A DNA stretch of 64,000 nucleotides from Zygnema circumcarinatum SAG 698-1b. Taxonomy: Eukaryota; Plantae; Zygnematophyceae. The translations under genes were made by a program, and so were the position numbers. The stretch is taken from positions 2,451,361-2,515,360 of the forward strand of contig CM074805.1 of assembly GCA_037447605.1 (NCBI GenBank), read 5' to 3'. The notes under the pieces are model-generated. The model did not search any database, was not told the origin of the DNA, and was given only the letters and a program-made list of their open reading frames with translations. Shown one piece after another: positions 1 to 64,000 of the stretch (the stretch's first letter is position 1; every line of letters starts with the position of its first letter).

Positions 1-24
1 GTCCTTCGCTTCTCCTCGAACGGC

Positions 25-30
25 CACGTG
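25..30. promoter_or_regulatory. G-box (CACGTG in GCCACGTGGC) about 460 bp upstream of the DUO3 start
   Basis: Sequence cggCCACGTGgcg. The motif is seen directly; function is inferred from position only. Confidence 0.3.
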
Positions 31-257
31 GCGTGGTTGGACAATCTATGTGTGCGCTCCGCCGGGTCCGGCTACGGACCGGGTCTGTGTCTGTGCTGCC
101 GTGTCTGTCACAGTCTCCACTCCATAAAACGAAAGGTCCGCGCTCGAGCACTAGTGGTTTCCGGGAGAGGGGACGGGGGCTCCTTGACATTGTTCCCGTG
201 AACAGAACTAAACCGTGGGAACATGTGTGGCATGGCCGCATGGAGCATGCACATGGC

Positions 258-287
258 GATGATGTTGATGATGATGATGATGATGAT
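258..287 (+). repeat. (GAT)n microsatellite upstream of DUO3
   Basis: About 10 GAT units with one GTT interruption. Confidence 0.9.
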
Positions 288-484
288 GGGCATGGGCTGC
301 ATGGCGCATGTCCCCATGACGGCCCCGCCCCATCATCATCAAACGGGGACACTGCGCGGGGAGCGCGGGGAGCGCGGGGCGGGATGTTTCAGAATTGAAT
401 TGCTGCGAGCGAGCCATCGCCATGGCTTGGACTGCCCTGCGATAGGAGAGGAGAGCAGCACAGGGAGAAGAAGAGGGGGAAAGA

Positions 485-3400
485 ATGGGGGTCCGGACGG
501 GGGAACGGGGTCTCGAAAACGAGGAGGAGGAGGAGGAGTCAGACGAGGACGACGGGGATTTCCACCCGCTGCTTTGTCGCTTGGAGGGCGACCATGGCTG
601 CTCCTCCGCCTATGCTTCCTCTGATGACGGCGATGGAGGGAGAGGCATTTTTGGGCATGCGAGGGATGAGGGATGTGTTGTTGGAAGCGAGCTCGATGAA
701 GAGCAAGCGGAAGGAAAAGATCATGCCGTTGATGATGGTGAGGACGACAATGATAACGACGACGATGATGACGACGATGATGACCACGGTAATGACGACG
801 ATAATGATGCTGGCCATGATGATGATGATGACAATGGTGTGAGCAAGGAAGGAGAGTCCAATATTGGTAAAGAATCCAAGACTTCGGAAGAGTTTCAGGA
901 GGAGAGCTCAAGCAGGAGCAAGCCGAACGAGCGTGGAACTCCAACAGGCACGCTGGTGGAGAAGGATTCTGACGCAGGATGCAATGGAACTTTTCCCTTC
1001 GAACGCGAGCTGGAGATAGTGGGAAACGGCAAACAACATATTTCAGGCGTTGTCAGCACTGCTGAGTGTGACGGGTCATCCACACGTAATTGCGTAGCTG
1101 GAGGGAACTTAGAGACGCGGTCCATACACAGCTCTGGAGGGTGGAGAGAACCGAGCGAGTTCTCATCGAGGGCAGGCGATCGTTATCATAGTTGCCAGGA
1201 CATTACTAAGGATAGACAGAACAAACGCTTGGAAGCTGACGTTTCAAGCGATGATGGTGCTGCGGTTGATGACGGTAGCCCTGATAGCCCAATTTGGAAA
1301 CGCACTCGTGCCCACCTTTCCTTGGAAGGCTTATCATTGGATGACCTCGAATCTTTCTTGCAGCACTCAGACGAAGAGGATTACTTCCAAAAAATTGATG
1401 AGGAGGCTGAGTATGCGAAGTTTGTTGCAGCAGTCATGGCCCCTCAACCGCTGCCTGTATCGCCCTCTGCAGTGGAAGGAGAGGAAGATGAGGCTTTGGA
1501 GAAGCCTTCAGATGCTCATGCAGATGGCAACACAAAGAGACATCGGAATATGGACGCGGCCATCATGGTTTCGGACATTGAAGATGATGAGGACGACGAG
1601 GACTTTTTAGCCGATCATGAATTTCTTGCTTTGGATGATGGCTTGCCGTTGGATAACTGCTGGCAGAATGAATCAAATAGCTTGCCTCTTAAGCTGCAGA
1701 AGCAACAGCGAGGATGCAAGCGGATCAAACGATACTCTCAGGCCTCCAGGAAGCCGGACTTCCTCTCTAAGCGCACAGCGTCGCTGCGACCCCTTGTTCC
1801 ATATGTTAATACCTTACCTCGCCAAATTATTCATAGGAGCGGTGCTGTGGTAACACCAGCATTGTCTGGTTTCTCCTCAGAGGTTGCTGACTCGGGTTTG
1901 GGCCCCGTGCCATCAGTTACATCCTTAGCAGCACAACCAGCTTTGCAGACCAACCCCACTCCCTCAGGTTTCTCGTTATCTCAAATAGGCCAATTGTACG
2001 CCTTGTTCTATGAACATGTGCAGCTTCTTATTCAGATACATGCCCTTTCAGCTCTTGAACCTCCTAGAAATAGCGTTTCACAGTCCACTCACTCTCTCCT
2101 CCTGGATTTAGCAAAGACTTGGAAGGCTGCTACACCTGCCAGAACGCCTGGCCTTCCTGCAGCCTGCTTCTCGCCTCTCCCCCTGTCCAATCCTCTCTCA
2201 GCAGCTGTTGCGCCATCCGCCCACTTGGACCTCTCGTCCACCTTACCTGCTCCTCAAACAGGGGGCGCCCAAACGTCCTATTATCAGGACAATTGGACCC
2301 CACCAATGAATTCCTCTGCTGCGCGTTCTGTTCTCGATGTACCCCCTTTAGAGCTCCTGGAAAGTTATTTGGCTGACATCAATTCTGGTACATTCGTGTC
2401 CTTAGCTGGTTCGTGTCACTCACGCTTTTGTGTGCTCTTTCCCTACATGGTTGCCTGCACTCGGGATTATCATTGTTGAAGTGACGATTGGTCAAGTTAC
2501 TGCACAGTGCATATTGTTTGTTCCATGGGAGCAAAATACATGGTTCTGTAAGCCCAAGCTATTGACTTATGTGACGCCTTCAAAAGATAATTGCGACAGC
2601 TGATCATTTTCAAGGGGCATGCGGCAGCTATACAGAGGCGTGGTGCGGAGCAGTCCAATTCGGGGATATCAGTTTTGATCCCAACGTCAGAACGTGTTCC
2701 TTTGTTCCATAAAGGCCACTCGGCAGATGTCCACGCCTGTGATACTACAAGGAAGCGTAATGCTAAATCTAGCGTGACGCTTAAGCAGCAACGTGGAAAG
2801 AAGTCACGTTTGGCAGGAAAGGAGTTTCCCATTGCGCTTGTTCCATTACCAGCTGCTTCTGCAGCATCGCGATTTACTCAATTGTTCAATCCGGCTCTTT
2901 TTCCTACAACGCCTCCACAGGAAGGCATCGTTAAAAGAGTGCTGTTCACAGAGTCTGAAGACTGGTGAGCCTTGCAGGTTGAATCAGTGCACTCCAATTG
3001 CACTGGCAGTCAGGCTACTGATCTTACACTAGGGTTGTGGTATGCATGGGAATTTGCACATTGAACTATCCAGGATCTCTAGGTGATTATCAGCCAGGCT
3101 GCATTGTTCTCCTGATCTCCTAAGCTACTTTAAGGTGCTATTGTGAGCTACATGGTTAGAAGCATTTCATGAACACTGAATGAGATGTAGAAACGGGATT
3201 CTCATACAGAATCGGGATATTAGACATATTGAAGGGGACTATCGCAATTTAAAAGGTGCAGTTATTTGTACTAGCATCCACATCTGCTCCTTCAGGATTG
3301 GCAAGTTCCAGTGCTTTGCCTTTTTGAAAAGTATGGACTAGTTGATTAGTAGCCTTTTGCCCGAAGCATGGGCAAGGTTTCTTCTGCTGTGCGCTGACTC

Positions 3401-6400
3401 TATGCTCAAGGCTGTGACGTCTGATTCTGTACTCTATGAATGTCGCTTTAGTAATTACCATGGATCTCATGTTTCTTTGGCTCTTCATGTTCTTGAAATG
3501 AAATGAAATGATGAAGAAGAAATGTTTCAGAAATGTTCTTTTCCTGCTGTAATGTTTGTTTTTCCCTTTTTCCCTCGTTATGGCAGGCTACTTGCAATGG
3601 GAGTAGAACTTTTCAACAACAATTGGGAGGCAATTCACCAGCGTTTTCTTCCTGCGAAGACACCCCATCAGGTAAAGTTGGTCGTTTGTACGTTCTCTGA
3701 GGGCGTACCACAGGTTCATTGCATGACACTTAACCTGAGCCAAAGGATTGTCATCATTCAGCTCACTCAGTAGGCAGAGCAGTTTGGGAGCCCCGATGGA
3801 CAGTGGGATGCTGGCAGAAACTATCTGTCCCTGTCCACCTTTTAGACTGTTTTTTGTCGTTCTCTCTTCTGGCGATGGTCGTGGATTTGATAGATGTTAA
3901 GGCATGCACTAGATCATTTCTTTAAGTTGTCGAACACCAGTCATCTTTTTATATTTGTTCACCTTTAGTGGTTTTTGTTCACTATACCACCCTTTTCCCC
4001 CGAAAGCCTTGTTCAATGCCGTACTCTTGTGTGGAATGGTTGTAGTTTGTGATTGAGGGTCTTTCGATTATTTTTCGTCAGTGTAGCCTCAAAATTGCGG
4101 TGGTGGTGAGCGCAGATCTCAATCCGGTACAAGAACTGTGTCTCAGGACGGCAACCATTCAATCCGATCAAGGTTTGCTCAGAAACTACACTCTTCCTTG
4201 GAGGACGAACAGACCTTGCTTGTACCTTTTCTGCGAAAGATAGTGGAAATGGAGCACATAGGCTTTCTTATGTCAAGTTTATTGCTGGTTTATGTTTTCC
4301 GCATCACATCAGAGCACAGTAATTGTGCAGTGAGTACTCACCCGAGGCGGAAATGTAACTTGAACTTGGATTACTGAGGGGGTGGGCTTTTCTTCCTTGG
4401 TTTTGATCGCTACCTTCCATCTCAACTTTCGGTTGCGTGCAGGCAGTACGAGAGCGCAAACTGTCCCCTTTGACGGTTCAGGAGAAGCTGAGCATCAATG
4501 AGGTGAGAGTTGGAGCAGGGCTGAGCTCCACTTGAAACGGCGACGAAACATTGAACTTACAAGGAACTGATTCTGAAGGCCGATCTTGAAGCGATTCCAC
4601 ACCTGAGGAGAACAAAGTCAAAAAGTAACGCTTCTGCGAGGAAATATCTAATATCTAACTTTCGCTCCTCTTGTTATTTTGGTGGTGCTGCAGGCCCTCA
4701 AGGTTCAGCGGATGGACTGGAATCAGGTGTGGCAGTGTTGTGTCCCTTACAGGGACCCTGCACAACTGCCTCGACTCTGGCGAGCAGCTTGTGGCTTGCC
4801 ATTGCAATCTCGGACTGCTGCAAATGCGCAAAAACATCGTCTGGCAAAGCGGAGGCGGGCTGCACAACAGCTCGAACTATCGAAGTTGTTAGGTTTGGGA
4901 GGCGAGAAAACGACCAGCAGCTTCCAAAATGGAATGGGTGTGGTAAGTTGTAACGAAGACGAGATAACTTTCAGCATATAGTTTGAGCCCACTGAGTCTT
5001 TCGCGTAGATCCTTACCCAGTAAGCAGTTCACCCCTCCATTTTGATGGCCTTTTTGTTGATTGGACAGGCCATTGTGGAGTCGTCAGAAGAAAGGACAGA
5101 GTCTGACGACGATACGGACGATGATACGAACTCTTTTGAAAATGAATTTATTCGAGAAGCATTTCTGCTGAAAGACGCTTCCCAGCCTAAAAATCCCCTC
5201 TTACAGAATGTGGCCGCGTCTAGTGAGGTTTCTTCGCACCCATCCGGAACCGCTACTAAACCCAGACATGAGAACGCACAGAAATCGCTTGCAGAGCAAA
5301 CCTCACCAGCAGTTCTGCAAGAAGATGTGGGCACTTGCACCTTGGCAGGTAGGCATGCAACGTCAGTGAGCTCATCCAGTGGCGTCCAAGCGGTTGCGTC
5401 TGTGCTGATGCAAGACATTAATGCCGTGCAAGGGGAGAGTGTCGGCACCCATATCTCAAGGATCAACGAATGCCAGCAATTTACTGAAAACGTACCGCCA
5501 AGGTCGGCCCATCAAGGTGGTTCTGGATGGAAAAGGCGAACTAGGACATCAAAAGTGGCTGTACGGAATCTACCTCCAATTGTTTTGCCAAATGGAAAGA
5601 TAATATGTCTAGGTAACCAAGGGACTTCTTCAACAATGCCTCAAGGTGCAGCGATAACATTAAAGGGACAGGCACCGTGCAACCAAGTGAGTCGCTCGAG
5701 GCATGACATCGTAGCTGGTGTCACATCTGGCAGTATGGAGGGTGTGCGGAATGGGCCACGAAAGAACTCTCGTGAACTAGATCGTTCACAGCGGCCTCGT
5801 CGTGGAGAAAATGGACGTTATAACAATAATGCGAGTCAGCGAAACGCGGTAGAAACTATGGGTAGTGGCATCCTTGCAGGAACTCCAAACCGGGCAATGC
5901 AGCAAACTGCAGTTGTCTCTGCGGGGTACGTCAGAAACGGCGGTCCAGCACAGCACGAGATTAATGCAGAGAGAGAAGCTGACAGATTAACATCACATGC
6001 GCATATAGAAACTGTTGTTGAAGGCGGTAGTGTTGTTGAAGGGCGAGGAAGGTTGTCTGGGGCGGAATTAGAAGGTATGGCCTCCGATCATCCACATCCT
6101 CTCTTGTTTGGCGGCGAGAAAAGAGCATCTCGCAAGAAGAAGAATGCAGTCCAAGCGAGGCATCAGGATGCAGAAAAAATTACTGTCCACTCAGACATTG
6201 AGAGAAATGTAGTCGGCAATTCAGAATTCGGGAACATCGCTTCTGGTTCTATATTGCAAGAAAGGAGAGGCGCAACGTCCAGATTGATTGCAATTAGTGA
6301 GGCTACAGCTCTTGACAGTTGGCTTCCTAATAAGTCGAGGGGTACAAACAGGGCTGAGAATGATAATAATCGACGAGTTTTTGATTTTGACTTGAATGAA

Positions 6401-6811
6401 GTAGATCAAGGCACGAGGAGCATACGAGCCTTTGATTTTGACTTGAACGAAGGCCCAGGAACTGAGGTGGGAGACGGGCGATTGCGTACATCTCAAAACC
6501 TCTCAGTGACAATGGCTGGGATCCTACAACAAAATAAGAAGAGGCGATCAGGACAGCAGCATAGTTATCCTGGTGGTGGATTCTATGCTGTCGGAAGGGA
6601 GATTGGAGCAAAGACCCTGCCGCAAGGTGAACCTCTTGTTACCTCGGATAAGGCTACTATGTCTCCAGCTAGAGTTCTGGAGGAGGCTCCGCACTCTGGA
6701 GGAGGAACAGGCACAGATAAGGATGGAACTCACTGTACAGACTGCCACATGATTGAATTTGAGCGTGAAGAAATGAGCGACTCTGAAACTGAACAGGAAC
6801 AAGGACGCTGA
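485..6811 (+). CDS. DUO3: DUO POLLEN 3-like (GON-4L/YY1AP-related, Myb/homeodomain-like) nuclear regulator, 7 exons
   Basis: Exons about 485-2387, 2628-2964, 3587-3671, 4116-4172, 4443-4502, 4694-4942, 5069-6811, all GT-AG and in compatible phase. Recognised DUO3 motifs: EEEESDEDDGDFHPLL, IWKRTRAHLSLEGLSLDDLESFL..IDEEAEYAKFVAAV, VLFTESEDWLLAMGVELFNNNWEAIHQRFLPAKTPHQISIRYKN..NPIKAVRERKLSPLT, WNQVWQCCVPYRDPAQLPRLWR, and C-terminal IEFEREEMSDSE. Confidence 0.9.
730..836 (+). repeat. Coding GAT/GAC/AAT trinucleotide tract (poly-Asp/Asn) in DUO3 exon 1
   Basis: Translates as DDGEDDNDNDDDDDDDDDHGNDDDNDAGHDDDDDN. Confidence 0.8.
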
Positions 6812-8782
6812 GGGGACAATCCAATAACTAAGGTAGAGCTCTTGAAGCCTGCCATGGTGTCTGTGTTTTTCGTGATCGTATGCCTCTGAACCTGTCAAGC
6901 ACGCTCATTTCAGATGCGCTAAACCTTCATTTTAGAAGAAGTGATTTGAATGTCAGGCTAGCATTGTAAAATAGCAGCAAGGTCTAACATTAACAAAATG
7001 CATCACCTTGAGTACACGATACGAACAAGACCTGTACTCGGGGTACTCTGGTCATTTTTGTAAGATGGCACAGGTGCAAGCCTCGTTTAAATTATAAGTG
7101 GGCATCTAAGCTCCTCTGTAGTGTGAGTTCTTTGTGTTCAGAAGGGCCAGAAGTGGAATTCATTCTCTGCTTCTACGAAGGTCGGTGTAAGGAAACATTT
7201 CTTACACAATAAAGAACAAAGAACGCATCTGTCAGCGCTCAACCCTAAAACGCGAAGGACTCGAGTCCTGGCTCTGGGAGCTTTTTTAAGGGCATTTGCA
7301 GGGTGCGTATCATTTGAACTTCTTGAGCGGGAAGTGAAGCTGTTTTGTTTGCAACTTCCTGCTTTTGCTTCAACAGTGCTCCAAGCCATTTTTCTGAGTG
7401 ATTTTGCTCGTTTTCTTTGTCTGAAGCGCTTTCAGAATTCAGGTAGATTCCGGACACTAGCTGCTGAATTCTCCATGCATGGCGCGCTTCAATATTGGTA
7501 GAAAAAATAAAGCTCCACCCTTCTTTTCAAAGTTTTCTCTCAATGGCCTGCTGCAACTTCGTCATTCCAACCTTTGGAGAAGCATTGAAACCGTGACTTT
7601 GAAAGGTGGGCGTCTGCCTCCCCAAGTTTTGGGAGCCAAGTGCACATACTTCTCATTAGGCCTTTTGTGGGCATCAAGCATCAATTATTTTGTTTAACAA
7701 ACCGACATGGAAACGCCTTGTTGTTTCTGTACATGTAAACTGCAGGCTTTTGCTTTTTTAATTCCGTTGTGAACGTAGTTTTGACAGTAGACAAAATTTG
7801 CACATACACATGACCCCGCGAGTGGCTCTCTGAGGCAGCAAAAAGCAATTCTGAGCAGAGGTGATAATGACTCGAGTTGACTAACGATTAGACCAACAGT
7901 GAGCCACTTCAGGCAAATTTCGTACGTACACAAGTTTCGGTTGGTTTCTTCTTTAGTCGGCTGGAGTCATTGCCGCCCCTAATCCTGAGGCTGATGATGA
8001 TATGTAGGCAGTGGAAGGAGCCGAACATAAGCATTTCATGCCGAGCTATGTTGCAAAGATCCAAGGACGATGTGGGCTGGCATTGACACGACATCACTGT
8101 ACAGTACATGGAAAGAGGCCATGTGAAGAGCCATTGCGAAAAGGAGATTTGGAAGGCAAAGGCAATCCGGGCTAGACATATTTGTGTCAGGCAACCCAGA
8201 CCGTATGGCTATCCACGGGGTTGAACTTCTTGTTCCCAGTAACAGCTATATTTTACACTAAAATATTAAAGGTTTTTGTTTTTTATCGTCAGCTTCCATT
8301 GGACGTGTCACCTGCGATTGCCGATGTCTACAGAAATTTAAGATTTTGCGTCAGCCTGTTCGTTATTTCAAGCCACAACAAAGTTTGAAAAGCGAAGCAT
8401 ATCCACATGTAAATGGTATTGAGTCTTTCCTTTGAAATGCCTTCAGCAAGTTCAAAAAAGTCTTACACTACAAGGAGACTTGAACTTATGATTGCATCTA
8501 GCTCCCTAGTAGCGACGGAAATTTAGTGTCAGCTCAGCACTGATCGGTGAAAGTACACTGAATGTACACATGGAGGAAACAGAAAAGGGGAACCCATATA
8601 TACACCCCCAGCCGCCTGAGGCCCACAAAAACCAATGTGGGCCTGTCCTTCCAACCCCTGACTGGCCTACCGAGCAAGCTCCTCTCTATTTTGACATACA
8701 GCGAGCAATGGCCAAAAACTGTCTTCTCCCTCGCACTCTACATTTACAAACTCGCGCACTTAAACCGTTACACCGGGTGCTC

Positions 8783-11700
8783 TCAGTAGTCCACCCCTCT
8801 CTCCATCTGATCACTGGAGCTCAGACTATTGTGACAGCTATTCTCCCCACCCTCAGATTCCACCGGCGAGGTGCCGCGGGAGTCGCGCCCAGAGATGCCC
8901 CGCACCATCTCCCAACCCGCATCGTCCTCAGGAAGAGAGCTGAACATGTTCAGGTCTTGGCTCCCATAAGTGAGGCTGCGGGTAGACCCTCCTCCCAAGA
9001 CAGCCATGTTTGCAGCATAGGCTGCTTCCTCGCTGTCGTCCTGTCTGAGATCAGGGGACTCCATGCGGGACACAGCATTGGCACTGCTGTCGGGGCCTGA
9101 GGAAACCGCAACTGTTGTTCCCACCGAATGAAGGGAGACCTGATCGAGAGCTCTATACAAATCCAGCATTGCTGTCACTGGCTCCGCCAATGACTCTACA
9201 ATGGATGCCGTGTCAGCGTATGCCGAATGCTTCTTTGACGGAGCGCTGAGTTGCGCTTTCAAGGTCTCTACATCTTCACAGAGGACGTCGAGCTCCCCCC
9301 TGCATGGAGAAATGTGTACAGTCGTAAGAAACCCACCAAACATACAGCTGGAAGGAAGGCATGCATGGAAGTTGAAGGCAAGCGCAAAAGTTTGAGGAGC
9401 ATTCATGGTCGAGGTGCTACTAATGTACAATATTGCATCAACGAGCTCACATGCCAATCACTGGATAATAAGAAATTGAAGAAAGCCATAAAAAGACTTT
9501 CAGCAACTTGCGTCAAACTCGACACATAGCATTCATACCAAAAAGCATTCTCCTGGAAGAACAGGACAAAGACAAAAACGTGGGACGGAACAACTGTTCG
9601 CAATCAAAAAAAGAGACACGACTGAAGTTGCGGAAGTAGAACTGAGTATACGGCTGCACAAGACAATGATAGCAAACAGCTCTCATTCCTTCAATCGTTC
9701 TTTTGTGCCCTCCCAAAGTAAAAGAACCACAACGAAAGTACCAGTCCAGAAACACAGAAAGTAAGGAGCTATGTAGCGCGTGTGATGAGTGAACTTACTG
9801 CAAGGCATCGACATCTTTGTCCCTGGCCATCAGAAATTCGCGTAGCTGCAAAGGCAAAATCCACATTGAGCGAAGCCCAAAACAGCTCAATACTCTCAGT
9901 CCATTATCATAGAGATAATGATCAAACTAGACCATATCCTCCGAATTCGACAGAACTGCACATTGACAAATGTCAAATCCAGAATAACGGTATGCAGCCT
10001 CATTCATCCTTGTTGCCAATATTGGCCAAAATTGGAGTTTCCACCGTTCACGTGATGATACTTTGCCCATCAATTCGCTACCATCATTTTACCATTGGCT
10101 TGCAGAAGTACATTTCTTATAAAAAAACATTGGCGCTACAATGGATTGTGCCGCAGGAAGGTCGAACAGAACACATACCTTCGTACAAGCCTCTGCCTCT
10201 GCGTCCAGCGCCTCTGACTGCTTGCCTATTTTGGCCATCTCCTCTTGCTCCTTGGCCAGTAAAGCCAAGGCATGATCCTCCTTTGCTTTCTTCTCACAAC
10301 TTGCGTTTTCCAGTTGCTTTAAGGCAACCTCCATGCGATGCATGAGTTCGCATCGCAACTGTATCAGGCACATTATACAAGAAAACAAAGGGAGTCACAG
10401 GTGTAACGAGCACCATGATATCACTTGCAAAAATCGATGGTAAATTGCTGGTTCCTCTACTTTAAGTTGAAGGTGTCAATGTCCTCATGCGTCAGTAGCT
10501 GTGGATCATTACGCAGTACAAGGATATCCACAGACTCCAAAACACAGCAACGCAATTCAGCTTACCTCCTCAAGAGCTTTACGTGCAGCTTCTCTTGTAT
10601 CCTTAACACTCCGCACCCGAGCTCGAAGTTCACGAGCTTCGGTGGACAGGACAGCCCGTTCTCCATAGACTTCCCCTGCGCGCTGTTTTGGTACAGCAGA
10701 TCATTAATCAGCTTATGCAATACACCACGATTTTTCCAAAATCAAGTACAAGAATAAGATCCCATTTCCAAAAAGGATAGCACAGAGAAGCTGAATCATA
10801 AAGCCAACACCGACAAGTCAGGGTGCATAAGCTCTTACCGACTCAAGGCCTTCGCGAGCCCTCAGCAAATCCCTGCGCAGTTTCTCCACCTCGACCATTA
10901 CTACTTTCTCAGCATTCTCGGCGTCCTTCTGAGCAGCCAGTGCTTCATTCTCCTTCACAAAAGTGATGGCCGCAAGCTTCTTCACATCTTGGATACAATC
11001 CTTCAAGTCTTCCTGCACAGTAAACCAAGGCTGTCCGCCATGTAAACTGGACCGTGAAAGATGCATCGCACTAAAAGTCAGAACAATCCCCCAGTCAAGC
11101 ATACTACAAAAAGCAGCATACCTTGTTTTCTGTTGCAGCAAGAACTAACTGATCGAGGTCCTCCACACGTACGAATCCAGCCTGTGAACTGCTAGTCAAA
11201 CTTTCCCACAGAGATTCCGAATTGCTGCCTCCTCCACGGTTATGATCAATATCGATCTCTCTTTCGCTACTGAGTACCGGAGTTGAAGAAGCCTCGGGAC
11301 TGCCAGAAATGAGTTTCTCCTCCGCATCAAGGTTCAGGCCAACGTCCACTGCACTCGATGATCCTCCTATGTGTTCGTCAACAAACGATTCTCCTCCTAT
11401 TCCTTGACCTGCTTGATTTCTGCTGGCAGGACTCAAAGGCAAAGCATCTTTCACATCCCAATACTGTGATCCTGCTTCGCAGGGGCCATCTATTTCATGC
11501 TCTGCCATAATTGAAACAGAACCCAATGTTCCAAGAAATTCCACTGCATCTAGAGTTGCCTCCGTACTCTCGGTTACTTCTCCTTTCTGGGCCGAGAGGG
11601 TCAAGCCCTCATGGCAAGTACGAACTCCTTCAACACTGTCGAATGGGCTGTCGCATGACACCGCACCATGGGCAGGCGGGAGTGGGACCTCAGCAATCTG

Positions 11701-12517
11701 CTCAATTCCCGAAATCATTTCCTTTGCTCCGTCGGTGTTCACTGTGTTTAGAAGAAAAACAGCACCAACGTGTCAAACAACTTTCATGTGACTCGAACCA
11801 TTCCCACTAAATTTCACCGCAGATTCCAAAACATGGTGAATATAGGAGAAGCCAGGCAGCGCGTACACTTCTTACTACCCATGAATATAATAGATTACCT
11901 GCACCTGCACCCAGGGACGCGTCAAGTCTTCCATTCTCGATGACATCATCAATATTTTCCTGGTCACCAGTAAGAGATTCGACGACCTTTGCCGCTATTG
12001 CATGCTTAAAGCCGTTTTTGCTATCTTCGCACGTGTCTGCATCTTGAATTTGTGGCGGACACTCGGACGACGTGGCGTGAATTGAACGCACAGATTCACC
12101 ATTAGGAACGCGCGTAGCACCTGGTTGGAAAAGAGCGTACAGCAAAACAGGGTTCGTGAAAAAGCTACAATGCAAAATGCAATTCCAGACACTCGAGTCT
12201 AAGCTGCAACGCGAAAACTAAGTACAAAATTCTCAACAAAGTGCTCGCTCGAACACCACTTCTTAGTTCAATAGCCAGTGACGAAGTTTAGCCTCCTCCT
12301 CCTCAGCAGCCATACCCTTCGGAGGCGCCTCCTGCATCTGTTCCTCCGGCGGCTGCTCGTCCTCCATCTCCGGGAGCACCTCCGCCACAATCCAGGCCGC
12401 CGCATCCTGTATGTCCCGGGAGTCAAGCAGTGCGTATCTCAAAATTCTCTCGTCCACCATCGGAAACCGTTCCACCATGCAGGCCATGGCCACCTCCAAG
12501 CTGAGAGGTGCCGCCAT
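8783..12517 (-). CDS. CUE-like domain + coiled-coil protein (AT1G03290/AT4G02880 ELKS/Rab6-interacting/CAST-like family), about 8 exons
   Basis: N-terminal MVERFPMVDERILRYALLDSRDIQDAAAWIVAEVLP fits the CUE consensus (FP..D..L). Conserved family blocks: AGEVYGERAVLSTEARELR (exon about 10567-10682), ALLAKEQEEMAKI..LDAEAEACTK, LREFLMARDKDVDALQ (exon 9799-9845) spliced to GELDVLCEDV (exon from 9299), and C-terminal DDAGWEMV. Confidence 0.82.
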
Positions 12518-13026
12518 GGCTGCCCCAGCGCCTCCCTCACTCTTCTTCGCCCTCTCCCTCTCCCGCCAACTGTAGTTTCCCCCCTCCGCCCTTCTTGGAC
12601 AGTCCCGTCCTCGGCCCGGGCAGCCAAAAGGTTTCAACCTGCCCGCGGCCCTGCTTTTGGCTGCCCCCTTTTCCCAGCCCCGCGGATAGAGTCCCGCATC
12701 ACCCAAGGAGGCGCCACGTCGTGCGGGACACGCAACGTGGACCGTCGATGGCAACTGTAAAGTCACGTGAACCGTTGGATCGCTCCCACGCAAGTGGGGG
12801 GGAGGGGACCATTTTCCGTGACCCGCAAGGCAGCTCTCCCCGCCGTCCCTCTCATGGTCGCTGTGCGCACACCGCAAATGAAAATGGATTCATCGGCGCA
12901 CGACGATGCCGTAAGGATGAGTGGACAAGACAACAAGGAAGGAAGAATGGACATTGCTCTCGCGAGGGCATCGAGGGTGGGTGCATGCATGCACCACAAC
13001 AAACAACAACAACATGGGAAACGAAA

Positions 13027-15178
13027 TGCAGTTATTCGCAATGGTTGGCTGGGAAGCCAGCCAATGGTTGCAACCATTGACAATGATTGGGTGCTGCGCG
13101 AATCAATGCTCCAATGGTTGCAGTCGTTGGCAATGAATGGCTTGGTACCCAACCAATGGTTGCAATTATTGACAATGATTGGATGGGGCGGGAATCAATG
13201 GTCCAGTGGTTGCAGTCATTGGCAATGCTTGGCTGGGCAGCCATCCAATGGTTGCAACCATTGACAATGATTGGGTGCTGCGGGAATCAATGGTCCAATG
13301 GTTGCAGTCGTTGGCAATGAATGGCTTGGTAGCCAACCAATGGTTGCAATTATTGACAATGATTGGGTGGGGCGGGAATCAATGGTCCAGTGGTTGCAGT
13401 CATTGGCAATGCTTGGCTGGGCAGCCATCCAATGGTTGCAACCATTGGCAATGATTGGCTGGGGCGGGAATCAATCGTCCAATGGTTGGAGTTATTGGCA
13501 ATGGTTGGCTGGGAAGCCAGCCAATGGTTGCAACCATTGACAATGATTGGGTGAGGCGGGAATCAATGGTCCAGTGGTTGCAGTCATTGGCAATGGTTGG
13601 CTGGGTAGCCAGCCAATGGTTGCAACCATTGGCAATGATTGGGTGGGGCGGGAATCAATGGTCCAATGGTTGCAACCATTGGCAATGATTGGGTGGGGCG
13701 GGAATCAATGGTCCAATGGTTGCAGTTATTGGCAATGGTTGGCTGGATAGCCGGCCAATGGTTCTAACCAATGGCAATGGTTCGTCGGGGGGAGAATCAA
13801 TGGTCCAATGGTTGCGGTTATTGGCAATGGTTTGTTGGGTAGCCAGCCAATGGTTGCAACCATTGGCAATGATTGGGTTGGGCGGGAATCAATGGTCCAA
13901 TGGTTGAAGTTATTGGCAATGATTGGCTGGGAAGCCATTCAATGGTTGCAATCATTGACAATGATTGGGTGGAGCGAGAATCAATGGTCCAATGGTTGCA
14001 GTCACTGGCAATGGTTGGCTAGTTAGCCAGCCAATGGTTGCAACCATTGGCAATGGTTCGGTGGGGCGGTAATCAATGGTCCAATGGTTGCAGTCATTGG
14101 CAACGGTTGGCTGGGTAGCCAATCAAAATGGTGGGCCGCGCGCCTACCTCATCTGCCCTGTGGATAAGACTGTAAGGACGGACAGGTGGCGCCACCGTCG
14201 TGGTAGAATGCTGCGGTACGGTGCGCGCGACGTGACGGGACGCGCCGTAGGGGGGCTGCACCTGATCGGAATCGCGGCGACGGACCAGAAAGAATTTCAG
14301 CTGCCAGGCCGCCGCTCGCCCAATCGCGGACGATTGACTCGCTGCCAGGGCAGAAAAAAACCATTTGAATGCTGCCCGGAGCCAAACTTGAGCTGCCGGG
14401 CCAACGCTCGCCCAATCGCGGACGTTTGCTTCGAGGACGAGGCAGCTGAAAACAGTTTAGGGCTGCCCCGGCCGAAACCTTCAGCTACCCGAACGACGCA
14501 CGCCCAATCGCGGACCTTTGCTTCACGGTTTGGGCAGCCAAAACCATTTCCGATCTGCCCGAGTCCAGACATCAGCTGCCCGGCCGACGCTCACCCAATC
14601 GCGGACGTCCGCGAAGGATAGCCGAAAACATTCCGGGCCAAGGGCTTGACGGACCATGGGTTGGATCAACCATTGGATTGGTCGCGATTTGCAAACCGTT
14701 GGTTCCTGATCCAGCCAACCATTGGAGCCAATGGTTGGGCGGGGTTGGAAGTAATAGTCCAATGGTTGCAGCCATTGGGAATGGTTGGCTGTATAGCCAG
14801 CCCATGGTTGCAACCATTGGATCGAATGGTTGGGTGGGGCGGGAATCAATGGTCGAACGGTTGCAGTTATTGGCAATGGTTGGCTGGGTGGTCAGCCAAT
14901 GGTTGCAACCATTGGCAATGATTGGGTGGGGCGGGAATCAATGGTCCAATGGTTGCAATCATTGGCAATGGGTGGCTCGGTAGCCAGCCAATGGTTGTAA
15001 CCATTGGCAATGGTTGGGTGGGGCGGGAATCAATGGTCCAATGGTTGCAACCATTGGCAATGGTTGGCTGGGTGGTCAGCCAATGGTTGCAACCATTGGC
15101 AATGATTGGGTGGGGCGGGAATGAATGGTCCAATGGTTGCAACCATTGGCAATGGTTCGGTGGGGCGGTAATCAATGG
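13027..15178. repeat. Tandem satellite, 92-bp unit (50+42 bp subunits) with a partial 184-bp dimer structure, interrupted at about 14120-14650
   Basis: CAATGATTGG recurs at 13081, 13173, 13265 and 13357 (period 92). Alternate units are more alike than adjacent ones. Each unit carries the 18-bp palindrome CAATGGTTGCAACCATTG or a variant. Confidence 0.95.
14298..14610. repeat. Four copies of a different ~92-bp repeat (core CAGCTGCC..ACGCTCGCCCAATCGCGGAC) inside the satellite
   Basis: Core C(G/A)CCCAATCGCGGAC starts at 14317, 14409, 14501 and 14592 (spacing 92, 92, 91). Confidence 0.9.
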
Positions 15179-15298
15179 ATGCGTACGGATTTTTACAGAT
15201 GCGTACGGGTCCGTATGGATTCCTTGTACGGCGGAACCGTACGAACGACTCCAAAATGCCGGCGGCACTTGGTGACTGTAGCATTCAGTTCGCTACAG

Positions 15299-15772
15299 GT
15301 ATGGTATGGTATGGTATGGTATGGTATGGTATGGTATGGTATGGTATGGTATGGTATGGTATGGTATGGTATGGTATGGTATGGTATGGTATGGTATGGT
15401 ATGGTATGGTATGGTATGGTATGGTATGGTATGGTATGGTATGGTATGGTATGGTATGGTATGGTATGGTATGGTATATGGTATGGTATGGTATGAGTAT
15501 GGTATGGTATGGTATGTGGTATGGTATGGTATGGTATGGTATGGTATGGTATGGTATGTATGGTATGGTATGGTATGGTATGGTATGGTATGGTATGGTA
15601 TGGTATGGTATGGTATGGTATGGTATGGTATGGTATGGTATGGTATATGGTATGGTATGGTATGGTATGGTATGGTATGGTATGGTATGGTATGGTATGG
15701 TATGGTATGGTATGGTATGGTATGGTATGGTATGGTATGGTATGGTATGGTATGGTATGGTATGGTATAGTA
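15299..15772 (+). repeat. (GTATG)n pentanucleotide microsatellite, about 95 units, probably forming a 5'UTR intron (15299-15783)
   Basis: Near-perfect GTATG array with about 5 slippage variants. It begins at CAG|GTATGG and ends just before TGTGTGCAG|, 90 nt upstream of the CstF-77 ATG. Confidence 0.95.
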
Positions 15773-15873
15773 TGTGTGTGCAGGATAAACGGGCGGGCGG
15801 AACAGTGGAGGGAGGGAGGACATGGAAACGGCTCCTTGCAAGCGCTCTCGGTCCGGCTCTCGCGGACTCCGCC

Positions 15874-18800
15874 ATGGCTGAGGCCGCGACGCCCACTGCG
15901 GCAGTCGTGAAGCCTGAGCCAGAGAGTAACTATGAAGGGGGTGCCAGAGGCATGCAGGCCGTGGAGGCAGCTGCCGATGCTGGGGCTCTCGCTGGAGGAG
16001 TCACAGCTCTGCCACCGCTTGGACCGCCGCTATCAGATAAAGTAAGTTCGCTGTGTCTCATTAACTCGTTGTCTACCGGAGTGGACTATGTTTGAGATGC
16101 GTTTTTCCTCATGAAAAACGTTTCTTGGATCCGAAGGTCAATTTAGTTCGTGATAGCATGATACCATATGCCTCTTGAGGGCTTAACAGCTGGCATTGAT
16201 GAACACAGTGGCCCGTGAGTGGCAATGCGGTGGGGGAGTGAAAGGCCAGAAGGGAATATGCCCTTGCAGAAATTGAATCTAGTTCGTTTTCTTTTTTTGT
16301 TTTAAAATAAAATCTGGATATGCTAAGAGTCTCGGTAATGCACTTTCATTGGCAGTTGTTCTGATATAGGCTCGGATGCAGAAATCCTTCTTTTATCTCC
16401 TAATTCCAATTATTGTCTGTCTAACATTCTGTAGGAGCGCCGCGCGCGTGAGAAGATTGCCGAGGATCGATATAATTTGGAAGCCTGGGCAACACTTGCT
16501 GCAGAAGCCCAGGTTTAAAAAACCGGACATTCCTTCGTGTCTGCGGAGTTGATTGCAATGTTAGAGGTTGTATGGCACTAAAGTAGATATCTGACTTGTA
16601 CCACGTGGGGGGGTGAATGGTCTCCGTAGCAGGCACGTTCCGTGAACGACTCTTCAACTGTTGCCCTGTGGGAACATCTTCTCGCTGCTTTTCCCTCTGC
16701 GGTGCGCTCTTTCTCTTTCTCGACGCATATGCGTTCTTGTGTCCATAATAAATTGAGCTCAACGAAGTCCTTAATCTGGAAAAGGACGAAGCAGGGCCGC
16801 GTGAAACTTGAAATAAAATTATGCCCTGCCTTCTTGCTGGAGAACAGGGGAAATGGTGGAAAGCGTATGTTGAGGATCAAATGGCAGCAGGCAACGATGA
16901 GGAAGTGAAGCAGATATTTGGCAGGTGTTTGCTCAACTGCCCGTACATTGACCTTTGGTAAGTGTTTGAATTGTCACTTCTTTCCCTCGGCCCCTAATCA
17001 ACAATGGCAGGTGCATAGTACGAGAGTTTTCAAAAGTGAAAGAAGTCAAGCATGCTTGTTGATTGTTGGCTTTCACCACCAAGAACTTTTCGCTTGATTT
17101 CCATAGACGCCTCAAGTTCGAGATCGTGCACCTTTCCAGCCCCAACTTGTCCTCGTTGCTCCAACTTTTAAAGCTCAACGTTTCACTCCTGTTTCCATGG
17201 TCTATGGAATGCAATCCGCTTTTTCTAATCTCTTTAATTGGGACAATGGCCTTACGTCTGCACAACTTAAGCTACTCTTGGACCTACAGTTAAAGATCTG
17301 TTAAAGATCAGTCTGTAAGATCTAGAGTTGTTCCTGTGATACTGCAGTTGAGTTCTTATAGGTGCATCCAGCGGTGTTGTTATACAGGCGTTGCTACCTG
17401 CGTTATATTAGGCAAAAGAAGGATGACAAACCAGAGGAAAGGGAGGACATACGTAAAGCAATGGATTTTGCACTCGATCACGTCGGTAAGCATGTACTCG
17501 ACGTCCTCCAGGGACAATTTTCTTCTGACATTGCCAGAGGGTCCAGGGTCTAGCCCCATGCTAAGTGGACATGCATCATGTATTTTAGAGTCAAGCAGGT
17601 TTTGCTGACTGCGACGTATAATGTACCAAGTACATCTCCATTTTGGTGGAGATTGGACAATTTGAGCAACAAATTTCGTCTCATTTCATGTTCTTTGGTG
17701 GATGTTGTGAATCTATAAACTATTAAATCTTATAGATCTCACCCTTGTTTTGATGAGTCAAATCCACTATCACTTTTTTGAGCATGACCTGACCTGCTAA
17801 AACTATATGTGACGAGGACTATGGATCAAACAGGGGTTTTCATCCTTCTGGTCACGTCTGTATACAGAAATAAGGTTAGTTGAAAGAATGAATATGTTTA
17901 CCTTGGACGAGTTGTCTAGTTTACACCTTTTCTGTGTGTAAGCATGGTCCAGGGCATTTATTGTGTCAGACTGCGACTTGATAAGATGGACTTGTTGAAT
18001 GGCAGGCTTGGACATAGGGTCAGGGCCTCTCTGGGAGGAGTACATCAAGTTTTTGAAGGCTGCACCGGTACTTCTTTGTTCCATTGTGTCTTTCCCTGCT
18101 CAATGGCCACAGAAAGAACTTTATGCATAAACCTGTTAACACTGCCATTGTTACCTTCCAAATTGTTTAGTTGAGAAGAGGCTGTAGATTCAGGAAGGCA
18201 CTCAGTGTTTCTTTTACTGCTTGCTCATTGCTGCTATTTTGCCATTGCAAGAACTAGGTAAGTTATGTCCAGCTCTGGGTTGCTGCTGACTGCACAGTTG
18301 GAATAGTCATCTCGAGAGGTCTGATGATCTGCAGGCAGCAGGCCCTCAGGAGGAGTCACAGCGCATGGGAGCCGTACGCAAAGCATATCAGCGAGCTGTT
18401 CTATGTCCGGTAGTGGGTGTCGAACAATTGTGGAAAGAGTACGAGGCATTTGAGTCGGGAATAAGTCGTCCTCTGGTGCGACCCCCTACCTCCTACACCT
18501 GCATACGCATCTCCCTGATCAGAAAGGCCTGTTTGATGCCATATTGAGACAGACTCTTGAACGATTGATAAAACATAAACTGCCAAGACTTTGGATTGTG
18601 CGACTATGTTGAGTGAAGGCTACTAGCACCATTTCTGCGAGCCCCATGCCATGGTTGTCTAAAGACAATTGCGTGGAGAATCATGCTTGAAGGAGTCCTT
18701 CTAGTTCTGTGAAGTGTGCACTTACGATACTCCCTTATAATCTCAGAGCATTGTGAAGTCTCTGCTGAAGATCTACATTTTACGTTCAGAGGAATTGGTT

Positions 18801-21800
18801 CAGGATTGCCACCTGCGTTCTGGTGGCTTTTCTGTGACCTATGCCTGAGGAGGCATTTCTGTCCTATCTATTCTCTGTGCTATTAATCTTAAACAGGACA
18901 GCTCACCTAGTGGTGGGATGGACTTTTCCAGGCCAAGGGACTTCTAGCAGAGTATCAGCCGAGGCATCTTGCTGTTAGAGCTGTCTTAAGGGAGCGGAAA
19001 AAGCTGATGGACAAGGTTGACGTAACTGTCTTGCCAGTGCCACTGGACGCTTCCACGAAGGTATAAGGCTGCCCTTGTCGTTGTTGTGAGACTGCGTATG
19101 CTCTTTTCCGGAGAAAGCGGGCAATTTAATTCATAGCTGACGCTGTGCTTCGTTCTTGAAATGTAGCATTTTTTTTTTAAAGTATCACCCGCTCGACCCG
19201 TAGATTGATCGCGTGCAGCTTCATGAGCTGCACTAGTACTAGAAATTTCCCAGCGAAGGGGATCTCAGGGTGGCAAATTCGAGGTACCAAAGTAGAGTCC
19301 TTTGGTCACTTGTTCGGCTTGGCTGTCTTTTGCCGTCCAGATTCTCACTCAGTGTCACAGGGACTGCAGAAAACAATGTTGAAGTAATGGTGGTTAATGC
19401 TGAAAATGGTTTGCTCGGGTTGGCAGGATGAACAGCAAAGTGCTGCCTGGGCCGAGCTTCTGGCCTTTGAAAGGTGGGATGCCTCATCTGGTCTGTGATA
19501 GAAAGGACCACTCAGATTTCAGTAAACTAGCAGACAGGGCTTGGGTCAACCCTCTTATGAATAATAGCGTATGTGCGTCCCCTTTCCCGTTAACTTTGGT
19601 GCAGACTGCTTCTCTCCTGTGAAGGGCTGGCAGATGGTTCCCCCTCTCATGGAGAGCAGGCAGTTGTCTTTCTCCTCTTCAGAAGGGCAGACAAAATGTC
19701 TTAACGTCCATGTGAAGGTCAGATTGGATATTTTCCCTTCGCATGAATGTCAGCTTAATGTTCCCTTTCGATGGTTCACTTTGCCCGAGGCTCTCGAATA
19801 GTGTTATAGTGTCTCACACCATCTGTGAAAGGCGAATAGATGTCTTTGATCCGTCACTCGGACATATGAACATCCGTCTGACCGTCGTTTTCCAGCTTGG
19901 GCAGAAGCCTAAGACGGAGAACAGATGGTTCGCCTGTCGAGATCATTTTTACGAATAATCCTTTGAACGCAGACAAGAGGATTTTCTTGTCATGATCGGC
20001 AGGCTTGAATTGAATGCTTTGTCTTCAACCTTACGCATTGATCTGTAAATAGTAGACGCTGGAATCTAACAGATTGATGCCAATGAAGTCTGTGAGCGTT
20101 TCTGTCGCATGGAAGCGCTTCATTAGAATCTGATATTTGCAAATTGAACAATGAACATTGTCTGTTTTCAAAGTTTAAAGTCGCTGTGTGTCACTCTGCA
20201 AGTTTTGCAAACTAAAAGTTTGGACCAGTTCAGTTTATTCATCCGGAGCTAAATTCAAGTGAACGTTTTCTCGAAACCTAACAATTTTAAACACGTAATC
20301 TTTTGGGGTTTTGGATATGCAGGAACAATCCCCAGCGCTTGACTGATGTTGCATTGGCGAAATCCATTTCCTTTGCGTATGATCAGGTGGGACTTTGTGA
20401 TGCACTTCTCGCAGATGTCAGTAGAGACATTCTAGATGTCCTATCTTCCATTACCTTCTCCTACCTTGCGCTTGGCTGATTCTTTATCAAAGTGATCCAA
20501 AGACAAGTGCAAGGCATGCGAGAGCAACTGCAGATTCAAACCCTGCATCCCCTACGGTGAACAAATTCATATGTCCAGTCTCTAGTAGACAACCTTCACG
20601 CATTTGTTCGTGTTGTTAGAGCTTCGCCTGAAGTAGAGTTAGAGAAACCTGTGTGTATATGATCCACGTGGGTCTGGTCATGACAATTCCATATTGGTGA
20701 AGGGTTGCAGTGCTTGATGCCTTTACGATTGCATCCAGATATATGGTATGATTATGCCATGTGGCATGCTCAAAATGGCAATCCAGATGCGGCTGTTCAA
20801 GTCTTCCAGCGTGCTCTAATAGCCTTGCCAGGTGCTTAACTTTCGTACTCCTCCCTATACTGCTTTGTCAAACTCCAGTCTTTTAGGCGAGGACAGCTGC
20901 TACCCTGTTCATTGACCATACTGAGTAGCCTGAGCGTGTCTTTTTCTTTGGCTGCTGTAGAAGCTAAGATTTTCGGAACCTCGGTTGAGGGTTTCTGTGA
21001 TCAATCTTGCAGAATCTTTTATTCCATAATGTTTTCAACTGTCCTGCCCGTTCCCTATCTGGACGTGCCATAGAAAGCTACTTTCGAATTGTAACCATAT
21101 CTGTAGATGTCATGACTAAGCTCAATGAACTTCTTTCCTGTTTTTCTTACTTTTACAAGTTAGGCACTTGGGGTGTGGGGGGGGGTCCGCCCTGGTTTTT
21201 TGTCACTTCCAATGAAGGTTGTCCAACACTCCTGCCTGTCAAAGCATAATGTTTTTTTGCCTGTGGTGGAGCTTTCGCTGCAGAGAGCATGGTCTTGCAT
21301 TTTGCCTATGCAGAGCTTCAAGAGGGCCGAGGACGCATTCAGGTGAGGTCCTGTGATTGAACGCCAACTGTGAAGCATTGCGAATGATCTGGATTGAATC
21401 CTTCTCCTAGTCCTATTGGTAAGCACTCACATGTTTGCCCCATGGAGAGTTTTCACAGGAAGCGAAGGGAATTTATGAGGCGCTGCTGAAGAATGAAGCC
21501 ATAGCCAGCAGCCTACCGCACATTCAGGTATGGCGTCTTTACTCTCTTTCTGAATGCAGACGGGGCTCGACGGGCGTCAGTTGTGGACACTTCCAAGTTA
21601 ACAAGAAGTAGTTTTTTGATGGAGTGCTAGTATTCATGTAAGGATGTTTCTCTATTTTTTGTAGACAAGGTGGAGTGGAGTCTCAGAATATTTTCGGATA
21701 ATGAGACAACTTCACTTTTTCATCCCCTTACCTGTCTTTGTCAGATGAATATGGTAGAAAGGTATATGTGTATGACTATAAGTCCAGTCGTTGTGAGCAA

Positions 21801-24501
21801 TTGCAGCTTAGGTACGAGGTAGAACAAGTCGATCCGCACTTGTGTCTTTCCGCCTACACCAGCTAATGAAATCACCACTGTATCTACGTGCCTGAGATCA
21901 GCAATGTGTGTATTTGATATGCCCCCGTGAATCTGGAACACAACTACTTGGCATCCCTCGGCTTTCTGCATCTGGATACAACTTGGTTTGTTTGTTTTTT
22001 CGAAAGGACCTTCTTGAACATAGTTTCCATCTGATGTAAAAGCTAGAAAGAACGGGAATTAGTTCTTGTATACTTGTAGCATCTTGTTGTTTGGATTTGG
22101 ATGTTGTTCCTCTTTCCACTTTCCTTTAAGTTCAGGAAAACGCAGAGGTCTGACGCTTCGCACTTCTTGTGAGCACTGTAGCAAGACATGGTACATTTTG
22201 CAAATACTTTCTTCAATTCAAAAACATTTCTGGCTTGTTAATCATCTCCAACGATGTTTTTTGCAATGCATTGCATCACCCAGGGCATCCTATTTTGCCT
22301 CATTAATTTGTAATTGAATCCACTTTGATATATTTGAAAATCAAAGTGCGGGCCACTTTTTGTTGGAAGTTATTTACTTTATTCCAATGCTGGTCTGTTT
22401 GAGCCACCCAGTTCTGGTTTCAGTTGATGAGTGATGTTGATTGTGACAACTTATGCTAACTTATTTGACTAAAACTATTATTACTACTATTACTATTATT
22501 ATTACTATTATTATTACTATTGTTATTTAACTTTGTTTTGCGCGATTCTTACTACTCGGAAGAGTGCCTTCTATATTGGAGAGGATTGAAAAGTTTTACG
22601 TTTGCGTGACCTTCTCTAAAGTTCGTTTGCAAAAGTGATGGGGCCGCCGTTCATATAGTGCACACAGCCGTAGTGGGTTCATACGGGCGAATATACACTT
22701 GTCTGATGCTGGATTAGTCAGAAAGGTTGTGACAAAGTCACTGGATTGGCGATGTTCCATCTGGTCCATTTTGTGGAGTTTACCTTGTACAGGAATTGGA
22801 ATTCCGATACGATCGAAATTCGATTTGATTATCGATTATTACGATATATTAGGATCAAGGAAGCTATGGATGATAACTGTGAAGTAGTGCAGAGGAGGAT
22901 GCTGTGAAGATATAGAGTGCTACGATCACTCCTTCGGTTTCTCTTATGCCCATGAACGGAAAAAAGCCGTTTCCGCCATCTAGTACGATGCAGTCGCCTG
23001 CAGTATGAGCAGATATTTGACTATCATGACAGCACTCTCAATCCAGTTGCCTTTGGGTGATGTTATGGAGCTCGCCAGATGATGCGCTTTGTGAGGAGGA
23101 CAGATGGTGTCGAAGCGGCGCGAAAGGCGTTCATGGCTGCCAGAAAGGCCCATTCCAGCACCTACCATATTCATGTAGCTTCAGCTCTTATGGAATTGTG
23201 CACCAACAAAGAACCCAAGGCAGGAAGCGTTGAACCAAGGCTTACTCTGTTTAAAATGTTCAGTTTCTATGCAGCTCTGGTCGGCAAGTGCGGGGGGGGA
23301 TTCCTAATGAGTCGTGTACTTTCATTGAACCTTTCTCTAAGCCATCTGCGTCGGAATGGGGTGGTGCATGATTCAGGTCGCTCGCAATGTACTGGAGCTT
23401 GGCCTGAAGAAGTACATTTATACACCGTCTTATGTATTAGAGTAATGCACCTTGCCCTCTGAAATCCTGCCGCAGAGACGGAAATGTTTTACCATTGTGA
23501 GCAGGGTGTTTGCATCTTATCTTTGATTTGTTGTATTCAAATCAGTCAGTGGCGATGCGATCCGAAGCAATTAGATTGAGGAAGATCCATTCATCTCTAA
23601 GTTGAGAAGCACTTGCCAATTCCAAAGCAACTTTAACTTGTACGTGCTTCCTCGTGACAGGTATGCTGATTTCTTAGCAAAGATGAATGATGATCGGAAT
23701 ATGCGGGCACTTTTTGAACGAGCATTAAGTATTCTACCACCGGAGGAATCACATGAGGTGGGACGAACTGTTCCACCATGAATTATCATCATCCGATTTG
23801 GTTGGGACGTCTAGCCTTTTCTCTGCCTCACTCCTTCGTTCCTTCCTATGCCAAATGGTATACATCTGAGTCAGGTCGTTGTATCTTATCTCTCCTCAAA
23901 TGAGAACTCAAAAGGGGTCAGGACGCAGGTGTGGCGCAGCTTTGTGGATTGTGAACGCCTTTATGGAGATTTAGACTCCTTGTTGAAGGTTGTCCTTCGT
24001 ATCCCTCGCTGTTAACTGCTTTCCAGCTCAAAAAATTGTTTTTTGACCTTTGACCTAGCAGAGAGGCGGAGTGTTTCCGGAACTAATTGACATAGGTGAT
24101 GGGAGAGTGTGAAGGTGGAGAGGATGGCCGACAGACAGGGAAAGCGGACTTCCTTGTTGACCAAATTGGTATTCCCGTCTGAGAATCTGTCATGTCGGGA
24201 TTGTGTTTCTTGCCTTGTAGTTAGAGCAACGGAGAAGAGTGGCATCATCCAAAGAGGGCGAGGAAGGAGCACAAGCGGGAGGATTGGAGGAGGCAGTTGC
24301 AAGATACGCATTCCAGGACTTGTTGCCCTGCTCTGCTGCGGAGATGGCCCACATTAATCGCTTGAAGGTAAGGGATGGTTAATCAGTAATGTCTGATCTA
24401 CCTGCTTCATTGTGGAGCGTTCTTGGAGTTGGACTTTCGTTTGTTTGCAGGTATTGCAGGCTGCTCAGCATGCCCTTTTCTGAGGCATACATGCCTAATT
24501 G

Positions 24502-24532
<31 letters not shown>

Positions 24533-26884
24533 CTAGAGGAATTGTTTTATTCCGTAGATCATCAATAACTACTCCTGGATAAGGATGTCAATGGACCTGT
24601 GGTCTACTGCAGGCCTCTTCAGAATCCAGTCTTGGAAGAGTGTTTGAGTTTCGCATAACGATGGAGCATGAACATGCAGAGGAAGATTTAGCATTTACAG
24701 TTGTGGTCCCCTATTGTGGTTCTCTTGACGAAGAGAGAGTGACCTTTGGCAGGGCCTGTTGGGGAAAGCGGAAGAGGCAAAGCAAGATCCTCTAAAGGCA
24801 CGTAAAGTGGCAAGAGATGGAGACGAACGAGGACCTGGTTAGTGCTGTTTATCCATGAGGGCATGCGAACTGGAGAAGTCAAGGGCCAGCTGAAGGCGGA
24901 GAGGAATGGATGCAATTCCTGGCAAATGGTTCAGAGATGTGAGCTTTGCAGCTCAAGCTGCAAACGTAGTGAGGCTGCAGAGGGCTTAAGGCTACGGCTG
25001 TAGGAGGATTGTGTTCAGAAATTTTCAGTACGGACTTTAATTGGTAAGGGGGTTGCCAATCACCTGCTGCAGGGGCTGATGATACCGCCGTGTCAGAAGC
25101 TCCTCGAATGACTATAGTGCGGCCTGATACTTCACAGATGGTGGTGTATGATCCCAGGCAAGGATTTGGTAGGACCTTGCTCCTCTCTCCCTCCCTTTGT
25201 CTTGTTGCCAGTATTGGTCGTGTGTGGACATTCATTGCAAGCTGAAGGAAACAGTTTACGAGAGCTGAAACAAAATACATAAAAAAGAAGAGAGTAGTTT
25301 TCTTTTTTGGAGAAGCAAAATCTCAACCATACTGACTCGTGTCACAAGGGGGGGCGATGGCAGGAATGCCAGTTATGGCTGCCCAGCCGGGACTGGCGTA
25401 CGGCGCTGCGACTCCTTCAATGCAAATACTTGCGACTCCGACCACTCCAATGCTCCCGCCAACTATCTCAATGTCTATGCCTCTGCCTAGTGGGGTGGTG
25501 GCAGTCCCTGGACCGGGTGAGAGAGGAACTTTAGATGCAGCTAGAGGCATCATCCTTTCACATCGGACAGCCGTTGTTGTTATAGTCCATAAACTGACAA
25601 CCGTTATCTTTGCTGCTATCGTCTGTCATCGAACTCCTCTTTATAATTAATTTACATGTCATTTAATCCAGCTAGTGAGCATCTCGAAGGCCCTCTGTAA
25701 TGTGTTTGGTGCCACTTCCAAGCGCTTATAAAACTCAGATTGGTACTAGCTGGTCGGATTGATTTGCAGGTCCTTCACAGATGGTGGTAGGCCAGCCTCA
25801 AGCAGCCCCAGCACTACTGCAAGCACCTTCACAGACAGCCACTATACAGCGCCCTCCCTCCATATCTCTTCTACCATCTGCGCCTTCCACTGGAGTGGAA
25901 GGCGCAGTAGGGACTTCAGCATCTTCAATGGATGACGCTACTCTTGCTGTTCTTCCTCCCAGCCTCGGCCTCTTTCTTTCCATGCCACGTGGTCCAGGTA
26001 AGTTTTTTTTTTTTTTTTTTCTAAACGTTCTCCTTCACAGTACTTATTGACCTCTATACTTTTCCTGCGTTGGAAGCAGAGAAGGGCATGGTCCCCTCTC
26101 AGTGCTTGGACGTTTCTGGAAATTAATACTTTCTGACGACGAGCTACAAAAGGGTCGCGGAATTGTTGCTTCAGGGCCATATCCAGATGTCGATTACGTC
26201 ATATCGGTTCTCCTCCAGACCGACCTTGTGGCTCATTCTTTAGCCACTGCTGGACTACCCCTCCAGCCAGTCTCTGGCGGTCAGGCCATGGACGCCTCCA
26301 CACAGGCCGCCGCGGTAGGCAGTCCATCCACCGGAGGAGCACAAGGAGGGCACTCGCCTGCACAGACTACTCGTCCTCCGATAGCAACAAAGCGGAAGGA
26401 GCTTGAAAGTAAGACTTTGGCATTCCTTTTGCTTCGCTCCTGACTTCGAATGGCGGATTTGAATGCTTGATGCAGGTCCGCGTTTGAGAATAGATTTTAG
26501 AAAAGTGGAGTGACAGGAATTGCAGGGGTTGAGAAGAAGCCGCTGACCGGGTTCAGAACGATGGCAATGTTGAAAGGATCGAGGGGGGGGAGGGGGGGGG
26601 GGAAGGAATAGGGAGGGAGAGAGAGAGAGAGAGCGAGAGAGAGAATGTCCTTTGCTTTTGAGGGTTCTAGGATATGATGTATGTGGGTTGCTTGGGGAGG
26701 TGCAGAAGGTAGTGAGGGAGGTGCAGGGGGAGGCAATGCTCCTCCTCAGCGTGATCTCTATCGGTGGAGGCTTCTGCAGAAGACGCGAGGAGGTTCGGGT
26801 GGAGGAGGCGGAGGGACGCCCAGCGGCGGCACTCACAGCGGTGGGACCTACAGCAGCGACAGGGTGTCCAACAGCTCCGGCTGA
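15874..26884 (+). CDS. CSTF77: Cleavage stimulation factor 77 kDa subunit (HAT-repeat, Suf/Rna14 family), more than 20 exons
   Basis: Exons read DRYNLEAWATLAAEAQ (16435-16512), WEHLLAAFPSA, GKWWKAYVEDQM..QIFGRCLLNC, GLDIGSGPLWEEYIKFLK, VEQLWKEYEAFE, AKGLLAEYQP, NNPQRLTD, PDIWYDYAMWH, MRFVRRTDGVEAARKAF, YADFLAKMNDDRNMRALFERALS, PDTSQMVVYDPRQ, PYPDVDYVISVLLQ, and terminal PPQRDLYRWRLLQKTRG..SNSSG*. Confidence 0.96.
22475..22520 (+). repeat. Compound (ATT/ACT)n microsatellite in the longest CstF-77 intron
   Basis: ctattattactactattactattattattactattattattactat. Confidence 0.8.
24506..24532 (+). repeat. Poly-T tract (27 nt) in a CstF-77 intron
   Basis: Direct count. Confidence 0.85.
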
Positions 26885-27720
26885 ATGGGCAGGCCGCCGG
26901 GTCATTCTTTAATTCTAGGAAAAATTGAATTTGAAGCGGTGTTTTACCCTGAAAAAATGTGCGTCTCTTATTGGGTACCCTTTGCAAGAAGTCCTTCACA
27001 TGGTATGTCTCGGGCATGATGCGTACGGAGATAGATTGAGGCGCAGGCTCTGTTTTGTCACTCTTCCAGACAGGCGGCAGCTTGAAGGAGGGAAATACGA
27101 CTCCTAAAATTTCAATGACGAAGAAAAATAGGAAAAGATAAAGCTATTGTTGCTGAACTATTGCAATTCTGCCGCCCTCCTGGGGGATGTCGACATCTCC
27201 CAGGAAACAGCATCTCGGCTGCAAATGGAAATCTTCAAGTTGATAGCTTCCTACACCCCAACTTCCTTCAGCAAAACTGTCGCCTGGACAAATGCCACAT
27301 GGACTCCAAATGCCACAGTAGTGGTAAGATGAGGCGAGAATATGGACACGTCTAAAAGCTGGACAACCTCGCCTCGTTTTCTTCCTGTACGGTGCATTAA
27401 CGCATGTTCAAGATTCGTCTGACCTTTGTGAACTGTGGGTGCATGCATATCCATTGAAAAAAAAAACAGTTGGCATTGACCTCACGTTGGCGGTGGCATC
27501 GAAATGTACGTGGACCCATTCAAAGGCTTAAGCCCAGAACGGAAGGAAGAACCACGAGTGGCCCCGACACGCCTTGAAGGTGCCCTACTAAAGGAAAAGC
27601 CAATGGCGGCTGGCGACGTGTATAGATGTGTCGACGTGGCATGCTGTGATTGGCGTAGCCTTGAAAACCTTGATCCGTTTGCGCGCAGTGGGAACGTACC
27701 AGATTCGCGGCCTCCTCGTG

Positions 27721-27734
27721 GCGCCACGTGGCGC
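27721..27734. promoter_or_regulatory. Perfect 14-bp palindromic G-box GCGCCACGTGGCGC upstream of ABC1K8
   Basis: About 200 bp upstream of the ATG at 27939. Further ACGT cores lie nearby (GACGTG at about 27614 and 27632). G-boxes are established light/ABA elements of plastid-protein genes. Confidence 0.5.
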
Positions 27735-27938
27735 AAAAATCCGCGACTCGTGGACGGGCGCCCGCCGGGCCCCCCCGCGCGCGGATGACAGATTCCAGGA
27801 GTGAGGGAGGGAGAGGCGAGGGCGGGAGTAGGGAGAGAGAGGAGGGAGAGAAAGAGGGAGAGTGCTTGCAGCGGGAAAGAAAGTGGGAGGGAGAGAGGGA
27901 GGCAGGGAGGGGAAGAAAGAGGGCGCTTGGTAGGCAGC

Positions 27939-30900
27939 ATGGCATCCTTGGCTGTTGCAGGAAAGGTCGTTGCAGGAGTTTCAGTGAGCAATGGTTTTGA
28001 TCCCTTGAAGTGCTTTTCTCAGGGAGGGCAAGCTGTCCGTGTTGGAGCTTGTTCAGGGAGAGTGGTAGGCGGTGCAGGAGGGCGGAGGGGGCATGTTTTG
28101 TCCGTGGGAGGGAGGATAGGGAGAGTACGGAAGACGGTGAAGCGGTGGGAAGGAGGCGGTCGCTTGCTTGCTACAAGATTGGCGGAGCCACCGGTGTCAG
28201 GGGATTTGGTTCAAAGGGAAGGGGATGGAACAGTGCTGCTTCCGGTGTACAATACGGAGGAAACTGGAGGTGAAGCAGTAGAAGAACTTCAAGCAGTTTC
28301 CGCTGTTGGAGTTAATGGAGCAGCTAGGTCTTCGCCTGCCTCCACAAACGGAGCCGCCTTTGCAAACGAAGCGGTTCTCTCTTCATCTAACGGCGCCACT
28401 AGTGCAGTTGTTGTTCAACAGGATGTCGTTTTGCCGAACAATGTTGTGAAGTCACTCAGCAGTGATACGGACAGATCAGCAGGAGTGGTGGAGGTATTAT
28501 CCACAGAAGACGAGCCCTGGTTCAAGAAGTCCAAGGATGTTCGGGCAAGTATCTTTCTCTCTCTCTCTCTCTCTCACACACACACTCTCTCTCCCGCACA
28601 CGCACACTCTCTCTCCCGCACACTCACACTCTCTCGTCTTTTCTCTCATTATCTTATCCTCGCTCTCTCCATTCCTGCAATCTCTATTTCTTCTTTCTTA
28701 TACTTGGCTCATCTGCTATTCTACCTATGTTTAAGTTAAAGTTTTCTATTGGTATTGAGAAGGGGCTTGACTCTTGATTGAAGTGGTCCTGCAGGTCTCT
28801 GTGGCTCCAGGAGGTCGGTGGAATCAATTTAAGACTTACTCCACATTGCAGCGGACACTTGAAATCTGGGGTTTCGTCTTTGCTTTCCTCATTAGAGTAA
28901 GCATTTCTCGACCAGGGGAGCAGGACTTGCTTTTATTCACTTGACTGTGATATTGATGATGGTAGGAGCCATTTCTGTCCCGAGATGGGCAATTCCTTCG
29001 GGGAAACTCTTCTATTTCTGCCCTGATGTTGCCAAGGACACAAATGGAAAGTAGCAGTTATTGTCCCAGAAGCCAGTTTCAGCTGATGGCCAAACTGTGT
29101 TGAATTAACCTGTTGTGTGGAGGAATTGCGTCTTGTTGCTTTCGCCTCATGTACTCTCAGTAGAAATACTCCCTTGTGTTCTGGGGTGGCTTTTCAACTG
29201 ATTTACACTATCGCCTGCTTGTTTTTAATGCTTTGAGTAATTATCAACTGACTTGAGAGTATTTGGTTGACATGGGATTTTGGGATTTTGTTGAGCAGGC
29301 CTGGCTGTTAGATCAGAAGTTCGCTTACAAAGGCGGAATCACAGAGGAGAAAAAGAGTATCAAACGTATGGCGCTGGCCAAGTGGCTGAAGGAGGGACTT
29401 CTGCGTTTGGGCCCCACCTTTATTAAGATTGGGCAGCAGTTTTCCACTCGGGTTAGTTTTCTCCTCGAGGATTGCTCACGGAAAGAAATTAGCACGTTCT
29501 TAATTCCTTGCAATAGCTAAGCGAGGTCTTGGAGTGAAGGAATTGAAAACAGGAATTTATTTTTCAATACCTTAGAAGGAGACTGTTGGGGAAATTTGAA
29601 TTAGAAGACGGAATGGAGTGAGAACAGTTCACATGGCAACACCAGCTAGGTGCATGACATATGTGGTAATCATTATGAGATAACAGTTAATTGGTGAATA
29701 TTCAGGTCGCGTTAAGAAAGTATTCTAGTTAGCAAACCAAGCTGTGACAAGGATAAGTGTTTGAAGAGGTTGGGCTTGCAGTAGCCTGCTTGACTATCAA
29801 GCTTCTCAATGAAATTTATGGGCCCGAGTCAAGAATACTGAACGTCCTTCCTGGATCCCTTTCCAGAATTAAAGTGGATAATAAGTTGTCCAAAGCAGTT
29901 TTACATGCCTGGCTCAAAAGAAAAGCTTGAATCCGCGGATTTTTCAATAATGATAAAGCGCTAACAAGCCACATGAATGAAGTCTATTTCTCGTGATAGC
30001 AGGTGTGGATGTATCCGGTCGTACATACAGGGTAGGACACGCATGAACGAAGGTTTTTCTTGAAAAAGTTTATGTGGGAGTTTTGTGACACATGGAAGCG
30101 GTGGTATTTTGCAGGTCGATATCCTGGCGCAGGAGTATGTGGATCAACTGGCCGAGTTGCAGGTAAACAATTTCTTTGTGCCCTTGCTTGGACTTTTTTC
30201 CTTAGAAAAGTGAAGGAGAGACATTTTCTATAGTTTTTGCACGTTCGCTCCTTGTCAAGACATCGTTGTTTTCATCGTCCATCACCGTGTTCTTGGCTAA
30301 CCTGGAAGTTGATATTGAGCTTGAATTAGTATCTTTCTCTATCTTTGAAAAATTATTCACCGTCGATGAGCTTGGAGCAGGATCAAGTGCCTCCATTCGA
30401 TTCCGATGTTGCCATCAATATTTTGGAGAAGGAGATTGGGAGGCCTATTTCAGAAGTATTTGAACGGTTTGACAGAGACCCCATTGCAGCTGCTAGTCTC
30501 GGTATGCATCTTTTGCTGGCACTGCATGCCGTCAGAGTAAACGCGAGCATGACCATTTGAGTGTTCGAATGTGCATTTGATGATGAGAAGCAGCAGTAAA
30601 GTCATTGACGCATTGCACAGAGAGGCTTGGTGTCTTATTAAAAGTGAATACAAACAATTTAAAGCGTACCTGGATTATTTTCGGTCATTTGCAAGTCAGA
30701 ATGATCAGCGAAGTGATGTGAAATGTATTGACTACCCAGAACTTAGTGTCCGTTAAGGAACGAAATCGCAAGACAAGAAGCATTAATAGTGGCTTGATCG
30801 AATGGACAGAAGGTAGTGTAGGGATAGTTGTTGGCATCTGATAAGGAAACTTCTGGAAGGCCTTCAAGAAGGAAAAGCAATGAAAAAAAACGACAAGAGT

Positions 30901-33900
30901 AATGAATGTATGCACGGAAGTAGAGGGGTTTGTGCAAGCTGACATGCGAATGAGTCATTGATTCATAAGAGGATGGCTAATGAAAGATGGCAAACGGACC
31001 AGAACGTCAGAGAATATGGCAGTGATCAAGTGTTTTAAAGTTTCAGAAGGCTAAAAGCTTCAGTAGTGAGGCAAGAGGAAGGGTGGGGGCAATGTGGGAG
31101 AAACAACGATGTGAGGTTTGAAGTATTGATGACGCTTGTTAGAGAGCCGTGAGTGACGGGAGAAAGACGAGAGGGCAAAAGAGAGCACTGAAGATGACCT
31201 GAAATTGTGAAATTGCATTTTAGTTTGCATGGATATCATTCTTTTTTCCCTTTTAACCCATCGGAAAATGTGGAATTCTTATAATACTGTGGGGAAGTGC
31301 AGGGCAGGTGCATCGCGCACGCCTGAACGGGCTCGAGGTGGTGGTGAAGATTCAGCGCCCGGGGCTGAAGGACCTTTTCGATATTGACCTGAAAAACCTA
31401 AGGGTTAGTTTTTCTATGCTGTTTCTGTGCCTTCGCGAGTCTGCAGTCTCAAGTATTTAGTTACATCTGGCATTTGGTCCTTTTGTTGGTTTGCCGGAGG
31501 CTTTTGTAGTCACCTCACTAGCCGCTCCACTTGCTTTTGGCTGACCTCTTGGTGAAGTGTTTTTGTTCCTTTCTCTTTGCATGTGCAGGTAATCGCTGAG
31601 AATTTACAGAAAATTGATCCCAAGTCTGATGGAGCCAAGCGAGATTGGGTTGCCATATATGATGAGTGCGCCTCTGTGCTCTATGAGGTAAGCGCGCTTA
31701 CAGTACTGTGTTACAGCTTGATATGAAGGTCTGAGGAAGATGAGGCACTTTTGTTTTACTTAGACCTTCGGATGATTGAGGATGGCTTGCATGTGTGCCC
31801 GTTTTCTTAATGTCGCTAATGGATGGTTGCAGGCATATCACAAATCGATTAATACAAGGGCAATATCTGCCCCATGGGAAAATAAAAAAGTAGTAGTGGT
31901 AGTAGTAGCTAGTTTTTTTTGTAACTTTTTATGGTGGCTAATGCCCTTAATGATTTATGTGTCTTTGATCTGATTGTGACTCTATGGAGCAGGAAATCGA
32001 TTACATAAAGGAAGGCCAGAATGCAGACACGTTTCGTAAAAATTTTGAGGCGCTGGATTATGTGAAGGTTCCAAAAATATATTGGCAGTATTCGACACCC
32101 CAGGTAAGGTTGACGGCCCAAGAGGGTTTGAACGGGTTTTCAGTGATCGCCATTGAATTTTGTTTTTTTTTTTCCACTCTGTTTCCTTTTTTCGCATGTT
32201 GATTCGTTTTGGACAAACGAGCTGATAACGAGCGCCATTGCAGGTTTTGGTGATGGAATACGTTCCTGGAATTAAGATTAACCGCATCGCTGATTTAGAT
32301 AAATTGGGAGTAGATCGCCAAAGGTCAGCAGCCTGGTTCTTCACATGTCGGCTAAATTGCACTTGGGCAAGCACAGAATGTAACAGCAGAACTATTCCCA
32401 CTAAGATCAAATGCTAAAACCCATTGCATACGTACGTGACTGCAGGCTGGCACGGTACACAGTGGAGTCATACCTCGAACAAATCCTTCGCCATGGCTTT
32501 TTCCATGCAGACCCGGTAGAGATTTTTCTCATACTGTTCTAGCTTGAATTATGTATCAGCATTAGCAATCTTGTTGTGTTTTGCGAACATTTCGATGGAT
32601 AAGTTACACGTGGCAAATATGATGGGGATCGTTGATTATGACTTATTGATGCTGTTTTTTCATTTTGGGATGTGGCGGGTTGCAGCATCCGGGGAACATC
32701 GCTGTTGATGATTACAATGGTGGACGATTGTAAGAAACCTGAAACTGTTTAGGGTATCTGAAGGCCTGAAATGTGTATTGGAAATGGAACTAGACACATG
32801 ACTCCAAAAACAATCAGGATTTGAATCACCGCTTGTCGTATTCTTCCGTAAATTTGGCATTTTCAAGGCTTGTGAGAATTCTGTAAGACGGCGTATATTC
32901 TGTTGGCTGAGCAGTAAGTAAGAGCTCATACGGATTGGTTTGTTGTCGATTGCAGGATATTTTACGACTTTGGTATGATGGGCAGGTGGGATCGCCTTCC
33001 ACTTGGGCTGTATGTGAGAACTGATAATCAGGATCGATTATCAAGGCACACAAAAAGAAAATTCTTAAGTCGATGGGTCTCTGTTGATCTGTTGCTTGTC
33101 GTCTGGTGATACTACGTGATTGCTGATTGTGGACTCGTTGCTTGGTTCTGAGCAGCATTAGTCCCAACATTAGGGAGGGACTCGTTGAGGCATTTTATGG
33201 CATTTACGAGAAAGATCCAGACAAGGTGAGCGTCCCTTTTCACATGGGATTTAAATATGTGGACGACGGTGGAACTCATATTGAAGGAAAACGAAAATGG
33301 AGAAAAGAAATAGGAATAGCACGAAGATAAGGAGTGGAGATGGAAGGTATTGGCAATGATGAGATAGCTCTATTCAAGGTGTTGATTTTAAATCATCAAA
33401 TGAGTTAGTAGAGGTTTCATCAAAAGAGGATGGGCTGTTCTGCAGGTGTTGGATGCTTTTGTGCAAATGGGAGTGTTGGTAGAAACGGGGGATCGTACAG
33501 CAATACGGAGAACAGCACAATTCTTTCTGAAGAGGTATGCTCTACGTGGTTGAATACAGACTCGTTCCTCTTGTCCGTTGACTTGGAGTAAAATGAATCA
33601 AGAGTAAAAGCTACGGCAAAGTTAGCTACTTTGACAATAGTCGCACTTTCACTTGTAATGCGGATGAGTCGAGGACTTTCCGTGCTAATCAAGGTCGCGC
33701 ATATTTGTTTTCAGAGTCCGTAATATGATGATTTTCTGTCCTGAAAATCAAGCTGCTTACTGAAAGATAGGAGCTTTGACAAATGTCGAGGTAGGATGCG
33801 AACAACTAACCTGTTGGAATGGGAGAGGTGGTGCAACGAGCAGCTTTGAGACCAGGCTGGCAGACCAGCAGAAGGAGAGGGAGGAGGCTGAGAAAGAGCT

Positions 33901-35616
33901 GGGTTTCAAAAAGGTACTCACAAAGGAGGAGATGACTCAGAAGAAGAAGAAGCGATTGGCCGCCATCGGTGAGTTCTCTCCTTCCGATGTTGTTTCTTAA
34001 ATCGTGTCTGGCTAGTTTTCTCTCCCACTCACCTTTTCTCTCTCGCTGCAGGAGAGGACCTCCTCACCATTGCTGTCGATCAGCCCTTCCGCTTCCCGGC
34101 TACGTGAGTCTCTCCCAAACCCTGGCCTCTCGGTTCCCCTTCCCTACTCTCCTCTCTCCTACCCCTCTTTTCTCTCAATGTCTTGCCTCTTGTCTTTACC
34201 TTCCTTTCCTTCACTCCATTTCATCTTCTCTCTCCTTTCATCAGGTATTTTCAGATCGTGAGGTACTAAGGTTTCCCTTCTTTGTCTTGGCTGTGCAGCT
34301 TCACTTTTGTGGTGCGTGCCTTTTCTGGTGAGCAATGATGTCTCTATACCTTGAAGAGTATACACAGCTAGTTTAAAACATTCTAACTCTGACTTTCCTT
34401 GCTGCTTATTCTGGCAGTTGCGTATGTGGCTTAATGCAAGTGGATTGAATCTGTGAAGCAAATGCTCAATTTCTTGGTGGAAATCCTGCGCTCTGTATTT
34501 GGCAAGGGGAATGACTTAACGTCTTTTTTTTGTTGCTGTGGTCTTCTTTCAATGTCTTTGGATGGGTATCGTCTCCTTCAGTTCTTGATGGAATTGGAAA
34601 GGGCTTGGATTCGCGCTTCGATATTTCGGAAATCGCTCGACCGTAAGGACTACCATGCCTTCTCTACTCTGCCTAGTTTCAGCTTTAATTACGTTATTGC
34701 ATCCATTTGAACTAGTTTGTGGGACTTTTATCCATTTCCTGAGTTGGTTCTTTCCTTTCTGAAAACGAGGACGATGGTCTAAGGCATTTATTTTGCTGTT
34801 CTATGTTGACTTGCATTTGGATTTTACAGATACGCTATGGAGCTCCTGCGTTTCCGGGAAATTGGCAGGGGTGTGATTTTGTTGGTAAGACTGGGCATTT
34901 GTACCTTCTTTACCATTCATATCGCTTTTACTGCTTGGTCCAAGGATGGGCCCTCCGATTGACAAAAGCCTTGAAGTTTGAGATATAAGTTTTGAATTTT
35001 TAAATGATGCAGGACCTCAAGAAAAGGTGGGATCGACAGGCTCGTGCCTTTGTTAACTTGTTCCGGCAACCTGACAGAGTCGAAAAGCTGGCAGAGGTTA
35101 TAACGAAGTTGGTGAGTGCCACCTCCAATATTCCGACCGGGTTACAGATGGCTTACAGAGAAAGAATTGTTTTGATCTCTCTGGGACTCGAAATGCAGTG
35201 CCCTTCCATTTCAGGATCTTTTCTGAATAATGAAATAGCCAGCCAAAGCACGAAGCGTGATTTTTCACGCAGACAAGAGCACCACTTTCTTTTTGAAGGC
35301 GGGCTCAGGAAATAGCGATTGTGCTTATTGAGTCTCTGCATTCTTGCAGGAACAAGGAGATTTGAAATTGCGAGTTCGTGCCCTGGAGGCAGAGCGCAGC
35401 TTCAAGAGGGTGGCGGTTGTGCAAAAGACCATTTTGCAAGCGATTGGAGCTGCTGCTCTTCTGAATTTGGGGACCATCCTTCAGCTGCACGCTGTGCGGG
35501 CAGCCGCGACCTCCTCCTTTATTGGCAGCGCCATGTTAGGGTTCCAGGTCCTCATCGGGCTTTTCGCGGTGAAGCGGTTGGACCAGCAGGAGAAGCTCAT
35601 TACGGGGACGGCGTAG
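27939..35616 (+). CDS. ABC1K8: Chloroplast ABC1 atypical kinase ABC1K8 (OSA1)
   Basis: Transit-peptide-like N-terminus followed by [164 protein letters not shown], and the diagnostic end LDQQEKLITGTA*. Confidence 0.96.
28552..28640 (+). repeat. Compound (CT)n/(CA)n microsatellite at the start of ABC1K8 intron 1
   Basis: tctttctctctctctctctctcacacacactctctctcccgcacacgcacactctctctcccgcacactcacactctctc, including a short duplicated unit. Confidence 0.85.
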
Positions 35617-36831
35617 GTCGAATAGCCCCTCCCCCGGGTTTACTTCTCCCGTTGGCGATCGCTTCATTTTTTTACCTTGTGCAAGTTTCTTCCGTTAGGT
35701 GGAAGGCGAGGGTGGGCACTATGTTTAGTGTGGCTTGGGATTTCAAGTGTGCTTGCGGCACCTTGTGGTAAAATTATTGGCAATAACTTGCCCGGTTGAG
35801 GAGGCGGCACGGGACGGGAAGGCAGTTAGTACTATAGCAGGACATTCAGGAGGGGCTCGGGACATGCCATGTGAATAAGACAGTAGGGCAAAGGCGACCA
35901 CCTGCAGGTCCGTGCAGGTTCTGAGGATGTACTATTTGACATTTTTCTGCAACCTCTCTAAGGCTCTTGGTGACTTCTGCCACGATGATTGTTGAAGGGC
36001 AACAACCCTATATCCCCCAACGCAATTCTTGAATCGTCAGATCTCACAAAAACCACTTTATCATCGTCATTTCAAGATATTTTTTATATCTTCGAAACCT
36101 CGATTCACAGACAGCCATTGCCAACTACTATACTGCGCACTAACGCAATGCATGGAACTGCCTCGTGAAAGATTTGGTTATTTACAGTACTCAAAGTTTT
36201 GGAAAATTGCTTGAAAATGAAGACTGTCGTTACTGTAAAAGCCGCGGCTGTCATTGGACAACCAAATCCGTAAACACTGGCAACATACGTGGATGCGGTT
36301 ATTGCCTGAAGTCCCTCCCTACCTGCGGCGATAAAGCAGGCAGCCACAGGGCAAGGGGCAGGCCCTCCAGCCAGCCGGACCGCTCTCTGTGGCGATGCCG
36401 TCAGCGGCTCCGGCAAGCGCAGGCTTGCGACGGCCGCCCCAGGACGAGGCGAGGCAGGCGAGGGGAGTTGAACTCGACTACAAAAAGTTGAACCGAGTTG
36501 AACTCCAGTCGCTTGGCTGACTGCCACGTAGGCGCCACGTTAGTGCCACATCGACGCCATGTCTGATCTGTCGGATTCAATGTGGAGTTGGTCAAAATGG
36601 TCGAATCGAGTCGAACCCGAACTCTACTCGCGCCGTCGCGCGGCGATGCCACGTAGAGCCCTGCATGCGTCGCACTCGAGCCGCTAGGAGCACGGCCCTA
36701 GGCCTAGCCGCGTGCCTCTAGAGTTTGGAACACAACTGTGGGCGGACCGTTGGATCAACCATTGTCAATGGTGCTAACCATTGGTTAAGGAGTGTTATTA
36801 TTTTATTTGGGTTATTAAAACCAGGCTGATT

Positions 36832-37392
36832 CTAGTGCCATGTTATTGAGCCTAGAGGTAGATTTCCGTTTAAAGGCTTTTTCTTTTTTTCTTTTGGTTT
36901 TTTGTGACTGTTTCCTTTGGTTCCCTATTTTGATTCTATCCATGTACATTTGTTGGCCTCGCCATCGTGAGATCAATTTCGCCTATCTTCAGAAGAAATT
37001 CCAAGTTAATGTATGTGGCATTGATCCAAGTTGATATGATTTGTAAATTTTAAACCACTGCGCTTCCATGCAATACGAGACGTGAATTCATATCTGCCGT
37101 CGGCAAATGAAATTTTACACTTTTCATGCAATGGTGGTCAACCATTTGATTCATCATTTTACACAAGTGAGAAAATTTCATTGAACTCACGATGGCGAGA
37201 TGATGGCGATTCATGGTTCGTGTCCAATGAAACGGAAAAGGATGTTTGATTGAACTCACGATGGCAAGACCATCAAATGTACATGGATAAAATCGACATA
37301 GGGAACCAGAGGTAGCGGTCACAAAGGACATAAGGACAAAGAGAAAGCCTCAAAACGGAAATCTACTTCTAGGCTCAACAACACGGCACTAG
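36832..37392. mobile_element. Fold-back/MITE-like element with ~140-bp imperfect inverted repeats
   Basis: 36832-36971 (CTAGTGCCATGTTATTGAGCCTAGAGGTAGATTTCCGTTT..TCCATGTACATTTG..GCCATCGTGAG) is the reverse complement, with substitutions, of 37255-37392. No ORF and no clear target-site duplication. The inverted repeat is certain; the TE label is inferred. Confidence 0.6.
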
Positions 37393-37589
37393 GAGCAGCC
37401 GCGACGATCGCCGATGTGCTTCTAGCCCCAACAGGAAGGGGCGGGAGACCACCGGGACGGGTCCCACCAACCGTTGCACGCCAAAGGATGGTAGAAGCAA
37501 GGCAGCGCTGCAAAGGGACGGAAATGCGCTGTCGATAAAAAGTTGCGAGGATCGCTGGAGGGCAGCTTCCGGGGCCGTGCATCTCAAAG

Positions 37590-37745
37590 GAGTGGTTGAC
37601 CAATGGTGCCAACCATTGCCGTCGGTCCAAATTAACCATTGCCAATGGACACAACCATTGGACGACGATGGCTACCAACCATTGGGGACCTCCAACCATT
37701 GCCATCCAATGGCTGGCTAATGGTTGCCGATCCCATGGTCCGAAC
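37590..37745 (-). repeat. Short degenerate copy of the CAATGG/AACCATTG satellite, in reverse orientation
   Basis: About 7 AACCATTG/CAATGG motifs. Its reverse complement starts CGGACCATGGG, as at the start of the right-hand satellite block (about 14650). A further fragment GTTGGATCAACCATTG at about 36749-36764 exactly matches about 14659-14674. Confidence 0.7.
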
Positions 37746-38315
37746 TCGCAGGAAATCCGTTGGCAATTTAGAGCCGCAGTTCGGCGGGGGTTACGAGCCG
37801 TACAAGTTCTATGCCGGAACGTACGGTCCATCCGTACACAACCGTCGCTTTTGCGGAGTTAAGGGCCGACCGCCGACGGCGGCCCTCTGAACCCTCCAAT
37901 TTATCCACTCCGCTTCCACTTGCCCGCTGTGGCGGTCAGAAAGAACTATTGATTCTTAGCCGTCGATCTGTTAAGCCACTGGAATCGAACGGCCGTCCGA
38001 TTCCAAAAAAAATCTTTCCCTTAATAATATGGAGTCAACAAACCCCTAAAATATCTTGGAGGTAGAATCCGTTCCGTACACGTGGCACTCCATCGACGTA
38101 AAAGGCTTCCCCTAATTTGAGAAATCCTAGCCGTCCGATTTCGAGATCGAACGGCCAGAAATCGCCGGCCGGGGGGAGCCCCGAGTCGCGCCCTGGGCTT
38201 ATTTGTAGGCTCCGCGGCGGCCGGGTGAAAGGGAAGCCGCACTCATCTTTCTGTCTCTAAGTTTGTGCGGCAGCCGGAAAGGTAGGGAAGGAAGGAGGGT
38301 TTGTGTCTGCAAGCC

Positions 38316-39085
38316 ATGGCTGAATACCGGTGCTTCGTGGGCGGCCTCGCCTGGGCGACTACTGATGACAGGCTGCAGGAGGCTTTCTCGAAATACGGCC
38401 AAGTGACTGATTGCAAGGTGCGGAGAGTTATGCTTATTGATTGCAAGACACAGCAATTGCCCGGTCCTGCATCGTTGTCCGAAGCCTTCTCAGATTCTCG
38501 TTGTCTCAAGCGGACGACGTCATTTCAAACGTTTTCAAGTAGTGCAGTTCGGTTGCGCCTGCTCTTTTGATCGTTCTTGCTGCAATCTGGCTTACATTTC
38601 TCTGATTTGTGTATTCAGAATGTTGACCCTCAGATATCGCGGATTGGGTTTTTTTTGTGCAGGTGATCAACGACAGGGAAACTGGCCGATCTCGTGGTTT
38701 TGGATTCGTGACCTACGCCGACGAGACGTCCATGAACAATGCAATTAATGAAATGAACGGTCAGGAGCTTGACGGAAGGAATATCACCGTTAACCAAGCA
38801 CAGTCCAGGGGCGGCGGCGGTGGCGGTGGCGGTGGCGGCGGCAGCTATGGTGGTGGCGGTAGCCGGGGAGGCAGCTATGGCGGCGGTAGCAGATACAGCG
38901 GAGGCGGTGGTGGATATGGCAGCGGAGGAGGCGGTGGTAGCTATGGCAGCGGAGGAGGCGGTGGCGGTTATAACAATGACAGGTACGGCAGTGGCGGAGG
39001 CGGAAGCTATGGTGGTGGCAGTCGTGGTGGAGGTGGAGGTGGAGGCAACTGGAGGAGCGAGGGTGGTGGTGGCCGAGATTACTGA
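38316..39085 (+). CDS. Glycine-rich RNA-binding protein (GRP7/GRP8-like, single RRM + Gly-rich tail)
   Basis: Exon 1 38316-38417 ([16 protein letters not shown]2) and exon 2 38663-39085 ([21 protein letters not shown]1, then GGGGSYGG repeats). The intron lies in the RRM at the position known for GRP7/8. Confidence 0.97.
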
Positions 39086-40952
39086 TTGCAAACGCAATTG
39101 TGATGAGCTTTTCCGTTCTATGACTCAGCTCCAAGAATACGCTCATGCAACACCGCTTGGTGTTGTCTTAGCGGCATATTTTTGGGGCTGTTAATCCGAT
39201 GGAGGGAGCTGATCTTATCTTTGAGCGATCTAGTGCACGTCTGCCTTAACCGCAGATGTGGTCGCTCATCGCTTGCGAAGAGGGAATGTGCATAGCTGAA
39301 CAAGACTCGTGGCCTGTACAGTGCCGCTTGCTATATAGACATGTTCGCGATGAGAGTAATAGGGAGAGTGGCATTTTCTAATGGTTTTGACCCCACGGCT
39401 GAAAAATTGTCCTGAAGACTTTCCTGCTCGGATTAGTGCTGAAATCCAGTAGTATCTAGCTCTGGAGATCTGAAAAGAGGATGGTAGACGGCATTTAACT
39501 CGTCCTGTTCATGTTGAGTGCGTGATTCTGGGTCCTTCAACCGATTCTGGCAGATGTTCGCTGGCTCTTCTTTAGCTTATTGTCCGACAATTCCAGAGGC
39601 CAGCTCTTCTGGCCGTGTGCTCTCTTGTATGTCAATGTGGCTGGTGAAATGGATCGCTCATGGTTTCGCAGTGCAACGAAAATAAATTTTGTTCTCTACT
39701 TTTAATGGATCACGACCATTTTGCACTTTTTATTACCATAAAATTGTTCGTACCTCATGCGTCTGTGCTCCTGCACGTGAAGCTCTATGGACTGTGAAGA
39801 GGCCTTTGATTTTGTCTAATTTCGGCTGAACTGTTTTGCAATGCAGGTTGGGCTTGCAAAACTGTTGAGTCTTGGACGTTCCTGTTAGATTTGCTGCCAT
39901 CCTTGTGCTGCCCTTGCAGGTACCACTCTCTTGGGGATTTTCAAGGTAAGGCCCACCCCTTTAACGCTTGTTTTACGGTGGATGCAGTCTTTGCCAGGAG
40001 GTGCTTAAGTGGAATCACTTGTTATTCATCAGGGTGCGAGTTTCTCTGTGGTTGGTCTAGTCTTGCAGTCCCATGGTGCCCACTTGCATCGCTTATTAGG
40101 AAAGGTGACGGATTGTGAAGTGTATTGCGGTTGATGAATTGGTGCCGTCAATGAAATCAACGTTTGTGGCCAATAAACTACTGGACAGATATGAAGGGTT
40201 ATTTTTTGTCATGGTTTGAAAGTTGTCCCACCGTTCTCAGAAACGCTCATTGTCTGACTTAGTGTGTTACGGGAGCAGTCGTGTTCTGAAGAATATTTCC
40301 CCCCCCCTTAAAAAGCCCTTCTATCGATAAATGACGAATTAATGACGATTGTAAATGTTGATACATGATAACATTTCTAAATCTCGTCGTTCAAAGTCGA
40401 TGAAAAGGTAACTCCGTCAATGGAGGATAAAATACCACATTGTCGTTTTTGGAAGATGGACGTATACATAATATGATATGGTAACTGCGGCAATTGTTGA
40501 TTCAATGATAAACAGTAGCCGGTAGATCATGTAACAATGTTCAATGAAAGGAACACTTTCTCAGGACATTTTCTCCATCTAAAGTAGCGGGAGCTTCGCA
40601 TTGATCTGAAAATGGCGTTGCTATCAAATGAACACGGAAAAAGTTAACATGAAAAGCGGAGGCGAACTCTCTGCAGAATGACCAAATTACATCGAAAAAA
40701 ATGACATATTCTTTATTTGTGCAAAGCTGAATATAATCTGCACATGTCAAGTACAAAGAACCTAATGGAAAAAGCATCTGTTCAGTAGGTACAGTACCAA
40801 AATAAGATTAGCTTCTAAGACTTTTATCTTGCTTAGCAAGTACGCAGTCATATTCTGTTCTACTCCTACTTCCCAATACTCTTCAAGCAAGGCCAGTCAA
40901 AAGAACCTTTACCTTATGTTCCTGCCTACTCCGATTCTCTAATCAGAGTCGG

Positions 40953-43900
40953 TCAGAAAATTTCCTTGGTGAAACCCGGATCAACTCCCTTGACCTGATC
41001 CTTCGTTTCAGCCCACGCCGCCTTCAAGAGTGGAAGGATCTGTTGCAAAATTGCCGGAGTTGCGAATCGCAGCTCCCACACAGTGAAGCCAGAATGGTCG
41101 GACCCAAGACCTCGGGACCCATCGCTTGGCGTCCCAATAGAGGGCTGACGTGAATCGGAGCTGAAGAATACCAAGGAGAGCTGGCGGCGGTCTTTGCGGC
41201 TTGGGACCTGTTAGGGTTCATGGAGGCCGCAGTTGAAAATTGATCAATTCAAGGCATGCCCCAAGCCACTAGGGGTTTCAGACTGAAAAGTTTCTTACTT
41301 TCGAAATTCGAAACCAGTACACACTTCCCCCGTGAAATAGGTAGTTACATCGAAATGCTTCGAATTACTTTCGTGTCGTTTTTTCAATTCCGAAACCCGC
41401 TTTCGTCGGAATCAAAAATGCTTTCCAGGACAAGAAACTAATGCATGTGGGAAAAGGACTCCACAGCAGAAAACCACACCATCCTATCATCAAGTTTGAC
41501 ACCTCTCATTCCTTCATGAATGAGGGGAGAAAGGCACCTGCTAAACCGCATCTTGAGGCATCCTAAGGAAAAGGAAAATCCGAAAAGAAGGGAAACAAAA
41601 TGGTAAGGAATCAAATGTTGAACCAACATATGGAGGGGCAAAGGATGTGGAGCTTACAATTTTTCGGAGTTCTCCAATGGCTCGCTGGGTGTGGGGCACA
41701 TAGTAGTGCTCGTGCTCTTGGTTTTGGTCATAGACGAATCCGGCATGTTTAACATTAGCTACAAGAGAATGAGCAAATAAATGGAGCAGCTCCGAGCAAA
41801 GCACTAGAGATCTAGAAGTCATGATGAACGTAACCGCCATCCAACGCCCACCTGCAACCCCATATCAAAATAAATGACTCAGAAAGTAACTTACAAGAGC
41901 TGCCCAACCATGCATAACATATGCATGGACGAAATGAACAAAAACAGAGTCTGAGAATGGATCAGTGAAAACAAGGTAGGACAAGGAGGGCATGTACGTG
42001 TAATAGAAACGATTAGGGGAAAGAATCCATGTAACTTGCAATAGAAAGCTTGCTAGATCCAAAATTAGCAAGTAGTGTCATAGCCATCTGAAACAAAGGA
42101 AGGGTGTGAATTTCACCCGTTTCTGTATCACAACGGTAATGCAGCATGGCATATAGTCGTACATTGGTTTTTCGCTTGCTAAATACATCTTTCTCCAAGC
42201 AACACAGCTGCTCGGTGCCCCAGCTGCATTTAGACACGAGATGGCACAGTCAGACAGGATTCACCGCCCAGGACGAGATCTGAATGTCAGTCTGCCTCAC
42301 ATAAATGTCAGCTATTTACTACCCGCATGTAACTAGCTCGCAAACATACACTAATCGAAAACCAAAATTATTTGTATCAACTTGAAAAGTAGGTGCAGAT
42401 GAATGATATTTCAGGGACAGAAAGAAGTCACACCATTCCACGTTTAAGGACAGGCTCCTTTCAGATGCCTCAGCATCAGTCCGTGTTGTGAGGCGCTGCA
42501 GAAGGTCCGACGTCACAGTCGCACTCCGGGTGGCAATCACATATTCAGACGCAGCACCAGCATGCAGCCTATGCGTGGGACAAGAAAAGTGAACAAAATA
42601 AAGCACAAATTGGCATGAGTTTGTTATGATGTACTTGATTACGCCATTCATGCGCCACATGTCTGACGTACAGGAGCAAAAGATGCGACTTCCGTACGTT
42701 GGAACAAACAGCGACTGTTTCAACTACTGCCAGCTAGTACTGCCTACGAGCGAGCAAAGAAAACAATTTCAAGAGCTTCAGAATATATTCAGAGTATGTT
42801 TATGGGATGTACTGCTGAAGATCAAGCCCCTTTTTGCTTGTTATTGAAAGTAAGATGCACTTGTTTTCCTTCACGAGTAGCTCAGCTAAATATGCCCCAT
42901 GAGTGCATCCGTGTCTGTTACTTGAACAGATGTCAGAACCAGTGCATCCATTGATATCAGCTGCGCTGCTGGTTCATACCTGAGGACTTGTAAGCCTAGA
43001 CCAACCACCAGGCGCTTGACATCAGTCAATCTGTGGCTCGCAATCACTCGAAGAACCAAATCTGCAAACCATCTCTAGTGACCACGGGTGTCAGAAGCAA
43101 GACCATTCCTGACCTGCGATACTATTCTGGCCACACAGCATGGACAGCCAGATCAGAAAATGTGGAGCATTCTTTCTACATGACTGTACAGGCTTAAGAA
43201 ATTGCCATCGGGCACATGCGCTGAAACTCAAGCCAAACTCACGAATTTAGTGCATTAGAAAACTTGTTGACTACTTAATCAAAACTTTACAAGGATCGGC
43301 CTAATCACCTTGTCGATGGGTGAGAGCAGATTGACTAATCTCTTCCCGCAAGATGTAGACTTTGAGATCGCTACTGAAAAGCAAAATCGTCGGACTGCAA
43401 AACCAATTCCACGCTGTCTGTAAGAATTGCGGCAGACCAAGTTACCTGCAGAAATAAAACGTATATTGTCGTCTTCTGTAGACTGGAATCGTACAGTAAA
43501 TGCACCGCTAAGGTGAAAAGTTATTGCCAACTTAGTAGAGAAGACTGCAGCAACTGCAATGTTGTTTCAGGAACTTCACTCTAATTTGTATGGCTGGTGT
43601 GATCGTAAGTGATGCTCACCTCTCTTCTCTCTCCTCCTTCCAAACACGAAGGCAACCACAGCGAAGGTATCCAATGCTATGTTCTGCTGTCTTCTGATCA
43701 CCCACAGTTCTCCGAAAACAAACCTCGAGCTCATCGTCCGGAAGTGGCGTCGACGCTTCTGTGGACCTTAAACTAGCTTTCAGTTTGATGTTTGGACCTT
43801 CTTCTGACACTTTGCGGTGTCTTCCTGATGACCCGCTATCTATCTGCCTCGGTGTATCCTTCCAGGCCTGTCCAGTCCATTCTGTATCTGCATTTCGCTC

Positions 43901-46900
43901 AAACTGGGGAGACCAAATCAAAGGTTCAAATTTTTCAAATAACTCATCCTCCTCATCCGTTGATGTTCTGTCAACCCACTTTACACGGCGCAGAGGGCGC
44001 CTATTGCCGACGAATCCACCACCAGCTGTGGCCATTGCATCATCTCTGTAGTCATCCAGACGCGGCCCTCTTTCTGCGACTGTGAGAAGCCTATCGTACT
44101 CAGACTTGCCTTCATCCCAGGACATTTTCAGCGACCTCCATGTTCCTCCCCCAAATTCCCAATCAGCCCCTTGGGGACCACTTTCACCAGACTGCATCCG
44201 TCTGCTGAACCATTTGCCCGACACATCAGAACCTGATCCCTCATCTGCGCCTTCCAGAGCTGAACTCGGATAGACATTGTCCCTCTGGCCAAATCTAGAC
44301 TCAAAGTCTAGCATGAGCCGCCCAATAGTACTATCCGCCCCTGTTGCAGGGCTGCAGGCGTTGCTCATACCACTCTCCGAATCAGACCATTCCACACTAG
44401 TGCTAGAGGACTCATTATCATCTGATACATTGCTTTGTTCAGTGCGGAGCTCTTCCTCCCGTCTGTCACCCAAACGCACAGGTTTGTCTTCGTCTTTGAA
44501 GGAGGCATCCTCATAAACGACTCCCTCAGCTGGTGACCAAGCACCGTTCAAACAATTTGGATCAAATGTACCCGACTGCGACGTTGAGTCGTCTACCAAA
44601 TCTTCTGCAAACCTGCCAATCTGGACGTTTGGCAAGACAAACGGCAGATGCTCACTGTCCACATTATGTTCGGATGGTCCATGCTCATTTCCAGCTACAA
44701 GAGTGGAATTCGAAGACTTCATATCCCCTCTGCTATCAAAACCCTTTTCAATTTGCTTCCAACTGATGTCAGGGGGGGGTTTTGGTCGTGATCGCGACCT
44801 TCGACGAACCATCGAGCTTTCTATTCTTCGATTTGTGCTGCCCAGCATGTCATTTTCATCAGCTCCGAATTCCACCTGAAGGTTAGTCCCATTTCCAGTA
44901 AACTCCAAGAGCCAGCTGTCGGTTGGCCACGACCCTTCCTCTTCTCTATGCTTTGATGACGAGATAGCATCCATTGGATCTTCAAACGTCGAAGCTACTG
45001 ATTTATTTGGAGATCCGAGTTCCTCCATCTGGAGCAGGTCACGTTGCTCCATGATGAGAATTTCCTGACTTTCTCCATGAGTTTCTTGGTAGTCGTGAAT
45101 AGTGCCCTCCTCAGTGGTTGTCTCCACATCTGCCAATACCCCTTGAACTACTGCAGGGGGACAACTAGCTTCCTGCAATAACAAATTTAATGTGAGATAT
45201 GTGGATCCAGAACACTGAATAGGTGGAGCAATGCAATACACAAACCTGGCACCGCATTCGGTTAACAAAATTGACCGAATTTTGAATCGCCAGGTGCCGG
45301 GGTTGGCACAGAAGTCTACCAGGTAAAAAGCAAGAAATGGGAGTTGAGGAGGAAAGAAAAGGTTCGTATAAGGGGAAGGATCCAAAAACCAGTTGAACAG
45401 CGACTGATGAATGGCAAGGTTTCCTTCACTTCATAAACTGTTCGACTTGTCCTCCAACAACAGTGCCTGGTTTGCTGACATCATCCTTAACCTCCTTTTG
45501 GCAGCAATACATCATGAGTCCGCTAACTTGTATATATCCACCCAAAGTATATTCATCACAATTACTTCAAGCTGTTATTTCTCACACGTGCATTCAAGCT
45601 AAATTGAAAGCTTGCCTAATTATGAGAGTTGAGTAGCGGAAAGAGTATCACCTGCTGAGGCAAGATATCACAAGTCCTCCCAAAACTGCTCCTTCGAAGC
45701 CCTGAGCGGTCTCTCCGGTGCAAGTGAAGGGAACCTCTCACCAGCAACTTTTCAAACCCACTTGCACGCCTGCCATCCAGCAAAAGCTGGGAGAAGCATG
45801 CCAACATAAACATAGGTTCAGAAGTGCTGCTCTCAAAGAGAACAGGATGGTCTGAAGCAAAGCTACATTCGGAGCTCGTCACTTCAAACTCCGGCAAGGT
45901 TATTCTAATCAACCTGTCCTGTAGCGGCCATACCTTCTCAGGAGGGAAATTTAGATGTCAAGATGCTCAAGTTGTCGTGAAACAGTAACATGCTAGCTCA
46001 CCAACATCTCCTGTGCACGGGTTTAAGGGACATTAAAAGTTGTGATTTAATTAACCGCTTAATCAAAGGAAAGGGTTTTTCGCCGCAAATCAACTAACCT
46101 TGAATGGTTCTGCAAACAGGCTAAGTGTTTGCAAGCGGTACTTCTTGAGAGAGGCCAACGGATTTCCATCCAACCACAGGTGACTGAGGCAGGAAAGGCC
46201 TTGAAGTCGTGCCACCTCCGTCAGAGAACTCAGCAAGTTATAACCCAAGTCGAGCTTCTCCAGGACCCTGAGTTCCTCCAGTCCTCGTGTGTTAGAAATC
46301 GCATTCCCGCGCAGTACCAAAGTGGTCAAATTTGAAAGCCCCTGCGAGGACAAAACAATATCAGGAAAGCGCCTGGACCACTTTTCCTAAACTCTTATGA
46401 TAGTTGAGACTCCATTTGGCGATGGAGGAACAATCAGTTTTGGAAACAATTCTGCACTCACTGAAAAACTAAAACTACATAGCAGAAAGGAATGTGCAAA
46501 CTTCATTGGCTTCACACTTTCCAAGTTGACTGCATTTTGGGACACGATGCACCTGCTTTCTTGCAGAGCAAATAGGTGACAGACTTTTTTCCTATGCTGA
46601 CCCGGAAAAAACGTCTAGGAGAATGGTTGATAAAATGAGAGACTGACGTCATAATAAGACACACGCTTTGTACGGAAACGTAAGTCATTCCCGTGCAAGA
46701 TCAGAGGAACGTACAATTCGCAGGGAGTCAACTGCATTAATGTGATTGAATCCAATGTCCAGCCACCGGAGACGCGTGCAGTGCTCAAGGTTGGCAACTT
46801 TAGTCAGGGCATTCCTGCTAAGATCCAGCGTGCGAACAGCTGGTAACACTCGTAACGCATCATCCATTAGCAAAACGCCATTCTTGGAGCACACAACGGT

Positions 46901-48192
46901 ACTCAAGCAAACCCATGGAATTAGGGAAGCATCCACTACTCGTTCGAGAAAGATGTGTTGCAGGGCATTCTGCAATAGAAGAACGAAACTTGCATTTGAG
47001 GTTAAAAAAAAAAATTGATTGCAGCAGTTGGAACATCGGGCTGCTCTACCTGGGAGATTAACTGTACTAATATGACCCGATTAAACAAGCAGAGAAGCAA
47101 AGCAGAAAGCAAGCTGGAAAACAGCACCAAGCTAGACACCTGAGCGAATGCGTTCACGTCAACGAACAAGCCGCAATTAACCTTTGAAACAAGGAAGTAA
47201 ACGAGAGAAATAAAAAAGTTCACTGTCTCCCACTGCAAGCCCTTTGGTCAAGAAAATGTTTCTGACGTGCCTTGCAAAAGAAATCGCTCATGATATAACT
47301 TCAAAATACAACTATCAAAGCCGTCCCCTACGATGAATTCCAAATGCCAACCAAAAGAACAACAAACATCGCCAGCAAGCTTGTTATTGACGATAAACTT
47401 AAAATTGATGGGCAGAACTTAAGCCAAAAGATTCAACTTCTGTTTTCTGAGAATGTGCCTGAACTCTGGCCTATATAAAACTGGAAGTGCTCCGTGATGG
47501 ATGGCAAAGTGTCTGTCTGGAATGGCACTCTCTTCTCAGTGGAGTGATAAGAGCAACAATTGCGACCGACTTCTGTAAATTCCTAAGTACGTCATGGCTT
47601 ATCCCACATACATTTGGCCAACGGTATGAAACGGAGTCTATTCCGGGTTGAGCTATCTATGAAGTGTAGAACCATTGATGCCAGACTTAAAGAGCTGTAT
47701 GGCTTGGAGATAGCGTGTTGCATAGAGATACAAGCATAGAGATTTCCATGTTACCGCAGAGTTGTGACATATGAGCTTCTCCAAACAAGGCCGAAGCTCC
47801 ACCAATCCCCTTGCAGAGCATGTTGACAAGTCGCAACCACGAAGCTCAAGGACTCTTAGCCTGCCAAATGGCAGTAGGTTGATCGGCGTGGGGTCCCTAG
47901 AACCCTTAGTCAGCGACACTACTTGTACACTTTCTAGAAGCAAAAGAAAGCGTCGAAGCTTTTCCAGCTGCCGATAATCTCCAAGATCTGTAATGTACGC
48001 CCTCAAGTAATCGACTGGAGCATTAATCCTCAAGTCTTCAAGTTCCTTCAGCGAAGCAAGGCGAGACTGCAAATACAGTAAGCCAACCGGATTAAGCTTC
48101 AGAACCACTGATCCCTCCAGAAGCTGCTCGGCATGATGGTCTATGAATGCCGCGAGGAGCTCCAAGTAGCGATCGCCGGTCACTATGGCCAT
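40953..48192 (-). CDS. STK11IP/LIP1-like leucine-rich repeat protein (AT3G17920 'outer arm dynein light chain 1' family)
   Basis: Exon 1 48192-47755: MAIVTGDRYLE..LKLNPVGL..APVDYLRAY..DLGDYRQLEKLRR..RDPTP..LPFGRLRVLELRGCDLS. LRR exons 46969-46715 and 46341-46099 (LDLSRNALTKV, LDIGFN, LVLRGNAI, LDLGYNLLS, LWLDGNPL). A long acidic exon at about 43620-45177 and RLVVGLGLQVLR follow. The last exon (FTVWELRF..*) is less certain. Confidence 0.88.
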
Positions 48193-48344
48193 TCCTGGAG
48201 GGCATGGCTTCAGCCACGCTGCAGCCCCCCCCGCCAGTCCTCGCAAGGAGGGGCCGCCATGGCTCCGGCAGCCATGGCTAGGGCTTGCGCTTCCATTGCA
48301 GCAGCAGCAGCAGACAGCAGGCGTCAGGAGCGCGGAGGCGCCGC

Positions 48345-48639
48345 CACGTGGAAAGGGCCTCCCGCAAGTGGGTCCAGCTCCAACACCGCAGTTCCATGTC
48401 CGTACCTTCAGTTCCCGTTCCGTTCATGTACTTGTTCGTACTGCAAACGGTGCCGGGACCGATCCGCAAACGGAAGTTTGTGCCACGTGGCGCGATCTGA
48501 AGCGCCAGTTTCTGATCGGACGGCCCACAATCCGCGGCGCCTCCGGCGGCGAGGGGCCGTCCGAGGGGCGCGGGCGGCGCGTCCCCGCGTTCCGAGACTT
48601 CAGGAACGCAACCTCCCCCCAATGAGAAGGAGCCACGTG
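48345..48639. promoter_or_regulatory. Three GCCACGTGG G-boxes upstream of the LRR gene
   Basis: CACGTG at 48345, 48484 and 48634, each in a GCCACGTGG context, in a CpG-rich region 150-450 bp upstream of the ATG. Confidence 0.5.
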
Positions 48640-48827
48640 GCCAGAGCTGCCAAGGTGGTGGCGAGCCGCGGTGACCGCCGTCGCGGTCGCGGTTGGTATC
48701 GCCTCGCTCTGGCGGCGGCCCTGTTTCGCGCTCGTTCCATTCTCGCCGTCGTCGAGTTTTAGGGCTTGGTGAGGTTTGATGTGTGGGTGCATTCGCAAGT
48801 GAGAGGGGAAGTGGCATTGATCTTACA

Positions 48828-48875
48828 ATGGCGAGGCCATCAAATGTACATGGACAAAAACAACATGGAGAACCA
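48828..48875 (+). repeat. Partial dispersed copy of the 36.8-37.4 kb inverted-repeat arm
   Basis: ATGGCGAGGCCATCAAATGTACATGGACAAAAACAACATGGAGAACCA versus 37261-37308 ATGGCAAGACCATCAAATGTACATGGATAAAATCGACATAGGGAACCA. Confidence 0.75.
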
Positions 48876-49141
48876 CGATGAACTGGCAAGTGACTTTTGG
48901 TGCTTGAAGCATTGGAGGACAGGTTGCCTATATAGCAGCAAGGCTCCGGTCCACCACGCTAAAACCATATAGAAATGGGCTGCAGTTCATTTTTCAGGAG
49001 TAGCTCCGCATATCCCACAGGATAAGTCAGCATTTCCTCACACCTCTATCCAACAACACACAGTACAGTATGGTGTGGCATGCAGAAACCCGTTGTCACT
49101 CGGTCAGAATTGTAACAGAAAGATTATATTGGAAAAAGGCG

Positions 49142-52100
49142 TTAGAAGTTCCTACTGTACTTCCTAATTTCATACATGATGGATGGGATGGAAACCACAT
49201 CCTTGACAAGAGCGGATCCTCCTCCAACTCGCTGCACCACCACAGAAATGCCCAGAAATAGATGTGAGAGCCACTTCAATGAAAAACGAAAAAATAATAA
49301 CAATTAACGAAAAGCGATGTAATAGTCAACCCGGAGGCATGGAATGCAATGTGACAACATAAACGTAACAAAGAGAGGAGCCGAGCAAAGTAGAGGCCTG
49401 TTTCAGACCTTGAGGCAGTCTGACAGGCGAGTGTAGTAAAGTAGAAGCTGCGTGAGTGCCGCCCGGAGGATGTCCATTCCACACAAAAAGTTGCTAAAGT
49501 TGGTAATCACATCTTTGTGCATCGCCTCTATGGCCATCTGCAGTGACCTCAACCCAAGTACGAAATTTAACAAAGTAACTCACATTAGATCTGAGGAGCC
49601 TTCCTCGTGGTTCTCTCAGCAAGCCAAGGCCACAAACTGATGAGGAGCAGAAGAATACCTTCCAGCGCGCCGCAAAATCCTTGAGGAGTGGCTCAACCTC
49701 CTGCACAGAAATGGGCGCTACAGGAGTGCCTGCAGCTCTACTGCCTGACTGCTCCTCCCCTGTGCCTGTGGGAAATGACAGATCACTAAATTCAGGATTT
49801 CCACCGAAACACGGTTCTCAGTCACCTTTCCTCCACTACCTTCATTGCAATTACCATATCATCTGTTTTAACCAAAGCCTCAAAACTAAATCCAGGAGGA
49901 TCCACGAGCACTTCATTCAAAAAAGGGATTCATCAAGAGGGATTGAACTAAAGTGCAGGACAGTGACAAGGAAGGAAGCATCGGCTCGCACGGCAGCACT
50001 TACCTGCCCGTGTTTTGACAAATTCGATCAGCTTCAAGAAGTGTTCTCGCAGCTCCTCCTCCTGTGACCGTAGTATAACAATCAACAGATACCGCTCATT
50101 TTGGATAGTATGACGATTGGAAGCAACAAAATAAACATAGAATCTACTCCCATGGTAAATGTCTGAATTGACTTTCTTAACTTATGTTTAACGCCCCTGA
50201 TTCAAAAATACTCCAATAGACTGAGATCATAAGCAAGTCAGGCACGGTTTCAATCCAACATAATGATGGCAAAGGCACATCCGAGATCTCTTGGTTCTAT
50301 TGTGTAACCTGCAGCCAGAACTTTTATTTTTTGAGTTTCAGCCACAAAGAAATTCTCCGGATTTTGGAGGAAAGTAGGTTTTCCGCACCACAAAGACAGT
50401 TGTGAAGCTTGAGAGCAAATCCTCGAATGCCTGTTTTGTTTTGCCTCCGCTCACACCTGCCTCCTGTGAGCGCCATAGACCCACATTGCTCCATCAGGAT
50501 GCAAACAGAAGCAAACCAGTCTAAAAAAACGACAGGCATGCCTATAGTATGGTTTGATGTGTTTCAGAACGAGAAAGCACATACTTCGCAATCACAAAAA
50601 GAGATTGATGATGATGCCCAGAGTGATTTCTGACCTTGAGCACAGCTAACACAAGGTCATAATTGTTTATAAGAAAAATCATGCGCTGTTTCGGACGTGA
50701 AAACAAGCGAGAAAGTTCGACAAGAAGGTTATCCACCGCTATTCGAAGGCGATCAAGATTTAGATCCAACTGCAGCAGAACAATAAGCAATAACAAAACA
50801 GTGAGACGAGTGGATATTAAAGGTACAATCAAACCCTAAACCTGAAACCACTACACTGCCAATCATCCTCACATAACTGCCGCAGCTCGTTCACAAACAA
50901 CAAAATGAAGGCACCGACTTCAAACTGCCTTTTTGAGCAATTTCTGTCCCTCCCGGAGATGCTGAGCAGTCCTAACATCTGACTTCAGCATTCGAGAAAA
51001 TGCACGAAGCAGCACTTAGATAACTTGGCCGAGATCAATGAGGAGACACACCTGCCCGTCTCCATAGTCAATGTTCAACAGCATCATGGAAGCTGTAAAC
51101 TCTGCATAGCGGCGAGTAACATAGTGGGGATGCACATCGTCCTCCCAAAGAGATTTTGGATTCGCATTCCGAACGCTCTGAAGATGCATATCGAAGACTA
51201 GCTTGAAGCGCGGCCAGATCATAATGTTCACCTTTAACACCCGGTACAAAGACACAATAAGTAGAATCAGTTACTTTACTTTCAACTTCCCCTCTCCAAA
51301 AATAGGAGCTATTGCACACTGCCAAGCCACTGGCGACTGGGTTTGAAGCTCACCTTGTCCAAGTAAGCATCAAGACAGGGTACTCTTCTTCGTGACATGG
51401 TGAGCTGCAACCCAAACCTTACAACATGAAAAGGTCTTCATTCTCTTCTCTGCTTTCTCTCCTTTTCCAACACAGGGGAGTCTAATCATAATGCAATCAC
51501 TTGCCATGTAAGTCCCCTACTACGTTTCACGTTACCTGATGTTGGTAAGTCATGCGAATCATCATCATGAGCCCAATGGCGTCGTAACATGTCGGAAGGA
51601 CTGCTTGCAAGTGTTCATCGATAACTGCAAAAGGTCCTGTTCGACTCACACAGCAAAACTACAAAGTAGCACGTCAGACCGATGCACCATCGAAACGGTT
51701 TGATGAAAAACAAGCATCCGAACAAATGAAGCAGCATGTATGGGCTCCTCCCCTCGCCGCACCTGTGAAAATGCTATTGAAAGTTGACTCGTCTCCAAAA
51801 AAGTCGAGGCAGAACAGATACCTGCATCAAAGCCCATCATTCCCAGTGGTTGTGACGCATACCGCCATAGAGCAGAAAATTTGAATCGAGCACGTAACAA
51901 GGTATGTCCCAAAATCATCTCTGTCATTACTTCTTCTCTCATCTCAGTATAGAAACATCTATTGTTACTGATGCCTGTTGCAAAGGATCAAGCCACTCAC
52001 TCAGATGTGGCAGTGTCCATGAGCAGTTTATGCAAACTACGGAAGAGAACCTCGTAAGGGTACTTTGTATTGGCAGATTCAGCTATGTGTGGGATGATAG

Positions 52101-55100
52101 CCGGCTGGTCGAGGTCCTGCAGCTCAAAACGTCGGCAAAAGCACCCATTTCCATTATGCATGTCAAATTTTCAGCCACTTGAAACACCGAATAACTAGAA
52201 CGTGGAGCAATTTCTTGTGGAAAAAGAATTCGTTAAGTAGTATAGATTTGCAACAAAAAAAAATTGAAAGAGAAAAACCTTGAGAAGGGCAGCTCGATCG
52301 CCGAGAGAAAAAACAGCTGAGCGATTTTTCAGATCGCGAGACCGTGAGAAGAGTCCGGTGCCCCGACTGTCATCGACTCCGATGAGGTCATTCTTTGTCA
52401 CGATGTCAAGTTGCAGCTTTTCTAGTGCGAGAATGTATGTCCGGAAATGCAAACTGAGCACCTGCAGCTCGTTCCAAATGAGAATAACACCCTCTCTCCC
52501 TCAATAACTACAACCGGAACACATTGACAGTCCGAGTGGTCAATCTCCTTAGAAGGAGAGTTCACGAAATTGTATCTTGCAGGTTTGAAAGTGCCGGTTT
52601 TCCGATTTAGAAGAAGCAATCAAACAGCAGAGGAAAGCCTCGTTTGAAGTAACGTGTACCTTGTTCATCGTGTCTACGTACGCACCAGAGACTTCGGTAT
52701 AAAGCTCTTTCCCATGAGCTTTCAAAAATTCGGCTAAGTACCTAGTGACCAGATCGATGCACCCACATCCTCAACCATGGCTAGTAAGTAATAGGCTTTT
52801 GCTTTACATGTACACCAATTAGTAATTGGTATTAGTTATCAATTAGTGATAAGTACCATATAGAACTCGCACTCTTCGAAGGTTCTACCAGTACGATATG
52901 CATTCTATCAGGATTATGGACCTTGACAAGAACTTCAGCAGCTTGTTTGCTTGCGCACTGTTTCAGTGTATCACAAAGCACAAGTCCTCCCACACTTAAA
53001 AGGAAAGTCAAAGTTACCCACACTTCCCAAAAAAAGCAATGAAAACAATGTCAAAAGATGTCAATCATGGACTCACTTGTATTTGAGAAGCACATTTTGC
53101 TGCAGAATTTGGATGTTGGTTTTAGGTTTCCGAAGTGCCCACATCCTCTGCATGATGAAGTCCCGGGACTGTGCATGGACCACCAAATAGTTGAGGGCCC
53201 AAGCAACTATCAGTACTGCATACTGCCGTCGTGTAACATCATCTGATGCAGCAAGAAAGAGAACTGGCAGCCATTTACATACATCCGTTCAACTCCCCCA
53301 CCAGACAGTTGTTACTTTAGGCACTTCCATCACCTTTATTACAGGCGAGTTACGAGTCAAAATGAACTCAAGTATCAAACGTAGTCTGACGCACGCTATA
53401 CCTCCTATGACCAAATTCCGATTTTTTAATTAAGATCATCCACATTTGAATGAATGTGCCAAATGACTTTTCATGAGGATAGAGAAATGGTAAACAGCAA
53501 GCCCCTTTACCTTTGCTACTGCCTTCACTCGCAGCCGCTCCAACTCCGGCTGCACATCTCGCAAAGATGCGGAAGTGCGGGCGGAAGAGTTATCTGCAAC
53601 GAAAGTGAGTTTCTTGCTCAGCACTTCCAAAGCCTTCACGAATGAATCGTTTACCTGCAACCATCAAAACGGCAACAGAAAGTGGGCATGAAGTCAGCAT
53701 CACGGGTTGAACCAAACGCAGAAACCAACCAACCAACCACGCAGGAACGCTTGAATGGAAGGCAAGTGAGACACAAGAGAGCGAGCACATTAGCCAGCAA
53801 TTGCTAACAATTAAACCACCGCTTCTTGTGCTGCACTGAAGGGCACAATCAACGGAAGGAGAGCTTCGTGACTTAAACTCTCCTTAGAGAGGGTCTCACC
53901 TCACTCTCAACAATCACATGGATTAGGTCTGGAGGAACAACAATGTCTTCCAGAAATTTCCCCAACATGTTCTCCGCTGCCTGCAACCTCACTCCCGAAG
54001 ACCAAATCTGAGCTTTCCATGCTGCCTCCTTACAAAGAAAATGCGCAACAAGAAGAAATGGGCAACGGCTGAACCGTACACCAGCAAGCCAGATCTTCAT
54101 CACCTTGTTTGCACAACTTGGAGGCTCCCAACCTTAATGAAAAAGGAAACTACTGCACCAAAATCCCTACTGCTAACTATTGGAGATTCTGCTATTTCTC
54201 AGCACCAGTGCGTGTAGATGGCAATTATATCGTCCAGGAAAACAATTCAAATTCGTATCATCCACAGCTGAGTTTCCGTACTTCAAAAATCATGCTCATT
54301 TCTGGATAGTTTTACCCCACTGGTTTTAATGAGTCCTAATCCTATTCTACTCCATTGCCCACACCATAAGAGTATGCTTGTCAGAAGAACCTTTCGGTTA
54401 CGCAGCTTGACGCCCATCCCCAGAGATTTTTCTTGCAGACTTTTGATTTCTGCACTGATAGCCCCCAGATCCGCCTTCCAGCCCCACCCTCCTCTATCAC
54501 CCATCAGCATCTCGAACTCACGAGTTCATCATGTGCAAGCATCACCAAAACAGAGGCGTCCTAATCCAATAAAGGCTCCATCTATCAGCAACCTGAAACA
54601 AACGATTAAATTTACGAATGGTATTCCTTCTTGTAGTCCATGCATTGGCTATTCATGGATTCTGAAGCCCCTCAGCAAAAACTCTCTACCAGGAACTCTC
54701 ACAAGCTGCCTGATAATTGTAAAAAGTGTGTTTCCAATTACTCCAATGTAGAGGTAGGATGATTGCTATAGTCAATCATACTTCCATAACACGTCGTAGC
54801 CTCGTGGCATTCTAAAGCACGTTCAACGGAATCAAAGAGCATACTTTCCTCCTCATAAGGTTTTCCGGCAAACATGGCTCGCTTCCTATCTCTACAAATC
54901 CCAGAGAGAAGAAGCATATATAATTAAGTGAAGGCAAGGTATTGAAGGTGAACAGATCAGTATCCTTGATTTCTGATTCTCAGCTATATTCCATCGCTGT
55001 ATAGTGTGGTGCAAAGGAGGCGGCCAGCCCTTCAAGAGAAGGCATACCTGGAAGCCCCCAAGGAGAGCCTCCATCTGAGTGAGGGTAGAGTCGCATAATC

Positions 55101-57920
55101 TGATCTGGTCATGGAGGGAAACCAGATTGTCACTCTCTTTGATGTAATCCTGCAGGGTGAAAAAAGCAACCAGCGAATAGTTTAGCTTCTACCACGAACA
55201 GCAATGACTTCTGCGTCGATCGCAGCTTCACTTACTGGAAGAAATCAACATACTTTTGTAATCGAGATTCCAGAAAGAATATTCAAATGAATTCAAAATC
55301 TCCAGCTGCTGGACACACTCTTTGTAAACAATAAAGAAAGTTTTATTCTCATATCAAACCCCATTTGCATACTTGGTTTAGCCAAGCTCTCCCAGAGATT
55401 CTTTGTTTCACATGACACTCTGTTATCTAGCCATACAACTGTGAAGAGTATGTAAATTATTTAGCTGATCAAGAGTGACGGAACCTACATAATACCTCAG
55501 TTACCAAAGCGGGTGCTTTAAAAAACTAAGGAATGAAGATCTTCTGGGCGAGGAGCGAGAGCTAGAGGGCATCAAACAACATTCTGATACAGAAGACCAT
55601 GAAGTTGACCCCTCTGACATCTTATCCTCACCTGAATCGACTCCAATTCCACTTGACGCAGCTTCTCCTCCACATCTCGAGCAAATTCCCGCAGTTCGCT
55701 ACCCTGCCCTAGAATGCTGGCCACAACCTGCAGCCGTGTTGCTCGCCCCCCAAATCATCAGCAAAGAGGATAGTGCAGAAATGTAAAGCATACTGTTACT
55801 TTCCAGAAATAGTCTATTTATCAGCAGAGTTAATTTGCCTTGTCCAGAATTTCCCATCATATTTTAATGGAAAAAAATAAATGTAAGTGCTTCCTTCGAA
55901 CAGTTAGCTTAGCTTTTATACCACAGCAGGTAAGCTTCACTTGGCCTAGTAAAATACAGAACTCTTCTCTTACGTCCCAACACAAAAACCAGGCCCCTTC
56001 GACAGTGATGAACAATTTCAAGTCGCTTATTTAGTTCAGTCACCCCAACAAAAGGTGTGTGCGGATTCGAGGGTTCGTAAAAAATGTGCCACACTTGAAG
56101 TTAACTTTACAATGGTTGAGCTATCAACAGACGGGAACATACACTTGATAGGCATTGAGAAGCGCATCAATTTTTCCATCCCCTGTGGTTAGCTCTAATG
56201 CAAAACGGGAACTACGCCAACCTTTTGTATGCCTATGCCCGAAAAGCCTGTAAAAGGAGGAGGGTACCCCTTTTGAAAATTCTCAAAAATTGACACCATA
56301 AACGGTTAATTTACAGCCCCATCTGGCAGCATGCCCATGATAACCTTACGAGGTTCACACTGGAATAACTGCGTTACGCCATCCATACGATCTACTACAT
56401 CTGTGAATGCTCTGGGAAACGATTTTGTGGATAACTTGAATATTAGTTTAAAACTAAATTCATCCCTAGACGTGCCGCCACGAGCAATTTCTCCTCGAAC
56501 CACAACGACTGTCGCAAAATTACGGACCCTTGTGTCATTACGAATGACTGGTTGGCAATTTGTCAAGGCCAATACCGTACCGATTGGATTCTCTTGATAC
56601 GCAACTAGCTCCCCCCAGTGGAAGAACACTTGGCATTAACACTCAGCAAGTGCAACCTATACGAAGAAAATTTTATTGATGGAACAGAGAGGAGTAATTG
56701 TTGGTTCTTTAACCGTAAGGAAAGCTCAATCTAGGACGGCACTTTGCGTCCATCCATACTTTGTGGCTTTTGGTGCAGCGTAGATGAAGGCAGGATCTCG
56801 TCTCACGTGAGCCTTCTGTTCTAAATAGCTGCTATCCTTTAGTGTGCAGCACGCACAGGCCTCTTCAGGCCTGGCTAAAAAAATCTGCCTCATATGATGA
56901 GCATTAATCAGTAAAGTCATAAACAGGATAGGAAAGAGCTAATACTGATGCCTGATGCTTAACTGCGGGAAGGAAGATCGAACTTCACCTCTTGCTCTTG
57001 AAAATGCTGCAGCTCGTCCCGCAGGCCCTCCAGTGACACCTCGTCACTGCAATTCTCAAAAACAAAATCATTACTTGGACAAGCTCAGCTCAGTCCATAA
57101 TGCGTGAATTGACCGAGCGACATTCTGACAAACATCAATTGCATCAATTAAAAACTGCAAAAGAAAGACAGGCCAAAGTAAATATGAAAGGCGGACTTAC
57201 GATGCGACATCTTCTCCAAACGTTAAATCACCTCCGGTGACGTTTAAATTAGAGGCCACATCCCCTTTATGTCCAGGTATGCTTTCCTGAGTCACATAAC
57301 AATGTTCACAGAAGGGTACATATTGAGGTTTGCAATTTTTAAGTGCAAATCGTTCTCAACTCAAAGGACTGCATGCAGAAAGGGATTGGCTCCAGTTCCA
57401 TCATCGCTCTGCCAAGGGAGTAAGCCCATTCTGAACCGCTGTCAAGGCAGTAAGAGTGAAGAATCACGAAACCGTGATAAAAAAACGGTCAGTGATGAAA
57501 AAGATGTTTAATTTAATTGCTATAATTGCTATAATTTTAGAAGGTGCTTGTCCCCTCCACTCTCTTTGAAGACTAAATATAAAAGAAGACTTCATTTAAC
57601 ATGAATTTGGCAATTCGTCCGAAGAAAAACCATTCACCGTCCACCAAGGAACCCATTTAAAGAATGCTGTCAGCCGTGAGTGAGAAAATGAAGAAAATTG
57701 AAAATAGCCAGGAGAATATATGAGTTCTGGAGAAAATTTTTAGCTATACGTGGAAAATATTCTGTATAGTAAGCATGTGGAGGGCTACCTTGACTCCTTC
57801 TATGGCTCCAAAAAGCTTTTCGAGAGATGCTTGAGCAGTTTCTTCAGGTGATGCTTCGTTTTCCATTCCAGAAGGTTCGTTCGAGACATCGCTGACAGCA
57901 GCATTGCCGCCAGTTGTCAT
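49142..57920 (-). CDS. VPS52: Vacuolar protein sorting 52 (GARP/EARP complex subunit), about 20 exons
   Basis: Exons read GDLTFGEDVASDEVSLEGLRDEL, VVASILGQGSELREFARDVEEKLRQVELESIQDYIKESDNLVSLHDQI, ADLGAISAEIKSLQEKS, ALRKPKTNIQILQQNVLLKYK, KYPYEVLFRSLHKLLMDTATSEYLFC, WPRFKLVFDMHL..WEDDVHPHYVTRRYAEF, FLINNYDL, and SIPSIMYEIRKYSRNF*. The start codon at 57920 is the most likely one but is not certain. Confidence 0.95.
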
Positions 57921-58118
57921 AACTGATCTATCGCTTTAACGAAATGGGAAAAGGTCGGATCCAAACTTCAGGCGTTCGGGTTGCAAAGGGAACGAGTTGC
58001 AGAAATGAGACTCGTAAACTATTGAGCAAACTCACCAACGCAGCAAATCTACGGAAGCCCCTGAATTCAAAAGTAAGAAGAAAAAAGAGGCGACTTCTCT
58101 TCCAACAGTAAGATCCAG

Positions 58119-58127
58119 AAACCCTAA
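58119..58127. promoter_or_regulatory. Telo-box AAACCCTAA in the 5' region/first intron of VPS52
   Basis: Exact motif near the probable transcription start; telo-boxes are established cis-elements of plant housekeeping genes. Confidence 0.35.
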
Positions 58128-58303
58128 CTCTGAACCTCCCTCCTATGCACCGAGTCGCTCGCGCGGTGGCAGGCCCCGTTCCCAGCCAGGAGGGCAGGCT
58201 GCGGCTAACCCGTGTCGACCCGGTGCGATCCTCCTCCCCCTCCCGCTCGCGCTCTCTTCGGAGGAGAGAACGCATCCGGAACCCGCCATGGCCAATGGCG
58301 GTA

Positions 58304-58630
58304 GTATCGTATCGTATCGTATCGATATAATCGTCTGGAGCCGTTGGCACTTCCGTACGGTAGTCGTTAGGGAAAGCAGTCCGGTGCTGACCGTTAGCGT
58401 ATGTACCGTACAAATTTCCAACGATCAGTCAGCCAACCGACTACCGTTGGTTGCACAAAAAAGAAGGTAATTAATTGGTTAGTTCGTTCATTGGCTGGTT
58501 GATCGGTTGGTTCGACAGTCAGTTGGAGGTTGGTTGACTGGTCGATTGGTTGGCTCGTTAATTAGTTGGTTGGTCCATCGGTCGACAGTTATTCGTAGTT
58601 GGTTGATTGGTCGTTTAGTTGGTTGGTCAG
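58304..58630 (-). repeat. (GTATC)4 plus a degenerate GGTTGG/TTAGTTGG low-complexity array upstream of VPS52
   Basis: GTATC x4 at 58304-58323. Many GGTTGG, GATTGG and AGTTGG hexamers at about 58445-58630. Confidence 0.65.
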
Positions 58631-59184
58631 TGTTGCTCTGTTGGTCGATGATGCAGGTCTAGTTAAGTTCGGGGGTGTTTCGAATGCACATGTCCTATTC
58701 CGCTCAAGGAACTCGAATTTCTATATTTTTTTTCAATTTAAAAAAATTGATTCGATTACAAAGAAAATTCATTCACAATTCCTCTTTTCCTTTGGAAAAA
58801 AAAGATCTTTTCAAGAGAAATCTTCCGTCAACCCCATGTGCCTTGCAAAACCCATTTCCTTTAAAAAGATAAAAAAACAACATGATATCCCAGCTCTTCA
58901 GATCAAGCGATGAGGCCCACACATCAAAGCAAAAATGATCACAAAAGCCAAACCCGAGCAAAAGAAGAAGCACCAACGCCAAAGGAATTGATGCGGGTCT
59001 ACAAACAAGCTGCGCTCTCATTGCGCCTGCCGTCCCCCTAAAGCTGCTTCACCCACCCTCGAGCCACACCCTCCGAAGATATTGTCGATTGAGGACACTC
59101 CCAACAAGGCCTATTTTTTACAAGAAGCACTCTCAAAAATTTTAACTGCTGCTCAAACTTATCAGCAACAGCCTCTCTGCTTGC

Positions 59185-60137
59185 TCAGACCACTTCCTTG
59201 AGTGCAGGCATCATGCCATCGCCGCAGCCAGCCTTGATCGTTTGCACGGCCTCCTTGCACCGCTTTGCAAAGTCATGGCACCAGTCGCTTCGTTCTAAGG
59301 CCCTGGCCGCCTCCTTCCAGTTGTGCGTGCTCGTCTTTTCCAGAAAATCGGTGAGGTCAGTCCACGCCTTGGAGGAGTCCCACGTCGTCAGCGCCACATC
59401 CGCATACACTTTCTGGACATCGCAGCACCACTCGTCAAGGGCGCTTGCTCTCTCCGCAGCGCGATCGAGGGCCCTTTTGGAGGTCAAGAGAAGGAGAGTG
59501 TTGATTTGAAGCTGGTTCAAACACTGACTTCCCTCATACACCTGCGCCGCCACTCTCATCATGCAAAATAATATTCAGCAACGACAACGACTAGCCAGCA
59601 ACGAACAAACACGGTTATACACCGGGGCAGAAGCGGAGTTTATCGGTAAGCAGCGAGATGGGTGTCCGACCCCCCCTTTAATTTAACACTTTAATACACC
59701 GTCAATATAAAGAGTATCTTGGTACTCCAGCGTAAAATTTCCAAACTCCAAGGTTACAAAAAAGATGCAATTAAAATACTCATAACTTGCTTGCTTACCT
59801 TCGTATAGTCGAGCCCTAAAGTTCCTAGCTCCAGCTTTGCCTGCTCCTTATCATCATCCAGGTTGTAGCCTACACCGACTGCTCGAAACCCTCCGGAGCT
59901 GTTGTACACACAACTATGAGCACCCTCTTGCTTATGCAGATATTGAGAAGTTCGCGGAATGCAAAAGCTGCGGACAGTGCTCACCCCAATTTCTTTTTCC
60001 AGCTCTGTCAAAATCCCACCCACCCTATTCCAAGGCTTCTCTTCCCAAATCTTGCGCCCTTCAAGCCCTGCAAGAGAACTCAGCAGCACGGCAGCGACGA
60101 GCAACATGAGATGCAGAGTGACCCCACTCGAAGCCAT
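59185..60137 (-). CDS. Secreted T4-type (GH24-like) lysozyme homologue, 231 aa, 2 exons
   Basis: Exon 1 60137-59799 (gccATGg context, hydrophobic signal peptide, KQEGAHSCVYNSSGGFRAVGVGYNL) ends AAG|GTAAGC. Exon 2 59541-59185 follows CGCAG| in phase 0 and carries QKVYADVAL..FLEKTSTHNWKEAARALERSDWCHDFAKRCKEAVQTIKAG, matching the recalled T4-like C-terminal pattern (VLVDMAFNMG..AL...DW.EAA.EM..S.WA.QV..RA.RL...M..G). Confidence 0.8.
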
Positions 60138-60559
60138 GGCTGCCCCAGACCCCTCCTACCTGCTCGCTCGAAACAAGAAGGCACTCCACAACTATCGGCC
60201 TTCTTGCACAAGAGATTAAAAACGAGCGAGCAACAGGAAGAACGAGAGGGCGTGACTTCTCAAACGGAGATCCCAAGTGTGATTCCATGCAAGGCCCGTG
60301 TGCACAATCACGTGGCGGACAGGCAGAGAGCGACGTGTTTCTGCGCTGCTGCAGATCGGCGAGGCGAGGCGAGCATGCGCGTCCTCCAGTCCTCCTCGGG
60401 CCGCCGCCGCTCGGAAGCTCCGCCGCAAAGCCGCCGGCCCGCCGGCGCGGCCTCCCTCTTTCTTTTCTCGGAGCGGCCGTCGCCCTTTTGTGTCCCACAC
60501 CATGTCATGTGTGGCATCGAGGGTGTGGGCCACACTAGCTGCACCAATCCTTAATACTA

Positions 60560-60601
60560 GGGGGGGGGGGGGGGGGGNNNNNNNNNNGGGGGGGGGGGGG
60601 G
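60560..60601. other. Assembly gap (10 N) flanked by poly-G
   Basis: N at 60578-60587 between G runs of 18 and 14. Confidence 0.95.
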
Positions 60602-61653
60602 AGGGTTCATGGCTACTACTTGCAGATGTCTTTCATACGCAGTTACTCGTAAATTCATGCCAACAATTTCATATTCATACATACGTACTGTACTATAAGC
60701 TTCGCATGGCAATTGCGCCATTGGATTTTTTTCGAACAACAATCGGTGTGGGACAAGCAATATTGCACACTCACTAATCGAGTGCCCAACACATCGTTCT
60801 TGAACAAAAAGGAATTGAACACTTTGGAAAGCATCACTCTGCGTTCTGTTTGTGTTGTTGAGCGATTTTCGGTTGAATTGTTTCCTGTTCACCTGTAAGT
60901 ACTACAGAGGTTGGACCAACTGACAGTGATTGACGAGCACGTAAAAGGAAACTAGATAATTAGCCATCACTTCAAAAGGAGCAACGAGCCACCATTGGAC
61001 TCATCAGAACATATGGGTGAGTTTGGCAGCCAATGGCAGTCCAGATATGGCTCCTTTTACAATTCATAAAGAGCTATACTCCTTACTATTGATTATTGAA
61101 CAAATGGTAACAGTACATCGCTATTGACAATATCAATAGCCTTCCCACTCATCACAAGTACGCTTTCTGCTGCTATCCAAACCCTAACTAAAAAAGGATT
61201 CATAAGTAACACTGAAAACATGGTCAGTAGATTTGCCCTCAACTATGGTGACGGGCCTATCCCCCAACCTTGCAAACCTACAGAGAGAAAAAGGCTCTAT
61301 GCAATTGGCATCGCGAAACCCTAATACCCTCATCGCATGATGACTGGCAAAGGCCTGACCACCTCGAGCACAAGCTTTTGCCTCGTCACCCTTCACTTGC
61401 TTCAACAAACCACCAATAGCAAGTGGGACTTCAAGACGTCACCGAAGGAATATACACATGGCTGTTTGCCCCGGCTCTGCGTTCATTTTAACAGATTGAA
61501 TGTTATGAACTGAATGTGGTGCATATGAAAAGATTATTAACAAAAAAAAAAAAAGGGGCCGGGGGGGCGGGGGCGGGGACTGAATCGACTGCTGCCAGCG
61601 TCTCCCGTTCTTGGAGATTGGACCTCAGACAGTAACGGAGGTTCCATGCCACA

Positions 61654-63347
61654 TCAGGTCAGTTCGAGGAAGGTTGCGAGCACAAAATCCTGAAACCTCT
61701 TGGCATAGAGTTTGGGTGCAACTGCTGAAATCGACTTGCCATCATATTGCAATTTCTTTACATAATGCTCCATCCTTTTCCACTTGTCATATTCCTGAAG
61801 CGCAATACCGAGTGAAACACGGGGCGATCAGTGGGTCATAGCAGGCCTTCACAGTTCAGCAACAAAATGAGAACATTCACATACGTAACAATGACTAGGA
61901 ACATTTGCATATGCGAAATCCAAAATAGAAAAAAATTTATCACATCGCAATCAGTTCCCTGGAGAATGTCCAGAATTTTCTTTCTGTTATTTTGTTCTCC
62001 AGATCAAGATAAATCCCGACTGTGGAAATGCAACTCACCTGAAGGATATCAATAATCCCAAAGTACAGTACCACCTGATAAGCCTCCGCCAGTTCTGGAT
62101 CAGTTATGGGCTTTCGGTCCCTCCTGTCCAAACGAACAGCTGTTGCCTCCATCCCCTGCCCTAAAGTCCCTCTTGGTCTCTGAGACAATGGGTTGAATGT
62201 TTCTTCTTTACTCCTTTCAGAAGAAACCTGCCGTCAAACTCCAACAAGATAACTCAGTCCAGAGTAGACCTGATCAGCACAACAAAAAGCAGCAAATGAC
62301 ATACACGTGCTACGGTTTCATTTACTTTCGGCTCGTCCCGCATTCCTCATCCGGTATCCTAAGATGATTCCTGTTCTATTCTTATCTTACCAGCCCCTAC
62401 TAAATATATCGTACAGCAGAATCAACAGCCATCTACTCTATCACATATTCCAACAGAGTACCCGACCTTCCGATGCTGGACCTTGCGCCTACACACACAG
62501 CAAAGAAAGCTCACTTTTCCACCATTACACGTTGCAATGCAAGGACGAATCCATTTTCTCAGGGTTGACCATCCACTCTCACCATTTCTTCTCAAAACGA
62601 AATCATCACTATTCTTTAGTCAGCCAACTTTAGCGCAACCTAATGAACTCCGGGGGCAGCTCCGGGAAAAACCAAACATGAGAAGGAACACGAAACGTAC
62701 TGCTGCATCCCTCGCAACTTGTGTACTTGTCGGCCCATTTGAACTTTCGTCCACAGACGATCCAGCTTTGAGAATGCCTGAAAAAAAGAGCATTAAAAGA
62801 GTACAAATATAAACCGGCTGACCAGCAACCCAGAGGAGCTTGTCCTGTGCGGTTCGAAGTTCATTTGCATGGCCAGATTCCTAAGTTCGATAGAAAAAGT
62901 GAATGCAAACCGGCAGGCTCTCTCGTGCATCAAATGCGAATCAGATAGTGGGAGGCGGAATGGAACTGAGATAGGAGGAAGAGAGAAAAAGACGGATGAA
63001 GGAGAAGGAAAGCATTGAAGAGTGAAACCTGTTTGGTACTTTCTCCTTTCCCAAGTTAGACATCAAGAGTCCTTTGCAAACAAAGTAGAGAAAGTTCTTC
63101 CTCTTGATCTTCCTCAGCACCTCCATTTCACCATGTTTTATGCATAGCTCACTCCGAAAAACTTCTCTACTTACCGTCCTCTGTCACAGCAGGATTTAAC
63201 AAGCCCTTTTCCACCGACCCCGTTGGCCCATCCGAAATGAGGACCACAGGCGGCGGAGGTGGTTTGGCCTTGAAATGGAGCCCGAGCAGCAGGCTGTAGT
63301 CCATAATGCGCTGCTCCTCTAGGAATCGGCAATCCGCTACGATTTGG
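61654..63347 (-). CDS. Phosphatidylinositol-4-phosphate 5-kinase, 3' exons only (5' part outside the window or unrecognised)
   Basis: QIVADCRFLEEQRIMDYSLLLGLHF (exon from 63347), AYQVVLYFGIIDILQ, and final exon EYDKWKRMEHYVKKLQYDGKSISAVAPKLYAKRFQDFVLATFLELT* (stop 61654-61656): the PIPK MDYSL and DILQxY motifs plus the activation loop. Confidence 0.9.
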
Positions 63348-64000
63348 CTGCAGATAAACATGTCGTCAAGTTGTTGATTTAGTGTAAGAGTAGCTTGTCC
63401 AGAGAATGAAAGAATTACAACTCTATGTTCGAAACAAAGCGACGTCCTTCACCTAAATTTTGGACCAAGCAAATGCTGCTCTTTCATTTCAAGAAAAGAA
63501 AAAAAGAAAACTTTATCACGGTTCCCTAAATCACGGAGCACCGACAATGTCTTCAGCACAAAAGCAGTGTTGTTCAACTGAGGCTCACTCATTATGATTT
63601 TGACACCAATTGGTACTCCTTTTCTATTTCAAACCCTAACCCTGCTACGCCATACCAGGGAATGTGCGCCTGCCTGGGCATAGATCCCTATCCCCTTTTG
63701 TCGCTACAAATTTTTCAAAAAAGACAACCCTACAGTACAGCACTGGCCTTAACCATAACCAGTTTGTAAGGCTTAGGATTTCCGATGCAATCGGTTCGCG
63801 TCCCATGCAAAGCGTCACGTGCCGAAGTCCTCTGACAAATCAGAGGCATGTCCATCGTACACTAGGGAATTGCACAACGGGGCGCAATCTGGCTACTATA
63901 TAATCCCATGTCCAATTGGCAGAAATAGATCTAAGGACTGATTTCTGGGCTCTTGAAAGTAGAAAACACAGAAAGGAATGATGCGGCTATCAGTTAAAAT

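Follow-up and report, generated by a model that had tools for sequence, protein, structure and literature searches.

The closest described counterparts of the protein reported here are the T4-type lysozymes, above all T4 lysozyme itself (gene e; GH24; PF00959), in which Asp20 is regarded as essential on the basis of mutagenesis. Lytic transglycosylases and goose-type lysozyme have one conserved acid Glu, located where the first helix ends, and lack an equivalent of Asp20. The 'lysozyme' activity of plants is classically ascribed to chitinases, and a plastid peptidoglycan layer is considered to persist in streptophyte algae, bryophytes and ferns. Eukaryotic genomes that harbor phage-type or bacterial-type lysozyme genes are known: bivalves have co-opted phage-type lysozymes (PMC5303276), and transfers of GH25 lysozymes to plants, fungi and insects are cited in the same paper, the enzymes being described in both cases as functional antibacterials. 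GH24 is treated there with no mention of plants or algae (PMC5303276). The streptophyte family presented in this work differs from these functional antibacterials by its changed catalytic centre. The GH24 family is known; the lineage studied here is a variant of it whose catalytic centre is altered and which has been conserved between Klebsormidium and a liverwort.

The window, that is, the whole stretch of 64,000 nucleotides of Zygnema circumcarinatum SAG 698-1b that was analyzed, contains on its minus strand a two-exon gene with a start ATG at 60137 and a product of 231 amino acids. Coding exon 1 (60137–59799; codons 1–113) specifies the predicted signal peptide, a variable linker, the first Cys and the N-lobe with Glu71, and coding exon 2 (59541–59185; codons 114–231 and the stop) specifies the long helix and the C-lobe. 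The two are separated by a phase 0 intron of 257 nt (59798–59542) with GT..AG borders (GTAAGC...GCGCAG). The GC content is 54% in the coding sequence (63% at third positions) versus 43% in the intron, and the reading frame of exon 1 agrees with that of the relatives. Removal of the intron was observed in contigs from three public runs (X1, X2 and X6), mapped over positions 58800–60500. One contig of 1182 nt from run X6 is the complete spliced mRNA. It extends from 60475 to 59037 on the minus strand, with 60475–59797 joined to 59539–59037, and contains a 5'UTR of ~338 nt and a 3'UTR of ~148 nt. Contigs that retain the intron are present too, at lower depth, in two of the three runs. A tblastn search found no second copy of the gene within the 64-kb window.

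An upstream open reading frame of 75 codons (60061–60288, minus strand) begins in the 5'UTR, within the mRNA contig. It runs across the main ATG in a different frame and might lower the translation of the lysozyme-like product. In run X2, two more GT..AG joints (59968–60159 and 60068–60311, minus strand) were found at low depth and with short flanks of 26–29 nt. Both would delete the start codon together with the predicted signal peptide. They were considered as a source of an alternative N-terminus, such as a transit peptide, and rejected, as neither connects the lysozyme domain to an in-frame ATG farther upstream. Because neither yields an in-frame lysozyme reading frame, the two joints represent, if real, non-productive isoforms.

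The earlier note had placed a two-exon gene between VPS52 and PIP5K, an arrangement that was confirmed for the exons, for the junction (by the transcripts) and for both flanking domains. A Pfam scan of the ATG-started open reading frames in the flanks gave no match, and the two neighbors were identified via stop-to-stop frames picked by third-position GC. In such frames Pfam detects Vps52_C at 51019–51270 (minus strand; E 2.7e-25) and PIP5K at 61943–63448 (minus strand), the latter as two segments, 63170–63448 (E 3.4e-10) and 61943–62233. The sequence from VPS52 to the gene is free of any N run. The sole N run of the window (60578–60587; 10 N) interrupts a poly-G tract (60560–60601) on the PIP5K side of the gene and lies ~85 nt upstream from the 5' end of the mRNA contig. 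Continuity across 58–62 kb, as checked on the assembly sequence, is thus unbroken toward VPS52, but is interrupted by the 10-N run toward PIP5K. The proximity of this run to the transcript start would be compatible with an assembly error that put a phage or bacterial gene at this locus. Such a contaminant or artefact is contradicted by the spliced transcripts in three runs, by the lack of N runs on the VPS52 side, and by a clade restricted to streptophytes with an intron position common to at least two other lineages (see below). Its probability is vanishingly small, and we consider it already refuted for practical purposes. The spliced transcripts and the gap-free sequence toward VPS52 bear out a native gene, as had been claimed.

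The N-terminus has the character of a signal peptide, which is predicted to comprise residues 1–23 (60069–60137, minus strand), with the small residues S21 and A23 before the putative cut. Its hydrophobic core, at residues ~7–22, attains a mean hydropathy of up to 2.9, a value from a hydropathy heuristic only. The relatives have similar N-termini, and one of them is named 'Secreted protein' by UniRef. Residues ~24–58, a candidate for the pro-region suggested earlier, are variable across the family, and the equivalent stretch is of low confidence in the structural model of a relative, P0002. Eight cysteines are found in the window protein (residues 59, 76, 120, 152, 153, 201, 208 and 219), each of which is kept in 12–14 of the 14 streptophyte relatives and in 16 of 16 wider relatives. 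A signal-peptide-like start and eight cysteines had both been pointed out before; the former is recovered at a predicted length of ~23 residues, and the latter proved to be conserved in the streptophyte clade and beyond it. As judged from these sequence features, the protein is quite probably secreted or extracytoplasmic.

Membership of the family rests on an exhaustive HMMER search of representative proteins. A word-indexed homologue search added no relatives: exon 1 in an extended reading frame gave no match, P0002 matched itself only, and the streptophyte alignment matched three of its own rows. With exon 2 as the query, the search gave 51 representative proteins (E up to 0.001), and 14 full-length or near-full-length relatives can be aligned across the whole mature protein. 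The relationship to T4 lysozyme had been expected to emerge from a Pfam/HHpred-type check, and the outcome was divided: the exons, when scanned separately, had no Pfam match and hence none to PF00959, whereas the family profile and hhalign both match T4 lysozyme. The profile of the streptophyte alignment aligns in the PDB with T4 lysozyme residues 5–157 (E 2.5e-6), and all PDB matches listed for it are T4 lysozyme or T4-lysozyme fusions. In hhalign, the same alignment matches that of the canonical relatives (the wider group described below) plus T4 lysozyme with a probability of 100 and E 1.7e-40. Against a hidden Markov model made of the canonical relatives only, the full spliced product of the window gene reaches 143.9 bits and T4 lysozyme 50.7 bits, whereas none of 500 shuffled versions of that product exceeds 6.1 bits. 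No streptophyte relative reaches the Pfam gathering cut-off of PF00959 (22.3 bits), the best scores being 19.2 and 17.1 bits. Exon 2 alone has a weak PDB match to T4 lysozyme residues 114–160 (E 0.02); a phmmer search of the PDB with exon 1 gave chance matches only, e.g., Csm3 and uL3, which were discarded. By language-model features, PF00959 accounts for 93 of the 100 clusters nearest to exon 2 and for 70 of the 100 nearest to the mature part of exon 1.

The gapless register with the N-lobe of T4 lysozyme given in the earlier note was reproduced by HMMER and hhalign, with E71 corresponding to E11, Y78 to Y18, G83 to G23, and G88/G90 to G28/G30. The homology to T4 lysozyme spans both lobes, and we regard the assignment of the window protein to the GH24 (T4-type lysozyme) fold and family as nearly certain. 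The two proteins share the two-lobe fold over residues 5–157 and, in the same register, Glu11, Tyr18, Gly23, Gly28, Gly30, Trp138 and Arg145. They differ in that identity is ~21%, Asp20 is replaced by Ser and Thr26 by Ala, and Gln105 and Gln141 are changed as well. Beyond what the T4 enzyme has, the window protein possesses a predicted signal peptide, eight cysteines and a linker of ~35 residues, and its gene contains an intron. In the T4 genome entry AF158101, the translation of gene e (stretch L001, 2507–2998, minus strand) has Arg12 and Ile137, where the PDB sequence has Gly and Arg, respectively.

The evidence on the fold consists of a model of a relative with ~50% identity and a model of window exon 2. 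The AlphaFold model of the relative, P0002 (identity to the window protein ~50% in total, with 46% and 56% for the two exons taken separately), has pLDDT values >90 across the domain, and Foldseek superimposes it to T4 lysozyme with TM values of 0.70–0.74 and a probability of 1.00. Its named matches among AlphaFold clusters are lysozyme, GH24 or pesticin, and several others are without a name. The model of exon 2 has a mean pLDDT of 88.6, and the 50 PDB matches listed for it are all T4 lysozyme, in the C-lobe, with TM values by query of 0.61–0.67. T4 lysozyme is the top match of both models, as would be anticipated from the similarity first proposed. Among reviewed proteins, the best fold matches are the probable T4-type lysozymes 1 and 2 of Dictyostelium discoideum (Q556F2 and Q86AA1), which are likewise eukaryotic and T4-type, but only 15–16% identical.

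The canonical relatives include proteins of the brachiopod Lingula anatina (XP_013381080.1) and the dinoflagellate Gymnodinium smaydae, along with many metagenome proteins that bear the IMG name 'GH24 family phage-related lysozyme'. Three of the five that were scanned (P0019, P0022 and P0025) pass the PF00959 cut-off, and one protein of the group matches lysozyme genes of T4-like phages at ~31% identity. These cysteine-framed eukaryotic proteins resemble the window protein in having eight cysteines in the same columns and a signal-peptide-like start, at 27–31% identity. They differ from it in keeping the Glu-x8-Asp-x5-Thr signature, Asn105 and Gln141, and many of them carry Cys-rich C-terminal tails that are absent from the window protein. 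Because the eight-cysteine framework is common to both, the streptophyte clade can be described as a branch of a eukaryotic GH24 group with a disulfide framework. One canonical protein, P0031, is encoded at positions 5680–6387 of an ENA contig (L005) of 68% GC, between intron-poor genes, the products of which are an EF-hand ion channel, a dual-specificity phosphatase and an ankyrin-repeat protein. From its sequence this contig looks eukaryotic, and its source may be a high-GC picoeukaryote.

A comparison of the catalytic cleft was made by counting residues at T4 lysozyme positions in the 14 rows of the streptophyte clade and in 16 canonical relatives. The general acid Glu11 corresponds to Glu71 of the window protein (59925–59927, minus strand) and is Glu in 12 of 14 streptophyte rows and in 15 of 16 canonical ones. 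By contrast, Asp20 is present in all 16 canonical relatives and in none of the 14 streptophyte rows. Residues 19–21 of the T4 enzyme are represented by Asn79-Ser80-Ser81 (59895–59903, minus strand), which puts Ser80 in the place of the catalytic Asp20. Position 26, Thr in 14 of 16 canonical relatives, is occupied by Ala in 13 and by Gly in one of the streptophyte rows (Ala86 in the window protein; 59880–59882, minus strand). The Asn found at position 105 in 13 of the 16 canonical relatives gives way to Thr, Ser or Ala, here Thr165. Gln141 (13/16) is replaced in nine of 14 rows by Asp or Glu, which in the window protein is Asp203 (59272–59274, minus strand). Position 19 is non-acidic in the canonical relatives, but is Asp or Glu in 10 and Asn in three of the 14 streptophyte rows. 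Position 25 is Arg in 12 of 14, versus nine Lys, five Pro and two Arg in the canonical set (n = 16). With E71, S80 and A86, the window protein departs from the canonical Glu-x8-Asp-x5-Thr signature, as does the rest of the clade, and the peptidoglycan target proposed in the earlier note is putative. The Glu or its Gly neighbor is changed in three members of the family (P0010, P0012 and P0014). Since the replacements are nearly fixed, the cleft looks rebuilt rather than decaying, and the near-fixed Ala26 and Arg25 argue for constraint on a new cleft. Asn79-Ser80-Ser81 is also the sole N-x-S/T sequon of the window protein; the other two relatives with Asn at position 19, P0002 (N-S-T) and Spirogloea (N-S-S), both have a sequon at this site.

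A mode of action may be outlined from these residues. The protein would enter the endoplasmic reticulum via its predicted signal peptide of ~23 residues, form four disulfides and then be secreted. The cleft formed by the two lobes would accommodate a beta-1,4-linked glycan of amino sugars, for which bacterial peptidoglycan is the likeliest candidate, with Glu71 acting as the acid. The role of Asp20 would either be assumed by another carboxylate (Asp203 in this protein; Asp or Glu at position 19 in most relatives) or be dispensed with, as in Glu-only lytic enzymes. Asp203 is a candidate for the substitute base from its sequence position only. The Glu-only pattern is shared with the lytic transglycosylases and goose-type lysozyme, which provide a possible working analogy with no claim of membership, the sequence family here being GH24. 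In this species, an N-glycan on Asn79, in the catalytic loop, may restrict the cleft and could even block it. The window protein has no acidic residue at position 19, which weighs against the catalytic proposal. That these proteins are still catalytic in a non-canonical way is put forward tentatively, at slightly less than an even chance.

The loss of hydrolysis is a real possibility, given that Asp20 is regarded as essential in T4 lysozyme and that Thr26 and the amide at position 105 are changed as well. The protein would then be a non-catalytic pseudo-lysozyme in which fold and cleft have been preserved just for binding. It could act, for instance, as a sensor, as a decoy, or as a secreted lectin for peptidoglycan or chitin, and the conserved Glu would contribute to stability or to ligand binding. 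The absence of both Asp20 and Thr26 in all 14 streptophyte rows fits such a change of function, as do the replaced amide, the altered Glu or Gly neighbor in P0010, P0012 and P0014, the sequon at Asn79 on the catalytic loop of the window protein, and the long stem branch of the clade described below. On the other hand, Glu11 is kept in 12 of 14 rows across the deepest streptophyte splits, and acidic residues recur at position 19 (10/14) and position 141 (9/14), a pattern that looks like replacement and not decay. Weighing both sides, we consider a binding-only protein somewhat unlikely, and the tentative reading of a rebuilt catalytic centre is retained in what follows.

The named members of the close clade come from Klebsormidium nitens (GAQ86696.1), Chara braunii (GBG88992.1), Closterium (several entries), Spirogloea muscicola and the liverwort Riccia fluitans (two genes), and all of them are annotated as 'hypothetical' or 'uncharacterized'. 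In Closterium sp. NIES-67/68 (P0001/P0052/P0053), one protein contains two tandem remodeled GH24-like domains. The K. nitens protein (P0069) has the UniRef name 'Pectinesterase inhibitor domain-containing protein'; this assignment was set aside, because Pfam gives no such match at E up to 1 and the name looks wrong. A maximum-likelihood tree with T4 lysozyme as the root unites all 14 streptophyte rows in a single clade (support 100/99), the stem of which is long, at 1.61 changes per site. The phylogeny with relatives proposed in the earlier note thereby places the protein in a well-defined streptophyte clade beside the wider eukaryotic GH24 group. The tree places the window protein among zygnematophyte sequences; its immediate group (100/98) comprises P0002, the genomic relative L004 and a Closterium paralogue. 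The intron is at the same codon boundary in L004, and exon fragments of another lineage (P0015–P0027, from Logan and JGI; the P0010 group) begin at the same intron boundary. Many of the short open reading frames in P0015–P0027 are single exons that end after a 'GDIQHS' stretch, which suggests a second intron in that lineage.

One well-supported clade and an intron position common to at least two other lineages indicate that the gene is ancient, not a lone or recent acquisition. The horizontal acquisition inferred originally, if understood as lone or recent, does not survive this result, since the relatives in Klebsormidium, Chara, Closterium, Spirogloea and Riccia belong to one clade and the intron position is common to other lineages. 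A gene that is old and vertically inherited in streptophytes is the best reading. Any transfer from a phage or bacterium predates the streptophyte radiation, given the range of the clade and the shared intron position, and it may predate the green lineage, because the eight cysteines are common to the clade and the wider eukaryotic GH24 group. An antibacterial muramidase gained recently by horizontal transfer, with the action of T4 lysozyme, would be in line with the T4-type fold and homology, with the secretory features, and with the finding that, among phage proteins, genuine T4-type gene e lysozymes are nearest to the wider clade. It is improbable, however: the Glu-x8-Asp-x5-Thr triad is not preserved, and the clade extends over Klebsormidium, Chara, the Zygnematophyceae and a liverwort, with the same intron position in at least two other lineages. 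The proposal as a whole, an old and vertically inherited branch of secreted GH24 proteins with non-canonical catalysis included, is offered from sequence comparison as a tentative reading that falls a little short of an even probability.

The distribution of the family also bears on a possible role at the plastid, where the protein would remodel the peptidoglycan layer of the organelle itself. The named members are solely from lineages reported to keep plastid peptidoglycan (PMC9434261), and none of the 51 search hits, most of which are unnamed, has a vascular-plant name. Many ancestral genes, however, have this taxon distribution. In addition, the N-terminus is of the hydrophobic signal-peptide type and not a Ser/Thr-rich transit peptide, the eight conserved cysteines fit the secretory pathway, and the same cysteine framework is found in a brachiopod and a dinoflagellate. 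A plastid enzyme is, therefore, quite unlikely, and a secreted protein remains the preferred reading. A more specific combination, in which a T4-type lysozyme derivative has been secreted since the streptophyte ancestor and has acquired, with its rebuilt centre, a new specificity or mechanism within GH24, is speculative and rather unlikely to hold in full. On this reading, vascular plants may have lost the family, and a GH24 protein rebuilt in this manner might act on peptidoglycan while sparing, or serving, the plastid's own layer.

No paper that describes a GH24 family in streptophytes was found in the literature searched, most subscription journals being outside the search. This agrees with the view that the protein is undescribed in these organisms, and a T4-type lysozyme lineage that extends from Klebsormidium to liverworts appears to be undescribed so far. 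The possibility raised earlier that the family might prove to be widespread and already characterized in plants is correct in its first part, as it is fairly widespread in non-vascular streptophytes, but not in its second, as it is uncharacterized. Standard annotation misses the family, since all of its members are 'hypothetical' and all fall below the Pfam cut-off.

These findings correct the horizontal-transfer reading of the locus: the gene is an old resident of its lineage, not a recent capture. The streptophyte GH24 family constitutes a natural experiment in the rebuilding of one of the best-studied enzyme active sites, and it offers a specific candidate for the means by which early-diverging plants and the algae related to them handle bacteria, or wall material of bacterial type, outside the cell.

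What the first reader, a model, noticed from the sequence alone, without database searches (positions are those of the whole stretch)
59880..59927. Lysozyme catalytic triad is remodelled: Glu kept, Asp20 to Ser and Thr26 to Ala
Seen: aligning at a fixed offset of 60 gives E71=E11 (GAG at 59927-59925), S80=D20 and A86=T26. Established: T4 lysozyme uses E11/D20/T26; E11 is essential, and changes at D20 or T26 strongly reduce or alter catalysis. Inference: the protein may be a weak or altered enzyme, a lytic-transglycosylase-like enzyme needing only Glu, or a non-catalytic peptidoglycan binder (sensor, scavenger masking elicitors, or agglutinin). That would be a new kind of plant peptidoglycan-recognition protein distinct from LysM receptors.
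Basis: partly seen in the sequence, partly recalled or inferred. Interest (0 to 1): 0.7.

Follow-up and report, generated by a model that had tools for sequence, protein, structure and literature searches.

The report
Secreted T4-like lysozyme, altered catalytic triad
A streptophyte green alga expresses a secreted protein with the fold of phage T4 lysozyme that keeps the key catalytic glutamate but, like all its relatives in streptophyte algae and liverworts, lacks the other two classic catalytic residues, so it probably cuts bacterial-wall-type sugar chains weakly or by a different chemistry, or only binds them.

Summary
A two-exon minus-strand gene (60137-59799, 59541-59185) encodes a 231-residue protein with a signal peptide and eight cysteines. 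Spliced transcript contigs from three studies confirm it.

They align with T4 lysozyme E11, D20 and T26 in a family-profile alignment (E 4.5e-6, T4L 5-156) and in a structural alignment of the closest full-length homologue (Z 15).

The change is not private to this gene. All 13 sampled members of a clade found in Closterium, Spirogloea, Chara, Riccia and unnamed transcriptomes lack Asp and Thr. The sister group, metagenomic disulfide-rich GH24 proteins, keeps E/D/T (15/15 Asp, 13/15 Thr). The two groups are split by one long branch (99/99).

The clade keeps the Glu (11/13) and the Arg and Trp at T4L Arg145 and Trp138. Its most conserved block is the hairpin strand carrying the Ala. It has also lost the peptidoglycan-contacting Asn/Gln105.

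My best reading is a Glu-only, attenuated or mechanistically altered glycan-strand-cleaving enzyme, comparable to bacterial SpmX. A pure binder is the main rival. Activity is untested.

The scan had already flagged the same remodelling in two paralogues elsewhere in this genome. The exons were not joined for any search or fold.

The parts
59799..60137 (-). Coding exon 1 (113 codons, Met1 to Lys113). It holds the signal peptide, an N-terminal extension, helix 1 with the catalytic Glu, and the beta-hairpin.
   Evidence: Translation. Homologues' tblastn matches stop at 59796. Spliced contigs join 59799 to 59541.
60066..60137 (-). Predicted signal peptide, about residues 1-24: a short n-region, a hydrophobic core LHLMLLVAAVLLSSL, then small residues. 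The cleavage site is approximate.
   Evidence: Read from the sequence. Homologues P0002, P0005, P0007, P0012 and P0053 have similar hydrophobic N-termini. No signal-peptide predictor was available.
59925..59927 (-). Glu71 codon (GAG), the equivalent of T4L Glu11 (general acid).
   Evidence: The column is Glu in 11/13 streptophyte and 14/15 classical rows.
59901..59903 (-). Asn79 codon, at the T4L Lys19 position. Most clade members have Asp/Glu here. The window protein and its nearest relatives have Asn.
   Evidence: column table: N x3, D x7, E x2, T x1.
59898..59900 (-). Ser80 codon, at the T4L Asp20 (general base) position.
   Evidence: The column is Asp in 15/15 classical rows and in 0/13 streptophyte rows (S, H, L, T, N).
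59880..59882 (-). Ala86 codon, at the T4L Thr26 (water-positioning) position.
   Evidence: The column is Thr in 13/15 classical rows. Streptophyte rows have Ala in 12/13 and Gly in 1/13.
59542..59798 (-). Intron, 257 nt, GT..AG, phase 0, between Lys113 and Val114.
   Evidence: Contigs of three runs from three studies skip exactly this stretch. The homologues align across the junction without a gap, DY.K|VY.G.
59185..59541 (-). Coding exon 2 (118 codons plus TGA): the C-terminal lobe of the lysozyme fold.
   Evidence: Translation. Residues 63-109 align with T4L 114-160. ESM features point to PF00959 clusters. This exon found 51 homologues.
59386..59388 (-). Thr165 codon, at the T4L Gln105 position (a peptidoglycan-contacting residue). 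Classical relatives have Asn here.
   Evidence: column table. The role of N/Q105 is taken from 10.1101/418723.
59272..59274 (-). Asp203 codon, at the T4L Gln141 position. This is a candidate relocated acid on the opposite lip of the cleft. It is a hypothesis only.
   Evidence: Streptophyte rows have Asp/Glu here in 9/14; classical rows have Gln in 12/15. No coordinates were available to measure distances.
59260..59262 (-). Arg207 codon, the equivalent of T4L Arg145. The Glu11-Arg145 pairing in T4L is recalled from memory.
   Evidence: The column is Arg in 12/14 streptophyte and 14/15 classical rows.
59037..60400 (-). Minimum extent of the mature transcript seen as one spliced contig. It includes the 5' and 3' untranslated regions and runs on beyond 60400.
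   Evidence: run X5, record 10 (1182 nt).

Best explanation
Shown: the gene is real, spliced and expressed. It encodes a protein with a signal-peptide-like N-terminus and eight conserved cysteines. It belongs to a streptophyte-specific branch of eukaryotic T4-type (GH24-like) lysozymes. On the single long branch leading to this clade, three things were replaced: the general-base Asp (T4L D20), the water-positioning Thr (T26) and the peptidoglycan-contacting Asn/Gln (Q105). The clade kept the general-acid Glu, the Arg aligned with T4L Arg145, Tyr18, Trp138 and the hairpin. The hairpin strand that now carries Ala is the clade's most conserved block.

Inferred: the cleft still binds a GlcNAc/MurNAc-type glycan strand. 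Glu71 still protonates the glycosidic oxygen. With no carboxylate base and no Thr to hold the attacking water, the reaction is either slow hydrolysis (attenuated muramidase, as in SpmX) or Glu-only chemistry, that is substrate-assisted or lytic-transglycosylase-like. Ser80 most likely keeps only the turn-capping structural role of Asp20, because that position varies (S/H/T/N/L) within the clade. The likely site of action is outside the cell or in the secretory pathway, on bacterial peptidoglycan.
For: Gene model and expression. Homology and fold: exon 2 against T4L; ESM features to PF00959; family profile against T4L 5-156 at E 4.5e-6; proxy model pLDDT above 90 over the domain; Foldseek TM 0.72-0.74; VIA Z 15.3 to T4L, 12.3 to P22 lysozyme, 11.1 to SpmX, 10.6 to a fungal GH24. 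Clade-wide pattern: D20 column 0/13 Asp against 15/15; T26 column 12/13 Ala against 13/15 Thr; Glu 11/13; Q105 column T/S/A against Asn; Arg145 and Trp138 kept. One branch, 99/99, also when the trait columns are dropped. The lowest entropy in the clade (0.61 bits) is at AVGVG(Y/F)NLD. Precedents for activity without the Asp/Thr pair: SpmX and P22 D20L keep attenuated hydrolysis while E11A abolishes it, and D20C/A are tolerated; lambda lysozyme has no general base and a Ser at that spot; GH23 and GH46 have no identified base; the GH184 muramidase has Ser69 at the D20 position and an essential Glu41.
Against: No activity data exist for any member. One lineage (the P0010 cluster, 5 members) has Asp-Ala in place of Glu-Gly, and P0014 has Gln there, though its gene model is doubtful. 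So the Glu is not indispensable to every member. Loss of Asn/Gln105 and other cleft changes could equally mean loss of peptidoglycan binding or a new ligand. SpmX differs in leaving T26 unconstrained, whereas here Ala is fixed. The residue mapping rests on a homologue's model and on alignments, not on a structure of this protein. The signal peptide is judged by eye.
Confidence: 0.4

Rival explanations
1. Non-catalytic glycan-binding protein. The lysozyme fold is kept as a peptidoglycan or chitin lectin (sensor, scavenger of elicitor fragments, agglutinin), and the Glu is retained for binding or fold stability rather than for catalysis.
For: Both accessory catalytic residues and the N/Q105 contact are lost across the clade. 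One lineage has also replaced the Glu by Asp (P0010 cluster). The branch to the clade is long, which fits a change of function. In SpmX the E11A mutant mainly disturbs localisation and stability.
Against: Glu is kept in 11/13 sampled members across Charophyceae, Zygnematophyceae and liverworts, together with the aligned Arg145. Related Glu-only enzymes are active. Loss of N/Q105 argues as much against peptidoglycan binding as against catalysis.
Confidence: 0.3
2. Fully competent hydrolase with a relocated general base. An acid from elsewhere, such as Asp203 at the T4L Gln141 position on the opposite lip of the cleft, or the Asp/Glu that most relatives carry at the Lys19 position, activates the water.
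For: The T4L-141 column is Asp/Glu in 9/14 clade rows against Gln in 12/15 classical rows. The K19 column is Asp/Glu in 9/13 clade rows. From memory, T4L residues 21 and 142 face each other across the cleft mouth (the engineered disulfide; compare the PDB titles).
Against: Neither acid is conserved throughout the clade. The window protein has Asn, not Asp, at the K19 position. In a beta-strand the residue before D20 should point to the other face. No coordinates were available to measure distances.
Confidence: 0.13
3. New substrate. The remodelled cleft acts on another beta-1,4 glycan (chitin, chitosan, or an algal or plant wall or glycoprotein glycan) rather than on peptidoglycan.
For: Several cleft-lining positions changed together: T4L 97, 102, 104, 105 and 140-142. 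GH46 chitosanases are structural neighbours at Z 8.2-8.8. The lysozyme superfamily spans chitinases and chitosanases.
Against: Nothing points positively to a particular substrate. The closest relatives by sequence and by fold are muramidases.
Confidence: 0.12
4. Functionless relic. A decaying lysozyme gene is drifting after losing its catalytic residues.
For: Two of the three classical residues are lost. Pfam no longer recognises most members.
Against: The reading frame is intact with a correctly spliced, expressed mRNA. All eight cysteines and the hairpin are conserved across classes of streptophytes. The family has paralogues and persists from Chara to liverworts.
Confidence: 0.03

Closest known systems
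Phage T4 lysozyme / GH24 'viral-type' lysozymes (Pfam PF00959), including the disulfide-rich eukaryotic and metagenomic GH24 proteins P0019-P0050
   Same: Same two-lobed fold (Z 15, TM 0.73). Also shared: Glu on helix 1, Tyr18, the G-x-G hairpin, Trp138 and Arg145. With the eukaryotic relatives it shares all eight cysteines and the NLD motif.
   Different: It lacks the E-8x-D/C-5x-T signature (Ser80 and Ala86 instead) and lacks Asn/Gln105. It has a 2-residue insert (Ile-Pro) after the first cysteine. It falls below Pfam detection: no hit for either exon or for P0002, and only 2/15 clade rows hit at E 1 or below.
SpmX muramidase domain of Caulobacterales (co-opted, 'detoxified' GH24; PDB 6H9D; 10.1101/418723)
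   Same: A GH24 fold domesticated by a cellular lineage. The Glu is kept, D20 is replaced, T26 is lost and the cleft is remodelled at the root of the clade. Attenuated activity has been shown for SpmX. It is a structural neighbour at Z 11.1.
   Different: SpmX is a bacterial, membrane-anchored scaffold with D20L/R, an unconstrained position 26 and a lost Tyr18. Here the protein is eukaryotic and secreted with disulfides. Position 20 is polar and variable, position 26 is fixed as Ala and Tyr18 is kept. There is no sequence-level relationship beyond GH24.
Phage lambda lysozyme (lytic transglycosylase, 'GH24l' in PMC2976769) and GH23 goose-type lysozymes / lytic transglycosylases
   Same: Both use a single catalytic Glu without a carboxylate general base. 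Lambda has a Ser where the base would be, as Ser80 is here.
   Different: These are different families with no detectable sequence similarity. Ser80 is not conserved in the clade, so a lambda-like role for it is doubtful. Formation of 1,6-anhydro-MurNAc is untested.
Fungal GH184 muramidases (PMC10394673)
   Same: Active eukaryotic muramidases of the lysozyme superfamily, with an essential Glu and Ser69 at the T4L Asp20 position.
   Different: A different fold subgroup (phi29 gp13-like), fused to SH3-like wall-binding domains, and not homologous at the sequence level.

Membership tests
GH24 / PF00959 phage-type lysozyme | T4-lysozyme two-lobed fold | tested here: met
   Tested on the closest full-length homologue, P0002, as a proxy (53-57% identity to the window's exons). 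Domain pLDDT is above 90. Foldseek TM to T4L is 0.72-0.74. VIA Z is 15.3 with rmsd 2.8 Å over 148 residues. The window's own joined protein was not folded.
GH24 / PF00959 phage-type lysozyme | Significant match to the family's sequence model | tested here: inconclusive
   Neither exon hits Pfam. P0002 has no hit, and only 2/15 clade rows reach E 1 or below, the best at 4.9e-4. However, 14/30 rows of the wider alignment hit PF00959, the clade profile hits T4L at E 4.5e-6, and exon 2 finds PF00959-type relatives by phmmer.
GH24 / PF00959 phage-type lysozyme | Catalytic Glu (T4L E11) at the end of helix 1 | tested here: met
   Glu71 lies in the conserved H-E-G motif.
GH24 / PF00959 phage-type lysozyme | Asp (or Cys) nine residues after the Glu (T4L D20, general base) | tested here: not met
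   The window has Ser80. The column has 0/13 Asp in the clade against 15/15 in the classical relatives.
GH24 / PF00959 phage-type lysozyme | Thr six residues after that Asp (T4L T26, positions the water) | tested here: not met
   The window has Ala86. The column is Ala in 12/13 clade rows against Thr in 13/15 classical rows.
GH24 / PF00959 phage-type lysozyme | Muramidase activity (hydrolysis of MurNAc-beta-1,4-GlcNAc with inversion) | not testable with these tools
   This needs purified protein.
SpmX-like attenuated (co-opted) GH24 | Glu kept while D20 and T26 are replaced at the root of a cellular clade | tested here: met
   One 99/99 branch separates the 13 Ser/Ala-type rows from the 15 Asp/Thr-type rows, also when the trait columns are dropped. 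Glu is kept in 11/13.
SpmX-like attenuated (co-opted) GH24 | Residual, Glu-dependent hydrolysis and peptidoglycan binding | not testable with these tools
   Known for SpmX only.
Lytic transglycosylase (Glu-only, 1,6-anhydro-MurNAc product) | A single catalytic Glu with no carboxylate base in the cleft | tested here: inconclusive
   There is no acid at or next to the D20 position in the window protein (Asn79-Ser80). Asp203 at the T4L-141 position could still reach the cleft, and no coordinates were available.
Lytic transglycosylase (Glu-only, 1,6-anhydro-MurNAc product) | 1,6-anhydro-muropeptide products | not testable with these tools
   This needs LC-MS of digestion products.

The most novel reading that the evidence does not exclude
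The streptophyte clade is a new functional class built on the T4-lysozyme fold. One version is a Glu-only lytic-transglycosylase-like enzyme, or one with its base moved across the cleft to Asp203. The other is a secreted peptidoglycan-recognition protein, which green algae and bryophytes would use to process or sense bacterial wall fragments, or less likely their own plastid peptidoglycan. That would be a peptidoglycan-handling system of the plant lineage unrelated to LysM receptors.
Probability: 0.15. Interest if true: 0.7.

Novelty: new variant of a known kind. Interest (0 to 1): 0.45.

Why it matters
Streptophyte algae and bryophytes live among bacteria and still carry a peptidoglycan layer around their plastids. 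Yet almost nothing is known about how they cut or sense peptidoglycan. This work defines an unstudied, expressed, secreted family conserved from Chara to liverworts. It shows that the odd active site is a fixed, selected feature rather than decay. It also gives a short list of residues to mutate (Glu71, Asn79, Ser80, Ala86, Thr165, Asp203). It would be a second, independent case, after bacterial SpmX, of a cellular lineage domesticating a phage-type lysin by removing the Asp/Thr pair while keeping the Glu. That makes the question of what the Glu does on its own testable in a eukaryote.

Tried and rejected
- **Pfam and PHROGs on single exons.** Pfam gave nothing and PHROGs gave only chance-level hits.
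- **phmmer of exon 1 against PDB.** It gave only spurious Csm3 and ribosomal hits at E 0.3 or above, so exon 1 alone cannot prove homology.
- **Word-index protein search.** Searches with either exon were blank. This is expected, because full-length relatives exceed 1.75 times the query length. The third search, with the clade alignment, returned only three of its own members because of the candidate cap, so the window's own annotated protein was never obtained as an id.
- **Organism of the transcript-only homologues.** P0005, P0007 and P0010 come from SRA run contigs without names.
- **Literature.** No paper in the searchable library links GH24 or phage-type lysozymes with streptophyte algae or bryophytes. 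A citation for the T21C-T142C cleft-spanning disulfide was not found and is given from memory.
- The idea that S80/A86 is a one-residue alignment slip hiding an Asp fails. The Tyr-to-Gly-x-Gly spacing is identical to T4L and to the classical relatives. The HMM alignment is gapless there. The model's strand and turn boundaries match. In the window protein the neighbouring residue is Asn, not Asp.
- **Rejected: pseudogene.** See the rival explanations.

Full report
**Gene model and expression**

On the minus strand an ATG at 60137 opens a 113-codon exon that ends ...DYTK at 59799 and is followed by GTAAGC. After a CAG acceptor, a second exon runs from 59541 to the TGA at 59187-59185 (118 codons).

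Homologous proteins laid on the window by tblastn match only these two blocks and break at their ends. There is no second copy in the window.

Contigs of three public runs from three studies skip exactly 257 nt between 59541 and 59799, with GT..AG ends on the minus strand. One 1182-nt spliced contig covers 59037 to beyond 60400. The gene is therefore real, spliced as modelled and transcribed.

I never joined them, so no search or fold of the window's full-length protein was made. The closest full-length homologue served as a proxy.

**The observation**

The local sequence is HKQ-E-GAHSCVY-N-S-SGGFR-A-VGVGYNLDDD.

**Is it a T4-type lysozyme, and is the alignment right?**

Each exon alone is invisible to Pfam, and exon 1 alone finds nothing meaningful in the PDB.
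- Residues 63-109 of exon 2 align with T4 lysozyme 114-160 (E 0.018).
- The language-model features of exon 2 point to PF00959 clusters in 29 of 30 hits.
- The word-index searches were blank because of their length window. I therefore used the exhaustive HMMER search with exon 2, which found 51 proteins.

The nearest 14 hits come from these sources:
- Closterium species (two-domain proteins)
- Spirogloea muscicola
- Chara braunii (GBG88992)
- the liverwort Riccia fluitans (KAL2649409, KAL2609677)
- unnamed transcriptomes

All are annotated only as hypothetical proteins.

A profile of this group matches T4 lysozyme over residues 5-156 at E 4.5e-6. The match is gapless through the hairpin and puts the consensus Glu on E11, Ser on D20 and Ala on T26.

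An AlphaFold model of the closest full-length relative, P0002, gave further support. P0002 is 252 aa and 53-57% identical to the window's exons, with the motif YNSTGGYRAVGVG.
- Its pLDDT is above 90 across the domain.
- It matches T4L with TM 0.72-0.74.
- Its VIA Z is 15.3 (rmsd 2.8 Å over 148 residues, model 75-234 on T4L 1-157).
- That range reproduces the sequence offset, and the model's strand and turn boundaries (strand 88-93, turn, strand 99-102) match the T4L register.

Other structural neighbours are P22 lysozyme (Z 12.3), pesticin (13.1), SpmX (11.1), the fungal Trichophaea GH24 (10.6) and GH46 chitosanases (8-9).

**The change is clade-wide and old**

The more distant hits are metagenomic or metatranscriptomic proteins. 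Some are named GH24 phage-related lysozyme. One lies on a compact eukaryote-like contig. They share all eight cysteines with the streptophyte proteins.

| Column (T4L numbering) | Classical relatives (15 rows) | Streptophyte clade (13-14 rows; fragments lack some columns) |
|---|---|---|
| E11 | Glu 14/15 | Glu 11/13 |
| K19 | T/V/L/S/K/E | Asp or Glu 9/13; Asn in the window and its two nearest relatives |
| D20 | Asp 15/15 | Asp 0/13 (Ser 6, His 4, Leu, Thr, Asn) |
| T26 | Thr 13/15 | Ala 12/13, Gly 1/13 |
| Q105 | Asn 12/15 | Asn/Gln 0/14 (Thr, Ser or Ala) |
| 141 | Gln 12/15 | Asp or Glu 9/14 |
| W138 | Trp 14/15, Tyr 1/15 | Trp 14/14 |
| R145 | Arg 14/15 | Arg 12/14 |

The exceptions at E11 are the P0010 cluster, which has Asp-Ala in place of Glu-Gly, and P0014, whose N-terminal gene model looks unreliable.

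A maximum-likelihood tree separates the two groups by one long branch (length 1.64, support 99/99). The window is sister to P0002. The split stands when the four trait columns are removed (SH-aLRT 99). One event therefore suffices to explain the loss. The direction of change is inferred from the shared E/D/T of the classical group, T4L and Pfam's family, not from a rooted tree.

Within the clade the lowest-entropy block is the second hairpin strand, AVGVG(Y/F)NLD, which begins with the Ala in question (0.61 bits against 1.1-2.3 elsewhere). The remodelled site is under purifying selection and is not decaying.

**What the literature says about such sites**

- In T4L, Glu11 is the general acid, Asp20 the general base and Thr26 positions the water (PMC2976769 Table 2; PMC5606550).
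- Asp20 also caps the hairpin turn through hydrogen bonds to the amides of residues 22 and 24. Ser, Thr, Asn and His, the residues seen here, can keep that structural role.
- General bases are poorly conserved in the lysozyme superfamily. None is known in GH23 or GH46, and lambda lysozyme has none, with a Ser at that spot.
- The GH184 muramidase KsGH184 needs Glu41 and has Ser69 at the D20 position (PMC10394673).
- The closest conceptual precedent is SpmX of Caulobacterales (10.1101/418723). It is a phage GH24 domain co-opted with Glu kept, D20L/R and T26 unconstrained. Both it and the P22 D20L mutant retain attenuated hydrolysis, whereas E11A abolishes it. D20C/A are tolerated in phage enzymes.

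**Most likely mechanism**

Shown:
- the fold
- the predicted secretion signal, judged by eye and shared by the homologues
- eight conserved cysteines
- expression
- retention of the Glu/Arg/Trp/hairpin core
- clade-wide loss of Asp, Thr and Asn/Gln105

Inferred: the cleft still takes a GlcNAc/MurNAc-type strand and Glu71 still acts as the acid. Turnover is either slow, as in SpmX, or follows Glu-only chemistry (substrate-assisted or lytic-transglycosylase-like). I give this 0.4.

The rivals are:
- a non-catalytic binder (0.3), supported by the lineage that has also lost the Glu
- a relocated base such as Asp203 (0.13)
- a new substrate (0.12)
- a relic (0.03)

At the alignment level that test is not met for this protein, because Asn79-Ser80 has no acid. 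It could not be checked in three dimensions.

**Comparison, novelty and earlier scan notes**

The protein is a divergent homologue of GH24, but it fails two of the family's three signature residues and sits below Pfam's reach. I found no paper on the family.

The scan had already noted the same remodelling in two paralogues elsewhere in this genome (s1-390349, s1-390346) and the gene itself (s1-350934). My independent family survey agrees with those notes.

I class the finding as a new variant of a known kind: a eukaryotic, secreted counterpart of the attenuated GH24 theme. Interest is moderate (0.45).

Noticed in passing
window 60560-60600: An assembly gap (10 N) sits inside a long poly-C run about 420 nt upstream of the start codon. 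The promoter and 5' end region of the gene is therefore not fully resolved.
   Followed up: no
window 59967-60160 and 60066-60311 (minus strand): Run X2 shows two further GT..AG-type joints, skipping 192 and 244 nt, with short supporting sides of 26-29 nt. The second would remove the ATG at 60137. These may be minor alternative 5' splice forms or artefacts.
   Followed up: no
P0010 cluster (L002:63-680; P0055, P0057): One lineage of the family has Asp-Ala instead of the Glu-Gly of the H-E-G motif, and Gly instead of the fixed Ala. These members may be non-catalytic. The source organism is unknown (an SRA transcript contig).
   Followed up: partly
P0015-P0027 (single-exon fragments from genomic assemblies): Many fragments begin ...Q|VY.G..CLN, the same point as the window's exon 2 after a CAG acceptor. 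This suggests that the phase-0 intron position is conserved across the family.
   Followed up: no
P0053 / P0001 (Closterium sp. NIES-67/68): Closterium encodes tandem two-domain versions of the protein. Both domains have the Glu and the Ser/Ala pattern, but the Arg145-equivalent is replaced by Val in one domain and Ala in the other.
   Followed up: partly
L004:1302-2138 and L005:4152-4988: The classical-triad relative P0019 lies on gene-dense metagenome contigs next to LRR, GH65 and transketolase-type genes. This looks like a small-genome eukaryote rather than a phage. Its taxon is unknown.
   Followed up: partly
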